From Caulobacteraceae bacterium (GTDB lineage Bacteria > Pseudomonadota > Alphaproteobacteria > Caulobacterales > Caulobacteraceae), in the NCBI GenBank assembly GCA_025352165.1, contig JANXTX010000110.1, positions 20 through 64,019 of the forward strand: a stretch of 64,000 nt of DNA, read 5' to 3'. Of this stretch, positions 1 through 64,000 are shown piece after piece. Under the pieces are notes generated by a model. That model saw only the letters and a list, made by a program, of their open reading frames with translations. It was not told where the DNA came from and did no database searches. Numbering within the stretch: the stretch's first letter is position 1; every line of letters begins with the position of its first letter. A program made the position numbers and the translations under genes.

Positions 1-186
1 TCGTCACCTTCCACCCCGCAACACTCGCTACCAGGCGGGCGCTACCCCTTACCTGCGCTGGACTTCCTCCAGCTGGATCGCGCCAGCTTGCCCTGACGCA
101 CGGAAGCCGGCGGTCCGGCGGAGGGGCAATACTGGGTCAACGGCCTTGCAGAGGTCTACTCTGCACAAGAAGGACTCTTTTGACGG

Positions 187-891
187 CTAGCTTTCAAACT
201 CGAGCCAGATGGCTTTTTCCTTCATCTCCGCGGCCACGAACTGGCGGTGGGCGTTGAGGTCGGCGGGTGACAGGCGGGGTGGGAGCGGTCTGGAGCGCGG
301 GCCGTAGACGGCGCGGGTGTCCGTGCCGCGGGGTTGTCGTGATTGAACCGTGGTGAGATCAAGTGCTGTTTCCCGTCCGCCCCTGAGCTCGAGGTAAACG
401 TCCGCCAACAGACGGGCGTCGATAAGGGCGCCGTGCTTGTCGCGTTCCGCCAGTGACACCTTGAATCGTTTGCACAACGCATCCAGCGAGTTGTGCATGC
501 CCGGAAACCGCTTTTGGGCAAGCGCGAGGGTGTCGACCCAGCGTTCCGGTTCCGGGCAGGGGCGGCTCACCAGTTGCAACTCGTTGTCTATGAACCCCTT
601 GTCGAACCGGGCGTTGTGGGCGACGAGGTCGGCGCCGTCGATGAACGCCAGGAATTCGTCAACGACCTCGGCGGCCTCGAACTTCGGCTTGCCGATCAGA
701 AACTCGTTGGAAATGCCGTGCACGCGCTGGGCATCCGGGTCGACCTCGCGCCCCGGATTGATATAGCGGTGAAAGCTACGCCCCGTGGGCAGCAGGTCAT
801 GAAGCTCCACGCAGGCTATTTCAATGATCCGGTGGCCGCCGGCCGGATCGAGGCCGGTCGTTTCGGTGTCGAGGACTATTTCACGGGCCAT
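187..891 (-). CDS. dnaQ: DNA polymerase III subunit epsilon (proofreading 3'-5' exonuclease)
   Basis: 234-aa ORF with DEDDh exonuclease motifs (LDTETTGL, HNARFD, HGALIDARLLADVY). Sits in the conserved dnaQ-coaE-aroE-maf context. Confidence 0.9.
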   Translation of the reverse strand: MAREIVLDTETTGLDPAGGHRIIEIACVELHDLLPTGRSFHRYINPGREVDPDAQRVHGISNEFLIGKPKFEAAEVVDEFLAFIDGADLVAHNARFDKGFIDNELQLVSRPCPEPERWVDTLALAQKRFPGMHNSLDALCKRFKVSLAERDKHGALIDARLLADVYLELRGGRETALDLTTVQSRQPRGTDTRAVYGPRSRPLPPRLSPADLNAHRQFVAAEMKEKAIWLEFES

Positions 892-897
892 GGAGCG

Positions 898-1503
898 TCA
901 CCTGCCTGCCGGGGGAGAAGATCGCAAGGTCGTCAGGATGTTATCCACCTGATCGCGCGCCGACTGTAGCCCGTTTCCTGTGTGGATCACGAAATCGGCC
1001 CTGCCGCGCTTTTCCTCATCAGGCATCTGCGCCGCCAGAATGGCGTCCAGCTTTGCTTCCGTCATGCCTGGGCGGGCCAGTACGCGTTCCCGCTGAAGCG
1101 CCGCCGGCGCCGACACGACGACAACGGCGTCAACGTTCTTCTCACCTCCGGTCTCCAGCAGCAGTGGCACGTCGAGCACGACCATCGGCGTGTCATTGTC
1201 CCGCGCGCGCTGAAAGAAGGCCTGCCGCGCGGCGCCCATCATTGGCCAGACGATCTGGTTCAGGCGCTCCAGCGCTTCGGGTTTTCCCAGAACGCGGTCT
1301 CCGAGAAGTCCCCGGTCGATGGACCCATCCCGGGTGACACCAGGAAACACCGCCTCGATCGGGTCAACAGCCGCGCCGCCCCTGGTGTAGAGCGCCCTGA
1401 CTTCGGCGTCCGCATCATATACGGGTACGCCCCGCTCTTCGAACATCTGGGCGGTCGTGGACTTGCCCATGCCGATCGATCCGGTCAGTCCGATCACGAT
1501 CAT
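898..1503 (-). CDS. coaE: dephospho-CoA kinase
   Basis: 201 aa with an N-terminal P-loop [12 protein letters not shown]. Its start overlaps the aroE stop by 4 nt. Confidence 0.88.
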
Positions 1504-2357
1504 TCGCTGATCTCCAACGCCGACAAGGCGAATCGCCTGACATCGATAGCGGGCGGCGGCATGCCAAAGAAGGCCTCAAAGCTTGGCGCGGCCTGGCCGA
1601 TCAGCATCGCCAATCCGTCGACCGTGGCAAGTCCCGCGCCTTTGGCGTGCTCGAGGAATTCGGTTCTCAGCGGCCGGTAGATCATGTCCAGCACCACGGC
1701 CTGGCGGGCGAGCCGATCCCAAGGGATGCTGATGGAGCCAACACCGTGCAGTCCAAGCGTCGTTGCGTTGATGACCAGGCTTGCATCGCCAAGCGCCGCC
1801 GCGACATCATCCCAGGTACAGAGCCGGCTGCGTGAGCCGAGAACTTCGAGCAGCGCGCCGCCGCGCTCGACCGACCGGTTGACGACAATGATTTCCGGCG
1901 CTCCCGCATGCAGCAATGCGGTCGCGGCGCCCCGTGCGGCGCCCCCGGCGCCCAAAATAACGACGGGGCCGGACCTCGGATCGAACATCGGCGCCTGTTC
2001 GGCGCAGGCTGCCAATAGCCCCAGGCCGTCGGTATTGTCGGCAAGGATCTGACCGCCAGGATCGAACACTAATAAGTTGGCCGCTCCGGCCTCCGCCGCG
2101 CGATCACTCACCAAATCGGCGGCGCGCAATGCATCTTCCTTGAAAGGCGCGGTAACGTTCAATCCCCGGATTACGCCGCCACGCAAGCCTTCAATAAACG
2201 CGTTGAAACAGTCCGGCTTCGGGGAGAACGCCACATAGACCGCATCGATCCCCGCCGACGAGATCCAGGCATTGTGAAGAATGGGGCTCAGTGAATGTCG
2301 AACGGGGTTGCCCGCCACCCCCGCAACAACCGCAGCGCCGGTTGGTTCGATCCTCAT
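1500..2357 (-). CDS. aroE: shikimate dehydrogenase
   Basis: 285 aa with the NTD motif (LADNTDG) and a Rossmann loop ([10 protein letters not shown]). Start overlaps the maf stop by 4 nt. Confidence 0.88.
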
Positions 2358-2947
2358 CGTTGAAGAACGCCTTCGCCGCGAAGGAAGCTGAATAATTCGA
2401 GGACCGAAAGACCCATTATATTGAAGTAGCCCCCCTGCATGTCTTCAAACAGTTGAACGCCTTCACCCTCAACCTGATAGCAGCCAACCGATGAAAGGAT
2501 GCCTGGCATATTTCGATCAAGGTACGCGTCCAGATAGGCATCGCTAACCTGACGCATCGTCAGACGACAAGTCACCAGCTTTTGCCAGACGATTTCCCCA
2601 TCCCGCGCTACCGCCGTGGCGGTCTGCAGCAGATGCACATGGCCGCTGAGCATAGTCAGCCTTTCGCGGGCATCGGTCAGGTTCGCCACCTTGTCATAGG
2701 TGACACCCTGGAATTCCAGGGTCTGGTCAGCCCCAATCACCCACCCAGGCGTGTGCGTTGCCACGTCCAGAGCCTTTGCCCTTGCCAGAGCCTCGGCGAT
2801 ATCCGCCGGCGTGACGCCTGTAGCCAGCAGGCGGGTTTTTTCAGACTGCTCGTCGACGTTTGACGCGATTGCCTGAAATGCAATGCCGGCGTCTTGTAAC
2901 ATTTTCCTTCGGGCGGAACTTTGTGAGGCTAGCGTTATATTGTTCAA
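2354..2947 (-). CDS. maf: Maf-like nucleoside triphosphate pyrophosphatase
   Basis: The Maf N-terminal motif ITLASQSSARRKML begins just after a TTG at 2947..2945, which overlaps the upstream TGA (TTGA coupling). The track ATG at 3046 would overlap the upstream gene by about 100 nt, so I prefer the 197-aa form. Confidence 0.78.
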   Translation of the reverse strand: MNNITLASQSSARRKMLQDAGIAFQAIASNVDEQSEKTRLLATGVTPADIAEALARAKALDVATHTPGWVIGADQTLEFQGVTYDKVANLTDARERLTMLSGHVHLLQTATAVARDGEIVWQKLVTCRLTMRQVSDAYLDAYLDRNMPGILSSVGCYQVEGEGVQLFEDMQGGYFNIMGLSVLELFSFLRGEGVLQR

Positions 2948-3792
2948 CCCAGCACCTCGATTTGTCCTCGGCCATTTGATATTATATTTATCACCGCCGC
3001 AGCTGTTTCTTCCACCGACCGTCGCGTTACATCGATGACCGGCCAACCCTGTCGTTCATACAGACGACGGGCGTTGACGATCTCCGAGCGGACCTTGTCG
3101 GCGTCGACATAACTGCTTTCGCGGGCCTCATTCAGTCCCTTCAGTCGATTTCGCCTGATCTCGACCAGCCGGTCAGGGGCTAGCGTCAATCCTACCACCG
3201 GCGTGCCTTTCAGGTTCATAAGGGCCTCGGGCAGATTTGCGCCGGGGACGAGTGGCACATTGCCGGCGCGTATGCCGCGATGCGCCAGATAGATACAGGT
3301 TGGGGTCTTCGAGGTCCTCGAAACCCCGACAAGAACGACATCCGCCCGCGCGAGGTCCTGTCCGCCCTGGCCGTCATCGTGGCCCAGCGCATACGACAAC
3401 GCGTCCATTCGATTGAAGTAATCGGTGTCCAGCGAATATTGCGCACCGACCTGGGTCGATAGCGGCGCACCGATATAGCGCGTCAGCGCCGAAACGAGCG
3501 GATCTAGCGCCGCTATGCACGGCATATCCAGGCTCTGGCATCCCAACTCGAGGAGTGAGCGCAACTGGGCGTCGACGATCGTGTGAAGAACCACGCCCGG
3601 CGCGTTCGCTATCTCGTCGAGGGCTCGTTCCAATTGCCGCTGCGAGCGCACGAGCGCATAAATGTGCTCGATCGGCAGAACATTGGTGAACCGGGCGCAC
3701 ACGGCCCGCGCCATGGCGTTAAGGGTTTCCCCGGTCGAGTCAGATACCAGGTGAACGTGGAAATAGGTCGCAAGCCTGCCCGACAAAGTCAT
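2944..3792 (-). CDS. pyruvate,phosphate dikinase / PEP synthetase regulatory protein (DUF299 kinase-pyrophosphorylase)
   Basis: 282 aa with the family-typical GVSRTSKTP P-loop-like motif and overall PSRP/PDRP-like sequence. First gene reading away from the origin-like spacer. Confidence 0.82.
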   Translation of the reverse strand: MTLSGRLATYFHVHLVSDSTGETLNAMARAVCARFTNVLPIEHIYALVRSQRQLERALDEIANAPGVVLHTIVDAQLRSLLELGCQSLDMPCIAALDPLVSALTRYIGAPLSTQVGAQYSLDTDYFNRMDALSYALGHDDGQGGQDLARADVVLVGVSRTSKTPTCIYLAHRGIRAGNVPLVPGANLPEALMNLKGTPVVGLTLAPDRLVEIRRNRLKGLNEARESSYVDADKVRSEIVNARRLYERQGWPVIDVTRRSVEETAAAVINIISNGRGQIEVLG

Positions 3793-3820
3793 TGTGTGGT
3801 CTCCAGCGAATTGTCAGTGC

Positions 3821-3829
3821 TGTGGACAA
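3821..3829 (-). promoter_or_regulatory. DnaA box-like 9-mer (rc TTGTCCACA)
   Basis: 8/9 match to TTATCCACA. Confidence 0.4.
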
Positions 3830-3915
3830 CCCGTTGGCCAATTGTATGCGAAAAGTCACGGCGGGGGGGTAGACCCGGGCGTGATTGCAGGCGGACCGCT
3901 CGATCATTCGGACAC

Positions 3916-3924
3916 CGTGGATAA
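3916..3924 (-). promoter_or_regulatory. DnaA box-like 9-mer (rc TTATCCACG)
   Basis: 8/9 match to TTATCCACA. Confidence 0.45.
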
Positions 3925-3945
3925 CTCAGGCCTTGATGAGTCCAC

Positions 3946-3954
3946 TTTTCCACA
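3946..3954 (+). promoter_or_regulatory. DnaA box-like 9-mer (TTTTCCACA)
   Basis: 8/9 match to TTATCCACA. Confidence 0.4.
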
Positions 3955-4024
3955 AACTACTCTGATGGTAACAACCTCATAGACTTAATTCACAATCCCA
4001 ATTTGTCCAGATTCCAGCTCAATC

Positions 4025-4033
4025 TTATCCACT
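4025..4033 (+). promoter_or_regulatory. DnaA box-like 9-mer (TTATCCACT)
   Basis: 8/9 match to TTATCCACA. Confidence 0.45.
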
Positions 4034-4293
4034 GGAATCTTCGGAAATAACGTATTCAGGTCAATACGTTAGCGTATTTCCACAAACAGGCGGCCGATCG
4101 GCCGATGGCCCATCTACATCGGGCAAGCTGTGTCCAGACGCAGGATCAACGCGGGAAATCCGCGGCAATCCCCGCTATTGACCGCCTTATTATCACCTTC
4201 ATAAAAACTTCATTCTTCCTTTAATTTTATGGAGGGCTGTGAACGTTTCATCAGGGGGTTGAGCTAGGCGATGTCCCGGGGTCTAAGACGCCT

Positions 4294-5325
4294 ATGACCC
4301 CGACTTCGCATCCCCGACTATTGGCCTGCCTCGACGGAGAGGTGGCAGACCGCCCGCCGATCTGGTTCATGCGCCAGGCGGGCAGGTCGTTGCCCGAATA
4401 TCGTTTGCTGCGCGAGAAGGCGCCGGACTTCATAGCCTTTTGTCTTAACCCTGAAATGGCGGCGGAAGCGACCTTGCAGCCGGTACGCAGGTTCAATTTT
4501 GACGCCGCGATCGTCTTTGCCGACATCCTTTTAATTCCCCTGGCCCTCGGTCAGAAAGTCTGGTTCGAGGCCGGCGAGGGTCCTCGCCTTGGCGAATTGC
4601 CGGAAATGAGCCGGCTGCGAGATGGGATAGCTCAGGTCGAAGAGATGCTCGCGCCGGTTGGCGAAACGCTCCGGCGGGTCAGGGCGGAACTCGATCCATC
4701 TCGTGCGCTGATAGGGTTCGCCGGAGGTCCCTGGACGGTGGCGACCTATATGCTGGAGGGCCGTGGCGGCGACCGCGCGGCGGCCCGGGCAACAGCGTTC
4801 TCACAGCCGGAACTGGTCGACGGGATCATCGATGTCCTTGTCGAGGCTTCCGCGATTTACCTGGCTATGCAGGTGAGGGCGGGCGCCCAGGTGCTTCAGC
4901 TTTTCGAATCCTGGGCCGAGTTGCTTCCCGAGGATCTCTTCGAGCGCCTGGTGTCCCGGCCGCATGCAAGAATTGTCGCGCGGCTGCGGGAACTTGGCGT
5001 CGATGTGCCCGTCATAGGCTTTCCACGGGGCGCCGGAGCGCTTGTCGAGGAATACGCGTTTGTCGCCAAGGTGAACTGCATAGGGCTGGACGTGCAGGCC
5101 TCGGCAGCTGTTGGACGCCGCCTTCAAGCGAACGGCTGGGCGATCCAGGGCGCTCTGGATCCGTTGCTTTTGCGCGCGGGCGGCGCTGCTATGGAGACCC
5201 GGGTTCGTCAGCTTCTGGATCAGTGGGGCTTAGGACCGTACATCTTCAATCTTGGTCACGGAATTCTCCCCGATACGCCGCTGGCGCATATCGAGCAGGT
5301 CGTTCGCCTGGTGAGTGAACCGTGA
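4294..5325 (+). CDS. hemE: uroporphyrinogen decarboxylase
   Basis: 343 aa with the URO-D signature PIWFMRQAGRSLPEY near the N-terminus. Confidence 0.92.
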   Translation: MTPTSHPRLLACLDGEVADRPPIWFMRQAGRSLPEYRLLREKAPDFIAFCLNPEMAAEATLQPVRRFNFDAAIVFADILLIPLALGQKVWFEAGEGPRLGELPEMSRLRDGIAQVEEMLAPVGETLRRVRAELDPSRALIGFAGGPWTVATYMLEGRGGDRAAARATAFSQPELVDGIIDVLVEASAIYLAMQVRAGAQVLQLFESWAELLPEDLFERLVSRPHARIVARLRELGVDVPVIGFPRGAGALVEEYAFVAKVNCIGLDVQASAAVGRRLQANGWAIQGALDPLLLRAGGAAMETRVRQLLDQWGLGPYIFNLGHGILPDTPLAHIEQVVRLVSEP

Positions 5326-6359
5326 GCACAATACGGCGTAAGGTCGCGGTCGTTCTCTTCAATCTTGGCGGGCCGGATGGCCCCCAGGCCGTGCGGCCGT
5401 TCCTGAAAAATCTGTTCTCCGATCCGTCGATAGTAGGGGCGCCAACGTTCATTCGTAGGCCGTTGGCCGCGTTGATTTCCAGGTTGCGCGAGAATTCGGC
5501 GATACGAAATTACGCCACGATGGGGGGCGCCTCGCCGCTCCTTCCAGAGACGACTGCCCAAGCCGAGGCGCTAGAGGCGGAGTTGAATGAGCGATCCACT
5601 GAATGTGAATTCAAGACCTTTATCGCAATGCGATATTGGGGTCCTTCCACTCAGCAAGCGGCTGACGCGGTAAGGCGCTATCAGCCGGATAAGGTTGTTC
5701 TCCTACCACTCTATCCGCAATACTCGACAGCAACGACGGGATCTTCTCTTGCCGCCTGGCATGAGGCTTATGAGGGCGATTCACAGACATCCTGTTGCTG
5801 GTACGATAATGAACATTTCATTGAGGCTCACGCCCAGCTGATCAAAGCGACATGGGAGGCTGCGGGAAAGCCTCGGGTCCGATTGCTGTTTTCAGCTCAC
5901 GGCCTACCGAAGCGAGTTGTAGCCGGCGGAGACCCCTATCAATGGCAGGTTGAAAACACCTGTGCACGGGTCGCCGACCGGCTTGGCCCGGGTTGGGACT
6001 GGACAATCTGCTATCAGAGCCGTGTCGGCCCGCTGAAATGGATTGGCCCTGCCACTCCGGATGTAATTCGGGCCGCCGGGACCGATGGCATTGGATTGCT
6101 AGTTGATCCGATTGCGTTCGTCTCCGAGCACATTGAGACGCTTGTCGAACTGGACCGTGATTATGCCGAACTGGCGAAGAGTGCTGGTGTCCCGGTCTAT
6201 CTGCGCGTGCCTACGGTGCGGGTGACACCGGTATTCATTCATGGCCTTGCAACGGTGGTTGAACATTCTCTGTCTGGAGATAGGATGCAGGCGGACGGGA
6301 TTCGTTGTCCGGCGGCATTCGGGCGCTGCCCACTGAGTGGTGTGGATCGTGCTGTTTAA
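5322..6359 (+). CDS. hemH: ferrochelatase
   Basis: 345 aa with the LFSAHGLP motif and overall ferrochelatase-like sequence. Start overlaps the hemE stop by 4 nt. Confidence 0.9.
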   Translation: MSTIRRKVAVVLFNLGGPDGPQAVRPFLKNLFSDPSIVGAPTFIRRPLAALISRLRENSAIRNYATMGGASPLLPETTAQAEALEAELNERSTECEFKTFIAMRYWGPSTQQAADAVRRYQPDKVVLLPLYPQYSTATTGSSLAAWHEAYEGDSQTSCCWYDNEHFIEAHAQLIKATWEAAGKPRVRLLFSAHGLPKRVVAGGDPYQWQVENTCARVADRLGPGWDWTICYQSRVGPLKWIGPATPDVIRAAGTDGIGLLVDPIAFVSEHIETLVELDRDYAELAKSAGVPVYLRVPTVRVTPVFIHGLATVVEHSLSGDRMQADGIRCPAAFGRCPLSGVDRAV

Positions 6360-6795
6360 TCTGCTTAGGGGACTGCATATACTCGCGGTTATCGCATGGA
6401 TGGCGGGTTTACTTTATCTGCCGCGGCTATTCGTCTATCATACGAAGGCCGCTCCTGGCTCCGAGCTGGACTCCACATTCCAGATCATGGAAGCAAAGCT
6501 TCTTCAGATCATCATGAATCCCGCTTCGGTCCTGGTTTTTCTGATCGGTGGTGGTCTGGTCTGGTACGATGGTTTCCATAGCGGCTGGAGTTTTCTGCAG
6601 AAGCCATGGTTCCTGATCATGGTCATCGGGGCATTGGCGCTGGCGGGTTGGCATCACGTTCTGGGTAGAGCGAGGAAGGCCCTGGCGGCTGGTCGGCGTG
6701 ATCGCTCCGAGCGCTTCTGGCGAATGACCAATGAGTTGCCATTTCTGTTGGCGATCGTGGTTGTTTTGGCCGCTACCATGAAGATTGGTGGTTAG
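6337..6795 (+). CDS. hemJ: protoporphyrinogen IX oxidase HemJ-type (UPF0093 membrane protein)
   Basis: 152 aa with four predicted TM helices and the conserved HILAVIAWMAGLLYLPRLFVYH motif. GTG start overlaps the hemH 3' end. Confidence 0.78.
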   Translation: MVWIVLFNLLRGLHILAVIAWMAGLLYLPRLFVYHTKAAPGSELDSTFQIMEAKLLQIIMNPASVLVFLIGGGLVWYDGFHSGWSFLQKPWFLIMVIGALALAGWHHVLGRARKALAAGRRDRSERFWRMTNELPFLLAIVVVLAATMKIGG

Positions 6796-7051
6796 AGCGA
6801 TGTTCACAACGCTTGACCGGGTCTTGCCCGTTTGTGTATTGCGCTGACTACCAAGGCGTGGCGGCCTCCGCTCACGCTTTCCCGCCTTCTTTCGGGCTAC
6901 ACACGGTTCTATTGGGAATCGCACCGTGGCCCGCCTCCGCATTGATTTGCCGCTTTGATGCCCGACCAGGGATCGTTTGCGACAATGAACGCTGAATCGC
7001 TCCACGGGACCACTTAATCTCGTCGAGCCCTCCACAGAGCTTGGAATAGCC

Positions 7052-8431
7052 ATGTCTGATGTCATTGATTTTGAAGCCGAACAGGTCGGTGGAAACGAAC
7101 TGGAAGACGGCACGGGAGGCGACTCCGAGCCGACGGAAGCCAGCCGCGCGATAGCCGCGATGGGGCTGACGCGGATGTCGCTCCAAGAGCTGAAAGAAAA
7201 GTCACCAGCTGATCTGCTGGCCTTTGCCGAACAATTCGACATCGAAAACGCAAACACCATGCGCAAGCAGGATATGATGTTTGCGATCCTGAAGGCGTCG
7301 GCTGAAGAAGGCGTCGAGATATTCGGTTCGGGGACGCTTGAGGTCGTTCAGGATGGCTTCGGCTTCCTGCGCAGCCCGGAAGCGAACTATCTGCCAGGTC
7401 CGGACGATATCTATGTGAGTCCGTCGCAAATCCGGCGGTTCGGCCTTCGCACCGGTGATACCGTCGATGGCGGGATTAGGGCGCCCCGGGAAGGCGAGCG
7501 CTACTTCGCTCTGACCAAGGTCGACCAGGTCAACTTCGAAAACCCGGACAATGTCCGGCACAAAGTCCACTTCGACAATCTGACACCGCTGTATCCGGAA
7601 GAGCGGATGGTGATGGAGATCGATGATCCGACATTGAAGGACCGCTCCGGTCGGGTGATCGATATCGTCGCGCCTCTGGGCAAGGGTCAGCGTTGTCTGA
7701 TCGTTGCGCCGCCGCGGGTCGGCAAGACGGTGATGCTGCAAAACATTGCGAAGTCGATCGCTGCAAATCATCCGGATTCTTATCTGATCGTTCTCCTGAT
7801 CGACGAGCGACCGGAAGAAGTCACCGACATGCAGCGGACTGTGCGTGGCGAAGTGATTTCATCGACCTTCGACGAACCAGCCAGCCGTCACGTGCAGGTT
7901 GCCGAAATGGTCATCGAGAAGGCCAAGCGACTGGTCGAACACAAGCGCGACGTGGTGATTCTGCTGGATTCGGTTACCCGTCTTGGGCGCGCCTACAACA
8001 CGACCGTCCCGTCGTCAGGAAAAGTGCTTACCGGTGGTGTGGATGCGAACGCGCTGCAGAAGCCCAAGCGTTTCTTCGGCGCCGCGCGGAACATTGAGGA
8101 AGGCGGCTCCCTGACAATCATCGCCACGGCGCTGATCGACACCGGCAGCCGTATGGACGAAGTGATCTTTGAAGAGTTCAAAGGCACCGGCAACTCGGAA
8201 ATTGTGCTTGATCGCAAGGTCGCTGACAAGCGCATCTTCCCGGCCATCGACGTATTGAAATCCGGAACCAGAAAGGAAGAGCTGATCACGCCGCGGGATC
8301 AGCTGCAGAAGACCTTCGTTCTGCGCCGTATTCTCAATCCGATGGGACCGCAGGACGCCATCGAGTTCCTGCTCGACAAATTGCGCTCGTCCAAGAACAA
8401 CGCCGACTTCTTCCAGTCCATGAACACATAG
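7052..8431 (+). CDS. rho: transcription termination factor Rho
   Basis: 459 aa with Walker A APPRVGKT and the canonical N-terminal helix bundle beginning at [15 protein letters not shown]. About 40 acidic residues precede that motif, so an alternative ATG at 7175 is possible. Confidence 0.93.
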
Positions 8432-8454
8432 GCATGGCCAATGGCGCCTGATTC

Positions 8455-8486
8455 GGGCTGGCGCACGTCTGATTGCCAGCCCGTTT
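8455..8486 (+). terminator. possible intrinsic terminator after rho
   Basis: Perfect 8-bp GC stem (GGGCTGGC at 8455-8462 and GCCAGCCC at 8475-8482) followed by GTTT. The T-tract is short. Confidence 0.35.
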
Positions 8487-8499
8487 CATGCATCCTCGC

Positions 8500-9192
8500 C
8501 TAAAGGGCGCGTTTGAATAGCGATAGCGTCCGTGTCCAGGCCAGATCAGCAGACTCGGCGTTGTAGTGTTCCCCACCCATGCGGGCGAAGGCATGGTCCT
8601 GGCCCGGGTACTTGTAGAGCTGCACGCCAGGGCGGCCGCCGAGTTTGGCGACGATGTCGGCTTGCGCTTCCTTGGGGACGAACTGGTCTTCTTCGGCGAT
8701 ATGCAGCACCAGCGGCGTCGTCAGGCTATCGGCTTCCGCCGTAAAGCGCTCGATACCGACGCCATAATAGCCGACCGCGGCGTCGACATCTGTCCGGGTT
8801 GCGGTGAGGTAGGCCAGCAGTCCGCCGAGACAGAAGCCCACTGATCCCACTTTGCCCGAGCATGCGGGGTGCGCCCGGGCCGCGGATATTGTCGCGGCAA
8901 GGTCGCGAACGCCACTATCGACATCAAACGCATTGTAGAGTTCGAAAGCGCGTTTCCATTCGGCCTCGCTGCCGTCGGTTATGTCGATGCCTGGCTCGAT
9001 CCGCCAGAAGAGGTCTGGACAAATGGCGATGAAACCGGCCGCCGCGAACTTGTCGGCGATGGCGCGCATCACGGCATTGACCCCGAAAATCTCCTGGATG
9101 ACCACGATGGCCGGCGCCTTGGCTTGGCGTGGTCTGGCGACATAGGCGGCAAATTCGCCGCCGGCGGTCTGGATGGTCATGTTTTCGGCCAT
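8500..9192 (-). CDS. dienelactone hydrolase family protein
   Basis: 230 aa with the nucleophile motif GFCLGG and overall carboxymethylenebutenolidase-like sequence. Confidence 0.82.
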   Translation of the reverse strand: MAENMTIQTAGGEFAAYVARPRQAKAPAIVVIQEIFGVNAVMRAIADKFAAAGFIAICPDLFWRIEPGIDITDGSEAEWKRAFELYNAFDVDSGVRDLAATISAARAHPACSGKVGSVGFCLGGLLAYLTATRTDVDAAVGYYGVGIERFTAEADSLTTPLVLHIAEEDQFVPKEAQADIVAKLGGRPGVQLYKYPGQDHAFARMGGEHYNAESADLAWTRTLSLFKRAL

Positions 9193-9295
9193 GATGGGGA
9201 TCGTCCTCGACTTTGCTTCAAAAACTGCATCACATTGGCTTGTGCCTGCGCGAAAGGCTCATAACAGTTCTCTCATTCGAAAGGAGTCCGTGTCG

Positions 9296-9550
9296 ATGAA
9301 AGCCAAGCTGGAAGTTGATTGCACCCCCGCGGAAGCGCGCGCCTTCCTTGGTCTGCCCGATGTCACATCGCTCAATGATCACATGGTGAAGGAGATCAAG
9401 GCGCGGATGGACGCCAACATGGCGATGGTTGCCCCGGAGGAGCTGGTGAAGAGCTGGATGACTTTCGGCGGTCAGGCGTCCGAGCAATTCATGAAGCTGA
9501 TGACGGCAGCGACGGCCGGCGCGCGCTCGGGTTCCGCAAAGGGAACATGA
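9296..9550 (+). CDS. small conserved hypothetical protein
   Basis: 84-aa ORF preceded by AAAGGAG (9281-9287). Its stop overlaps the mnmE ATG (ATGA). No family recognised. Confidence 0.5.
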
Positions 9551-10887
9551 ACGATACGATCTTTGCTCTGGCGACAGCGCCCGGCCGGGCGGCTGTCGCG
9601 GTCATCCGGATATCCGGTCCGACCACCTTCCAGATCGTTCGTCGCCTGACCGGCGCGTCTCCCAGACCAAGGCTCGCGAGCGTGCGCCGGCTCCGTGACG
9701 ATACCGGCGTGACGTTGGATCAGGCATTGACGCTGTGGTTCCCTGGACCCGCCAGTTACACGGGCGAGGACTGCGCGGAGCTCCAGCTTCACGGAAGTAC
9801 GGCCATTGTCGATGCGGTGACGGCAGCCTTGCTCGCCGCCGGCGCGCGACTGGCGCTTCCCGGGGAATTCACCCGGCGAGCGTTTGAAAATGGCAAGCTG
9901 GATCTTGGTCAAGCCGAGGCTGTCGCTGACCTTGTCGATGCCGAGACGCAGGCCCAGGCTCGGCAGGCGCTCGGACAGCTGGGCGGTGCGCTGGGTCGTC
10001 GCTATGACCAATGGCGCGATCTGCTGTTGAATGTATTGGCCCTGCTTGAGGCCGGCGTCGACTTTCCGGATGAGGAAATACCTCCGGAGATCGCATTTGA
10101 GGCGCGTGATCTGCTCACCCGCTTGATCGGGGAAATCGATGCGGCGCTTGACGATCAGCGGCGGGGCCAGCGTGTACGGAAAGGCTACCAGATCGCCATA
10201 GTGGGCGCTCCGAATGCCGGAAAAAGCAGTCTTTTGAATGGGTTAATCGGTCGGTCAGTGGCGATTGTCACTGATACGCCCGGGGCGACGCGAGATATTA
10301 TCGAGGCTCCGATCGTCCTGGCGGGCTACAAGGTCGTTCTCGCCGACATGGCCGGCCTGCGGGCGACGGAAGACCCTATCGAGGCGGAAGGCGTGCGGCG
10401 GGCCAGGGCATGGGCTGAGTCCGCGGACCTGCGCCTGTGGGTCGTCGATGGCGCGGCTGATGACGGATGGTGGCGGGAGGCTTCCGCCCTGGTGGGGCGG
10501 GGCGATATCTGTCTGATCAACAAGTTTGATCTGGGAAGAGGCGCCGACGGCATCGAAGCCGGGCGCTTCGCTGCGTCTCTCGGCATGGTCGTCTGGGACC
10601 TTTCGCTGCGCGCCGACGGCGTTGATCGTGTGCTGGAGCGGCTCACCCAAAAGGTGGTTTCTGACCTACAGGGGTCCGACTTTCCGACCGCTACCCGGGA
10701 GCGTCACGCCGGTCACCTCAGGGCGGCCCGGGACCACTTGGCGCGAGCCGGCGTGATGCTGAATGAACCCGAGCTTGCCGCGGAAGATGTCAGGCTCGCG
10801 GTACGGGAATTGGCGAGCGTCGCCGGGATGCTGGGCGCGGAGGATGTGCTGGGTCGGGTCTTCTCGAGCTTTTGCATCGGGAAATAG
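9547..10887 (+). CDS. mnmE: tRNA modification GTPase MnmE
   Basis: 446 aa with the G1 motif [12 protein letters not shown] and the hallmark C-terminal CIGK. Confidence 0.93.
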
Positions 10888-10891
10888 GGCT

Positions 10892-10907
10892 GTTTCACGT
10901 GAAACAG
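10892..10907. other. parS centromere-like site (perfect palindrome TGTTTCACGTGAAACA)
   Basis: Exact match to the chromosomal parS consensus TGTTNCACGTGAAACA. Lies in the mnmE-mnmG spacer, 2.6 kb from parA. Confidence 0.8.
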
Positions 10908-11088
10908 AACGCTTTGGCTCGACCCCCTTGAGCCGATCGCGTATTGAGGTCTCGCGCTCGCGCTCTGTATTGCCGCTCGCAGCCGCCGGACATTTGGACT
11001 GACTATCGAGGCGTCCCCGCGGCGCCGGCCCTGATGAATTGCGGACCAGAGCGGCGTGCGGTGGCTATAGCCTTGTGGGATTGGACTG

Positions 11089-12945
11089 GTGATGAAAGTC
11101 TGGGATGTCATTGTGATCGGGGGAGGCCACGCCGGGTGTGAGGCGGCCGCCGCGGCCGCACGTTTCGGCGCCCGGACACTCCTGCTTACCCACAAGCTCG
11201 AGACCATCGGTGAGATGTCCTGCAACCCGGCCATCGGCGGTCTTGGCAAGGGCCATCTGGTTCGCGAGATCGATGCGTTGGATGGGGTCATGGCGCGGGT
11301 GGCCGACGGCGCCGGGATCCAGTTCCGGCTGCTGAATCGTTCCCGAGGCCCGGCGGTGCGCGGACCGCGGGCGCAGATCGATCGTGCCCTGTACAGGGCG
11401 GGCATGGGGTCGGCCCTGGCGGCGCAGTCTGGCCTGGAAATCCGGGCCGAGGCGGTCGAGGACCTGATGGTCCAGGGGACAAGAGTTGAGGGGGTCGTCG
11501 GTCAGAGCGGCCAGCAATATCGCGGCGCCACGGTGGTTCTGACCACGGGAACATTCCTTAAAGGCGTTATTCTTCGCGGCGAGGAGCGGACGCCGGCTGG
11601 TCGGGCGGGGGATGCTCCATCGATCGGGCTGGCCGATCGTCTCTACGCGCTTGGTTGTCGCATGGGACGTCTCAAGACAGGCACGCCGCCGCGCCTGGAT
11701 GGCCGAACCATCGACTGGAGCAATCTCGACAGTCAGAGCGGCGACGAGATTCCCACGCCGTTCTCGTTCCTGAGCGGCCCGATCCTTACGCAACAGGTGG
11801 AGTGCGGCGTCACGGCGACGACACCGGCGACGCATGCGATTATTGCGGAACGGCTGGATGAATCGGCGGCCTATGGTGGCCGGCTGTTGGGCCGTGGCCC
11901 TCGCTATTGTCCATCGATCGAGGACAAGGTAGTGCGGTTCGCCGATCGTGAAAGTCACCAGATCTTCCTGGAACCCGAAGGGCGCGAGGACCCTACCGTC
12001 TATCCAAACGGTATCTCCACCTCGTTGGCGCCCGACACACAGGACCGGTTCCTGCGGACAATACCCGGCCTGGCGGCTGTAGAGGTGTTTCGGTACGGCT
12101 ATGCCATTGAATACGACTATGTGGACCCGCGCGAACTTGAGCCGAGCCTGGAAGCGAAGCGGCTGAACGGGCTGTATCTCGCGGGTCAGATCAATGGCAC
12201 GACAGGATATGAGGAAGCCGCGGCTCAAGGCCTGATAGCAGGCTTGAACGCCGCCCGGGCCGCTAGCGGCGCCGATCCCGCGGTGTTTGGACGGGATGAG
12301 GCCTACATCGGGGTCATGATCGACGATCTGGTGACGCACGGGGTTACCGAACCATACCGGATGTTCACCAGCAGGGCAGAATATCGCCTGCGTCTTCGCG
12401 CCGACAATGCCGACCAGCGCTTGACCGCCCGGGGAGTAGGTCTCGGTTGCGTTGCGGCTGATCGGGCCGGTGCGTTTGCGGCGAAGGCGCGCATACTGGA
12501 TGAAGCGCGGGCGTTGGCGACGGGCTTGACCTTGACGCCGGCTGAAGCCGCGAGGGCCGGGTTCAAAGTCAATGCGGACGGTCATCGCCGGAATGTTGTC
12601 CAGCTCCTGGCCTATCCCGGCATCGCCTTTGGGAACCTGATAGAGATCTGGCCCGCGCTGGCGGACTGGCCGGACTTTGTCCGCGAGCAGATCGAGATTG
12701 ATTCAGCCTATCTCGGCTATCTTGATCGCCAGGATGCGGACATCGAACTTTTCCGTCGGGACGAGGCCTTGTCACTGGCTGGCGATCTTGACTACCGGTC
12801 GATGGGTGGCCTCTCCAATGAAGTCCGTGAGAAGCTCAGTCATGTGCGGCCGGCCACGCTTGGTCAGGCGGCGCGAATAGAGGGTGTTACACCCGGGGCG
12901 ATTACCGCACTGTTGGCTCATGTCCGCCGCCGCTCCGCAGCTTAA
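11089..12945 (+). CDS. mnmG: tRNA uridine 5-carboxymethylaminomethyl modification enzyme MnmG (GidA)
   Basis: 618 aa with an FAD-binding N-terminus [14 protein letters not shown] and full-length GidA-like sequence. Confidence 0.95.
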
Positions 12946-13564
12946 CCCGCACGAGGTACCGAATGGCTTCCTTGAGGCTATCGACCTGACGCCGGCGCGC
13001 CAGCAGGATATCGGGACGTATCGCGAGATGCTCACCGCCGCCAATCAGCGCACCAATCTTGTGGGTGCATCGACCCTGCTGGACTTTGAGCGGCGACATT
13101 TCATCGATTGCGCTCAGTTGGTTTATTTTGAACCCCAGGCGCGCGTCTGGGCGGACCTGGGATCGGGCGCGGGCCTGCCTGGTCTGGTTCTCGCAATCCT
13201 CATGAAAGGGAAGGTGGGCGGGCACGTGCATCTGGTGGAAAGCATGACCAAGCGCTGCCGATTCCTTGCCGACGTAGCCGCCACGCTGTCGTTACCGGTC
13301 ACACTGCGTAATGCGCGCGCCGAGGAGCTGTCGCTGAAGGTCGAGGTGGTGACCGCCCGCGCCTGCGCGCCGCTACCGAGGTTGCTGGGTTTTTCGCAGT
13401 CGTACCTGGCGAGTGGCGCGCGGGGCCTGTTCCTCAAAGGGCAGGACGTCGATCGGGAAATCGAAGAGGCCGGAAAGAGCTGGCGGTTTTCATGGCGTGC
13501 CCACCAGAGTCTCAGCGACCCGCGCGGTCGGGTCATCGCCATCGAAGGACTCGCGCATGTCTGA
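12884..13564 (+). CDS. rsmG: 16S rRNA (guanine527-N7)-methyltransferase RsmG (GidB)
   Basis: SAM motif [10 protein letters not shown]. The start is uncertain (track ATG at 12884 or ATG at 12920); both overlap the mnmG 3' end. Confidence 0.86.
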
Positions 13565-14369
13565 TCCACGTCTCAAGCTGCGCGTTCTCGCGGTCGCCAA
13601 TCAGAAGGGCGGGGTCGGCAAGACCACGACAGCGATCAATCTCGGCACAGCACTGGCGGCCGTGGGCGAAAAGGTACTGCTGATAGATTCCGATCCACAG
13701 GGCAATGCTTCGACCGGCCTGGGCTTCCCGCCGTCCAAGCGACAGGCAACGCTCTATGATGTCCTGCTGGATGATGCGTCTCTGGCGAACGTTGCGGTGA
13801 GGACGGCCATCCCCGGTCTGGACCTGGCGCCAGGCGATGCGGATCTGACCGGTGTCGAACTTGAGTTGGGCCAACAGCAGCGACGCGCCTTTCGCCTTCG
13901 CGACGCCATGGAACAACTGCGTACGAGCGGAAACTACAGCTATGTGCTGATTGATTGCCCGCCATCGCTCAATCTTCTGACCCTGAACGCCATGACGGCG
14001 GCGGACGCCATCCTGGTGCCCCTTCAATGCGAGTTTTTCGCGCTAGAAGGGCTGACACAGTTGATCGGCACGGTCGAGCGGGTGCGTCGGGCGCACAATC
14101 CACGCCTTGAGATTCAGGGCATCGTCCTGACAATGTACGACAAGCGAAACGGACTTTGCGCCCAGGTCGCCAAGGACGCGCGCGATACATTGGGCGACAT
14201 GGTCTATCGCACCGTTATCCCGCGAAACGTACGGGTATCCGAGGCGCCTTCGCACGGCTTGCCCGCCCTTATCTATGATTTGAAATGCGCTGGAAGTCAG
14301 GCCTATCTGAGTCTGGCCCGCGAGGTGGTCGCCCGTGAGCGTGCGGGACGGGCGGAGATGGCGCAGTGA
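13557..14369 (+). CDS. parA: chromosome partitioning ATPase ParA
   Basis: Deviant Walker A NQKGGVGKTTT directly after the ATG at 13557, which overlaps the rsmG stop. The upstream extension in the track is Arg/Ser-rich and unlikely to be coding. Confidence 0.92.
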   Translation: MSDPRLKLRVLAVANQKGGVGKTTTAINLGTALAAVGEKVLLIDSDPQGNASTGLGFPPSKRQATLYDVLLDDASLANVAVRTAIPGLDLAPGDADLTGVELELGQQQRRAFRLRDAMEQLRTSGNYSYVLIDCPPSLNLLTLNAMTAADAILVPLQCEFFALEGLTQLIGTVERVRRAHNPRLEIQGIVLTMYDKRNGLCAQVAKDARDTLGDMVYRTVIPRNVRVSEAPSHGLPALIYDLKCAGSQAYLSLAREVVARERAGRAEMAQ

Positions 14370-14388
14370 ATTTTGCGGAGAACGATTG

Positions 14389-15270
14389 ATGGCCGAAGGG
14401 CGACGGGGACTTGGCCGAGGCCTTTCTGCGCTTCTGGAGGACGTCCAGTCGGCTACGACGCCGGAGGGACGGCGCGCGGCCGGCGTTCAGGAAATTTCTA
14501 TCGAGATAATTCAGCGCAATACCGAGCAGCCCCGGAAGAACTTTTCCGAGCCTGAGTTGGAGGAGTTGACCGCGTCCATCCGTGAGCGGGGCGTGCTGCA
14601 GCCTATTCTGTTGCGCCCACTCGCCGATCCGGTGGGGAACTACCAGATTGTCGCCGGAGAGCGGCGATGGCGCGCCGCCCAGCGCGCCGGATTGCGCACG
14701 ATACCGGGAATGGTGCGCGACCTTAGCGATCTCGAGGTCATGGAGATCGCGCTCATCGAGAACATTCAGCGCGCTGATCTCAACGCCCTGGAGGAAGCGC
14801 GCGCCTATGCGGCGATGATGGAACGCTTTCCGCGGAACGCAGAACAGATCGCCTCGGTGGTAGGCAAGAGCCGGGCGCATGTGGCCAACACGCTGCGCCT
14901 TATGCGCCTGCCGCGCGAGGTCCAGGATCATCTGGAAGCTGGTCGGATCAGTGCTGGACATGCACGCGCAATCCTGGATCTTGATGACGCCGCAACGGTT
15001 GCGGACCGGATCATAAAGAGAGGCCTCAATGTCCGCCAGACCGAGGCTCTCGTCAGGGCCGCGCGCGGCAAACCCGAAAAAGTTCAGCAGACTAGACCTT
15101 CCGGCCGGTCAAAGGATGCAGATACTCTGGCTCTGGAGAGCGATCTGTCGGAGGTCCTCGGTCTTGAGGTGATGATCGATGACGACCGGGGATCCGGGGA
15201 GATCAGGATTCGGTATTCCAGCCTGGAGCAACTCGACGACGTTTGCCGCAGGCTGACCCGCGCCGGCTGA
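14389..15270 (+). CDS. parB: chromosome partitioning protein ParB
   Basis: N-terminal GLGRGLSALL, ParB box GERRWRAA, and a LIENIQR HTH region. Start taken at the ATG at 14389, 20 nt after the parA stop. Confidence 0.92.
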   Translation: MAEGRRGLGRGLSALLEDVQSATTPEGRRAAGVQEISIEIIQRNTEQPRKNFSEPELEELTASIRERGVLQPILLRPLADPVGNYQIVAGERRWRAAQRAGLRTIPGMVRDLSDLEVMEIALIENIQRADLNALEEARAYAAMMERFPRNAEQIASVVGKSRAHVANTLRLMRLPREVQDHLEAGRISAGHARAILDLDDAATVADRIIKRGLNVRQTEALVRAARGKPEKVQQTRPSGRSKDADTLALESDLSEVLGLEVMIDDDRGSGEIRIRYSSLEQLDDVCRRLTRAG

Positions 15271-15280
15271 CACCGCGAAC

Positions 15281-16330
15281 CTAAAGGCCGAGCCTGCGGG
15301 CCCTTCCGGCAATCGAGAGGGCTAGATGCTCGCCTATCAGCGTGTCAGGAGAACCCGTCTGCTTGCATGCCTGGTCGGCAGCCAACAGCTCCGGTTGAAG
15401 TCGTTCGAGTTCTGAAAGAGTCCATCCGCGGGCCTGGCGCGTGAATTCACGTTCGGTCTTCCAGAAGATACGCAGTTCCTTGATCGCGTCTGACAGGGGT
15501 CTGCCGGCCTCCTTCATGACGATGGCCTTGCGCAGGCGGCCAAAATGCGAACTCAGGGCGCGCACGACAGCCGGTCCGCTTTCGCCTTCGAGTGCGGCGC
15601 GACGCAATCCCGCATGAGCGGCGGCAAGACGACCGCCAAATGCGTCGACGGCCGCATCCGCCAGAGACGCATCTGGTTCGACGCCGACGAATTCGGCAAG
15701 TTCCGCCACGGAGGCGACGATGCCGCTGCCTGGACCCAGGAACAGCGCGAGGCGCTCGATCTCCTGCCGCGCCACGCCGCGCTCCTGAGGCAGTCTGGAG
15801 ACGAATAGTTCCAGGGCGTCGGGGGCCAGCCCCACTTTCTCGCGCGCGAGTGTCTCGCGCGCCAGACGCCCAAGATCAGCCGGCTCGTCGGCGTAGCAGG
15901 CGATGGCCGCACACCGATCGGCCTTTTCGGCCGCCTTTCTCAGGGCCGAGGTAGTCTTGAGGTTTCCTGCTTCGATGAGAAAGAAGGCGTCGACGTTGAA
16001 GTCGCCGGCGATATGCCGACTGAGAGCGGCCGACGCCGCGTCTTCGCCTTCCCCGCGGTCGCCGGAAAGTCGTAGTCGGACAAGCCTGCGCCCACGCATC
16101 AGGGAATGGGCCAGCAACTGTTCCTCGAGCCGCGCGCCGCCGTCGGTCAGATCCAACTCGCTGAGCAAGGCGACATCAAATGGATCATCGGGCCGGGTAG
16201 CCACCGTCGCGGCCAGTGTATGGCCCCGTTCCCGGATCAGGCCGAGATCCGGCCCCCATATCAGCGCCGCCCGGGTGTCCGCGGCAGACTGCAGGTAGCG
16301 TTCTACATCGGCCCGGCGCTTGAGGATCAT
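15281..16330 (-). CDS. holA: DNA polymerase III subunit delta
   Basis: 349 aa in the conserved leuS-lptE-holA order. Overall HolA-like helical sequence. Confidence 0.72.
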   Translation of the reverse strand: MILKRRADVERYLQSAADTRAALIWGPDLGLIRERGHTLAATVATRPDDPFDVALLSELDLTDGGARLEEQLLAHSLMRGRRLVRLRLSGDRGEGEDAASAALSRHIAGDFNVDAFFLIEAGNLKTTSALRKAAEKADRCAAIACYADEPADLGRLARETLAREKVGLAPDALELFVSRLPQERGVARQEIERLALFLGPGSGIVASVAELAEFVGVEPDASLADAAVDAFGGRLAAAHAGLRRAALEGESGPAVVRALSSHFGRLRKAIVMKEAGRPLSDAIKELRIFWKTEREFTRQARGWTLSELERLQPELLAADQACKQTGSPDTLIGEHLALSIAGRARRLGL

Positions 16331-16343
16331 GGCCGGTCGTTTC

Positions 16344-16859
16344 TCAACCGCCGGATTGTCCGGCCATCCAGGCCGCTAGGTCTATCTGGATCTTGCGGGC
16401 CGCGTCACTGGCGACGCGTTCCTGCGTGTCCTGGCGGGCGGCAATGGCGGCGTAAGGCGCGTCGGCGGCGTCGTAGCCAACCTGGCTATTGACGATTCCG
16501 GTGTGGGCCACCTTGCCGGTGGAGACATAAGTAAGTTTATAGGTCACCGAGATGGCGAGAACATAGCGCTCGGCGACATCTTCCACGGTCAGTCCACGGG
16601 GCGAGCGCGACTGGTCGACGGTCATTTCCAGGCGCCAGCGCGGAGCCGCGGCCTTGTCGTGGCCAAGTGCGTCGTTGAGGTCCTCGCGCAGCAGAAATCC
16701 GACGCGTCCCTGTGGCGCGACGACGTCGATCGAGGATAGTCCGGCGGACAGGCCCGGGGTTGCATACATCGGGGTGAAGCCGCATCCCTCGAGAACGGCC
16801 GCGCCAAGCAAGGCCGACGCGAGGGCGGCGAGCGTGGAATTGAGGGCCCGGCGGCTCAT
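16344..16859 (-). CDS. lptE: LPS-assembly lipoprotein LptE
   Basis: 171 aa with a signal peptide and lipobox (VLEGCGF). Start overlaps the leuS stop by 4 nt, the conserved position after leuS. Confidence 0.72.
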
Positions 16860-19429
16860 CCGGTCACCAGATTTACGATCCGGTCCTTGACGACCACGAT
16901 CTTCTTCAGGGCAGCGCCACCCAGGCGCTGGACGATCTCGGGATCCCTCAGGACCAACTCGCGCACCACATCTTCTGATGCGCCAGCCGGGGCCCGGACT
17001 TCACCCCGTCGCTTTCCATTGATCTGCACGGGCAGGGTCACCTCGTCATCGCGTGTCAGAGCCGGATCATAGACCGGCCAGGGCGCGAGGGCGACCATTC
17101 CTTCCTCACCCAGTTGCAACCAGCATTCTTCTGCGAGATGTGGAGCAAAGGGCGAGATCAGCCTCGCCAGCGCTGAGAGCGCCTCCCGCCTTGCCGCGGC
17201 GCCGGAGAGATCACCCGCCGCGGGCCTGACAGAACGAAGAACGGCCACGAACTCATAGAGTCTGGCTATCGCGCTGTTGAAACGGAAACCTTCGATAGCG
17301 GCGGTGATGGACTTGATCGCACGATGAGTGGCGCGCCTGAGCGCATCAACATCGACCGTGTTCGGCTCGGCGGGAGAGGTGTCGAACTCGGCCCATACCC
17401 GGTTGATCAATCGCCAGGAGCCTTCGATGCCTGAGGACGTCCATTGAACGTCGCGTTCCGGAGGTGAGTCCGAGAGAACGAACAGACGCGCGGCATCAAT
17501 CCCATAGGTGTCGGCAATGTCGGCCGGCGCAACGACATTGCGCTTGGACTTCGACATCTTCTCGATATCGCCGATGATCAGGGGCTCGCCGGTATCCCTA
17601 AGGACCGCTCGTCGCGCTGAACCCTCAGCCGATAGTTCGACGGCGGATACATCGACCCACTCACCGTTCTGCCGACGATAGGTCTCATGCGTCACCATCC
17701 CTTGGGTGAAGAGACCTGCAAACGGCTCGTCAGGCGCCAACAGTCCCTCATCCCGCAGGGCGCGGGTGATGAAACGGGAGTACAGCAGGTGCAGTACCGC
17801 GTGCTCGATACCGCCAATGTACTGGTCGACCGGCAGCCAATAATCCGCCGCGGCCTTGTCGATGGGCTCGGCGGCAGCTGGATTCGTGAAGCGGGCGAAA
17901 TACCAGGAGGAATCAACGAAAGTGTCGAAGGTGTCGGTTTCGCGTTCGGCCGCCGCGCCACAGTCCGGGCAATCGACGTGCTTCCAGGTCGGGTGCCGGG
18001 CAAGCGCGTTCCCGGGCCGGCTGAAATCGAGCCCCTTCGGCAGCTGAACGGGAAGATCGGCCTCTGGTACGGGAAGTGTTCCGCAGGAGGGGCAGTGGAT
18101 CACCGGGATCGGGCAGCCCCAACCGCGTTGTCTTGAGATGCCCCAGTCACGCAGGCGATAGGCGACCGCGCCCTTGCCCTGACCGAGGGCTTCTATCCGG
18201 GCGATGGCGGCGGCCTTGCCGGACTCGATGTCCATTCCGTCAAGGAAGCTTGAGTTAAAGAGGCGGCCGGGACCGACATAGGCCTCTTGTTTCACGTGAA
18301 ACGCGGTTGGATCTTCGCCAGTGGGCAATACGACCGGCGTCACCGGCAGCGCGTATTTTCGGGCAAAGTCCAGATCGCGCTGATCATGAGCCGGGCAACC
18401 GAATACGGCCCCCGTCCCATAGTCCATGAGCACGAAATTGGCGATCCAAATCGGCAATTCCCATTCAGAATCAAAGGGAAGCTTGACGGTCAGGCCTGTG
18501 TTGAAGCCAAGCTTTTCCGCCGATTCCACCTCGGCTTCGGATGATCCACCCTTGCGGCACTCGGCTATGAACGCAGAGACCCGTTCGTCTGACGCCGCCA
18601 GTTGCTCGGCAAGAGGGTGGTAGGGGCTTATGGCGATAAAGCTTGCGCCGAAAAGGGTGTCGGGGCGGGTGGTGTAGACCTCAATGCCTGAGGCGGCTGG
18701 TTCGGGAACAGGTTGTTCCGCCGAAAACTCAAATGTGAGCCTTAGGCCTTGGGAGCGACCGATCCAGTTGTCCTGCATCAGGCGCACCTTGTCGGGCCAC
18801 CTGTCCAGACTGGCCAGGCCGTCGAGCAGTTCGTCCGCATAATCGGTGATACGTAAGAACCATTGCGTGAGTTTACGACGCTCCACGACGGCGCCTGAAC
18901 GCCAGCCTTTGCCGTCAATGACCTGCTCATTGGCGAGGACGGTCATGTCGACCGGGTCCCAGTTGACCAGGCCCTCTTTGCGATAAGCCAGTCCGCGCGC
19001 CCAAAGCCGCAGGAACAGGGCCTGTTGCTGGCCGTAGTATGAAGGGTCGCACGTTGCGAATTCCCGCGACCAGTCGATTGCCAGACCCAATCGTTTCAAC
19101 TCTTCCCGCATGGAGGAAATGTTGGCCGTCGTCCATTCCGCTGGATCGACCCCGCGTTCAGCCGCGGCGTTTTCCGCCGGCAGTCCGAAAGCGTCCCAGC
19201 CCATGGGGTGCAGTACGTTGAATCCCCGGGCGCGTTTGAAACGCGCGATGACGTCGCCGATCGCATAGTTCCTCGCGTGGCCGACGTGCAGTCGTCCGGA
19301 CGGGTAGGGGAACATCTCGAGGACGTAGTATTTTGGTTTTTCGGATTGTTCCGACGCGCGGAAGATGTCCGCCGCCTCCCAGGCAGCGCGCCATCGCGGC
19401 TCTACCTCTTTTGGATTGTATCGTGCCAT
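16856..19429 (-). CDS. leuS: leucine--tRNA ligase
   Basis: 857 aa with HIGH-type (RLHVGHARN) and KMSKS motifs. Confidence 0.96.
18288..18303. other. parS-like site inside leuS (TGTTTCACGTGAAACG)
   Basis: 15/16 match to the perfect parS at 10892. Embedded in the leuS codons for AFHVKQ, 3.0 kb from the parB end. Confidence 0.6.
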
Positions 19430-19641
19430 CGGCTCAATGATCTGATGCTTGGCCGCATTGCCGCGGCTGTCTAGGGGTTGTCGAACATTCCGACCGGTTC
19501 AGTCGGCCTGAATGCGGCTCTGGATGCCTCAAACTTTAGTCGCACGCCCGGATCGTGATGCAGATCCCGGCACTACCCTCCGGCGGTCGATATCCCCGCG
19601 CAGTCGAGCCAGGATTGTGCAACTGGACCCGCGGAAATATT

Positions 19642-20121
19642 TCAGCCCCGAAGGTTTGAAAGTCGGAGCTGGCGCGCGCGCGTCAGAATGGCGTTCTCGA
19701 TGTCGGTCGCTGTCTGATCCGATGTCGGAGCCGCCGTCCAGCCGCCCGACCCGTTGCTGACTTCCTTGAAAACTGTCACGGCCAAGCCGTCGGCGCGAAG
19801 CCGGGCGTCAAGGATATAGATCGTGGCCTTGAAGCGTTCGTCAGGCTTCTCCGGATTGATGTACCAGTCGGTGATTATGACGCCGCCATACGGATCGGCT
19901 GAGGTCAGCGGCATGAACGCGAGCGTGTCGAGGCTGGCGCGCCACAGATAGGCATTCACACCAATCGCCGGAGCCGCCGGGGTGTGCGAGGCCGCTCCGC
20001 CCAGAGGATGCGTCAGCCGCCCGCCGCATGCAGACAGAGCGGCAAGGCACACTCCAAGGACCACAACCCTTGCGCTTCGCGAGGTCCACCCGCGCATAGA
20101 GGGTTCGATCATCCGCATCAT
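19642..20121 (-). CDS. DUF3576-like lipoprotein
   Basis: 159 aa with a lipobox (LSACGG) and a conserved YLWRASLDTLAFMPLTSADPYGGVIITDWY segment that I recall from DUF3576. Confidence 0.6.
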   Translation of the reverse strand: MMRMIEPSMRGWTSRSARVVVLGVCLAALSACGGRLTHPLGGAASHTPAAPAIGVNAYLWRASLDTLAFMPLTSADPYGGVIITDWYINPEKPDERFKATIYILDARLRADGLAVTVFKEVSNGSGGWTAAPTSDQTATDIENAILTRARQLRLSNLRG

Positions 20122-20314
20122 TCCTTATCAATCACACCCCGTCCGGCCGTTGCGTCTATAACATTCATGCGACAGCGCCAAATGGGAATCGCGTGGCACT
20201 CCGGCCACATACATTGATTCATTCGACGAACTCCGCCCAAAACCGACGTTGGTGGTTGACCATAGGCGCTGGGCTCCCCTAATTCACCTCAACTGTTATA
20301 GTCAGATTGCTGCT

Positions 20315-20737
20315 ATGCGGAATCTACAGGGGTTGGATCAAACGGCCATGGTGCCAGCGCGGATTTTAATTTGGGCGATGACGGCTTCGGTGCTTTGCGC
20401 CAGTGCTGCGCATGCCCTTCCGAGCGGCGGCACATTGGTTCTGACTGCGGGCAATTTCACCGCTTCTCCATATTATTCGAGCGTCACGGTCCCGGCCAGC
20501 CAGCTGGAGTGGGATTCACGCAAGGCGCGTTGGGGTCTGAAGCTCGGTGTTGAGCAGCACACTGATCGCGACGTGCAGTGGAAGGATGTCACGCCGGGCG
20601 TCTACTATAAGCTTACGCCACGGCTTCATATCGGCGGTTCGGTGAACCTCGCGCCGGACCAGATTGAGAACCAGAGATTCGGCACGCCGCAGATGCCCGC
20701 GCCGCGGGTGCGTCTGGAAACCACCTTCAGATTCTGA
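20315..20737 (+). CDS. small secreted / outer-membrane-like hypothetical protein
   Basis: Signal-peptide-like N-terminus (ARILIWAMTASVLCASAAHA) and a C-terminal ...TTFRF ending in Phe, as in OM beta-barrel proteins. Start uncertain (20315 or 20348). Confidence 0.45.
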   Translation: MRNLQGLDQTAMVPARILIWAMTASVLCASAAHALPSGGTLVLTAGNFTASPYYSSVTVPASQLEWDSRKARWGLKLGVEQHTDRDVQWKDVTPGVYYKLTPRLHIGGSVNLAPDQIENQRFGTPQMPAPRVRLETTFRF

Positions 20738-20861
20738 TTGTTGCGGGTAGGCCGCCGTAGACGGCAGGGACTCTCCGCGCCTGCAATCGACCAATTTCCG
20801 CCCAGATCGCGTGAGAAAGCTACGCTCGGTTCGCTGTGCGGACCATCGGGCGTAAATTCGG

Positions 20862-22199
20862 GTGGGTCGTACAATGCATCGAGAAAAGAACGCGGCGCGG
20901 CAACCTTCATGGACTGGCGTGAAAAGGTTGGGCGCAATTGCCCTTCTCATAGCGTCATTGACAGCCGGTGTCGCAGTCTGCGCCCAGCGGAATGCGACCT
21001 CGCCAACTGTGGAAACGAGCAGAACCTCGGGTGTCGGCGCAACACCGCTCATCGTGTTTGGGCAGGTATTCGATTCGCTGGTGACCAGCGCGGCCGATTT
21101 GACGGGACACGTCGGTTTCGTGTGGGGCGACAACAAGAATTTCGGAACCGCCGTTGGTGTCGTGCTCGGGCAATACTCTGCCGGCTACAGGGCGACACCG
21201 CTTCATACGACGAAATGGTTCTATAACCACCATCCGGACTGGATCGTGTATCTTAACGACCGTCATACGGTTGCCTATGAATTCGGTAATACACAAGCTA
21301 CGCCACTGGATATTAGCAACCCTGCGGTGGCGGCCTGGAAGCAGACCGATATAACGGCCGGCTTTCATGGCCAAGCCTGGGTTGATCTCGACAATATCGA
21401 CAGCGAAAACGGCGCCAAGTTCGCCGGTCACTATGTTGGCGCCAAAGCGCCATGCGCCGCTTCCGCGCAACCGTCATGTGGCGGCGTCTGGCATCAGGAT
21501 TATACGGGCGGCCCGCTCGACCCGGTATGGATCGGTGTGGACCTGGCATATGTCACGGCGATGCGGGCCTACTTTAATGCGCATGGCCGCTCCGTGATGA
21601 TCAACAACTCTGAGAACAGCAACCCCGCCTATCTGCGTCCAATCGATCAGATTGCCCTGGCCAGGGCAGCCAACGGTTCATTGTCAGAGGGATTTCCCAT
21701 GGACGCCTGCGCCACGTCTCATGGTTGGATCAACGGACGACCCACTGACACGCAATTTGATGCGGAATATCAGGAGTATATAGCTGAATCCGTCAGTCCA
21801 TTCTTCGCGATCGGCTATCTTTGTAACCATAGTCTTTCTCACGTTACACCTGACGAGGAAGCCTGGGCTACCGCAGCGTTCCTGATCGGGATGCAAAACC
21901 CCAAGCTCAACTATCTGGCCGTGGTTGGTTCTGGAAAAGGCCTGACTGACTACGAAACAATCGAACCCTATCCCGCGAGCATCAATCCGCCTGTTGGGCC
22001 CATCAGCGAGCCGCCGCCCTCTGTCGGTTCAAGACCTTACGTCAGAAACTTCAGCCATGGCATGGCCGCCCTCAATCCATCGAGCACGGCGACGGCGACA
22101 ATCACTGTACCCGCTGGGAAGGATCAATTCGGGACACCGGTCCCGGCTGGGTCGCGGGTGCTCCAGCCCATGACCGGGCTCGTTATCGTAACCCCCTAG
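20862..22199 (+). CDS. secreted hypothetical protein, possibly glycoside-hydrolase-like TIM barrel
   Basis: 445 aa with an N-terminal TM/signal segment. WVDLDNIDSENG-type motifs are reminiscent of GHL/GH114-like families. Weak assignment from memory only. Confidence 0.45.
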   Translation: MGRTMHREKNAARQPSWTGVKRLGAIALLIASLTAGVAVCAQRNATSPTVETSRTSGVGATPLIVFGQVFDSLVTSAADLTGHVGFVWGDNKNFGTAVGVVLGQYSAGYRATPLHTTKWFYNHHPDWIVYLNDRHTVAYEFGNTQATPLDISNPAVAAWKQTDITAGFHGQAWVDLDNIDSENGAKFAGHYVGAKAPCAASAQPSCGGVWHQDYTGGPLDPVWIGVDLAYVTAMRAYFNAHGRSVMINNSENSNPAYLRPIDQIALARAANGSLSEGFPMDACATSHGWINGRPTDTQFDAEYQEYIAESVSPFFAIGYLCNHSLSHVTPDEEAWATAAFLIGMQNPKLNYLAVVGSGKGLTDYETIEPYPASINPPVGPISEPPPSVGSRPYVRNFSHGMAALNPSSTATATITVPAGKDQFGTPVPAGSRVLQPMTGLVIVTP

Positions 22200-22328
22200 G
22201 GCGGCGGTCGGGGGAGCCAATGAAAGCGGCCTGCGGCGACGACAAACCGCAACTAAGGGGCTGACAACGGCGGACAAACGCTGTACACGGCGATGAAATC
22301 GTCCGTTAGCGCTGGATGGCGTGTACGA

Positions 22329-22364
22329 GCGGCGGCCCCTAGAAAGGCCAGCCGCTTTTTGTTT
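22329..22364 (+). terminator. possible intrinsic terminator
   Basis: Stem GCGGCGGCC / GGCCAGCCGC with one bulge, followed by TTTTTGTTT. Lies 130 nt after the 20862..22199 ORF and just upstream of rimP. Confidence 0.4.
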
Positions 22365-22381
22365 GTCCGAATGAAAGGACC

Positions 22382-22936
22382 GTGAAAGGCTTGCGCGGCA
22401 AGACCCCAGAAGAGCAGGGATTGCTGGAGTTGCTTGACCCCGTCGCCGACGCGGCCGGCTTCGAAATCGTGCGGCTGAGGTTGATGGGCGGCGATCACGC
22501 CCGACGCCTGCAGATCATGGCCGAACGTCCCGACGGAACCATGCTGGTGGAGGATTGCGGCGCGCTCGCCCGAGCCGTTTCACAGGTTCTCGACGCGCTT
22601 GATCCGATCAGCGGACATTATCTGCTTGAAGTATCCAGCCCGGGTATCGATCGACCGCTGACCCGCCTGCGCGACTTCGAGATCTGGGAGGGCTGCGAGG
22701 CCCGCATCGAACTCGATCGTGTCGCAGAGGGGCGCAAGCGTTTCCGCGGCCAGCTGGCCGGGGTCGAGGGAGACGCCATCGCCATCAACCTCGAGGGTGA
22801 GGCGGAGACGGCCCTGCTGCCCTTTGCATGGGTGGTTGACGCCAAGCTGGTGCTCAACGACGAATTGCTTAAGCGCGGCGCGGAGGCCAGGGCCTCCCGT
22901 CTGGCGCTCGAAAAACAAACCCTGAGTGAAGAATAA
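22382..22936 (+). CDS. rimP: ribosome maturation factor RimP
   Basis: 184 aa with a GTG start, in the conserved rimP-nusA-infB order. RimP-like sequence ([12 protein letters not shown]). Confidence 0.85.
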
Positions 22937-22948
22937 GGACCAGACCCC

Positions 22949-24607
22949 ATGACGGTGACGGGTATTTCCGCCAATCGCCTCGAACTGCTGCAGATTGCCG
23001 AAGCGGTCGCGCGGGAGAAGTCGATAGAAAAGGAAATCGTGGTTGAGGCGATCGAGGAGGCTATCCAGAAAGCCGCGCGATCCCGCTACGGCGCCGAGCA
23101 CGACATCCGCGTGCATATCGACCCCAAAACCGGCGAGACGACCATCACCCGCGTGGTCACAGTCGTTGAGGACGACGCCGAGGAGGTAAACGAGTACGCC
23201 CAGAAACGTCTCACCGACGCCCTTCGCGACGACAAGGATGCGGTCGTCGGCAAGACGTACACCGAGGTGTTGCCGCCGTTCGAGTTCGGCCGCGTGCAGA
23301 CGCAGATGGCCCGGCAGGTGGTTACCGGCAAGGTCCGTGAGGCTGAGCGGGAACGCCAGTATGAAGAGTTCAAGGATCGCGTCGGAGAGATCGTCAACGG
23401 CGTCGCCAAGCGCGTCGAATACGGCAATGTCATTGTCGACCTCGGCCGCGGTGAGGCGATCATGCGGCGTGACCAGTCTATCCCGCGGGAAAACTTCCAG
23501 GTCGGCGATCGGGTTCGCGCCTACATCTATGACGTGCGCCAGGAGACCAAGGGGCCGCAGATAATGCTGTCGCGAGCCCACGGCGGGTTCATGGCGAAGC
23601 TGTTCGCGCAGGAAGTTCCGGAAGTCTACGACGGGGTGATCGAGATCCGCGCCGTCGCCCGCGATCCCGGCAGCCGCGCCAAGATGGCCGTGGTCTCCAA
23701 CGACTCGTCGATCGACCCGGTCGGGGCCTGCGTCGGTATGCGGGGCTCGCGGGTCCAGGCCGTGGTCGCGGAACTGCAGGGTGAAAAGATCGACATCATC
23801 CAGTGGAGTCCCGATGAGGCGACCTTCCTCGTCAACGCACTCGCGCCGGCCGAAGTCACCAAGGTGGTGATGGACGAGGAAGACGAGCGCGTCGAGGTCG
23901 TCGTCCCCGACGAACAGCTTTCGCTGGCGATTGGCCGCCGCGGCCAGAATGTTCGCCTCGCCAGCCAGCTGACCGGCTGGCAGATCGACATCATGACCGA
24001 GAGCCAGGAAAGCGAACGCAGACAGCGTGAATTCGCCGAACGGACCCAGCTGTTCCAAGAAGCGCTCGACGTCGACGAAGTGATTGCCCAGCTGCTGGTG
24101 ACCGAAGGTTTCGTCACCGTCGAGGACGTCGCCTATGTCGAACTCGGCGAAGTCGCGGCCATAGAGGGGTTCGACGAAGACACCGCCGAGGAAATTCAGG
24201 CGCGTGCGCGTGACTTCCTCGAACGCGAGGCCGCGGAGTTCGATGCGAAGCGCCGGGCCCTTGGTGTTGCGGACGAAGTGCTTGAAGTCGAGGGCGTGAC
24301 CCTGCCCATCGCCGTCGCTCTCGGTGAAGGCGAAGTAAAGACCGTCGAGGATCTCGCCGGACTGGTGCCTGACGACATTCGCGGTTGGTATGAAGCAAAG
24401 GGCGGCGAAAGGGTTCGTGAACCTGGCCTTCTCGAGTCATTCAACCTGAGTGCCGAGGAAGCTGAAGCGCTGATCATGCGTGCGCGGGTCGCGGCGGGGT
24501 GGATCGAGCCCGAGACCCTTAGCGAGGATGTGGCGGAAGAAGGCGACGCCACTGAACCGGCGCCGCTGGATGAAGCCAGTATCGTATTTGGCGGACGTCC
24601 CGGCTGA
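22949..24607 (+). CDS. nusA: transcription termination/antitermination factor NusA
   Basis: 552 aa with full-length NusA-like sequence: S1 and KH regions plus an acidic C-terminal repeat region. Confidence 0.95.
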   Translation: MTVTGISANRLELLQIAEAVAREKSIEKEIVVEAIEEAIQKAARSRYGAEHDIRVHIDPKTGETTITRVVTVVEDDAEEVNEYAQKRLTDALRDDKDAVVGKTYTEVLPPFEFGRVQTQMARQVVTGKVREAERERQYEEFKDRVGEIVNGVAKRVEYGNVIVDLGRGEAIMRRDQSIPRENFQVGDRVRAYIYDVRQETKGPQIMLSRAHGGFMAKLFAQEVPEVYDGVIEIRAVARDPGSRAKMAVVSNDSSIDPVGACVGMRGSRVQAVVAELQGEKIDIIQWSPDEATFLVNALAPAEVTKVVMDEEDERVEVVVPDEQLSLAIGRRGQNVRLASQLTGWQIDIMTESQESERRQREFAERTQLFQEALDVDEVIAQLLVTEGFVTVEDVAYVELGEVAAIEGFDEDTAEEIQARARDFLEREAAEFDAKRRALGVADEVLEVEGVTLPIAVALGEGEVKTVEDLAGLVPDDIRGWYEAKGGERVREPGLLESFNLSAEEAEALIMRARVAAGWIEPETLSEDVAEEGDATEPAPLDEASIVFGGRPG

Positions 24608-24678
24608 TCCACACGGAGGCAATACCCGCCACTCTGGCCAAGCGCGCCCGCGAGCGGCGCGACATCGTCTCGGGAGAG

Positions 24679-25245
24679 GTGATGGACGAGGCGCGTCTGG
24701 TTCGCTTCGCTGTCGGACCCACTGGCGAAGTTGTCCCAGACGTGGCCAGGAAGTTGCCTGGACGCGGCCTCTGGGTGGCTGCCGATCGGGCGAGCATTGA
24801 GGCCGCCGCCAAGAAAAACCTCTTTTCGCGGGCGGCTCGCGCAAAGGTCATGGCGTCGGCGGACCTTGCGGATCAGGTGGCGACACTGCTCCACCGGAGA
24901 TTGCTGTCGGCGCTGGGACTTGCGCGGAAGGCTGGCGAGCTTACTTTTGGTTTTGAAAGAGTGCTTTCCGCGGTCGCCGGATGCAAAGTGGCGTATCTGG
25001 TCGAAGCCACGGACGGCGCCGCCGATGGCCGGCGGAAGCTGATTTCGGCCGGGCGGCGAAGTGGTAAGCCCCCGAAGCTGATAGGTCTGTTCTCTTCTGA
25101 TGAATTGGGTTTGGCCTTGGGGGGCGAGACTGTGATACACACCGCCTTCCTTGCCGGGCGATATGCGGATCGCTGGACCGACGATGTCGAGCGGCTATCC
25201 GGTTTTCGCCCGCTCTTCCCCGAGCGTTGGCGCGAGGAGCCTTAA
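24679..25245 (+). CDS. YlxR (DUF448)-like RNA-binding protein fused to an L7Ae/YlxQ-like domain
   Basis: Conserved position between nusA and infB, with a YlxR core (LVRFAVGPTGEVVPD...PGRGLWV) and an L7Ae-like C-terminal half. The conserved RERRxIVSGE N-terminal motif lies upstream of the first ATG/GTG, so the true start is probably earlier (see findings). Confidence 0.72.
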   Translation: MMDEARLVRFAVGPTGEVVPDVARKLPGRGLWVAADRASIEAAAKKNLFSRAARAKVMASADLADQVATLLHRRLLSALGLARKAGELTFGFERVLSAVAGCKVAYLVEATDGAADGRRKLISAGRRSGKPPKLIGLFSSDELGLALGGETVIHTAFLAGRYADRWTDDVERLSGFRPLFPERWREEP

Positions 25246-25346
25246 GAAGGGGGGCGGAACGCTGTGGCGGTCCTGCCCCTTGTTAGTGTTTTTAGTAGTG
25301 TCCGGACCGACGGTTACGGTCCGGCGAAGGATAGTCAATCGATCGC

Positions 25347-28300
25347 ATGACGGACGAGAACGAAAAAGGTCCACTGACGCCGACGTCAGGCGCCCGCGCG
25401 CCGCTGACGTTGAAGCCGCGCGCCAGCGGTGCGGTCAGCTCCGGGATGGTGAAGCAAAGCTTCAGCCATGGCCGCACCAAGACAGTGGTGGTTGAGACCA
25501 AGCGCCGGCGCGTCGAAGCGCCCGTGGCGGCCCCGACCGGTCATGCGCCGGATAGACGGCCCGCCACGGCATTCGACGTGCGCGGTCCCGCGCCCCCGGC
25601 CGCGGTCCGCCCGCCCCAGCAGCCGAGCGAACCCGCGTCTGCGCATGGCTTGTCCGAGGATGAACGACGCGCCCGCCAACGGGCCATCGAATTGGCGCGG
25701 CAGCAGCAGGAACGCCAGGCCGCCGAACGCGAGGCGCGAGCCCGCGCTGAACGCGAGGCTGCCGAGGCGCGACAACCGGCGCCCGAACCGCAGGCGCCGG
25801 CTCCCGTCGTTGAGCCCGTTGAAGCGGTCGTCGCTCCCGAACCGGCGCCCGCGCCCAAGCCCGCGCCGGCCGAGCCAGTGGCAAAGCCCGTCGAGGCGGT
25901 GTCCGCTCCGGCAGTAGTGCCTGCGGCCCAAGCATCGACCCCTGCTGCCCCACCAGCTCCAGCTCCCGTGGCGGCGGCCGCTCGGGCCGCGGCGGCGACG
26001 CCAACCCCAGTCGTTCCCCAGCGAGCGGCGCCGCCGCCGCAATCGGCGCGGAAATCTTCGCCCCCGCCTCGCCAGACCGATACGCCGCGCTCGCCTCAGT
26101 CCGGCGGACAAACCCGTAGTTATGAGCCGGGGCGTGATCGCCGCGACGAGAGACCGACGACCACGACCTATCGTCCCGAGCGGACCGGAGCGCCTGTTTC
26201 TTATAATCAGCGCACAGCGCGTCCAGATGCTCCCCGGACCGCTCGCCCGGAATCCGGCGGACCGAACCATCCAGCCCGGGATACAGTCGGCGGCCGGGAC
26301 AGCGGTCCGCAACGGTCCGAACGGCCGACTCGGCCTGGGGAAACCGTACGGTATTCGGCGCTCGCGCCACGCCCGCCCCGCGACGGAGCGCCTCGCCCCG
26401 GCGGCCCACGCCAACCCGGTGGTCCCCGGCCAGCGGTGGCCCCTGCGACGCCCGAGATTCAGCGCGCCACGCGACAGGCCCCCAGGCCTGGCAGCCTCAA
26501 CCTTGATCGGCGGCCGGATTTTGACGAGGAAGAGGCCGCCCGCAAGGGCAAGAGCGGTCCCGGTAAGGCCGTGTCGCGCACCAGGGGCGAGCCAAAACGC
26601 CGGGAAGGGCGCCTTACGATTCAGGCGGTGGCCGGCGATGACGAGGGCGCGGTCGAGCGTATGCGCTCGCTTGCTTCCGTGCGCCGCGCGCGTGAACGTG
26701 AACGTGAGAAGCGGAAGGGAGGAACCCAGGAGGGGGCCAAGGCGTCCCGCGAGGTTGTCATTCCCGACGTCATCACGGTCGGTGAACTGGCCAACCGCAT
26801 GGCGACCCGGGGTGTTGAGGTCATCAAGTTCCTCGCCCGCGAGGGCCTGATGCTGAAGACTACCGATGTGATCGAGTCAGATACCGCCGAACTGGTGGCG
26901 ACCGAATTTGGTCATACCGTCCGCCGCGTTTCCGAAAGCGACGTCGAAACCGGCTTCCTCGCCGAAGAGGATGTTGATGATCATCTGCTGCCGAGGCCGC
27001 CGGTGGTGACCGTGATGGGGCACGTCGACCACGGCAAGACCAGTCTGCTTGACGCCCTGCGGGCAACCGATGTCGCCGGTGGCGAACACGGCGGTATTAC
27101 CCAGCATATCGGCGCCTATCAGGTCCGTCTGGCGGACGGCGAGCGTGTCACGTTCCTCGACACCCCAGGTCACGCCGCGTTCAGCGCCATGCGCGCGCGT
27201 GGCGCCAACATCACCGACATCGTTGTGCTGGTGGTCGCGGCCGACGACGGGGTGATGCCGCAGACAGTGGAGGCGATCCAGCATGCCAAGGCTTCCGGAG
27301 CGCCCATCATTGTCGCCATCAACAAAATGGACAAGCCCGGCGCGAGGCCGGAACGCGTGATCAACGAGCTCCTGCAACATGAAATCGTCGTCGAGGGTCT
27401 CGGCGGCGAAACGCAGGCCGTGGAAGTCTCCGCGCTGAAGAAGACCGGGCTAGACGACCTGATTGAGGCGATTCTCGTTCAGGCGCAGGTTATGGAGCTC
27501 AAGGCAAACCCTGACCGGACCGCTGAGGGCGTTGTCATCGAAGCCAAGCTGGATCGCGGCCGCGGCGCCGTGGCGACTGTGCTGGTAAAGCGCGGGACTC
27601 TCAAGCGAGGAGACATCGTCGTCACCGGGGCCAACTATGGCCGGGTGCGCGCGCTGCTCAACGAGCGCGACGAACAGGTCACGGAGGCCGGTCCGTCGGT
27701 GCCGGTCGAGATTCTTGGCCTTGATGGCGCTCCCGATCCCGGCGAACCCTTCGCGGTCGTCGAGAACGAGGCGCGCGCGCGTGAGCTGACGGAGTATCGC
27801 ATTCGCCTCAAGCGTGAACGCTCACTTGCGCCGGTCGGCGCCGGCGGGTCCCTGGCCGACATGATGGCTAAATTGGCTGACAAGAAGGTCTCCGAGCTGC
27901 CGATCCTGGTCAAGGCCGACGTGCAGGGTTCCGCGGAAGCGATCGTCGGAGCGCTCGCCAAGCTTGCCACTGATGAGGTGCGCGCGCGCGTGATCCTTTC
28001 CGGAGCGGGTGGCATCAATGAAAGCGATGTGATGCTCGCCAAGGGGGCCGGCGCTCCGATCCTCGGCTTTAATGTCCGTGCCTCGAAACAGGCGCGGCAA
28101 CTGGCCGAGCATGAAGGCGTCGAGATCCGCTATTATGCGATCATTTACGACCTGCTGGACGACATCAAAGGCGTCCTCTCCGGGATGCTCGCGCCGATCC
28201 AGCGTGAGACGTTCCTCGGCGCCGCCGAGGTTCTGCAAGTGTTCGACATCTCCAAGGTCGGCAAGATCGCCGGCTGCCGCGTTCGCGAGGGCGTGGTCAG

Positions 28301-28505
28301 ACGGGGCGCGCGCGTGCGTATCATTCGTCAGGACGTCGTCGTGCTCGAACTGGGAACCCTACAGACGCTCAAGCGCTTCAAGGACGAAGTCCCCGAGGTC
28401 ATCTCAGGTCAGGAATGCGGCATGGCGTTCGCCGGATTCCAGGACATCAAGGAAGGTGACTTCATCGAATGCTTCACCGTCGAGGAGATCAAGCGCTCGC
28501 TCTGA
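25347..28505 (+). CDS. infB: translation initiation factor IF-2
   Basis: 1052 aa with G-domain motifs [17 protein letters not shown] and NKMD, and a long Pro/Ala/Arg-rich N-terminal region. Confidence 0.96.
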
Positions 28506-28534
28506 GTTGCTTGCCCTCCCGCGGGACCGCGCTT

Positions 28535-29146
28535 GTGGGTAACCGCTACGTTTTGATTTCGGGATGCTCCGGCGGCGGGAAATCGACGTTACTCGACGAA
28601 CTCGGGCGACGCGGGTACCGCACGGTCGAGGAGCCTGGTCGCCGGATTGTTAGAGAGGAACTTGCCGGGACCGGCCTGGCGCTGCCGTGGGTCGACGGGG
28701 CGGCGTTTGCCCGCCGCGCGATTGAGGTTGCGCTCGTGGACCGCCAAACGGTTGCCGGGACGACCGGCTGGGTGTTCTTCGACCGCGGCCTGGTGGACGC
28801 GGCCAGCGCGCTGCAACACCTTACCGGCGATCCTGGGGCGATGAATGTCTGCCGCGCCCATCGATATGCCCCACGTGTGTTCCTTACACCGCCATGGCCC
28901 GAGATCTATGTGACCGACCCCGAACGTCGGCACGGCCTTGACCAAGCCCTTGAGGAATACGGTCGCCTTGTTGAGATCTTCCCCGCGCTGGGCTACCAGG
29001 TGAGTGAGCTGCCAAAGGTCAGCGTGACCGAGCGCGCGGATTTTGTCCTCGACACCCTGGATCGACAAGGGCCGGATGGAAAGATGCAGGCAAACGACCG
29101 ATTGGCAAACGCCGGTCGCGTCCCCACATCCAACGGGACGCAATGA
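28535..29146 (+). CDS. AAA/P-loop ATPase family protein
   Basis: P-loop GCSGGGKSTLLDEL right after the GTG at 28535. The track ATG at 28469 lies inside the infB 3' end. Confidence 0.6.
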   Translation: MGNRYVLISGCSGGGKSTLLDELGRRGYRTVEEPGRRIVREELAGTGLALPWVDGAAFARRAIEVALVDRQTVAGTTGWVFFDRGLVDAASALQHLTGDPGAMNVCRAHRYAPRVFLTPPWPEIYVTDPERRHGLDQALEEYGRLVEIFPALGYQVSELPKVSVTERADFVLDTLDRQGPDGKMQANDRLANAGRVPTSNGTQ

Positions 29147-29182
29147 CCAACGAATTTAAACGACGCCAACTGGCAGGAATGC

Positions 29183-30067
29183 ATGACTGACACGCCCCCC
29201 TACACACCACCTGCCGTCTGGACCTGGAACAAGGAGAACGGTGGCCGCTTTGCGAATATCAACCGGCCGATTTCCGGAGCGACGCACGAGCAGGATCTGC
29301 CGGTTGGCCAACACCCGTTGCAGCTCTATTCCCTGGCGACGCCGAACGGCATCAAGGTCACGGTGATGCTGGAGGAGTTGCTGGCGCTCGGCCATGCCGG
29401 AGCCGAATATGACGCGTGGCTGATCCGTATCAATGAGGGCCAGCAGTTCGGCAGCGGATTTGTCGCGGCGAACCCGAATTCGAAGATTCCCGCGCTGGTA
29501 GACCACAGCGGCCCAGCGCCGATCCGGGTTTTCGAGTCGGGAGCGATCCTGCTCCACCTGGCTGAGAAATTCGGCGCCTTCCTGCCGACCGATGCCGCAA
29601 GCCGCGCGGAGTGTTTTTCATGGCTGTTCTGGCAGATGGGCAGCGCGCCCTATCTCGGCGGCGGCTTCGGTCACTTCTATGCCTATGCGCCGGAAAAGAT
29701 CGAGTATGCGATCGATCGTTTCGCCATGGAGGTGAAACGCCAGCTGCACGTTCTCGACACCCGGTTGGGCGAGGTGGAGTATCTGGCGGGCAAGGACTAC
29801 ACCATCGCCGACATGGCGGTCTGGCCGTGGTACGGCGGGCTTGCCAAGGGCGCGCTCTACGGCGCGGGCGAGTTCCTGCAGGCGCAGGAGTACAAGAACG
29901 TGCAGCGCTGGACCGACCAGATCGGTGAACGCGCAGCCGTCCAGCGTGGGCGGATGGTCAATGCCGCCTGGGGCGATCCCGCCAGCCAGCTGCACGAACG
30001 CCATGACGCGGGCGACTTCGAGACCAAGACGCAAGACAAGATTTTGGCGGCGCAGGAACAAGGCTAG
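29183..30067 (+). CDS. yghU: glutathione S-transferase, YghU-like (Nu class)
   Basis: 294 aa; LYSLATPNGIKVTVMLEELL and overall YghU/YfcG-like sequence. Confidence 0.75.
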   Translation: MTDTPPYTPPAVWTWNKENGGRFANINRPISGATHEQDLPVGQHPLQLYSLATPNGIKVTVMLEELLALGHAGAEYDAWLIRINEGQQFGSGFVAANPNSKIPALVDHSGPAPIRVFESGAILLHLAEKFGAFLPTDAASRAECFSWLFWQMGSAPYLGGGFGHFYAYAPEKIEYAIDRFAMEVKRQLHVLDTRLGEVEYLAGKDYTIADMAVWPWYGGLAKGALYGAGEFLQAQEYKNVQRWTDQIGERAAVQRGRMVNAAWGDPASQLHERHDAGDFETKTQDKILAAQEQG

Positions 30068-30126
30068 CGCCAACCTGGGTGTTGCTGGTTCTTCCCCTGG
30101 TCGGAATCCATTGAGGAGCGAAAGCC

Positions 30127-30417
30127 GTGGTCAAGGCAATCTGGAACGGAACAGTGATTGCCGAGTCGGCGGAGACGGAGGTTGTCGAAGGCAACCACTA
30201 TTTTCCGCCAGGGGCCTTGAGCAAGGAGTTCTTCCGGCCGAGCGAAACGAAATCGGTCTGCCCCTGGAAGGGAACTGCCAGCTACTACTTGATAGCCGTG
30301 GGCGATAAGGTTAACGCCGACGCTGCCTGGTACTATCCGGAGCCCAAACCCGCGGCGAGCCAGATCGCGGGCATGGTTGCGTTCTGGAAAGGCGTGCGGG
30401 TCGAGACGGCGACCTGA
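30127..30417 (+). CDS. DUF427 domain protein
   Basis: 96 aa; AIWNGTVIAES...GNHYFP...CPWKGTASYY pattern typical of DUF427. Confidence 0.7.
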   Translation: MVKAIWNGTVIAESAETEVVEGNHYFPPGALSKEFFRPSETKSVCPWKGTASYYLIAVGDKVNADAAWYYPEPKPAASQIAGMVAFWKGVRVETAT

Positions 30418-30426
30418 GGCGCGGCT

Positions 30427-31515
30427 ATGAATGTCACTACGCCGCGCCGGGTTGGCAAGAGCCGTCTGGAAGTCGCGCCGCTCGGCTTCGGCGCTGGGCC
30501 GCTGGGGGATCGCCGCGTCCCGGCCGAGGCCAGTGTCGAGGCAGTACGGGCCGCCTGGGGCGGGGGCGTACGTTTCTATGACACCGCTCCCTACTATGGC
30601 ATCGGGCGTTCCGAACGCCGACTCGGGGTGGCGCTCGGAGAATATGAACCCCGCGAGAGCTTTCAGATCAACACCAAGGTGGGCCGGACCCTCGAGCCCG
30701 AACCGTTGCGAGACGACAGCAGGAAGACCTTTTCGCCAGACGGCCAGGTGCGCACGCCTCGCGATCGGCTGAGCGGTCATCGCGTGCAATTCGACTATAG
30801 CGAAGGGGCGATCCTGGCCCAGCATCGGGATTCGCTCGAGCGCCTGGGCCAGCCCTATGTCGACGGCCTCACCATCCACGACCTTGACTACGGCCACCAG
30901 TGGCCCGAACAGGTAGATGCCGGCGTCCAGCAACTGTCACGCGCCGGCGGTGGTGGCGCGCGGGCGTTGGAAAACCTGCGCGACGCGGGTCTGATTGCGG
31001 CCATCGGGGCCGGTTGCAACCGTGAAAATCGGACCCACGACACTTGGCAGGGCGGACGTCAGGAGGACCTGATCGAGCGCCTGCTCGATGCAGTCGACCT
31101 CGACTTCCTGATCCTCGCCGGGCCCTACACCCTGCTAGACACCATCGCGCTGCGGCGAGTGCTGCCGCTGATGCAGTCGCGTGGGGTGGGGGCGATCATC
31201 GCCTCGCCGTTTGCCGGCGGCTGGTTGATCGATCCCGAGCGGATTCCTTATATGTATGGCGAGACGCCCGATGATGTGCACGCGCGGACCGGCCGGATGG
31301 CGGCGCTGTGTCGAGCGCACGACGTGGAAATCGGCGCGGGGGCGCTGCAGTTCGTATTGGCCCACCCGACAGTGGCGGCCGTTATCCCGGGGGCAAAGAC
31401 GGCCACCGAAGCGCGGGAAGCGCGGCGTCTGCTGGAGACGCCGGTCCCGGGTGATCTGTGGCTCGCCCTGAAGGCCGAGGGGCTTCTCGACGAAGCGGCG
31501 CCGACGCCTATTTGA
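30427..31515 (+). CDS. aldo/keto reductase
   Basis: 362 aa with AKR-like N-terminus (LGFGAGPLG, FYDTAPYYG). Confidence 0.78.
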   Translation: MNVTTPRRVGKSRLEVAPLGFGAGPLGDRRVPAEASVEAVRAAWGGGVRFYDTAPYYGIGRSERRLGVALGEYEPRESFQINTKVGRTLEPEPLRDDSRKTFSPDGQVRTPRDRLSGHRVQFDYSEGAILAQHRDSLERLGQPYVDGLTIHDLDYGHQWPEQVDAGVQQLSRAGGGGARALENLRDAGLIAAIGAGCNRENRTHDTWQGGRQEDLIERLLDAVDLDFLILAGPYTLLDTIALRRVLPLMQSRGVGAIIASPFAGGWLIDPERIPYMYGETPDDVHARTGRMAALCRAHDVEIGAGALQFVLAHPTVAAVIPGAKTATEAREARRLLETPVPGDLWLALKAEGLLDEAAPTPI

Positions 31516-32911
31516 TGGCGGCCTCGCCCTGGGCGATGTAGCGGTCGATCATCTGGTGATGATGGCGAATCCGCGTCTCGGTATAGCGGCCGAAATGTAC
31601 CAGCCCGTTGCCCGAAGCGTGCAGGCCTTCCTGGACGTAGGGCAGATTGCCCATGTCCTGGCTGAAGATGGTAATCAGCTGATCGCCCATCTCCGGCGCG
31701 TCGCTCCAGGGATCGTCGAGTCCCAGCTCATGAACGGGCACGGGCTTTGGCCGCGGCGCATTCTTTGGGACTGGCCTCAGGATGATCACATCCATGATGG
31801 CGCTTTCCGGATCCAGCCCGTTGGGGCGCCAGCGATAGGTGAGGTTGCTGGAAAATCCGGCCCAGAAGCTCATGTGGGGGAAGACGTTGTAGAGCAGCGA
31901 GTCGATCATTTCAGCGTCGCTGACGCTTGAGAGGTCGTTCCCCGATGTCAACATCGCCGCCTCGCGCGCCCGGGCCGCGACAAAGGCCCGCGCGCTCATA
32001 CCTTCGGGCAGACCGGCCACGTTGCCGCCCGCGAGCGACGAGCGGGTAAAGCCCTGCCCCAGCATATAGTCGACGATCTCCTGTTCGCTGAGCTCGCTTT
32101 CCAGAAGCGGGCTCTGCACCGCGCTGGCCGAGAACTGCCGCGATACATAGTCGTTGAGGATGTCGTACTGGCTGTTGCAATCGCCGATGCCCGGCAGGAT
32201 CTGCGGGTGGGTGGTCAGCGAATGGTGGCTCTCCATGAAGGCCTCTGCCGTCACCTTCCAGTTGGCGCGCACTTTTTTGGAGACGTGAACCGCCTTGTAG
32301 CGATTGGCGTAGTCATAGCCTACGAAATCGTCGATCAGCGGGCCCATGATCTGGGCCAGTGGCGGCGCGCCATGGTCCATGTTGATGAAGATGAAGCCTC
32401 CCCAGCGGTCGACATTTGCCTGCGGCAGGTCGATATCCTCACCCTCCCATTGCGGGAAGTCCCAGCCGATCGGATTGTCCTTGAAGGTTCCATCGGGGTT
32501 CCAGGCGATGCCATGATACGGGCAGCGGAATTCCGACTTGCAGCCGTTGAGCGTTACCAGTTTGCGGCCGCGATGAAGGCAGGCGTTGTAGAAGGCCTTG
32601 AATTCGTCTGGGCCAGCGCGCACGATGATGAACGATTTGCCGACATTCTCGTAGATGAAGTAGTCACCGACATTGGGGATATCCTCATCGCGCCCGGCCA
32701 TTTGCCAGACCCGCGGCCACAGATGGGCGCGTTCCTTCTCAAAGAAGGCCGGATCGAAATACCGCGAGGCCGCCACCGGCTCGATGCCGATTTCGCGCAA
32801 TCCGCGCTGTCGAAGGAAATCCGGCGCGGGAACCAGATCCCGATCCAGAATGTCCTCATAGGAGTCGGCCGGATGCCGATCGGCTCGAAAAGTGCGTTCC
32901 GGTTTGTTCAC
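31508..32911 (-). CDS. aromatic ring-hydroxylating oxygenase alpha subunit (Rieske 2Fe-2S)
   Basis: 467 aa with the Rieske motif CLHRGRKL...CPYHGIAW. Confidence 0.8.
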   Translation of the reverse strand: MNKPERTFRADRHPADSYEDILDRDLVPAPDFLRQRGLREIGIEPVAASRYFDPAFFEKERAHLWPRVWQMAGRDEDIPNVGDYFIYENVGKSFIIVRAGPDEFKAFYNACLHRGRKLVTLNGCKSEFRCPYHGIAWNPDGTFKDNPIGWDFPQWEGEDIDLPQANVDRWGGFIFINMDHGAPPLAQIMGPLIDDFVGYDYANRYKAVHVSKKVRANWKVTAEAFMESHHSLTTHPQILPGIGDCNSQYDILNDYVSRQFSASAVQSPLLESELSEQEIVDYMLGQGFTRSSLAGGNVAGLPEGMSARAFVAARAREAAMLTSGNDLSSVSDAEMIDSLLYNVFPHMSFWAGFSSNLTYRWRPNGLDPESAIMDVIILRPVPKNAPRPKPVPVHELGLDDPWSDAPEMGDQLITIFSQDMGNLPYVQEGLHASGNGLVHFGRYTETRIRHHHQMIDRYIAQGEAAIK

Positions 32912-33423
32912 GTCCCGATCTCCCGTTCGAAGTGGCGCCCGTTAGCCGGGCGCCCCAAAACTAGTACATGTTGGACTTTCTGGATATCACCAAGTCGCGC
33001 GCGTGAAGCGGGTTGAACCGTGCGGGCAAACACGGACAAGATCATCGACAGACGCATCTCCATCCCGATTGATGGATTGTGATCTCGTGGCGGCGCACAG
33101 TCGGTGTGCTATCGATCGCGCCTTACCGGCGGTCGAGCGGGTCTTCCATGGACATGACCGACAGAAACACATCATGTTTGTGAGGGTTGGAGCGTTTCAG
33201 GGCTGTGGGCGAGCCAATCCTGAGCGCCACATGTTACGGTGATGACTGTCGGAAGTTCGCCTTTGCTGACCTCCCGCGCCGGTTTCCCGGATCGATGGTC
33301 ATCTCTCCATGGTCATTTTGGAGTCAGCTTACGATGCCTGCCGCTGCCGAAGGCTTGCGGTGAAGCGCGCCCGCGAGACTGGCGCCGGCACGCCAAAACC
33401 GGCGACTACGGGCGCATTGCCAA

Positions 33424-34041
33424 TCAGGGCCGGATTGTTTCATCCGTTGTCGCCGGCTGCCGCGCCACGTAGGCGTAGAGCAGGCTGAATCGCAAATCAT
33501 GGCCTGGTGCTCCCGGTTCAGCGCCTTCCAAGTGAACGATGTAGCGGACCCCACCGGACACGGACTCCAGCTGATAGACGATGGGGTCAAAGCCAGGGTC
33601 GACATTAACGGGCTTGAGGTCCGGCACAGCATGCGCCCGTGCGAAGATGACCGCCTGGAAGTTTCGGTCCACCGGCAGCTGCGGGGCGTGGAACTCGCAA
33701 CGCTGCGGTGACGGCTCGGATATCACCAACAGATTGCCCAGCCTGCCTGTCGTCCAGACCGGTGAGTCAGAGGGAGTGATCGGTCCGGCCCACTTCCGAT
33801 CCTCGGCCCCGGCGGGCTCGACCTTCATCGCTATGGCGTCGCCCAATTCCCTGATCGACTGCCCGCCCTCACGCGATTGCAGGCAATCCATGAGGGCCCC
33901 GCCGAAGATCATGATTGCGTCTTCATTCGTAATGCCGGGTGCAGGTTGTGTAGCCGGCGGAGGGTCTGCGGCGATAGCGACAGGCGGCCGCAGCCCCGCA
34001 CTCAACATCATCAAGCCCGCCGCCACCGCCATCCACCGCAT
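33424..34041 (-). CDS. secreted hypothetical protein
   Basis: 205 aa with a signal peptide (MRWMAVAAGLMMLSAGL...AIAA). No family recognised. Confidence 0.5.
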   Translation of the reverse strand: MRWMAVAAGLMMLSAGLRPPVAIAADPPPATQPAPGITNEDAIMIFGGALMDCLQSREGGQSIRELGDAIAMKVEPAGAEDRKWAGPITPSDSPVWTTGRLGNLLVISEPSPQRCEFHAPQLPVDRNFQAVIFARAHAVPDLKPVNVDPGFDPIVYQLESVSGGVRYIVHLEGAEPGAPGHDLRFSLLYAYVARQPATTDETIRP

Positions 34042-34188
34042 CCGCGCGCTCTTAAAGGAAGGTGAATATTCGCCTCCGACAAGTTTAGCGTACTCCGAGC
34101 GTGGCTACCTGTCGTCGGGGGAGGCGGCGCGCCTGTCAGCCGTAGGGGGGCTTGCAACTTTCGCCCTAGGGCTTTGAAGTACCGTCCC

Positions 34189-35388
34189 CTATTGCCGCCC
34201 GCGCTGCTTGTAGCGGGCGCGGTTGGCCTTGGTGATCTGCACCCATTCGCGGCGCTTGGCGGCGCGCAGGGCGGGGTCTTCCCTGCTTTGCAGGAACGTC
34301 AGTTCGCGCTGTAGCTTCTGGAAGCCAAGCCAGCGACCCTCGTCGAGTTCGCCGGCCTCGAGCGCCGCCCGCACCGCGCAGCCGGGCTCGTTGGTGTGTC
34401 CGCAGTCCCCGAAGCGGCAATGCGCGGCGATCGCCTCTATGTCCTCGAAAGTCGCGGCGAGGCCTTCTTCGCTGTCCCATAGGCCAAGTTCTCGCATGCC
34501 GGGAGTATCCAGCAGCAGTCCCCCGCCGGGCAGCAGGATCAGTTCGCGGTGCGAGGTGGTATGGCGGCCCCGGGCGTCGGCCTCGCGGATTTCGCGGGTG
34601 ACCATATGCTCCTCGCCGAGGAGGGCGTTGGCGAGGGTGGATTTGCCGGCGCCGGAGCTGCCGACCATAACCGCGGTTCGCCCCGGCGGGATGTGGCCGA
34701 GCACCGCATCGAGGCCCTCGCCCCTGGTCGAGCTGAGCGCGAGCACCGGAGCCCCGCCTGCGAACGCCTCTACATCGCCGATCGCGCCGGCGACATCCTC
34801 GCAAAGATCGGCCTTGGTCAGCAAAACCACTGGCGCCGCGCCGCTCTGCCACGCCGCGGCCAGATAGCGCTCCAGCCGCCTCGGATTCAGGTCGGCGTTC
34901 AACGATGCAACCAGGAACGCGACATCGACATTGGCGGCCACGATCTGCATGCCGCCGCCAGGTCCGGATGCCTTGCGGACGAACGCCGTGCGCCGGTTGA
35001 GGACGTGATGAATGGTCGCTTCACCCTCGCCCTCCGGGCTGAGCGCAACCCAGTCGCCCGCGGCGGGATAGCCGCCGGGCAGCGCCTCACGGGCGAGACG
35101 GCCGGAAATCTGACCGCGAAGCTCTCCGGCCGGAGTCGCCAGTCTATAGAGTCCGCGTTGCTGCAGTATCACCCTTCCAGGTAGCAGGCCTGCGGCGTGA
35201 TGAGGTGTGAATTCTTCCTGGAGCGCCTGGCTCCAGCCATAGGTGTCTAACAATGGTGTGGTCTTTCGATCGGCGTGACGGAGCGCCGCCGATCGAAGCG
35301 ATGTCGCATCTAGCGGCGGGCGCGGCGGAGGGTGCGGCTGACGGATACAGTCATCTTGGCTAACCCTCCTTCCCGCCGGGATCGACAT
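34189..35388 (-). CDS. rsgA: ribosome small subunit-dependent GTPase A
   Basis: P-loop VGSSGAGKSTL and the C-terminal zinc cluster CRFGDCGHTNEPGCAV. The start may lie downstream of the track ATG. Confidence 0.8.
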   Translation of the reverse strand: MSIPAGRRVSQDDCIRQPHPPPRPPLDATSLRSAALRHADRKTTPLLDTYGWSQALQEEFTPHHAAGLLPGRVILQQRGLYRLATPAGELRGQISGRLAREALPGGYPAAGDWVALSPEGEGEATIHHVLNRRTAFVRKASGPGGGMQIVAANVDVAFLVASLNADLNPRRLERYLAAAWQSGAAPVVLLTKADLCEDVAGAIGDVEAFAGGAPVLALSSTRGEGLDAVLGHIPPGRTAVMVGSSGAGKSTLANALLGEEHMVTREIREADARGRHTTSHRELILLPGGGLLLDTPGMRELGLWDSEEGLAATFEDIEAIAAHCRFGDCGHTNEPGCAVRAALEAGELDEGRWLGFQKLQRELTFLQSREDPALRAAKRREWVQITKANRARYKQRGRQ

Positions 35389-35511
35389 GGCGAGTTAGGC
35401 ATGCCGCACGTTTGCCGTCAATGTTTGGCCCGCGTCGCCGGCAAACTTGCGCTCCGCGCCGCATCCGTCGAGGATGGCGCAAAACTGCGGTAAACGACGG
35501 GGCCCACATCC

Positions 35512-36864
35512 ATGAACGAGCACAATGCTCCCCAATCGCCGCCGACGCTGCTTCGCATCCTGGGACTGGCGTTCGGACTGGCGGTCGTGGTCGGCGGCAT
35601 GGTCGGGTCCGGGATCATGCGGGCGCCGGGCGTGGTCGCGAAGGGCATCAACAGCCCGCCGCTGATCCTGCTCGCCTGGGTGATCGGCGGGGCAATCGCG
35701 CTGATTTCGGCGATGCCGCTGGTGGAGGCCGGCGCATCGGTGCCGATGGCGGGCGGCGCCTATCCGATCGCCCGGCGCGCTTTTGGGCCCACCGCGGGTT
35801 TCCTGACGGGATGGATCAGCTGGCTGCAATATGTCGCCTCCAATGCGTTCATTGCAGTCGTCTTCGGCGAATACATCCATCGCCTGGGCATGGCGCCAGG
35901 GATGTCGACATCCCTCCTAGCGGTGGCGCTGATTGCGGGCGTCTCGCTGGTCAATCTGTTGGGCACGCGGATCAGCGGATCGTCGCAAAGCATCGCCAGC
36001 GCCATCAAGGGCGCGGCCTTCATCGTGCTGGCGGTGGTGCTGTTCGCCTCGAAACATGCTCCGCCAATGCCGGCGCCGGCTGATCACGTGGCGGCGCTGG
36101 TCGGCGTCACCAGCATCGGCGGGCTGGTGATGGCCATTCGCGTCATTTACCAGACCTACGCCGGCTGGGACGCGGCGATCTATTTCTCCGAGGAAGTGAA
36201 ACGGCCCGACCGCAACGTCGCGCGGGCGACGTTCGGCGGCATCGCTGCCGTCATGCTGCTCTATGTGGTGGTGAACGCCGCAGTTCTGCATGTGCTTGAT
36301 CCGGCCGCGATCGCCGGGTCCGAGTTGGCGGTCGGTGACGCCGCAAAGGTGTCTTTCGGGCCGATCGCCGACACGGTGATTACCGCAATGGGCCTGTTCT
36401 CGCTCGCGGCGATCGTCAACCTGCAGACCATGGCCGCGCCGCGCATCACCTTCCGCATGGCCATGGACGGAGCGGCGCCGACAGCGCTGGCCCGCGTGGC
36501 GCCTGGTGGCGCACCGTGGCTGGGCGTTGTCGTCGCGTCGGGCGGCGCTGCGCTATTCGCGGCCACGGGAAGCTATGAGAGCATCGTGCGGATCTATGCG
36601 CCCTGGACCATGGCGGCGATCATGGTGATCTGCCTGTGCGCAATCCGTCTGCGGGTGGTCGAGCCCGATCTGCCCCGACCGTGGAAGATGCCGTTCTTCC
36701 CTTGGGTCGCCGTTGTCGGGGCAACTATTCAGGCATCCCTGATCCTCGTGGTCGTGTTGGACGATCCCGTCGCGGGACTGGAGTCCGCGATCGCCGCAGT
36801 GGCGCCTTTGCCGCTCTACCTGCTGCTGAAAGGCGCATGGAAGCGTGACGCCGAGGGGCTGTAG
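35512..36864 (+). CDS. APC-family amino acid permease
   Basis: 450 aa, polytopic membrane protein with an APC-like N-terminus (GLAVVVGGMVGSGIM). Confidence 0.75.
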   Translation: MNEHNAPQSPPTLLRILGLAFGLAVVVGGMVGSGIMRAPGVVAKGINSPPLILLAWVIGGAIALISAMPLVEAGASVPMAGGAYPIARRAFGPTAGFLTGWISWLQYVASNAFIAVVFGEYIHRLGMAPGMSTSLLAVALIAGVSLVNLLGTRISGSSQSIASAIKGAAFIVLAVVLFASKHAPPMPAPADHVAALVGVTSIGGLVMAIRVIYQTYAGWDAAIYFSEEVKRPDRNVARATFGGIAAVMLLYVVVNAAVLHVLDPAAIAGSELAVGDAAKVSFGPIADTVITAMGLFSLAAIVNLQTMAAPRITFRMAMDGAAPTALARVAPGGAPWLGVVVASGGAALFAATGSYESIVRIYAPWTMAAIMVICLCAIRLRVVEPDLPRPWKMPFFPWVAVVGATIQASLILVVVLDDPVAGLESAIAAVAPLPLYLLLKGAWKRDAEGL

Positions 36865-36900
36865 AGGCCTGGGAGCGGGCGCTATGAAACGGAGAAACGA

Positions 36901-37710
36901 ATGAACTACGAATCGGCGCTGAAGGACTATCAGCGGTTCGATTTTACCGACCCGCAGGGGCGGTGGACCCGACCGGTCTGGCGGCGCGGAACCGGCCCGG
37001 CCGTGATCATCATCCACGAAATACCGGGTCTGCATCCGCTGGTGATCCGTTTCGCGGACCGGGTGGCGGCGGCCGGCATGACGGTGTTTTGCCCCAGCCT
37101 GTTCGGCGATCCTGGTCGACCCGTCTCGGTCCCCTATGCGCTGGGAACGATGGCCAAGGCGATCTGCATCAGTCGAGAGTTCAATGTCTGGGCGACTGAC
37201 AAGTCGAGCCCGATCGTCGACTGGTTACGGGCGCTTGCGGCGCACGCGCACGCCGAATGCGGCGGCAAGGGCGTCGGCGCGATCGGCATGTGCTTCACCG
37301 GAAATTTCGCCCTGGCGATGATGGCCGAACCATCGGTGGTGGCGCCGGTGATGTCACAGCCGTCATTACCATTGCCGTTTGGGTCACGACTGCGCCCTGC
37401 CGGCATCGGTGTGTCACCCGAAGAGATCGCCTGCGCCAAACGGAGGTTCGCCGACGAGGACCTGTCGATGATCGGGCTGCGGTTCTTTGGCGACGCTGTC
37501 GTGCCGGATGCGCGGTTCGACTCACTGAAGTCCGTCTTCGGCGACAAGTTTGAGGCGATCGAAATCGATCCGAAGGATGGCCGGCAGGATCCGCGTATGG
37601 CGCCGCATTCGGTCCTGACGATTCACCTCAACGATGACGACCCCGACGGACCGACCAAGCAGGCGGAGCAGAGGGTCATCGAGTTTTTCCGCACCCGCAC
37701 CGGCGCCTGA
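36901..37710 (+). CDS. dienelactone hydrolase family protein
   Basis: 269 aa with the G-x-C-x-G nucleophile elbow (GMCFTGNFA). Confidence 0.72.
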   Translation: MNYESALKDYQRFDFTDPQGRWTRPVWRRGTGPAVIIIHEIPGLHPLVIRFADRVAAAGMTVFCPSLFGDPGRPVSVPYALGTMAKAICISREFNVWATDKSSPIVDWLRALAAHAHAECGGKGVGAIGMCFTGNFALAMMAEPSVVAPVMSQPSLPLPFGSRLRPAGIGVSPEEIACAKRRFADEDLSMIGLRFFGDAVVPDARFDSLKSVFGDKFEAIEIDPKDGRQDPRMAPHSVLTIHLNDDDPDGPTKQAEQRVIEFFRTRTGA

Positions 37711-37756
37711 CAACGCGGCGACCGCAACCAACAATGATCTGGAGACCAGGACGGAC

Positions 37757-39274
37757 ATGAAACGATTTATAACCGGCATCTGCGCGGCGGCGATGTTGGC
37801 GGGTGCGGCCTCCGCGCAATCGCCGAAAGTGACTGTAGACTCAGGCGCCCTGGTCGGAATCGCGGACGGCAAGGTGCTTTCCTTCAAGGGTGTGCCCTAT
37901 GCGGCGGCGCCGGTCGGCCCGTTGCGCTGGGAGCCTCCGGCGAAGGCGCCGACATGGAGAGGTGAGCGAAAGGCCGATGGCTATGGGCCGGTCTGTCCGC
38001 AGCCGATCAATGCTGAAGGCTCGCCAAACTTGGGCGGAGCCAGCGGTCCGACCGGCGAGGACTGCCTGTTCCTCAACGTCTGGGCGCCGCGCGGCGCCAG
38101 GCATGCGCCGGTGATGGTCTGGCTGCATGGCGGCGGCAATACCGAGGGCGCGGGTTCGCTCGGCGCCTACGACGGGTCGGCGTTCGTGCGCGACGGTGTG
38201 ATCCTTGTAACCGTGAACTACCGTCTGGGCGCGCTCGGCTTTTTTGCGCACCCGGCGCTGACCAGGGCCGCCCATCCCGGCGATCCGCTGGTCGGCTACG
38301 GCAACATGGATCAGATCGCCGCCCTTCGGTGGGTGCGGCGGAATATCGCGGCCTTTGGAGGAGACCCCGCCAATGTGACGCTGTTCGGCGAGTCGGCGGG
38401 CGGGATCGACACGCTGATCCTGATGGCCTCACCCTTGGCGAAGGGCCTGTTCGCCAAGGCGATCGTTGAATCGGGCGCCGGCTGGGCGCCACCCAAGACG
38501 ATGGCCAAGGCGGAATCGCAAGGTCAGCGGATCGCCGTCAAAGCCGGCGCCCCGGCGGACGCTAGCGTCGAGCAGCTGCGCGCCCTGCCGGTTTCCGCGT
38601 TGGCGAATGGCGATGAGAACGACGACTTCGGTCCGGCGGTCGACGGGCGACTATTGACCGAGTCCGTCAGTCAAGCCTTCGCTGCCGGCCACGCGGCGAA
38701 TGTCCCGTTGGTGATCGGCGCCAACAGTTACGAGGCCTCGCTCATGACCTCGATGAAGCTGTCGCCGACGGCGGTGCTCGGATTCACCCCCGCTTCCCTA
38801 AAGTCGGTCTATGGCGAGGAGACCACGGATTCGGCCAAGGCCGCGGCGATCTTCACCGACTACTTCATGGGCGCGCCCGGGCGCTGGATTGCTTCCCAGG
38901 CTACCGGGCCGGCCTATCTCTACCATTTCGCCTATGTGCTCGACATGCAGCGCGGAAAAGTACCGGGCGCAGGGCATGATACCGAAATCCCCTTTGTGTT
39001 CGACAGCTGGTCCACGCTTGGCGCCCTGGGCGCCGGCCTGACCCTCAGCGATGGTGACAAGGCGATGACCCGGCTCGTGCATTCGTGCTGGGTCGCGTTC
39101 GCCAGATCCGGGGTCCCGAAATGCGAAGGCGCGGCGCCGTGGCCGCTCTATCGGGCGGATACCGATACGCTGATGGATTTCGACGTTTCGCCGGGGCCCA
39201 GAACGCATTTCCGCAAGACCCAGTACGACGCGCAGGAAGCGGCCGTGCTTCCAACCCTCTCCTTGCCGAAATAG
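37757..39274 (+). CDS. carboxylesterase type B (para-nitrobenzyl esterase-like), secreted
   Basis: Signal peptide after the ATG at 37757 (GGAG upstream), the GESAGG nucleophile motif and an HGGG oxyanion loop. Confidence 0.85.
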   Translation: MKRFITGICAAAMLAGAASAQSPKVTVDSGALVGIADGKVLSFKGVPYAAAPVGPLRWEPPAKAPTWRGERKADGYGPVCPQPINAEGSPNLGGASGPTGEDCLFLNVWAPRGARHAPVMVWLHGGGNTEGAGSLGAYDGSAFVRDGVILVTVNYRLGALGFFAHPALTRAAHPGDPLVGYGNMDQIAALRWVRRNIAAFGGDPANVTLFGESAGGIDTLILMASPLAKGLFAKAIVESGAGWAPPKTMAKAESQGQRIAVKAGAPADASVEQLRALPVSALANGDENDDFGPAVDGRLLTESVSQAFAAGHAANVPLVIGANSYEASLMTSMKLSPTAVLGFTPASLKSVYGEETTDSAKAAAIFTDYFMGAPGRWIASQATGPAYLYHFAYVLDMQRGKVPGAGHDTEIPFVFDSWSTLGALGAGLTLSDGDKAMTRLVHSCWVAFARSGVPKCEGAAPWPLYRADTDTLMDFDVSPGPRTHFRKTQYDAQEAAVLPTLSLPK

Positions 39275-39388
39275 CAGGGCCTTTCACGATCGGTGGGACA
39301 GGAGACGGGACGCCTGTTACATTGAATTCCGGCCGAGCGGCGGATCAACGCCGGCTCTCGGCATGAGGCGGAAACGGGATCAGCAACG

Positions 39389-39928
39389 GTGAAGGATCGC
39401 AGGATCGCCCTGCTGCGGGGCATCAATGTCGGCCGGGCCAAGCGGGTGGCCATGGCGGACCTCCGTGCGGTGGTCGAAGGCCTCGGCTACAGTGACGTTC
39501 GCACAGTGCTGAACAGCGGCAATGTTGTTTTCTCCGCGCCCGGCGAGACAGCGGATCGGGCCGCCCACCGTATCGAGGCGGCGCTGCCTGGCGCTCTGGG
39601 AGTCGCCTCGAAGGTCACCGCCCTGACGGCCGAGACACTGGCGGCGATTGTCGCGGAGAACCCGCTGAAGGTTGGCGCCGGCAGTCCTTCCCGACTACTG
39701 GTGGTTTTTCTTAGCAAGGCGTCCGACCGTAGCAGGCTCGATTCACTGGTCGACCATGATTGGGCGCCGGATGTCCTGGGCCTGGGGCCACGGGCAGCCT
39801 ACCTGTGGTGCCCGCAGGGATTCCTGGTCAGCCGCCTCGCCGAATCCGCCGGCCGCGCCCTCGGCCCCGCCGCGACGACCCGCAACTGGGGCACGGTGAT
39901 GAAGCTGCACGCGATCGCCTGCGTATGA
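39389..39928 (+). CDS. DUF1697 domain protein
   Basis: 179 aa with the N-terminal ALLRGINVGRAKRVAMADLR pattern typical of DUF1697. GTG start. Confidence 0.68.
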   Translation: MKDRRIALLRGINVGRAKRVAMADLRAVVEGLGYSDVRTVLNSGNVVFSAPGETADRAAHRIEAALPGALGVASKVTALTAETLAAIVAENPLKVGAGSPSRLLVVFLSKASDRSRLDSLVDHDWAPDVLGLGPRAAYLWCPQGFLVSRLAESAGRALGPAATTRNWGTVMKLHAIACV

Positions 39929-39941
39929 GCCCAATGGCTGG

Positions 39942-41024
39942 CTAGTTCGATAGTCCGGTGATGGCCTGGCGGATGGCGAGGAGGGACTGGCCGGCAACCA
40001 TGCCCTTCCAGTCGTCGGTGTCGCCGTAGAACGCGTTGCGGACCTGCGCCTTGATCGCCTTGCCTTGCGGCGAGGCGACATCACCGTGGGCGTGCAGCCA
40101 GGCGTCGGCCCGCAGCGCGGTCAGCACTTCGATTAGTGATTGCGTGCCGACTTCAAGCGCCATGCCGGTGCATTCCGCGCGCGGCAGAAGGCCGGGAAGG
40201 GCGCCGAGGTTGTCGCCGGTGATGTCGGCGGAGGTCGAGGTGCCATCGGCCGGCGACGTGATCGACGCGCCCCACCATTTGGTGGCGCGAGCGAATGCGG
40301 GGCTGCCCCGTCTGTCGGTGAGAATCTGCTCGCCGTAACCCCACGGGCCAAGACCGGTGTGAAAGTCGATTACCCCGACCCTGCCGGCCTGACCCAGGTG
40401 GCTCTGCAGGATCTCGCTCTGGGTGCGTCGCGACCAGGTCGGTCCGGCGCCGCCATAAAAGACGCCCTCGGGATGGCTGAATTGACCGCCGCTGACCGCC
40501 TGTTGCAGGGCGGGGAAGCCGTTCTGTGCGGCGAATTCGGCCAACGCCGTGGCGCTGTCCGCCTGCGCCGCCTCATCCCAGACCGGAGGGCAGATGGCGG
40601 AGCTCAATGCATCGTAAGCAGGGTTGGCGGGGAGTGGGGCGCCGAAGTCGACCCAGTTGCGATTGAGATCGACGTTGTCTTCCGTCACCCGCCGTAGCCA
40701 GGCGAAGCCGTAGGGATTGATGGCGTGGATGACCATCACCGCCAGCCCCAGGGGGAGCCGGGAAGCCTCGTCTCGCCGCAGCCAGTCGACCTGCGCGCCC
40801 GACCCGCAGAAACCCTCGACGCCATGCGTGGCGCTGACCAGCACCAACACCGCCTCGGCCGAGCGCGGCCCAAACCAGGCGATATCTGTGGCGAGCTCGT
40901 CTCCGCCGGGGCCACGATCGGGATGGCCGACGCTCTCGATCTTGCCGCCAGCCTCTCGCGCCGCCAGCAGGAACTTGGAACGCGCGTCCCGGTAGTCGGT
41001 GGCGAAGCTTTGGGCAGAGTTCAT
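39942..41024 (-). CDS. DUF2817 / M14 carboxypeptidase-like protein
   Basis: The HGVEGFCGSG segment and overall layout recall DUF2817. Start taken at the internal ATG (41024); the track start is 41084. Confidence 0.5.
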   Translation of the reverse strand: MNSAQSFATDYRDARSKFLLAAREAGGKIESVGHPDRGPGGDELATDIAWFGPRSAEAVLVLVSATHGVEGFCGSGAQVDWLRRDEASRLPLGLAVMVIHAINPYGFAWLRRVTEDNVDLNRNWVDFGAPLPANPAYDALSSAICPPVWDEAAQADSATALAEFAAQNGFPALQQAVSGGQFSHPEGVFYGGAGPTWSRRTQSEILQSHLGQAGRVGVIDFHTGLGPWGYGEQILTDRRGSPAFARATKWWGASITSPADGTSTSADITGDNLGALPGLLPRAECTGMALEVGTQSLIEVLTALRADAWLHAHGDVASPQGKAIKAQVRNAFYGDTDDWKGMVAGQSLLAIRQAITGLSN

Positions 41025-41122
41025 GGCCGTGGTCCATTCCGGGCTGGCTTGAAGGTTCACCGACCATATACGGAGTTGGGCCACCGCGCAGCCCGCCTCC
41101 CGCAGGGCCGAGGCCTCACATC

Positions 41123-43909
41123 TCAGAAGCGGGCGTGGATGCCGACCTTGAAGAAGCGACCCACGATCCCGGCCTGGTGGAAGGTCGGGTTGTAGTTGAC
41201 GGCAGCGTAGTTGATCGGGTCCAGGGGCGGGCTGGAGTCGAACACGTTTAGCATGTCGGCGAAGACATCGATCCGGCTATTAATCTTGTAGTCGGCGCTG
41301 AGGTCGAAATCGACGAAGTCGCCGACCGCGCAATTGCCCGGGAAATTGGCGCCGGTATTGTTGTTGGTTGAAAAGCAGCCAGGCGCGATGTCGAGCGCAT
41401 ACATCTTGAACCCACTTACATAGTAAACAGTTCCGGTCAGATCGAAGGTTCCGTAGTCGAGGCTGGTGGTCCAGGTCCCGCGATACTTCGGCGTTCCGGC
41501 GCCAGAAGAGAGCTGATAGGGGCTCTCGGTCCCCACATAGTCGATCGGCGGTTGCCCAGGCTGGTTGTAGACGAAACTGAAAATGTCGGTGAGGCTGACA
41601 TCGCTGTTGATCTTGATGTCGCCGGGCAGACTGAATTTGGCGCGAAAGTCGATATCGATCCCGTCCGTCGTCTCGGAGCTGGCGTTGATATAGGGCGAGG
41701 AGACCAGCACAGGACGGGCCAGCAGCCCAGGATTGGCCTGGTCGGGAAGATCCGGCGTGATCGAGTATCCAGCGGGTAGCGGCGTGCCAGCGAAGTAATC
41801 CGCCAGGGCCACTCCGGGGTCGGCCTGCGCGATCACGTTTGACTTCTTGATGTGATAGTAGTCGAGCGAGATGTTGAAGTGCCGATTGGGCTCCAGAACG
41901 AAACCCGCTGTGAAGCTTGTCGATGTCTCCGGCTTGATTTTGGGGTTGGCCGAGGATTCCAGGGCCAGGTTGTAGGGTTGTGTGTAGCCATCCCCACCGT
42001 GCAGATCGACGAAGCTTTGCGGCAACGTGTAAGTGATGAAACCTTCCGACGCGCTGGAGCCGTTTTCTGAAAAGCTCGGCGCGCGAAAGCCGCAGGAGAC
42101 CGTGCCGCGAAGCACCAGCTGCGGGATTGGGGTCCACTTGACGCCTGCTTTGGGCGAGAACGAACCGCCAGCATCCGAATAGTGATCGTAGCGCGCCGAC
42201 ACATCCAAATCCACGGTATGGACGACCGGAGCGTCGAGTTCGCCGAAGGCCGACAGGACGGTGTGGTGACCCACGGTGTGAGCGATTCCGAGTCCTTGTG
42301 CGGCCAGATTGGGGTTGAGGTCCGGGTCGTTGGTCGCCTCATAGCGAACCTGACCGCCGATGCCGAGCTTGAGCGGACCGCCCGGCAAGGTCAGCAGGGT
42401 ATGCGTGCCGGAGATGTCCAGCGAATCGAGATCGGTGGTCGACGTCTTGGTCAGCGGCGGCGCCAGCGCCGCGCGTACGGCCGCCGAGTTGGAGGACGGG
42501 TCGACAAAGCTGTAGGCGCCGGTCGCGATGTCGCTGACCAATTGCGGGTAATTGATGAACCCGAGGTTGGTCGAATCCAGCGAGGTATGGGCGATCACAC
42601 CTCCGACATTAAAGTCCCAGCCAGCGTAGCTTCCCCTGGCGCCGGCGGCCATCCGATAGACCTGATTGCTTTCGATCGTCCCGCCCGGAATGTCACCGAA
42701 GGCGTAGTTGATCAGCGCCGTCTCTCCCAGGGGGGCGAAGGGGTTGTTCGGATTCAACTGCCCGTTGGCCAGAGTTGCGGGAAGAAAGATGTTGTTGGTG
42801 TTGTTGGGCGTCGATACCTGGATCTGTGACGGTCCCGCATCGACGACCACCTTGGTCTCGTAGAAACTCGCCGACAGGTATGCCTGCAGATCCGATGTGA
42901 TCTGATCCGTGAATCGGCCATAGACGCCGAACCTGCGTTCAGCGGGGACGTCATCTCCGTACAGACTGAGGTTCTGGGCGCAGTAGACGTTGCCGAGGCC
43001 ATCGGTCTGTTGGGTCGAATTGGCGCCGCACGCGCGAAGGGGTTGGGACACGCCAAGCGGATTGCCCATGGAGTCAGCGGGCGTGACGCTGCCGTAGATC
43101 GACCCAGAGCCGTTTGTCGGTTGCCCGCCGATCAGGTTGTTGCCGCCGATCGACGACAGATCGTTGGTGTTGAACGGAAAACCGCGCTGGCCGACGTGAA
43201 TGGCGTCGTCCTTTTCGTACTCCACATTGAGGTAGGCGTTGTAGTGTTCCGTCTGAAGATCGCCGTGGCCGAGCATGATGTTGAAGGTCCGGGTCGAACC
43301 TCCCCCGTGCTCCGACGTTCCACCCTCGATCGTGGCGTCCAGGCCCTGGAACGTGGGCTTGAAGATCAGGTTGACGACCCCGCCGATAGCGTCCGCGCCG
43401 TACAATGAGGATGCGCCGTCCTTGAGCACTTCGACGCGGTCAAGCACACTGAGTGGAATTGAGTTGAGATCGACGAAACCCCGCTCGCCATCGTCGGCGA
43501 GTCCGTAGTTCGCGGTGCGCATGCCGTCGATCAGCACCAGAGTCGAATTGACCGTAAGGCCTCGCAGCGCGACGCCGGAGGACCCCACCGCAAAGCCGCC
43601 GCCGAAGGCCGTGGGTATGGTTCCACTGTTGTCCGACGAGAGCGTGCGAACGGCGTCGGCGATCGTGGTGATCCCTGCCGCGTCGATCTTCTCCGCGCTC
43701 ATCACCGTGACCGGCGAAGGCGTTTCGGTATTGGTGCGACGAAACAGCGAACCGGTGACGACGATTTCACTCACAGTGGCCGGCGGCGTGGCGGGGGGCT
43801 GAGTGGAAGCGTCGGCGGCGATGGCCGGTCCAGCCAGCATGGCGCCGATCATCATCCCGCTTGTGGACGGTGCGATCAGCCGAGATCTGCGAGAGATCGT
43901 GGTTTTCAA
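41123..43909 (-). CDS. TonB-dependent receptor
   Basis: 928 aa with a signal peptide, plug-domain motifs and a C-terminal beta-barrel ending in ...GIHARF. TTG start preceded by GGAGG. Confidence 0.9.
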   Translation of the reverse strand: MKTTISRRSRLIAPSTSGMMIGAMLAGPAIAADASTQPPATPPATVSEIVVTGSLFRRTNTETPSPVTVMSAEKIDAAGITTIADAVRTLSSDNSGTIPTAFGGGFAVGSSGVALRGLTVNSTLVLIDGMRTANYGLADDGERGFVDLNSIPLSVLDRVEVLKDGASSLYGADAIGGVVNLIFKPTFQGLDATIEGGTSEHGGGSTRTFNIMLGHGDLQTEHYNAYLNVEYEKDDAIHVGQRGFPFNTNDLSSIGGNNLIGGQPTNGSGSIYGSVTPADSMGNPLGVSQPLRACGANSTQQTDGLGNVYCAQNLSLYGDDVPAERRFGVYGRFTDQITSDLQAYLSASFYETKVVVDAGPSQIQVSTPNNTNNIFLPATLANGQLNPNNPFAPLGETALINYAFGDIPGGTIESNQVYRMAAGARGSYAGWDFNVGGVIAHTSLDSTNLGFINYPQLVSDIATGAYSFVDPSSNSAAVRAALAPPLTKTSTTDLDSLDISGTHTLLTLPGGPLKLGIGGQVRYEATNDPDLNPNLAAQGLGIAHTVGHHTVLSAFGELDAPVVHTVDLDVSARYDHYSDAGGSFSPKAGVKWTPIPQLVLRGTVSCGFRAPSFSENGSSASEGFITYTLPQSFVDLHGGDGYTQPYNLALESSANPKIKPETSTSFTAGFVLEPNRHFNISLDYYHIKKSNVIAQADPGVALADYFAGTPLPAGYSITPDLPDQANPGLLARPVLVSSPYINASSETTDGIDIDFRAKFSLPGDIKINSDVSLTDIFSFVYNQPGQPPIDYVGTESPYQLSSGAGTPKYRGTWTTSLDYGTFDLTGTVYYVSGFKMYALDIAPGCFSTNNNTGANFPGNCAVGDFVDFDLSADYKINSRIDVFADMLNVFDSSPPLDPINYAAVNYNPTFHQAGIVGRFFKVGIHARF

Positions 43910-44029
43910 GGCGGTTCCTCCGCTGGGGTGACGCGGGTCATGCCACGACGTCGAACTGTCCTCTTGGGGACGACATAGTCTTCACACTTGGATAAACAAT
44001 TCGTCATTAGATATTTTGGGGGTGAAAAG

Positions 44030-45310
44030 TCAGCCTGCTTGTTGATTGCGCGATGGCGCCGTTTCCCTAATCAGCAATGAGGCGATCAATCCTACCACCG
44101 TGAAGCCCATCGCATACCAGGCGGGCGACAGCGGATTGTGGGTCACCTGGATCAGAGTGGCGATGATCAGTTGGGTCGTTCCGCCGAATACGGCGACGCC
44201 GATGGAGATGACCCCGCCCAGGACTATTCCTCGCACCTCCTTGCGCAAAGACTCGGCAAGCGCGGTGAACATCGCGGCGGAAGACAACGCACTCGCCGCG
44301 GCGAGTACCGCTATGCCGACCAGGAGGGTCGCGCCGTCGCGGTTGCGATCCATCAGATAGAAGATCGGCCAGAGAGCTATGAGGAATACCAAGCGAGGCC
44401 AGATCAGCATGGCGCGCCTGCCGAAGCGATCGGACAGTCCACCACCGATCAGCCCGAAGATCAGCCCGGCGGCGCCATTGACCAGTGGCGCCGCGAGCGA
44501 GATTCCGGCGCCCATCTTCAGCGTCTCACGCGCGTAGGTGGTCATGTATGTCATCGCATAGGTGGAGACCGTCGCCGCCGCGACCAGGGCCAGGCCGATG
44601 AAGATGATGCGGCGATGTGCGGACAGCGTGGCGAGCGCCGGCTGGTGTTCGCCGACCTCCTCCGGATGGTGCAGGGTCTCCGGCAGATTGCGGCGCAGGA
44701 TGAGACCTATCGGCAGGATCAGGACGCCGATACCGAACGCCAGCCGCCAGCCCCAGGCGTCGAGGTTCGCAGACCCGAGGCCGGCGGACAGCGCAAGGCC
44801 GATCAGCCCGGCGGCAATGGCGGCAAGGTTCTGGCTGCCGCCCTGCCAGGCTGCGTAGCGTCCGCGGCCGCCGGGCGGGGCCGACTCGACCAGGAACGCT
44901 GTGGTTGGTCCAACCTCGCCACCCAGCGCGAAGCCCTGGCAAAGGCGCCAGAACACCACCAGGATCGGCGCCAGCGGACCGATCGCTGCATAGGATGGCG
45001 TCAGGGTCAGACCGAGAACGCCTGCGCCCATCATTGCAAAGCTGATCAGCATCGCTGGGCGACGCCCGTGCCGATCCGCATAGTGGCCGAAGACGAGCGC
45101 ACCTAGCGGGCGCGGAACGAAGCCAATGCCATAGGTCGCGAGGGCTGCAACCAGGCTGATGAAGGTTGAATGGTTCGGGAAGAAAGCGTGCCCGATCTGC
45201 ACGGCGAAATAGGCGAAAGTGGTGAAGTCGTAGAATTCCAGGGCGTTGCCGATCACGGCGGCGGACACCTGCCGGGGGGTGATCGCTGGCGGCGCGGCCG
45301 TCTGGTTCAT
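44030..45310 (-). CDS. MFS transporter (metabolite:H+ symporter-like)
   Basis: 426 aa with 12 TM-like segments and the MFS loop motif GHYADRHGRRP. Confidence 0.82.
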   Translation of the reverse strand: MNQTAAPPAITPRQVSAAVIGNALEFYDFTTFAYFAVQIGHAFFPNHSTFISLVAALATYGIGFVPRPLGALVFGHYADRHGRRPAMLISFAMMGAGVLGLTLTPSYAAIGPLAPILVVFWRLCQGFALGGEVGPTTAFLVESAPPGGRGRYAAWQGGSQNLAAIAAGLIGLALSAGLGSANLDAWGWRLAFGIGVLILPIGLILRRNLPETLHHPEEVGEHQPALATLSAHRRIIFIGLALVAAATVSTYAMTYMTTYARETLKMGAGISLAAPLVNGAAGLIFGLIGGGLSDRFGRRAMLIWPRLVFLIALWPIFYLMDRNRDGATLLVGIAVLAAASALSSAAMFTALAESLRKEVRGIVLGGVISIGVAVFGGTTQLIIATLIQVTHNPLSPAWYAMGFTVVGLIASLLIRETAPSRNQQAG

Positions 45311-45454
45311 GCCGCTGTTCCCCTGTCCGCGAATTGTTCTTGCCGCCAGCCTTAGCGCGGTCGCCGCGCGGCGATCAAGCGATCTTGATTTCTGGGGGCG
45401 GAGTGATCTGGGGAATGGTCCGGATGGGACGGTGGCGCCGCGAGGCCGATTAAG

Positions 45455-45708
45455 TTTTTACGCAGATGACACAGATGAAGACGACGATGATCGGTGGTCT
45501 TGCCAAAGCGCCGGCGGGCCGGAGATAACGTCTCAAACGCCATGGAGCCGAGGGGGTCAAACGAAAGGACTGCGCTTCGCGCGAAGCGCAATAGTACTTC
45601 AAGGCCGCTCGTTTCCCTGTTGTCGAAGGTCAAAGGTGGGTGCGGCGCGCGGGTGCTCTCGCAGCGCAAAGGTCATCATCCTCTTCATCTGTGACATCTG
45701 CGGAAAAA
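45455..45708. repeat. MITE-like palindromic intergenic element (copy 1)
   Basis: Terminal inverted repeats at 45461-45491 and 45672-45702 (27/31 complementary by hand alignment, extended by TTTTTA/GAAAAA). A perfect 18-bp palindrome GCGCTTCGCGCGAAGCGC sits at the centre (45572-45589). Lies in the divergent MFS-MFS spacer. Confidence 0.55.
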
Positions 45709-45745
45709 TGCGGCCTTTCCGAGCAACGCGAGCTTCCCGTGTTAC

Positions 45746-47179
45746 ATGAAATTAACGGGTGCAGCGGCGCGATTTCGCGCTAATCCTGGTGGCATGACAG
45801 CAGAAGCCAGTTCGCCCGACGCCAGCGCCGCCGATCGGCTGCCTTTTTCAACATTGCTGCCGTTTGCGTCGCCCTATCTGGTGCTGGGGGCCATGGATCT
45901 GGCGGTGTTCGTCTATCTGCCGCAGTACTTCGCCGGTCATCTCGGCGTCGGGACGGCCCTGATCGGCGCTGTCTGGATGGGGGTGAGGCTCTTCGATATT
46001 CTGATCGACGTCCTGTTGGCCGTCCTGATGGACCGGACGCGCACGCGGTTCGGCCGGTACCGCGTCTGGCTTCCCGCTGGCGCGCCGATCCTGATGCTGG
46101 GACTCTACAAGCTGTTCATGGCGCCGCCCGGCTTTGGCGCGGGTTATCTGCTGGGGTGGCTCCTGGTGATGTATCTGGGATATTCGGCGGTCTATCTCTC
46201 GCAGTCCGCCTGGGGCGCCAGACTGGCGACCCGATATCATGAACGCTCGCGGTTGTTCGGCACGATGACGGCCATCGGGGTCGTCGGCGCCATGGGCATT
46301 CTTGTCATATCGATCATGGCCAAGAGTTTTGGACTGACCGACGCGACATCGGTCCCCGCAATGGGCTGGGCGATGATCATCGCCTTGCCGTTGACCGTGT
46401 CACTTGCGGCGTTGCTGACGAAGGAGACGATTGCTCCCGAAGTCGCCGGCCCGCGGTTTACCTGGCCGGATGTCTGGGGCCTGCTGTCAAATCCCGACCT
46501 CTTGCGCCTATTCGCATCGCAATTCTGTCTGACCCTCGGCCCCGGGTGGATGGCGGCGATGTATCTCTTCTACTTCAAGGCGGCTCGCGGCTTTACGACG
46601 GCGGAAGCCTCCCTGCTCCTGGGATTCTATGCCCTCTCCCAGCTTCCGGGCGCCTTGCTGGCGACGAGGCTGTCACGAGCGATTGGAAAGCATCGCGCCC
46701 TGATGGTCGCCTCGACGTGCTTTTCGATCGGACTGCTGTCGATCCTGGTCATCCCAAAGGGGAATCTGCTGGCGACGGCCCCCGCGCTGGCATGGTCCGG
46801 ACTGACGGCCGGGGCCTTCGGCCTGATGATCCGCGCAATGCTCGCCGATGTCGGCGACGCGGTGCGGCTCGAGCAGGGTAGAGAAAGGATCAGTCTGCTC
46901 TACTCGACGAACGCCCTGGCGCAGAAGATCGCCGCGGCATTCGCGATCGGCCTGACCTACCCGCTGCTGGCGGCAATCGGCTTCAATCCCGTCGAACATG
47001 GCGTCAATACCGCCGCCGCGATCGGCAAACTGCAATTGACCTTCATCTGCGGGCCGATCCTGTTCGTCATGCTGGGTGGCGCCTGCCTCATTGGCTGGCG
47101 CCTCGATGCCCGTCGCCATGAAGATATCCGCCGACAACTGGAAGCGCGGGACAGGGACCTGGCGGCCGGGGCCGTCTAA
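45746..47179 (+). CDS. MFS transporter, glycoside-pentoside-hexuronide (GPH)-like
   Basis: 477 aa polytopic membrane protein with a GPH-like LMDRTRTRFGRYR motif. The start could be the ATG at 45794. Confidence 0.72.
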   Translation: MKLTGAAARFRANPGGMTAEASSPDASAADRLPFSTLLPFASPYLVLGAMDLAVFVYLPQYFAGHLGVGTALIGAVWMGVRLFDILIDVLLAVLMDRTRTRFGRYRVWLPAGAPILMLGLYKLFMAPPGFGAGYLLGWLLVMYLGYSAVYLSQSAWGARLATRYHERSRLFGTMTAIGVVGAMGILVISIMAKSFGLTDATSVPAMGWAMIIALPLTVSLAALLTKETIAPEVAGPRFTWPDVWGLLSNPDLLRLFASQFCLTLGPGWMAAMYLFYFKAARGFTTAEASLLLGFYALSQLPGALLATRLSRAIGKHRALMVASTCFSIGLLSILVIPKGNLLATAPALAWSGLTAGAFGLMIRAMLADVGDAVRLEQGRERISLLYSTNALAQKIAAAFAIGLTYPLLAAIGFNPVEHGVNTAAAIGKLQLTFICGPILFVMLGGACLIGWRLDARRHEDIRRQLEARDRDLAAGAV

Positions 47180-47291
47180 AGCCAGCGCTCGCTGATGGAC
47201 ATTGAGCACCAGCTAGTCCGGAGGGTTGAGATGATTCCACTCGCGAGGCGTTTGCGTTAGAAGGCGCCGTTCGAGCCGGCGCGGAAGGATA

Positions 47292-47900
47292 TTGATGGAT
47301 CGATTGATCGAGGGCTACCGGCGGTTCCGGTCGGAATTCTGGCCCGGCCAGCGGGAGCGGTATGAAGCGCTGGCGAACAGCGGGCAGAGTCCGGAAACCC
47401 TGGTGATCGCCTGTTCCGATTCCCGGGTCGATCCACAGACCGTATTCGGGGCCGCGCCGGGCGAGCTGTTCGTGGTGCGCAATGTCGCTGGTCTTGTGCC
47501 GACATATCAGCCCGACTCCGGCTATCACGGCACCAGCGCGGCGCTGGAGTTCGCGGTCCGCGTGCTGAAGGTAAAGCGTATCGTCGTGCTCGGCCACGTT
47601 CAGTGCGGCGGCATCCTGGCGATGGTCGAGGGCGCGCCGCCGGAAGCGCGGGATTTCGTCGAGCCGTGGATGTCGATGGCGCGCTCGGTGCTGAGCGATC
47701 TTCCCGAGCGCCATGGGCCGGGAGCACTCAACCGTTGCGAGGTGGAGGTGGTGCGGCTGTCGCTGGGCAATCTGCTGACTTTTCCGTGGATCCGCGAGGC
47801 GGTCGACGCCGGCGCGCTGAGCCTGGCCGGGTTCCGCTTTGAGATCCGCACCGGCATCCTCGAGCGCCTGGTCGGTGACCGGATGGAGCCAGTCGCCTGA
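47292..47900 (+). CDS. can: beta-class carbonic anhydrase
   Basis: 202 aa with zinc ligand motifs CSDSRV and GHVQCGG. Confidence 0.85.
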   Translation: MMDRLIEGYRRFRSEFWPGQRERYEALANSGQSPETLVIACSDSRVDPQTVFGAAPGELFVVRNVAGLVPTYQPDSGYHGTSAALEFAVRVLKVKRIVVLGHVQCGGILAMVEGAPPEARDFVEPWMSMARSVLSDLPERHGPGALNRCEVEVVRLSLGNLLTFPWIREAVDAGALSLAGFRFEIRTGILERLVGDRMEPVA

Positions 47901-47991
47901 TCGGGCGAAAAGAGGCAACCCCAATCGCCGGGAAGGGCGTCGAGTGGCAGATGTTCCATCGACTACCGGCGGGAAGCCAGCGGTCCAAGGG

Positions 47992-49491
47992 CTAGACTGT
48001 CGCCTGGAGGCGCTGAAGGTCGATGTCGGCGGGGAGGTGTAGGCGGGCGAACATTTCACCGCGGTCGGGGCCGGGCTTTTCGGCGTAGTATCGGGCGTTT
48101 GCTTTTCGGCCGCGGGCCCAGGTGGCCAGGATACGAAGCAGCGTCGATGGCCGGTTCAGCCATGCGCGTGGGGGATCGAGCATGTGGAAGGCGCGCATCG
48201 CCTGACGCAACAGGTCGATATCCTTGCGCAGGGCGATGGTGATGCCGTCCTCGACGAACCCGCGCAGAAGGCCCGCCCTGAACGACGGCTTATGGTCGGG
48301 GTCCAGCCCACGCAGCGCCCGACGCGCGGCCGCGCGATCCTGCTGGCGCATGTCGTCGAAAAACGGCCGCAGCTGGGTGGTGACCGCCTGGCCGTAGCGC
48401 ACCGCCCGTTCGACCGGATCGATGGTGGCCTGCAGCACATCGCGCAACAGGTGCGCCTCGACGGCCGCGAACGAACAGCCCCGGCCGAACAGGGGGTTGG
48501 TGCGAACCAGAGAGTCGCCGACGCTGAACAGTCCCAGGGCCGGCGGCGTGCCGTTCGGGGCCGCTTCGCGCCAGCGACTCTTCAGGTTGCCCATGCCATG
48601 GACGCGGCTGACTGCCTCGGAACGGGACGGATCGGTCCATGGCGCGACGCCGGGCAGGCCGGCGCAGATCTCATCGAAGGTTTCCGGCCTGACCACCGCG
48701 ACGCGCAGGGACTGCTCGACCTCCGGCACCGCGAGGGTGATGGAGAAGGTGCCGGAGTCGGCGGGGAAGACGCCGAACTTGAGGAAGCCGAGATCGCCGG
48801 TGGCCGGAAAGCGACCACGAGCCGGTTCCGTCTGGCCGGACAGCAGGCGGTAGAACCGGGTATAGTAAAGGATCGAACAGTCCTCGATATCCTCAGGAGG
48901 CGGCGCCACGCCGGCCGCCTCAAGCCAGTCAAGCACCGGTGAGTTGCGCCCCGCGGCGTCGACGATGATGTCGCCTCGAATGATTTCGCCATTGGCGAGC
49001 CGCAGACCCTCCGCAACCAGGACGCCGCTTTCGTCCCGCCTGTGGAACAGGCCGTCGACGAAGATTTCGGGGCGAATGCGGACTCCGGGCTGGCGCTCCA
49101 CATATCGGCGAATAGCCAGCTCCAGCGTGGTCCTGCGGCTGACGATGATCGCCATCTCCTCGTCCCGCGGTGTTGCCGCATAGGTGCTGGCGATGGTCTC
49201 GGGCAATCCGTCCGCGAAGCGCAGTTCCCGGGCGCCGGTGGCGCGCAGCTCTTCGAGTAGTTGTGGGTGCTCATTGACGATCAGGGTGCGCAGCCGCGCG
49301 AGAAACGCGTGGCTCTGACGAAGATGGCCCACACCTCGCCGCCGCCAGTGTTCGAAGACCTCTTCCGCGCCGCCCTCCGGAGGTGGGGGATCCCGGTCGA
49401 GCAGGGTGATTTCGCGACCGGTCGGCGCCAGCGCCAGCGCGACGCAGAGACCGGCCATGCCCGCGCCCAACACCACAACCTGTTCAGCCAT
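47992..49491 (-). CDS. FAD-dependent oxidoreductase
   Basis: 499 aa with an N-terminal dinucleotide fold VVVLGAGMAGL. Confidence 0.68.
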   Translation of the reverse strand: MAEQVVVLGAGMAGLCVALALAPTGREITLLDRDPPPPEGGAEEVFEHWRRRGVGHLRQSHAFLARLRTLIVNEHPQLLEELRATGARELRFADGLPETIASTYAATPRDEEMAIIVSRRTTLELAIRRYVERQPGVRIRPEIFVDGLFHRRDESGVLVAEGLRLANGEIIRGDIIVDAAGRNSPVLDWLEAAGVAPPPEDIEDCSILYYTRFYRLLSGQTEPARGRFPATGDLGFLKFGVFPADSGTFSITLAVPEVEQSLRVAVVRPETFDEICAGLPGVAPWTDPSRSEAVSRVHGMGNLKSRWREAAPNGTPPALGLFSVGDSLVRTNPLFGRGCSFAAVEAHLLRDVLQATIDPVERAVRYGQAVTTQLRPFFDDMRQQDRAAARRALRGLDPDHKPSFRAGLLRGFVEDGITIALRKDIDLLRQAMRAFHMLDPPRAWLNRPSTLLRILATWARGRKANARYYAEKPGPDRGEMFARLHLPADIDLQRLQATV

Positions 49492-49567
49492 CGCCGCTTC
49501 CCGCGTTACTTGTTACAGGTCACTCAATGGCGTCTTCCCGGGTCAAGGCAAGGTCGGAGATGAAATC

Positions 49568-50458
49568 ATGACCGCAATTACCGAACGTCGGATCGAGGCC
49601 GGCGGCATGACCTTCGTCGCGGACGAGGCCGGCGAGGGCGAGGATGTCGCCCTGCTGTTGCACGGGTTCCCCGAAAGCCGGCATTCCTGGCGATACCAGA
49701 TACCGATGCTGGCGGAGCTGGGCTGGCGGGTGATTGCGCCGGACCTGCGGGGCTACGGGCTTTCGAGCCGGCCGACCGGCAAGGACAGCTACAAGCTCGA
49801 CCATCTGATCGAGGATGTCGCGGGTATTTTCGATGCGGTTGGCGCGCGCCGACGCCTGCTGATCGCCCATGACTGGGGCGCGATCATCGCCTGGTGCTTC
49901 GCAATCGAGAAGCGGTTGCCGCTGGATGGTCTGGTGATCATGAATGTGCCGCATCCGTCTGTTTTCGCGCGCGTGATCAGGACGTCCTGGAACCAGCGAC
50001 TGCGATCCTGGTACGTGGGTTTCTTTCAGATCCCGTGGCTGCCCGAGATGATGTTGACCGCGCGGCGCGCGCGGGCGGTGGCTGACGCCTTCACGGGAAT
50101 GGCGGTCGACAAGTCGCGCTTTCCTCCGGAGGTCACCGACGTCTATCGCGAGAACGCCCTCCGTCCCGGGGCGATGACGGCGATGATCAACTACTATCGG
50201 GCCAACACCGATCTGCTGGACCGGTACCCGGGGGCGCCGCCGATTATCGAGACACCCACGCTGATCGTCTGGGGCGAGGAGGACACCGCGCTCGGGATCG
50301 AGCTGACCCGGGGCTACGAGCCCTATGTCCGCGACCTGACGCTGCAAACACTGCCGAACGTGTCCCATTGGGTGCAGCAGGAAGCGCCGGAAAGGGTCAA
50401 CCTGATCCTGGCTGACTGGTTGTCGAAACGTGGCCTGATGCCCGGGGTGGGCGGCTGA
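49568..50458 (+). CDS. alpha/beta hydrolase (epoxide hydrolase / haloalkane dehalogenase-like)
   Basis: HGFPES and nucleophile-elbow AHDWGA motifs. Start at the ATG at 49568 with an upstream GGAG; the track start lies antisense to the neighbouring gene. Confidence 0.8.
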   Translation: MTAITERRIEAGGMTFVADEAGEGEDVALLLHGFPESRHSWRYQIPMLAELGWRVIAPDLRGYGLSSRPTGKDSYKLDHLIEDVAGIFDAVGARRRLLIAHDWGAIIAWCFAIEKRLPLDGLVIMNVPHPSVFARVIRTSWNQRLRSWYVGFFQIPWLPEMMLTARRARAVADAFTGMAVDKSRFPPEVTDVYRENALRPGAMTAMINYYRANTDLLDRYPGAPPIIETPTLIVWGEEDTALGIELTRGYEPYVRDLTLQTLPNVSHWVQQEAPERVNLILADWLSKRGLMPGVGG

Positions 50459-50564
50459 TCGACTCGGAGAGCTTTGCGGCTTCGCCGCGCTCGCCGGATT
50501 GGCGAGTGGGGGGCGAAGTGAAAGGCATTTCAATCCGGGCAAAGCCGGACTAAAGGCCTGCGCC

Positions 50565-52505
50565 ATGCACCCCTCGTCGGATAAAATGGGAACCGCGTTG
50601 AGCGTCGGCGCGGCGCGCAAGCGGTTTGCCTTGCTCGCGCTCGGCTCGATGGGCGTCGTGTTCGGGGACATCGGCACCAGCCCGCTTTACGGATTTCAGG
50701 GAGCGGTCACCGCCGCTGCCCATGGCGCGGTGGGCCCGCCGGAGATCTTCGGCATCACCTCGCTGATCATCTGGGCGCTGCTGATCGTGGTGACCATCAA
50801 GTACGTGATGTTCATCATGCGCGCCGACAACCATGGTGAGGGTGGCATCCTTTCGCTGATGGCGTTGGCGCAGAACGCGCTGGGCCGCCGGACGATGGTT
50901 GTGCTGAGCCTGGGCGTGGTCGGGGCGGCGATGTTCTACGGCGACGCGATCATCACCCCCGCCATTTCAGTGATGTCGGCGGTCGAGGGGCTGGAAACAG
51001 TGCCGAGCCTCGCAAACGCGATCACCCCGGCGGTGGAAATCGTCAGTAGCCTGGTCCTGCTGATCGGTCTGTTCATGGCCCAGTCGCGCGGCACAGCCAG
51101 CGTGGCGACATGGTTCGGTCCGATCTGCCTGGTATGGTTTGTTTCGATCGCGGGGCTTGGCTGCCTGCAGCTTGTTCACGAACCAACAATCCTGCTGGCC
51201 TTCCTGCCGACCTACGGGCTGAATTTCCTGATCCACCACGGCGTCATCGGCATGCTGGTGCTGGGCGCGGTCTCACTGACCATCACCGGAGCCGAGGCTC
51301 TCTATGCCGACATGGGCCATTTCGGCGCCGCGCCGATCCGGGCGGCCTGGCTGGTGGCGGTGTTTCCCGCCCTGCTGCTGAACTATCTCGGCCAGGGCGC
51401 GTTCGCCCTGCATTTCCTCGCCGATCCCGCCAACCACGCGGCGGACCTGACGACGCAGAACTGGTTCTTCCTGATTGTGCCCGAGGCGCTGCGCATTCCG
51501 ATGGTCATATTGGCGGCCGCCGCGACGATCATTGCCAGTCAGGCGGTGATAAGCGGCGCCTATTCGATGACCAATTCCGCCATGCAGATGGGCCTGCTGC
51601 CTCGGCTGGTCGTTCGCAGGACGTCGGAGACCGAGGCCGGCCAGATTTACATGCCGACTGTCAACATGCTGCTGATGGTCGGCGTCATTCTGCTGGTGGC
51701 GATCTTCAAGAACTCCGCTTCGTTGCAAGATGCCTATGGCTTGGCTGTGACGGGGACCATGTCTGTAACGACCGCGCTCACCGCGGTGGTTGTGCGCAAG
51801 CTGTGGAAATGGCGTCTGTGGCAGACCGCCCTGGTGGTCGTCCCGCTGCTATCGGTCGATCTCACCTTCTACGGGGCCAACATGCTGAAGCTGCTGACGG
51901 GCGGCTGGGTGCCGATCGCGCTGGCCTCGGGCGTCATCCTCGTGATCGCCACATGGCTGCATGGCAGCGGCATCGTCTCGGAAAAGTCCCGCAAGGACCG
52001 CATTCCGCTTGCTGACTTTCTGGCGTCGATTGGCCGGCGACCCCGGCAGATGGTGCCTGGCACGGCCGTCTATCTGACACCCAATCCGGACCTGACGCCG
52101 AGCGCGCTGCTGCATAACCTGAAACACAATGGCGTGTTGCACGACAAGAACGCGCTGGTGACGGTGCATACCGGCGATATGCCCCGGGTGCCGCCCGACT
52201 CGCGCGCCACCGCGAAGGTCATCAACGATCATTTTGTCGCCGTCACTCTAGAATTCGGCTTCATGGAAACCCCGCGGGTGCCCGACGCCCTGCGGGGATT
52301 GACGGTCGGCGGGGTATCGTTCGACGCGCTCGACACGTCCTATTTCCTTGGCCGGCGCAGCATCGTCGCGGGCCATGACCATGGATTGCGCCGGGTGCGG
52401 GACCGTCTGTTCATCGCGCTGTCGCGCAACTCCGCCGACCCCAGCGAGGTATTCGCCATCCCCGCCGGCCAGGTCATCGAGATGGGTGTGCAGGTCTCGG
52501 TCTAG
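50565..52505 (+). CDS. kup: potassium uptake protein Kup
   Basis: Hallmark GDIGTSPLY motif, 12 TM region and a cytoplasmic C-terminal domain. Confidence 0.9.
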   Translation: MHPSSDKMGTALSVGAARKRFALLALGSMGVVFGDIGTSPLYGFQGAVTAAAHGAVGPPEIFGITSLIIWALLIVVTIKYVMFIMRADNHGEGGILSLMALAQNALGRRTMVVLSLGVVGAAMFYGDAIITPAISVMSAVEGLETVPSLANAITPAVEIVSSLVLLIGLFMAQSRGTASVATWFGPICLVWFVSIAGLGCLQLVHEPTILLAFLPTYGLNFLIHHGVIGMLVLGAVSLTITGAEALYADMGHFGAAPIRAAWLVAVFPALLLNYLGQGAFALHFLADPANHAADLTTQNWFFLIVPEALRIPMVILAAAATIIASQAVISGAYSMTNSAMQMGLLPRLVVRRTSETEAGQIYMPTVNMLLMVGVILLVAIFKNSASLQDAYGLAVTGTMSVTTALTAVVVRKLWKWRLWQTALVVVPLLSVDLTFYGANMLKLLTGGWVPIALASGVILVIATWLHGSGIVSEKSRKDRIPLADFLASIGRRPRQMVPGTAVYLTPNPDLTPSALLHNLKHNGVLHDKNALVTVHTGDMPRVPPDSRATAKVINDHFVAVTLEFGFMETPRVPDALRGLTVGGVSFDALDTSYFLGRRSIVAGHDHGLRRVRDRLFIALSRNSADPSEVFAIPAGQVIEMGVQVSV

Positions 52506-52517
52506 CGGCGCGAGGCG

Positions 52518-53756
52518 CTATAGACCCCTACGAATTGCGTCCCACTCGTTCGAAAGCCGATCACGATGCTCCGGCGCCGCGATGGCGATGAGGGATTGCG
52601 CCCGGCCGTCTAGCGTGGCGCCGCGCAGATCGGCGACGCCGTGCTCGGTGACGACGAGGTCGGTGTCGTCGCGGGGGATGGAGATCGTCGGCGCGTCGAT
52701 GCGGGAGACGATGCGTGAAACGGCACCACGCGCGGCGGTGGCCGGCAGCGCGAGGATCGCCCGTCCGCCGGGAGACCGCCTGGCCGCGCGGGCGAAGTCG
52801 GGCGCGCCGCCCAGCCCGCTCATCAGCCTGCCGCCACGCCACTCGACATTGGCCTGACCGAACAGGTCGACCTCGAGCGCCGAGTTGATGGCGAACAGCC
52901 GCTCCACGCCGATTAGCGACGCGGCGCCATGTGTGACGGTTGCGTCGGCGAATTCGAAGGCGTCTACCGCCCAGCGCACGAACGCGTCAGGCCCCAGCGC
53001 GAGGCCGGTGATGTGTCCATCCGCCGCCAGCGCGCCCGATTCCGCCAGCACCTGATAGGCCGGTGTCACCATGCCCGACCGAATGACCAGATTGCGGCGA
53101 TCTCCCAGCCGCGCCAGTGCGGCGGCCGGCGCGCCGCCGATACCGGTCTGGATGGCGGCCCGGTCGGGGATCAGGGCGGCCAGCCGCTCGGCGATGCTCT
53201 GTTGTTCACCTCCGGCGACCGGCTCGTCGATGTTGATGTAAGGGCTGTCGATCTCGAACGCGTGCTCGATCGCCGAGAAGGGAATGGTCGGACCCCGGCT
53301 CGCCCTTGGCAGCGCGGTGTTGACGAATGCCAGGCGCCGCCTTGCGCGCGGCCAGACGAGGGGTGAGAAATCGGCGCAGGGCCCGAAGGAGCACAGGCCG
53401 CTCGCGTCAGGGGGCGTGACCTGCAGGATCGCAAGGTCGAACACGGGGTCGCTGAGAAACGCCGCGGCAATCTGCGAATAGCTCGCCGGCCGCACAATCA
53501 CGCGTCCGGCCTCGAAGCCCGGGCGCAAGGCCGCCGGCAGCATGAAGGTGATGAACCGCGCGTCCGGATGCAGGCTGGTGTAGTCGAACTCGTTCATGCC
53601 CGGGATCAGGCAGCCGCTAAGCGTAACACCCGCCAGCACGCCCGGATCGGTCGCGAGGATATCGCGAAGGGCCAGCGATTCGCCGACCCCGCCCTGGATA
53701 TAGATTGATCGTCCTGGCCTGAACTCGGCCAGGACATCAGTCGATGAGTGGCTCAC
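52518..53756 (-). CDS. acetyl-CoA hydrolase/transferase family protein
   Basis: The GLGGAPDF motif and overall layout resemble 4-hydroxybutyrate CoA-transferase-like enzymes. The GTG at 53756 overlaps the upstream SDR stop (GTGA). Confidence 0.65.
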   Translation of the reverse strand: MSHSSTDVLAEFRPGRSIYIQGGVGESLALRDILATDPGVLAGVTLSGCLIPGMNEFDYTSLHPDARFITFMLPAALRPGFEAGRVIVRPASYSQIAAAFLSDPVFDLAILQVTPPDASGLCSFGPCADFSPLVWPRARRRLAFVNTALPRASRGPTIPFSAIEHAFEIDSPYINIDEPVAGGEQQSIAERLAALIPDRAAIQTGIGGAPAAALARLGDRRNLVIRSGMVTPAYQVLAESGALAADGHITGLALGPDAFVRWAVDAFEFADATVTHGAASLIGVERLFAINSALEVDLFGQANVEWRGGRLMSGLGGAPDFARAARRSPGGRAILALPATAARGAVSRIVSRIDAPTISIPRDDTDLVVTEHGVADLRGATLDGRAQSLIAIAAPEHRDRLSNEWDAIRRGL

Positions 53757-54670
53757 ACCGGGTCGTAGGGGAAGACGCTGGCGGTCGCCCCGAGATCGGT
53801 GAAGCTGCCCTTCATCGCCGGGAGCGCCTGGTCGAGCAGGGTGCGGGGCGTCCAACCTTCCATCCGCGCCAGCGACTTGACCGGGCGCGGCTGGCTGAAC
53901 AGCACGACCTCATTGCCACGCACCGCGAACACCTGGCCGGAGACGTCCTTCGCCTCCGGGCTGATCAGGGCCACGGCGAGCTGAGCTACCTGATCGGCCC
54001 GCATGGCGTCGCGCATCCGACCGACCCGCTGGGCCGAGGCCTCGTCCTTGACCGGAATGGTGGCGATCATTCGCGTCCAGGCGAACGGCGCGATGATGTT
54101 GGAGCGGACGTTCTTCATGGCCCCTTCCATCGCCAGGATGCGCGAGAGGCCCATGACGCCCAGCTTGGCGGCCGCGTAGTTGGCCTGGCCGATGTTGCCG
54201 ATCAGGCCCGAGGTCGAGGTGAAGTGGACGTAGGAACCTTCCTGCTGGTTGCGGAAGTGCTCCACGGTAGCGCGCGAGACGTTGTAGGCGCCGCGCAAAT
54301 GCACCGCGATCACCGAGTCCCAGTCGGCATCGGTCATCTTGTGGAACATTCCGTCGCGCAGGATGCCGGCCGGATTGATCACCGCGTGCAGCGCGCCATA
54401 GGTCTCGATCGCCTGGGCGACCATGCCCCGGACCGACTCCAGCGATGTAACGCTTTCGGAGTTGGCGACCGCTTCGCCACCCAGCGCGCGGATTTCCGCA
54501 GCGGTCTCTTCGGCGGGGCCGGCGGAGCCCTCGTCGTCACCGGCGACGCCGCCGCCGAGATCGTTGACCACCAACTTCGCGCCCTCGCGGGCGGCCAGTA
54601 GCGCGCATTCCTTGCCGATGCCTCCCGCCGCGCCGGTGATCAGCACAACCTTGCCTTCCAATACGCCCAT
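53753..54670 (-). CDS. short-chain dehydrogenase/reductase (SDR)
   Basis: 305 aa with TGAAGGIG and YAAAK catalytic motifs. Confidence 0.8.
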   Translation of the reverse strand: MGVLEGKVVLITGAAGGIGKECALLAAREGAKLVVNDLGGGVAGDDEGSAGPAEETAAEIRALGGEAVANSESVTSLESVRGMVAQAIETYGALHAVINPAGILRDGMFHKMTDADWDSVIAVHLRGAYNVSRATVEHFRNQQEGSYVHFTSTSGLIGNIGQANYAAAKLGVMGLSRILAMEGAMKNVRSNIIAPFAWTRMIATIPVKDEASAQRVGRMRDAMRADQVAQLAVALISPEAKDVSGQVFAVRGNEVVLFSQPRPVKSLARMEGWTPRTLLDQALPAMKGSFTDLGATASVFPYDPV

Positions 54671-54745
54671 CGTCGCCTCCGTGAATTCTTGCCGTGTCAG
54701 CCGCGCGGTTCTTAGCGCGCGCGCATTGCCGTCGTCGAGACACCC

Positions 54746-55516
54746 TTACAGGGTTTGGCCGTCGTCCAGAACAAACACCGAGCCGGTCAGCGCGCGCGAG
54801 GCGTCGCCGCACAGCATCAGCATCGTCGCGTCGAGGTCATCCTCGGCCATCAGCCGCCGGCGCGGGAAGCCGGCGACCTGCTTCTTGCCGCCCTCCTCCG
54901 CGAACCAGTCGGCATTGAGCTCGGTCTCGATGTAGCCGGGACACACGACGTTGACGTTGATGCCGCGGTTGGCCAACTCGCGCGCCATGCTCTTGCCGAG
55001 CATCGCCACCGCGGCCTTGGAGGCGCAATAGGGCGCCAGGCCCGGCAGGACCTTGACCGCGCCGATCGAGGCCACCAGCACCAGCCGTCCCCGGCCGGTC
55101 TCGCGCGAACCCGCCGCCATCATCCGCCGCGCGCCCTCGCGCGCCGTGAGGAAGGCGCCACGCACATTGATCGCCATGACCTGGTCGAAGTCCTCGACGC
55201 TGATCTCGGTCGAAAGCCCGCGGCTGTTCATGCCGGCGTTGGCAATTACGGTGTCGATGGGGCCGAGCGCCTTCTCCGCCGCGTCGAAGCCGGCGATGAC
55301 CGAGGCCTCATCGGTGACATCCATGGCGATCGCCGCCGCTGTGCCGCCCGCCGCCGTGATCTCGTCGGCCAGCGTCGTCAACCGATCAACCCGCCGCGCC
55401 GCCAGCGCCACCTTCGCCCCGCTAGCCGCCAGAATCCGCGCGAACCGCTTGCCAAGACCGGAAGACGCGCCGGTGACAAGCGCCACGCGGCCGGAAAGAT
55501 CGAAGGATTGGGTCAT
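54746..55516 (-). CDS. short-chain dehydrogenase/reductase (SDR)
   Basis: 256 aa with TGASSGLG and YCASK motifs. Confidence 0.85.
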   Translation of the reverse strand: MTQSFDLSGRVALVTGASSGLGKRFARILAASGAKVALAARRVDRLTTLADEITAAGGTAAAIAMDVTDEASVIAGFDAAEKALGPIDTVIANAGMNSRGLSTEISVEDFDQVMAINVRGAFLTAREGARRMMAAGSRETGRGRLVLVASIGAVKVLPGLAPYCASKAAVAMLGKSMARELANRGINVNVVCPGYIETELNADWFAEEGGKKQVAGFPRRRLMAEDDLDATMLMLCGDASRALTGSVFVLDDGQTL

Positions 55517-55740
55517 GGGTGAAATCTCCTGCCGTCAGTGCGGGCGCGTTATATTGACGTCTTTAGAACTCTGGCCGGCGGCCCGGAAGGGCAGGTTAAA
55601 GGGCGACGGTGAAGCCATGAGTATCAAGGGACCAGGCGATCCCGCAATGCAGGCTCTTCCGATCAAGACTTCTCCGGTCGAACCGGTCCGCGAGATGGCG
55701 ATGTCGCGGCTGTTGGCTGTACTGGAAGAAGGGATGACGC

Positions 55741-55923
55741 TTGGCGGCGGATCGTTTGATCGCAACGCGCCCCATGGAGGCCAGTGAATTGACGGGGGCG
55801 GACAATGGCGATCTGCCGGCATGGGTCGGGACCCTTGCCGGCAGCATCTGGATCGACCCGGACATCGACGCCGTGGGGTCCGAGATCGCGCGCGAGATGG
55901 AGGAGGGCGTGGCCTCGTCCTGA
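55741..55923 (+). CDS. small ORF with antitoxin-like (DUF2281/VapB-like) C-terminus
   Basis: Third-position GC about 88% by hand count over 55774-55923, which is coding-like. The C-terminal GSIWIDPDIDAVGSEIAREMEEG resembles the conserved tail of DUF2281-type antitoxins as I remember them. A possible N-terminal half lies in another frame (55617-55787). Confidence 0.3.
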   Translation: MAADRLIATRPMEASELTGADNGDLPAWVGTLAGSIWIDPDIDAVGSEIAREMEEGVASS

Positions 55924-56104
55924 CGCCATTGCTCGACGCTCAGGCACGATCGTCGTCGCCATTCAGGCTCTGATAGAACGGCTGACCTTCGCCTCCCGCT
56001 CGCCCCGGGTCGGGCAATTGAACGTTGGCTTCAATCGCGGGCTTCCGCATGCGATCAACGGCCGCTCGGAGAGGCCGTTTAAAGGACGCGCGATGGCCAC
56101 GTGA
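55920..56104 (+). pseudogene. possible decayed PIN (VapC-like) toxin remnant
   Basis: LTPLLDAQA (PIN N-terminus-like LLDTxx) is followed by a stop after 17 codons. In another frame, IVVAIQALIERLTFASRSPRV resembles the PIN C-terminal AAxAL...LvTrN segment. The region is only about half the length of a PIN gene. Confidence 0.22.
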
Positions 56105-56217
56105 TGGCCGCGCAATGGCCATGGGACGCTCACCCCTGGCCACATCGTGGCCGCTTCTGGCCTCCAATTGGCCGCTTCCTGGCTGCCTTTGGGCCGCCGT
56201 TTGGCCGCTCCTTGGAC
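56094..56217 (+). repeat. helically phased 11-bp array of TGGCC motifs
   Basis: TGGCC or one-mismatch variants occur at 56094, 56105, 56116, 56137, 56148, 56158, 56169, 56180, 56191, 56202 and 56213. Spacings are 11, 11, 21, 11, 10, 11, 11, 11, 11, 11, all in the same orientation, and the bases between the cores are not conserved. Confidence 0.75.
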
Positions 56218-56408
56218 CGACCCCAGAGTCTAAGTCTCTGGAATATTTGAGAGTTCTTGTCATGCTGGCCACTTTTTTCCGAAACGGTCCCTGCTGGCGC
56301 CGAGATCAAGATCTCAGGTATGCATATTGCAACTCGTTTCGATCTTTTCAAGGCGTGCCCCAGGCTCGCGATTCCAACTTGGATGAGCTGGCGTGCTATG
56401 AGAGCGTT

Positions 56409-56648
56409 ATGGAAGAGGAATCGAACCACCCTGGAGAGAATGACTCCGGCAACGCCTCAAGTGTCTCAAAAACCTCAAAGGTGGAATCCTTCGTCGTGAG
56501 CTATCCGTTGACGCAATCCGAGATAGACTGGCTCAAATTGCAATCGAAGCTTGTCGGCGAGGCCTCGAAGCGGTTTCTCGAGAGAGAAAAGATTGCGTCG
56601 TTCGACGCCTCAAACGCGAAGATCAATCCTGGCGAAGTTCGGAGATGA
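56409..56648 (+). CDS. small ribbon-helix-helix-like protein (copy A)
   Basis: 79-aa ORF whose C-terminal part SFVVSYPLTQSEIDWLKLQSKLVGEASKRFLEREK fits a beta-strand / helix / G-x-S turn / helix RHH pattern. It has a colinear paralogue at 59728..59919 with a conserved ATG. An alternative in-frame ATG lies at 56262. The 3' end overlaps the convergent REase gene by 26 nt. Confidence 0.45.
   Translation: MEEESNHPGENDSGNASSVSKTSKVESFVVSYPLTQSEIDWLKLQSKLVGEASKRFLEREKIASFDASNAKINPGEVRR
56471..56591 (+). repeat. diverged direct repeat, copy A (pairs with 59790-59910)
   Basis: Hand alignment without indels gives about 96/120 identical positions. Weaker similarity extends upstream to about 56393. 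Confidence 0.7.
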
Positions 56649-57453
56649 ACGCCTCAAAAAGCTGAGGCATGTCGCGATAGACCGGGTGCGTACTGAAGTG
56701 GGCGTTGAGGTCTTCCGATATTCGGTTCTCCGACCGAGCATCCTCTTTAGTCGCCGCCGCCCACCGCCGACCCGGATGCAACGTGTCCCACGGAGAGCGC
56801 TTGTTGGCTCTCGTGACTGGATCATCTCCGTGTTTTCCAAGGCCGTAAAGTATGTCGACTTCGCTATTCCAAATGGGCCGGAACAGATGGATGAGATAAT
56901 CTTCCGCCGCTGTCTCCCACCCGGACTGCACGACAAGAAACCTCACCTGAAAGTCACAAATTTTTAGTGTAGAAGTGGCCTTGCCGATATTCTTTCGGTG
57001 GTCGTTTAACCGGGCCGCCAGACGCTCGCCCTGCTCTCGCGCCGAGCGAGCGCCGCTGGCGGCGGGCCCCGCCTTGCCGACATAGACGGGTGATTCCGAG
57101 CCGGACAGCGGCAGATACAGCGGGTAGTCTCCGGTGTAGTAGATTGCGTAAACGCCTGACCCGTAAAACCGTCTTACGGTCTCGAGGGGATGCCGAGTCT
57201 GCGCGACCATCGCCAATGCCGTGAAGCGACCTATGATTTTGGGGTTGCTCGGATCAAAGACCGAGGCCGGCATCGTGACGGGGTCGATTTGCGAAAGCGC
57301 CGCCTCCAATTCGACAATAAGCGCGCGGACCAGGCTGTCGAAGGCTCGGCGACGGGCCGCTGGCAGCGGCTTATTTACGGAAGTTTGGATAAGTTCCGCC
57401 AGTTTTAGTCGAATGGCGGCGGCCTCTTCGCCAAGGAGTGTCGGTTTGCTCAA
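56623..57453 (-). CDS. type II restriction endonuclease, Eco29kI-like GIY-YIG family
   Basis: GIY-YIG catalytic pattern: GVYAIYY ... PVYVGKA ... RLAARLNDHRKNI (R-x3-H) ... AEDYLIHLFRPIWN (E-x11-N), as in the Eco29kI family. A TTG at 57453 overlaps the MTase stop (TTGA). Alternative starts are 57549 (track) or the ATG at 57273 (216 aa). Confidence 0.78.
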   Translation of the reverse strand: MSKPTLLGEEAAAIRLKLAELIQTSVNKPLPAARRRAFDSLVRALIVELEAALSQIDPVTMPASVFDPSNPKIIGRFTALAMVAQTRHPLETVRRFYGSGVYAIYYTGDYPLYLPLSGSESPVYVGKAGPAASGARSAREQGERLAARLNDHRKNIGKATSTLKICDFQVRFLVVQSGWETAAEDYLIHLFRPIWNSEVDILYGLGKHGDDPVTRANKRSPWDTLHPGRRWAAATKEDARSENRISEDLNAHFSTHPVYRDMPQLFEAFISELRQD

Positions 57454-58613
57454 GCCGCGAGCCTCAGTTTCCGCGCCACGTCCCTTCCGATTACCTCGGC
57501 CAGTCGCGGCGGCACCGCGTTGCCCAGTTGTCGCATCGTTTCCGTCCACGACCCATGAAAGATGTAGTCGTCCGGAAAGGTCTGAAGTCGGGCGCTTTCC
57601 CGGACCGTGAAATAGCGAACGACCCCTCCAGGCATCGCGAGCATGTTCTCGCCCCCGGGAACCCCATGGACGCCGGCCTTCAGGGTTTTCGCGGGTTCAT
57701 CGAGGGGGCTACCGGTATGGCCGGGGTAAACTCGCGCTCCGGGCTGGAAACGGTGGTTAGGCACAAGGCGAGAGGCTTCCGGTTCCCATTGAGGGTCGGG
57801 CAGGTCGTCAATCGCGTCGCGCACGGTCGCCCACGGTATGGTCGATGGCTTGCGATCCAGCTTCGCGGCGCGCGCCGTGGCGGCCGGATCGGCCGGGCGG
57901 TCATTGCGAGCCACTTTGTGTTTGTCCCAATAGAAGCCCTCGCGGAACTGAGACCACAACAGCGCGTCCGAGCTGTGCGTGGCGATTGGAAAGCTCCATT
58001 CGAGGTCCAGGTCATCGCGGAATCCGACAAACACCACTCGCTCACGTTTCTGGGGCACGCCATAGTCCGCCGCGTTAAGTACTTGGGCGATGACTCGGTA
58101 ATGCAGACCGTCGCGGACGCCATGAACATGGTGGCGCTCCAGGCGGGCAAGATGCTCGGTCCAGTCCTCTTCGGCGCCGGACACAAGCTCGGGGTGTTCG
58201 AGCTGGAGCTTGATATACTCGAAGTAGTTGCGGAATGACGCGCGCGTCAGTCCCTTGACGTTCTCGAAGATGAACGCCTTTGGCCGCGCCTCGCGCACCG
58301 CGCGAATGGCCTGTGGGAACATATCGCGGGCGTCGTCATGAGCCTTGTGCTTGCCGCCCAGAGAAAATGGTTGGCATGGCGGACCGCCCGATATCAGGTC
58401 CAGCCGATCCTCGAACGGGCTGAAATCCACGTGTCTCACATCGCCCTCGGTCAGCGGCCAATCGCGGACAATGGGATGTTCGAAGACCTGATTTTCGCGC
58501 AGCGTCTCGCAGCAGTCGTGGTCCCACTCAACCACCTTTTGTGGGTGGAATCCCGCCTTGTGCAGGCCCATTCCGAGGCCCCCGGCGCCGGCGAAGAGTT
58601 CGATCGAGTTCAT
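57450..58613 (-). CDS. DNA (cytosine-5)-methyltransferase
   Basis: Motif I ELFAGAGG, motif IV GGPPCQPFS, motif VI FIFENVKGL, motif VIII QKRERV and motif X GNAVPP. The ATG at 58613 overlaps the vsr stop (ATGA). The 102-codon upstream extension in the track lies inside vsr. Confidence 0.92.
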   Translation of the reverse strand: MNSIELFAGAGGLGMGLHKAGFHPQKVVEWDHDCCETLRENQVFEHPIVRDWPLTEGDVRHVDFSPFEDRLDLISGGPPCQPFSLGGKHKAHDDARDMFPQAIRAVREARPKAFIFENVKGLTRASFRNYFEYIKLQLEHPELVSGAEEDWTEHLARLERHHVHGVRDGLHYRVIAQVLNAADYGVPQKRERVVFVGFRDDLDLEWSFPIATHSSDALLWSQFREGFYWDKHKVARNDRPADPAATARAAKLDRKPSTIPWATVRDAIDDLPDPQWEPEASRLVPNHRFQPGARVYPGHTGSPLDEPAKTLKAGVHGVPGGENMLAMPGGVVRYFTVRESARLQTFPDDYIFHGSWTETMRQLGNAVPPRLAEVIGRDVARKLRLAA

Positions 58614-59023
58614 GACTCCAAGAATGTTCTGATTTCGTTCCGAATGAAAGTCTCGTCGCGCAATTGGCATTCCCAGATCGTCAGCACCCGCCAACCCAGG
58701 TCCGCCAAGGCCGCCTCGTTCCGCAGATCCCGTTCCCGATTGCCCTCCAGCTTGGGAATCCAGAAATCCTGCCGTGATTTGGGCAGCCGCGCCAGACGGC
58801 AATTCGGGTCGGGGTGCCGATGCCAGAAGCAACCGTGGACGAATATGACTTTGCGCCGCGAGGCGAAGACGAGGTCGGGTTTGCCGGGAAGGCCGGGGCC
58901 GTGAAGGCGGAAGCGGCAACCCATGGCGTGGACGAGGGAGCGAACTCGCCGCTCGGCCGCACTGCCTTTGCCTTTGACGCGGGACATACGCTCGCTGCGC
59001 TGGGTGGGGGTCAGGGTGTCCAT
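58610..59023 (-). CDS. vsr: very short patch repair endonuclease
   Basis: 137 aa with Vsr motifs TPTQRSERMSRVKGK, PGKPDLVF and VIFVHGCFWHRH. Translationally coupled to the C5 MTase. Confidence 0.9.
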   Translation of the reverse strand: MDTLTPTQRSERMSRVKGKGSAAERRVRSLVHAMGCRFRLHGPGLPGKPDLVFASRRKVIFVHGCFWHRHPDPNCRLARLPKSRQDFWIPKLEGNRERDLRNEAALADLGWRVLTIWECQLRDETFIRNEIRTFLES

Positions 59024-59035
59024 AGCGGAAGAAGG

Positions 59036-59054
59036 ATTCCGGAATTCATTGACA
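59036..59054. promoter_or_regulatory. 10-bp palindrome ATTCCGGAAT next to a consensus -35 hexamer TTGACA in the divergent vsr / PRTase spacer
   Basis: Perfect palindrome at 59036-59045 and TTGACA at 59049-59054. I could not place a convincing -10, so this is only a candidate operator/promoter. Confidence 0.3.
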
Positions 59055-59105
59055 GCCTATGCGCCCAACCCGTTGGATCAGAGTCAACCCAGCATGGGAT
59101 CGTGA

Positions 59106-59927
59106 ATGACCAACGCGCCGCCAACGGCATCGGGCGACTTCAAGGGCGCACTGCCGCCGCGAACACCCTGGCTGGCCTGGTTTCCGCCGGTCGTCATCCA
59201 TACGACCGTCGGAGCGCGTGACGAACACGCCGCCTACATCGCCGCCAAGTCCGGCGACGCGGACGCCGCGCTTGTGCTGGTCCACGACCTGGGTTTGGAG
59301 TCGGCGGTAGACCAACTTCGTGAGTTCGCCGACCGAGGGGCGATCTCCCCCATCTTGCTGCCGGTCACGGCTTTGGAGGCGACGGGCTTCAATGCCATAC
59401 CAGACGCGTTTGCGCGTTTGATTGGCCGGCGACTCGACTGGCGAATTTCTTCCGGCGAGATCGTGCAGACCAACCGGGTCGGACACACGCGCGCCAGGAC
59501 ATTCAATCGATTTGTCACGCCGGCCGCCTTTACCGGGGCCGTCGAAAGCGGCGGGCGCTATCTCCTGGTTGATGATCATGTGGGGATTGGCGGAACGCTC
59601 GCGAACCTGAAGGGGCACATCGAAACCTCCGGTGGCGCCGTGATAGCCATGACGACCCTCACCGAGAGTCGCGACGGCCGCCAGATTGCGCTCGGCGTTG
59701 AGACGCGCGACATGCTATGGAACCAACATGGACGCGATCTCGAAAACCTCTGGCGCGAGCAGTTCGGACACGGAATCGACGGCCTCACCAACCTCGAAGG
59801 CGCCATCCTTTGCCGTGAACTTTCCCTTGACGCCATCCGAGATCGATTGGCTCAAGCGGCAATCGAAGCTCGTCGGCGAGGCCTCGATCCGGTTTTTCGA
59901 GCGGGAGAGAAGGGAGTAGTCGGATAG
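59106..59927 (+). CDS. ComF-family-like phosphoribosyltransferase-fold protein
   Basis: 273 aa with a PRTase PRPP loop YLLVDDHVGIGGTLANL and a ComF-like upstream pattern LLPVTALEATGFNAIPDAFARLIG ... R..TFNRF..PAAF. No N-terminal zinc-finger cysteines. The last 66 codons overlap small ORF copy B in another frame. Confidence 0.6.
   Translation: MTNAPPTASGDFKGALPPRTPWLAWFPPVVIHTTVGARDEHAAYIAAKSGDADAALVLVHDLGLESAVDQLREFADRGAISPILLPVTALEATGFNAIPDAFARLIGRRLDWRISSGEIVQTNRVGHTRARTFNRFVTPAAFTGAVESGGRYLLVDDHVGIGGTLANLKGHIETSGGAVIAMTTLTESRDGRQIALGVETRDMLWNQHGRDLENLWREQFGHGIDGLTNLEGAILCRELSLDAIRDRLAQAAIEARRRGLDPVFRAGEKGVVG
59728..59919 (+). CDS. small ribbon-helix-helix-like ORF (copy B), nested in the 3' end of the PRTase ORF
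   Basis: 63-aa ORF, colinear with copy A from the ATG onward: SFAVNFPLTPSEIDWLKRQSKLVGEASIRFFERERRE. About half of the codon differences versus copy A are synonymous in this frame. Confidence 0.35.
   Translation: MDAISKTSGASSSDTESTASPTSKAPSFAVNFPLTPSEIDWLKRQSKLVGEASIRFFERERRE
59790..59910 (+). repeat. diverged direct repeat, copy B (pairs with 56471-56591)
   Basis: Same alignment as copy A. The offset between the copies is 3319 bp. Confidence 0.7.
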
Positions 59928-59962
59928 CTTGCGCTTCCTCAAAGCGTGGCGCCGACATAGTC

Positions 59963-60331
59963 TTAGCCTCCGGTAAAACCTTTCGTCCGAGCAATCCCAA
60001 GGTCGACGCGCAATGCGCGTTTGAGTTCTTCGTGAGCCGTGCCTCGACCGCTCAGATCATCGTTTGTTTCTACAATCCGAGAAATCGCCAGACGAACTGC
60101 TTCCGGCGCAACCAAGTCGCATCGCATCTGCCAGTAGGCAAATTCCTTAGCCGCTGCGTCTGTTCCCTCCACAGCGGCGCGCTGATAGGCCTCAAGCAGC
60201 CTGATGTATGCGGCCTTTCGCTCATCAAAACTCCTGCCGGATTTCTGGGCAAGCTGGGTGACCACTGCCTGAAGCAACACAGTAATCACGGATCCCAGTC
60301 CGAACGCAGTCAATAAAGGCAGTACGTTCAC
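59963..60331 (-). CDS. small membrane-anchored hypothetical protein
   Basis: 122 aa with a GTG start 10 nt after the lepA stop, preceded by GGGAAG. One N-terminal TM helix (LPLLTAFGLGSVITVLLQAVV) followed by a helical soluble part. No family recognised. Confidence 0.45.
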   Translation of the reverse strand: MNVLPLLTAFGLGSVITVLLQAVVTQLAQKSGRSFDERKAAYIRLLEAYQRAAVEGTDAAAKEFAYWQMRCDLVAPEAVRLAISRIVETNDDLSGRGTAHEELKRALRVDLGIARTKGFTGG

Positions 60332-60341
60332 GAAATCTTCC

Positions 60342-62147
60342 CTAATCCGCGTCCATCTTCAGCGCCGCGATGAAGGCTTCCTGCGGGATTTCGACCTTGC
60401 CGAACTGGCGCATTTTCTTTTTGCCCTCTTTCTGCTTGTCGAGGAGCTTGCGTTTGCGGCTGGCGTCGCCGCCGTAGCATTTGGCGGTGACGTCCTTGCG
60501 CAGGGCGCGGACGGTCTCGCGGGCGATGATTTTGCCGCCGATGGCCGCCTGGATCGGGATGACGAAGAGGTGGGGCGGAATCAACTCCTTCATCTTCTCG
60601 ACCATTCCCCGGCCGCGCATGTCGGCGCGGCCGCGATGGACCAGCATCGAGAGGGCGTCCACCGGCTCGGCATTCACCAGGATCGACATCTTCACCAGGT
60701 TGCCGACCCGGTAGTCCTCCAGCGTGTAGTCGAAGGAGGCGTAGCCCTTGGAGATCGACTTCAGGCGATCGTAGAAGTCGAAGACCACTTCGTTGAGCGG
60801 CAGGTCGTAGACGACCATGGCGCGGGCGCCCACGTAGGATAGTTCCTTCTGCTCGCCGCGCCGATCCTGACACAGCTTGATCACCGCGCCGAGGTATTCG
60901 TCCGGGGTGAAGATGGTTGCCTTGATCCATGGCTCGGCGATGCTGGCGATACGCACGACGTCAGGCATGTCGGCCGGGTTGTGCAACTCCATGACATCGC
61001 CGTTGGTCAGGGTGATCTTGTAGATCACGCTGGGCGCGGTCGCTATCAGGTCGAGATTGAACTCGCGCGTCAGCCGTTCCTGGATGATTTCCAGGTGCAG
61101 CAGCCCAAGGAAGCCGCAGCGGAAGCCGAAGCCGAGCGCGGCGCTGGTTTCCATCTCATAGGTGAAGCTGGCGTCGTTGAGGCGCAGGCGGCCGACAGCG
61201 GCGCGCAGGTCCTCGAAGTCGGCGGCGTCGACCGGGAACAGGCCGCAGAACACCACCGGCTGCACCGGCTTGAACCCGGCAAGCGGCGTCGTGGTCAGGC
61301 GTTTCTCATCGGTGATGGTTTCGCCGACGGCGGCGTCGGCGACGTCCTTGATCTGGGCGGTGATGAAGCCGATCTCGCCGGGACCCAACGAGGCGACATC
61401 GGTGGCCTTGGGCTGGAAGACACCGATCTTGTCGACCTTGTAGGTGGCGCCGGTCTGCATCATGCGCACCTGCTGGCCGGCGCGTAACCGACCATCGAAC
61501 ACGCGCACCAGAACCACGACGCCCAGGTAGGCGTCGTACCAGGCGTCGACCAGCAGGGCCTTCAGCGGCGCGTCCTCGTCACCGGTGGGCGCGGGCAGGC
61601 GGTTGACGATGGCCTCGAGCACATCGTGGATGCCAAGGCCCGTCTTGGCCGAACAGAGCACGGCGTCGGAGGCGTCGATGCCGATGACGTCCTCGATCTG
61701 CTGGCGGATCCGTTCCGGCTCGGCCGCCGGCAGGTCGACCTTGTTCAGCACCGGGACGATATCGTGATTGTTGTCGATCGCCTGATAGACGTTGGCCAGG
61801 GTCTGCGCCTCCACCCCCTGGCTGGCGTCGACCACCAGGATCGATCCCTCGCACGCGGCCAGGGAGCGGCTGACCTCATAGGCGAAGTCGACGTGGCCCG
61901 GAGTGTCCATCAGGTTGAGGATGTAGGTCTCACCGTTGTCCGCGCGGTAGTTCAGGCGAACGGTTTGCGCCTTGATGGTGATGCCGCGTTCGCGCTCGAT
62001 CTCCATGGAGTCGAGGACCTGCTCCTTCATCTCGCGCGCGGTCAGGCCGCCGGTTTCCTGGATCAGGCGGTCGGAGAGCGTCGATTTGCCGTGGTCGATG
62101 TGGGCCACGATGGAAAAATTGCGGATATGAGAAAGCGCTGTCGTCAT
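60342..62147 (-). CDS. lepA: translation elongation factor 4 (LepA)
   Basis: 601 aa from the ATG at 62147 with G motifs [18 protein letters not shown] and NKVD, and a LepA C-terminal domain. Confidence 0.95.
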
Positions 62148-62273
62148 GTCGCGAGCCTCTAGCACGGTTCGCCCGTGACCCGGCAATTCAGAGGGCGTTA
62201 ACCGGTTTCGACGTAGTGATGACTGAATCGAGTTCCAAACCGTGGCGGGGGCGCCAGCCTTAGGAAACCCAGC

Positions 62274-62903
62274 ATGGACCGCCGTTCATTGATCATTTCG
62301 GGGATCGCCGCCTTTGCCGCCACACCGGCGCTTGCGCGGCAGTCCCAACAGCCCGCGCAGCAGCCTCAGCAAGCCCCGCAACCGGCGCAGCCGATGGGCG
62401 GCCCCTATTCGACGCCCGCCCAGACCTACACCGATGATGAACTGGTCAACCGTGTCTCTGATTTTCTCGGCGTCACGGCCGAATCGGCCGGCGCGGCGAT
62501 CGAGCGAGCGTTCAAGGATAACGGGCGGCCGACGGGCTACATTGCGGGCGAGGAGGGCTCAGGCGCCTTCGCGTTCGGGCTCCGCTATGGGCGGGGCATG
62601 CTCTACATGAAGGACCGCAAGGCGCAGGAGATCTACTGGCAGGGTCCGTCGTTCGGATTTGACGCGGGCGGGAACGCCAGCCGCGTCTTCGTGCTCTGCT
62701 ATAACCTGCAATATCCCGACGCCATCTATCACCGGTTCCCCGGCGTTGAAGGCTCGGCCTATTTCATTGGCGGACTGGGGATCAACTATCAGCGGGCGGA
62801 TGACATCACTCTGGCGCCGATCCGGGCCGGCCTCGGCCTTCGCCTGGGCGCCAACCTCGGTTACCTTTCCTACAGCCGCAAACGGCACTGGATTCCGTTC
62901 TGA
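62274..62903 (+). CDS. DUF1134 (EipA-like) periplasmic protein
   Basis: 209 aa with a signal peptide, a Gln/Pro-rich linker and the conserved [21 protein letters not shown]...[10 protein letters not shown] pattern I associate with DUF1134. Confidence 0.68.
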
Positions 62904-62971
62904 GGGGTTATACCAGCCCGCGTTGAGGCTTCCTCGCCGGCTTCCAGCTTGCTCTAACCATCGTGGAACCA

Positions 62972-63117
62972 AACCACGGAGACACGGGGGACACAGAGGA
63001 CCACGGAGAAGAAAGAAATCGAAAGCGCTTCGCGCGTAGCGCAAGAAATCCTGGGGCAACCCTCAATCGGAATTGCTCTTCTCCGTGTCCTTCTCTTCCT
63101 CCTCTTGCTCCGTGGTT
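62972..63117. repeat. palindromic intergenic element (copy 2) built from CCACGGAG-type 9-mers
   Basis: Outer inverted repeat AACCACGGAG (62972-62981) / CTCCGTGGTT (63108-63117). Inner imperfect arms at 62998-63015 and 63076-63090. Central near-palindrome GCGCTTCGCGCGTAGCGC (63025-63042) differs by one base from the core of the 45.5-kb element. Confidence 0.55.
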
Positions 63118-63218
63118 GAATCCCGGCCCTGTCGGGCGCCGCCGACCAGGCCGGAAGGGCGAACCAACTCTGCTCACGGCTTCAAAGAGTCACATTCAAT
63201 GAGGATTGGTAATACACT

Positions 63219-63620
63219 TCAGTTCACGCGCCGCACTGCTTCCGGCAGGTGGAGTGAGAAGGCCGGAATGACGGCGTCGAATGTCTCACCGCCTTCTTCC
63301 TCGATGCGGTAGGTTCCGCGCATGACCCCTGACGAGGTTTTCAGCGGGCAGCCGGACGTATAGCGGAAGGACTCTCCCGGGCGCAGCACCGGCTGTTCGC
63401 CAATCACGCCCGGGCCAACTACTTCTTCGACGCGATTGGCTGCATCGGTGATGATCCAATGGCGGGAGAGCAACTGAAAGGTGCGGGTCCCGCAGTTGAC
63501 GATATCGACCGTGTAGGACCAGGCGTACTGGCTGGCATCCGGGTTGGATTGCTGAGGCAGATAGGTGGGATCGACACGCACCAGCACGCCACGGGTCTCG
63601 GCCTCGTAGACGCCGCTCAT
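63219..63620 (-). CDS. apaG: ApaG (DUF525) protein
   Basis: 133 aa from the ATG at 63620, which overlaps the upstream stop (ATGA). ApaG-like sequence (YAWSYTVDIVNCG...LLSRHWIITDA...GPGVIGEQPVL). Confidence 0.85.
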   Translation of the reverse strand: MSGVYEAETRGVLVRVDPTYLPQQSNPDASQYAWSYTVDIVNCGTRTFQLLSRHWIITDAANRVEEVVGPGVIGEQPVLRPGESFRYTSGCPLKTSSGVMRGTYRIEEEGGETFDAVIPAFSLHLPEAVRRVN

Positions 63621-64000
63621 GCATTGCCATCCAGCGCGCGCTGGACATCCCGCGCCAGATCCTCCGGGCCCTCGAGGCCGACCGAAACCCGCACCCAACC
63701 GGGTGTCAGGCCAATCTCCAGGCGCTGCTCCTCGGTCATCGCGCGATGGGTCGTGGTGCAGGGGTGGGTGGCCATCGACTTGGCGTCGCCGAGATTGTTG
63801 GCGATATCCAGCAGGCGTAATCCGTTGAGGAACCGGAATGCGGCTTCCTGTGTGCCGAGGTCGAAGGCTATCAGACTGCCGCCGCCGCTCATCTGCCGTT
63901 GGGCAATCTCGAACTGCGGGTGGTCCGAGCGGGTCGGATAGCGGCAGGATTTGACGCGGGGATGCGCGGCCAGCAGATCGGCGAGCATGGCCGCCGTCTC
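63617..64000 (-). CDS. metZ: Cys/Met-metabolism PLP-dependent enzyme, O-succinyl/acetyl-homoserine sulfhydrylase-like (3' part; gene continues beyond the window)
   Basis: C-terminal region ...NLGDAKSMATHPCTTTHR...GLTPGWVRVSVGLEGPEDL is typical of the family. The ORF is open to the window edge. Confidence 0.7.
   Translation of the reverse strand, partial: ETAAMLADLLAAHPRVKSCRYPTRSDHPQFEIAQRQMSGGGSLIAFDLGTQEAAFRFLNGLRLLDIANNLGDAKSMATHPCTTTHRAMTEEQRLEIGLTPGWVRVSVGLEGPEDLARDVQRALDGNA

Follow-up and report, generated by a model that had tools for sequence, protein, structure and literature searches.

The window, that is, the whole stretch of 64,000 nucleotides analysed here, derives from an uncultured Caulobacteraceae bacterium and contains a small variable islet of mobile-DNA origin between a short-chain dehydrogenase (SDR) gene and lepA. 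The islet comprises toxin-antitoxin remnants, a KfrC-like gene whose product has a phosphoribosyltransferase fold (PRT), and a cassette of vsr, methylase and restriction genes. A phased array of direct repeats lies at its fixed inner edge. The positions of these features are given in Table 1. The Eco29kI-family nuclease gene is convergent with the PRT pseudogene fragment that follows the array. At about position 56200 the GC content falls from 0.665 to 0.517, and the array lies at a junction of both composition and gene content, as the first-pass annotation had described.

Table 1. Features of the islet, the array and the flanking genes (positions in the window)
Feature	Position	Strand	Remark
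Housekeeping genes: TonB-dependent receptor, MFS transporters, carbonic anhydrase, Kup, CoA-transferase, short-chain dehydrogenase	~41 to 54.7 kb		
Short-chain dehydrogenase (SDR)	54746-55516	-	
Small conserved ORF p60	55741-55923	+	Core side of the array; 56% identity with L069
Phased direct-repeat array, ~15 units	56059-56224	+	Period 11 bp; consensus TGGCC(G/A)C-N4
Core array as first annotated	56094-56217	+	11 motifs
Inverted repeat CCAGAG-N7-CTCTGG	56223-56241		Adjoins last unit; includes a GAGTC site
Low-GC spacer, ~170 bp	56225-56393		Takes the place of the missing PRT gene body
PRT pseudogene fragment, 3' end of KfrC-like gene	56394-56648	+	Two in-frame stops
Eco29kI-family (GIY-YIG) restriction endonuclease	56623-57453	-	Start from 276-aa homologues
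C5 cytosine DNA methyltransferase	57450-58613	-	Start from 386-387-aa homologues
Vsr very-short-patch repair endonuclease	58610-59023	-	First gene of the vsr-M-R operon
vsr-methyltransferase-restriction operon, whole	56623-59023	-	
Intact KfrC-like phosphoribosyltransferase-fold (PRT) gene	59106-59927	+	273 aa
122-aa ORF	59963-60331	-	
lepA	60342-62186	-	
EipA-family gene	62274-62903	+	After lepA

Among the genes examined, from about 41 kb to the end of the window, no Rep, Par, integrase, AlpA or Xis gene is present, which agrees with the earlier statement that genes for Rep and a partition ATPase are absent nearby. Pfam, NCBIfam and PADLOC searches of the examined genes and of the small ORFs in the window gave no ParM/ParR, ParA/ParB, KfrA or KfrB, and a DNA-binding family was matched by none of the 23 coding-like small ORFs in the window. 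Neither a tRNA nor an Rfam family occurs in the window, and the search for a sigma-70-like promoter beside the array was negative.

The PRT gene and the small ORFs in its alternate frame

The PRT family comprises 644 homologues of 250-270 aa. The PRT gene of the islet matches adenine phosphoribosyltransferases weakly, and the structural model of its product is nearest to Helicobacter pylori ComF, followed by phosphoribosyltransferases and PurR. It is 38% identical to the N-terminal part of KfrC over 88% of the PRT length. IncP-1 plasmids encode KfrC in their central control and stability region, korB-korF-korG-kfrA-kfrB-kfrC. On the Porphyrobacter plasmid pYT40, a 55%-identical PRT copy lies beside alpA and two integrase genes. 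The homology to KfrC and the neighbours on pYT40 thus make the PRT gene a typical passenger of mobile elements. Identity of the PRT fragment near the array to three PRT orthologues is about 70% in each case, whereas these orthologues are 80-91% identical to one another.

Two small ORFs of the islet, at 56409 and 59728, had been annotated as RHH-like. The ORFs (56409-56648 and 59686-59919) are 55% identical because both lie inside a direct repeat, in which 56394-56648 and 59713-59906 share 72% identity over 194 nt. Reading the 3' end of the PRT gene in the +1 frame yields the second small ORF. An alternate-frame tblastn match to the small ORF occurs in 80 of 80 PRT-family loci and arises incidentally from conserved coding DNA rich in GC. 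In the PRT frame, the C-terminus is conserved, and it is modelled confidently as helices with pLDDT values of 88-95. The first copy, read in the same frame, has a recognisable C-terminus (ILxRELSxDAIRDRLAQxAIEAxRRGL) and two stop codons. Its substitutions in the small-ORF frame number 10 at codon position 1, 23 at position 2 and 22 at position 3, which is a non-coding pattern. A homologue search with the small ORF recovered that ORF alone, and Pfam, NCBIfam and PADLOC gave no match.

The supposed RHH ORFs are therefore ruled out as genes, and represent the alternate frame of the sequence coding for the PRT C-terminus. The distance given earlier for the ORF downstream of the array, about 190 bp, is correct (its ATG at 56409 is 192 bp away), and its RHH-like identity is not. 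The array had been proposed as an operator for the RHH ORFs. As the ORF beside it belongs to a PRT pseudogene fragment, there is no adjacent RHH protein for which the array could be the operator, and this proposal is not supported. The case also carries a caution, namely that small ORFs overlapping GC-rich genes can mimic RHH proteins.

Structure of the array and constraint on its motif

Exact TGGCC is found on the + strand at 56094, 56105, 56116, 56137, 56148, 56158, 56169 and 56202, and variants with a single mismatch at 56180 (TGGCT), 56191 (GGGCC) and 56213 (TGGAC). From 56094 to 56213 the spacings are 11, 11, 21, 11, 10, 11, 11, 11, 11 and 11, and every motif is in the + orientation. The eleven motifs of the first-pass annotation are thus reproduced in position, spacing and orientation. 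Three degenerate units, CGGCC at 56059, AGGCC at 56072 and AGGAC at 56083, are in phase with the core on its 5' side, so the array comprises about 15 units over 56059-56224 and is longer than first noted. Its irregularities consist of one 10-bp spacing, one 13-bp spacing and one skipped unit (56127-56136). The ORF that reads through the array gives WP-rich text, and the array is non-coding, as had been stated.

The phasing goes beyond chance, in line with the earlier observation. The array holds a cluster of eight exact TGGCC in 130 bp, and the runner-up cluster in the 64-kb window holds three. The pattern TGGCC-N6-TGGCC-N6-TGGCC, with at most one mismatch, has three matches in the window against 0.04 expected, all of them within the array, and none of 100 dinucleotide-preserving shuffles reached three matches. 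Self-identity at lag 11 is 0.556 at the array, the top value in the 64 kb, compared with a window mean of 0.261 (sd 0.048). The self-similarity is specific to lags 11 and 22. Tandem Repeats Finder reports periods of 11 and 22, with the best score for period 22 (78% match), and the 22-bp super-period arises from TGGCC(A/T)C alternating with TGGCCGC. With 11-15 units on the + strand, the array has the approximately ten direct 11-bp repeats of one orientation by which a type II centromere is recognised. Its direct repeats one helical turn apart are also the arrangement by which directionality-factor arrays are recognised (PMC7498355). The inverted repeat next to the last unit is predicted to form a hairpin on both strands.

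The eleven core units differ from their consensus in an uneven manner. The mismatches per column are [1,0,0,1,1,5,2,8,6,6,6], and 33 of the 36 lie outside TGGCC, whose bases are kept in 52 of 55 cases. Positions 1-5 of the unit are almost invariant, whereas the four spacer positions 8-11 are essentially random. If the 36 mismatches were evenly spread, any five adjacent columns with at most three mismatches would be expected with P = 2e-5. The array thus does not have the evenly spread changes of a simple tandem repeat (VNTR), and the earlier view that the array is not a young slippage repeat holds. The near-invariant motif and the randomised spacer support a constraint on the motif only, and not on the whole unit, as had also been proposed. 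The adjacent PRT fragment provides a local comparison, with about 70% identity and newly gained stop codons.

Related loci in other genomes

One other copy of the exact locus was found (L001), and it is identical. In the nearest other genome, DNA identity is about 82% over the restriction-modification cassette. Eighty loci carrying relatives of the SDR gene were fetched and scanned blindly for self-identity at lag 11. The duplicate of the window, L001, ranked first, followed by L069, which is the closest relative, with 91% identity of the SDR in the best segment. The lag-11 peak of L069 exceeds all others in its 20.7 kb (z = 4.85), and its score of 0.525 is slightly above the 0.505 of the best of the other scanned loci. 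The peak corresponds to an array of ten units with the consensus YGGACCGCCAT, in the same orientation relative to PRT as the array in the window. It occupies the orthologous intergenic space between p60 and PRT, 80 bp upstream of an intact PRT start. Conservation of the L069 units is concentrated on CCGCC (P = 0.013); errors in the unit sequences are possible, as the L069 metagenome assembly (CAWHEE01) has frameshifts. The motif common to both arrays is TGG(A)CCGC, and the last unit in the window, TGGACCG, is of the L069 type. The two arrays align over 35 bp at 77%, and the flanks on both sides are not alignable. No fetched locus has a homologue of the spacer (56218-56400) or of the left flank (55924-56060). 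Two instances of the array are thus known, both at one locus.

The gene order in L069 is array, PRT, nuclease, methylase, vsr, membrane protein and lepA, with a phd-PIN cassette inserted by p60. In the window it is array, spacer, PRT fragment, nuclease, methylase, vsr, intact PRT, ORF and lepA. Both share the junction of the PRT tail with the nuclease gene. The gene content differs on both sides of the array, and the lower-GC stretch lies on opposite sides of it in the two loci. In our reading of the two gene orders, the array would have stayed at the inner edge of the islet, and the genes to its right would have been permuted around the long direct repeat. Restriction-modification genes with direct repeats on their flanks are a known configuration (PMC2853133).

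Elsewhere the array does not accompany the neighbouring genes. Among 80 metagenome loci scanned for PRT, 60 have at least 330 bp upstream of the gene, and these show no recurrent array or motif enrichment. Nor do three homologous vsr-M-R cassettes found in other contexts carry it, so that neither gene set has the array as a regular component. Two loci with vsr-M at the same place and different nucleases (L007 and L012) have no PRT, p60 or array. The array is likewise excluded as a part of the phd-PIN cassette of L069, as homology of that cassette with L082 stops about 100 bp upstream of phd, short of the array. The plasmid pYT40 has no such array, and a BLAST search with the array against 72,556 plasmids gave a single 22-nt chance match. 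In viral contigs, four-unit phased TGGCC occurs at 95 loci, many of them plain near-exact 11-bp tandem repeats, and each of the scrambled 5-mers GTCGC and CGGTC occurs at 120 or more. The motif itself is thus not special there, 11-bp arrays being common, and a special viral class of TGGCC arrays is rejected.

Possible binding proteins and alternative origins

The array is probably a landing strip for a predicted DNA-binding protein; the binding itself, the kind of protein involved and a role in regulation are what we infer. The favoured reading, held tentatively and somewhat short of probable, is a protein platform whose binder is encoded elsewhere, serving most likely as an operator or architectural barrier at the islet edge. 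It follows from the same orientation of the sites, their spacing of one per turn, the super-period of two turns and the short core. A small protein would bind the non-coding platform cooperatively and head to tail, with one subunit at every turn of the helix and probably with tandem dimers on each 22 bp, and would cover about 165 bp. The 22-bp super-period fits such binding by dimers. Polymerisation along one face of DNA is known for RHH proteins, ParR on parC among them, and for tandem winged-helix regulators. Cooperative filaments on one-turn direct repeats are described for Apl and other recombination directionality factors (PMC7498355), and filaments on direct repeats one DNA turn apart for RdfS, BldC, Xis and Cox (PMC11963761). 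The ancestral layout is taken to be that of L069, with the array directly upstream of the PRT gene, and PRT is transcribed towards the convergent restriction gene. This layout and this direction make an operator or architectural role the most likely one, in which the array would set or block transcription into the islet from the array side. The persistence of a related array at L069 and the uneven decay of the units support a same-face protein-binding array. That general reading of the first-pass annotation still appears the best, judging by the constraint within the array and across genomes.

Several known systems resemble the array in part. Operators of the OmpR/PhoB type, such as pho boxes and ArcA sites, share the direct repeat with 11 bp from centre to centre, which is read by tandem winged-helix dimers. 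However, they consist of 2-5 repeats over a -35 element, whereas about 15 repeats are present here, with no recognisable promoter and no regulator gene nearby. The operator of MraZ consists of TGGGN repeats with a 10-bp period. An operator of this type is rejected, as both motif and period differ and the window has no mraZ-type gene. Directionality-factor systems (Apl, Cox, Xis, RdfS and BldC) have roughly 3-12 units, compared with about 15 in this array. Like the array, the sites of 186 Apl, P2 Cox, lambda Xis, Mesorhizobium RdfS and Streptomyces BldC are in the same orientation and one turn apart, and such arrays often lie at the edge of an element or across a promoter (PMC7498355, PMC11963761); the array here likewise lies at the islet border. 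In contrast to those systems, the window contains no such protein or integrase, no att core or target duplication was found, and binding of the array is putative. KfrA, which belongs to the same plasmid stability gene group as KfrC, is an oligomerising protein that binds a repetitive operator on plasmid RA3 (PMC7783346). This operator has five abutting 9-nt repeats, two of them inverted (PMC7783346), so that neither its motif nor its period corresponds to the 11-bp array, and there is no kfrA in the window; a KfrA-type operator is rejected. Moreover, KfrC of RA3 is described as alpha-helical, whereas the protein encoded here has a PRT fold like the N-terminus of IncP-1 KfrC.

The array may instead be the arm of an attachment site, occupied by an excisionase, a directionality factor or an integrase, in a decayed element beside the 3' end of lepA whose recombinase genes have since been lost, leaving either a relic or an element mobilised in trans. 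This is rather unlikely. Characterised arms have a handful of contiguous sites, far below the fifteen units here, and a dead relic would be expected to lose its core motif. Neither the genes examined between about 41 kb and the window end nor the coding-like small ORFs include an integrase, AlpA or Xis. Near the array there is neither a piece of the lepA 3' end nor another direct repeat of that end, the window as a whole has no lepA fragment, and pYT40 lacks the array. On the other hand, one-turn direct repeats are bound by directionality factors, as described in PMC7498355 and PMC11963761, and the array marks an edge of variable DNA beyond which, on either side, the window and L069 differ in gene content. 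At L082, toxin-antitoxin cassettes and the PRT gene are separated by three extra lepA 3' fragments, a pattern that repeated site-specific insertion at lepA would leave, and the alpA and integrase genes beside PRT on pYT40 point in the same direction. An unlikely possibility is a functionless leftover, in which an old 11- or 22-bp tandem duplication decays with no binding partner. This would suit the commonness of 11-bp arrays in viral contigs, where scrambled 5-mers form four-unit phased arrays no less often than TGGCC, the restriction of the array to one lineage, and the failure to find a binder, a promoter or an RNA family in the searches described above. However, even decay would be expected, and the mismatches are concentrated outside TGGCC; the neighbouring pseudogene is far more decayed than the array, and a phased array persists at L069 although the intergenic flanks no longer align. 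Relic or orphan plasmid repeats that arrived with a KfrC-like stability module are quite unlikely. As in R1 parC, the target of ParR, the array is non-coding, and its 11-bp direct repeats are in one orientation and form two blocks with a gap after the first. As in the 22-bp iterons of R6K and pPS10, it has a 22-bp super-period with 6-7 copies in one orientation and a lower-GC neighbour. The homology of PRT to the N-terminal domain of IncP-1 KfrC adds to this. In contrast to parC, the array is chromosomal, has no parM/parR and conserves only a core of 5-7 bp. In contrast to plasmid-origin iterons, which are near-identical, its copies are about 76-78% alike with only the half-site cores conserved, and no rep gene, DnaA box or plasmid match was identified. 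ParA/ParB, KfrA and KfrB genes are also missing among the genes and small ORFs searched, the RHH ORFs are frame artefacts, the lower-GC side is opposite in L069, and the plasmid BLAST gave the chance match alone.

Two further explanations concern DNA shape or RNA structure, and methylation. If the array were a DNA-shape element, such as a curved or superhelical tract, or a structured RNA, phased GGCC could in principle bend the DNA, and the RNA folds somewhat better than shuffles (z about -2.7). Nevertheless, this z-score is equal on both strands, as self-complementary GGCC would lead one to expect, and there is no Rfam match. A dinucleotide wedge model predicts no curvature: the end-to-end ratio is 0.976, and 70% of windows are less straight, a result that is indicative only. 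Shape or RNA in place of sequence-specific protein binding is accordingly very improbable. Less probable still is the link to the C5 methyltransferase that had also been proposed, in which the array would be a cluster of its targets (GGCC or YGGCCR), acting as a methylation-sensitive switch or a decoy for the restriction-modification system. Most units fit YGGCCR, and the genes for the methyltransferase and Vsr are no more than 3 kb away. However, the partner nuclease is of the Eco29kI family, whose characterised members cut CCGCGG, and the array contains no CCGCGG. CCGCGG is also missing from the restriction-modification regions of four of four related loci, in keeping with that specificity. 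Over the whole window, GGCC, TGGCCA and TGGCCG are not depleted, and neither CCGCGG nor GGCC-type sites show a clear depletion. Furthermore, the three homologous vsr-M-R cassettes have no array, and the L069 units (GGACCGCC) mostly lack GGCC. These results speak against the methyltransferase link.

Under the favoured reading of a platform for a protein encoded elsewhere, polymerisation of that protein on about 15 sites would make the array a compact natural example of a long cooperative platform on an alphaproteobacterial chromosome. Its position suggests a possible control of transcription into, or of mobility of, the restriction-modification islet, and if this is true, the array would inform our understanding of the regulation and movement of small defence cassettes that lack recombinase genes. 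A more specific form of the reading, which we consider decidedly improbable, has an Xis/BldC-like protein acting in trans. The array would then be an actively maintained filament platform bounding a recombinase-less defence islet (KfrC-like gene and vsr-M-R cassette) that is excised, rearranged or silenced as a unit, and the circularly permuted gene orders to the right of the array in the window and L069 would be traces of this activity. In practical terms, the array offers a clean bait for pull-down of the predicted binding protein.

The restriction-modification cassette at the SDR-lepA locus

The nuclease, methylase and vsr genes of the window, together with the body of the KfrC-like phosphoribosyltransferase-fold (PRT) gene, are enclosed by a 194-nt direct repeat whose copies share 72% identity. 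Compared with L069, the locus of the closest related genome, the order of the PRT gene and the vsr-M-R cassette is circularly permuted, with this repeat as the pivot. The permutation suggests that a restriction-modification unit with a long direct repeat at its ends was excised and re-inserted, or was duplicated with a later deletion; direct repeats on either side of restriction-modification genes are a known arrangement (PMC2853133).

No CCGCGG site is present over 4–9 kb around the cassette in any of the four loci (the window, L069 and two further relatives, L007 and L012), and elsewhere in the window the site occurs roughly once per kb (62 in its first 55.2 kb). The local absence is consistent with a CCGCGG specificity of the Eco29kI type and avoidance of the site near the cassette. 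The methyltransferase is ~81% identical across the window, L007 and L012, and its partner nuclease is exchanged for GIY-YIG-like proteins that are very divergent in sequence (34% identity or undetectable). The pattern looks like a swap of nucleases next to a conserved methylase.

The stand-alone PRT-fold family has at least 644 members in Alphaproteobacteria and shares homology with the KfrC N-terminal domain of IncP-1 plasmids. Members occur on 156 plasmids of Acinetobacter, Aeromonas, Pseudomonas and others (for example, plasmid loci L492 and L493). The best structural match of the PRT-fold protein is the competence protein ComF.

Coordinates of features in the window and in related loci
Feature	Locus	Coordinates
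194-nt direct repeat	Window	56394-56587; 59713-59906
Permuted PRT and vsr-M-R region	L069	5134-8385
PRT-fold gene	Window	59106-59927
CCGCGG-free stretch	Window	55219-64000
CCGCGG-free stretch	L069	4067-8319
CCGCGG-free stretch	L007	60-7782
CCGCGG-free stretch	L012	414-5915
Nuclease region	Window	56623-57453
Nuclease region	L007	6938-7573
Nuclease region	L012	2087-2854
Extra lepA 3'-end fragments	L082	850-1007; 2475-2708; 3659-3925
Complete lepA	L082	4809-6620
phd upstream region	L069	8790-8881
phd upstream region	L082	1655-1740

The lepA 3' end and the phd-PIN cassettes

In L082, another relative's locus, all three extra lepA 3' fragments lie upstream of the complete gene and partition toxin-antitoxin cassettes (phd-PIN, DUF433/DUF5615-like, and PIN) and a PRT gene. 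This layout resembles the outcome of successive site-specific insertions at the 3' end of lepA; if so, the gene would be a hot spot for integration in this clade. The phd-PIN cassettes of L069 and L082 have in common ~100 bp upstream of phd, where a direct repeat, TTCGAC-N8-TTCGACC, adjoins a TTGAC −35-like element; the repeat region is probably an antitoxin operator.

TGGCC repeats in viral contigs

Many low-GC phage contigs (such as L163, L167, L170, L175, L177, L179, L186, L233, L240, and L247) have one common layout: a CT-rich tract is followed by 4–5 tandem copies of the 11-bp unit TGGCCC(T/C)TTG(C/T) and next by AT-rich DNA that resembles a promoter. The arrangement probably represents an operator or origin element conserved within one phage group. 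The GC-rich prophage contigs L171, L176, and L239 contain four TGGCC(G/A)C units at 10–11 bp spacing with non-identical spacers, an independent case of the motif grammar of the window's array, here as a likely operator. In L176, a divergently oriented gene for an XRE-type HTH regulator begins shortly downstream of the units.
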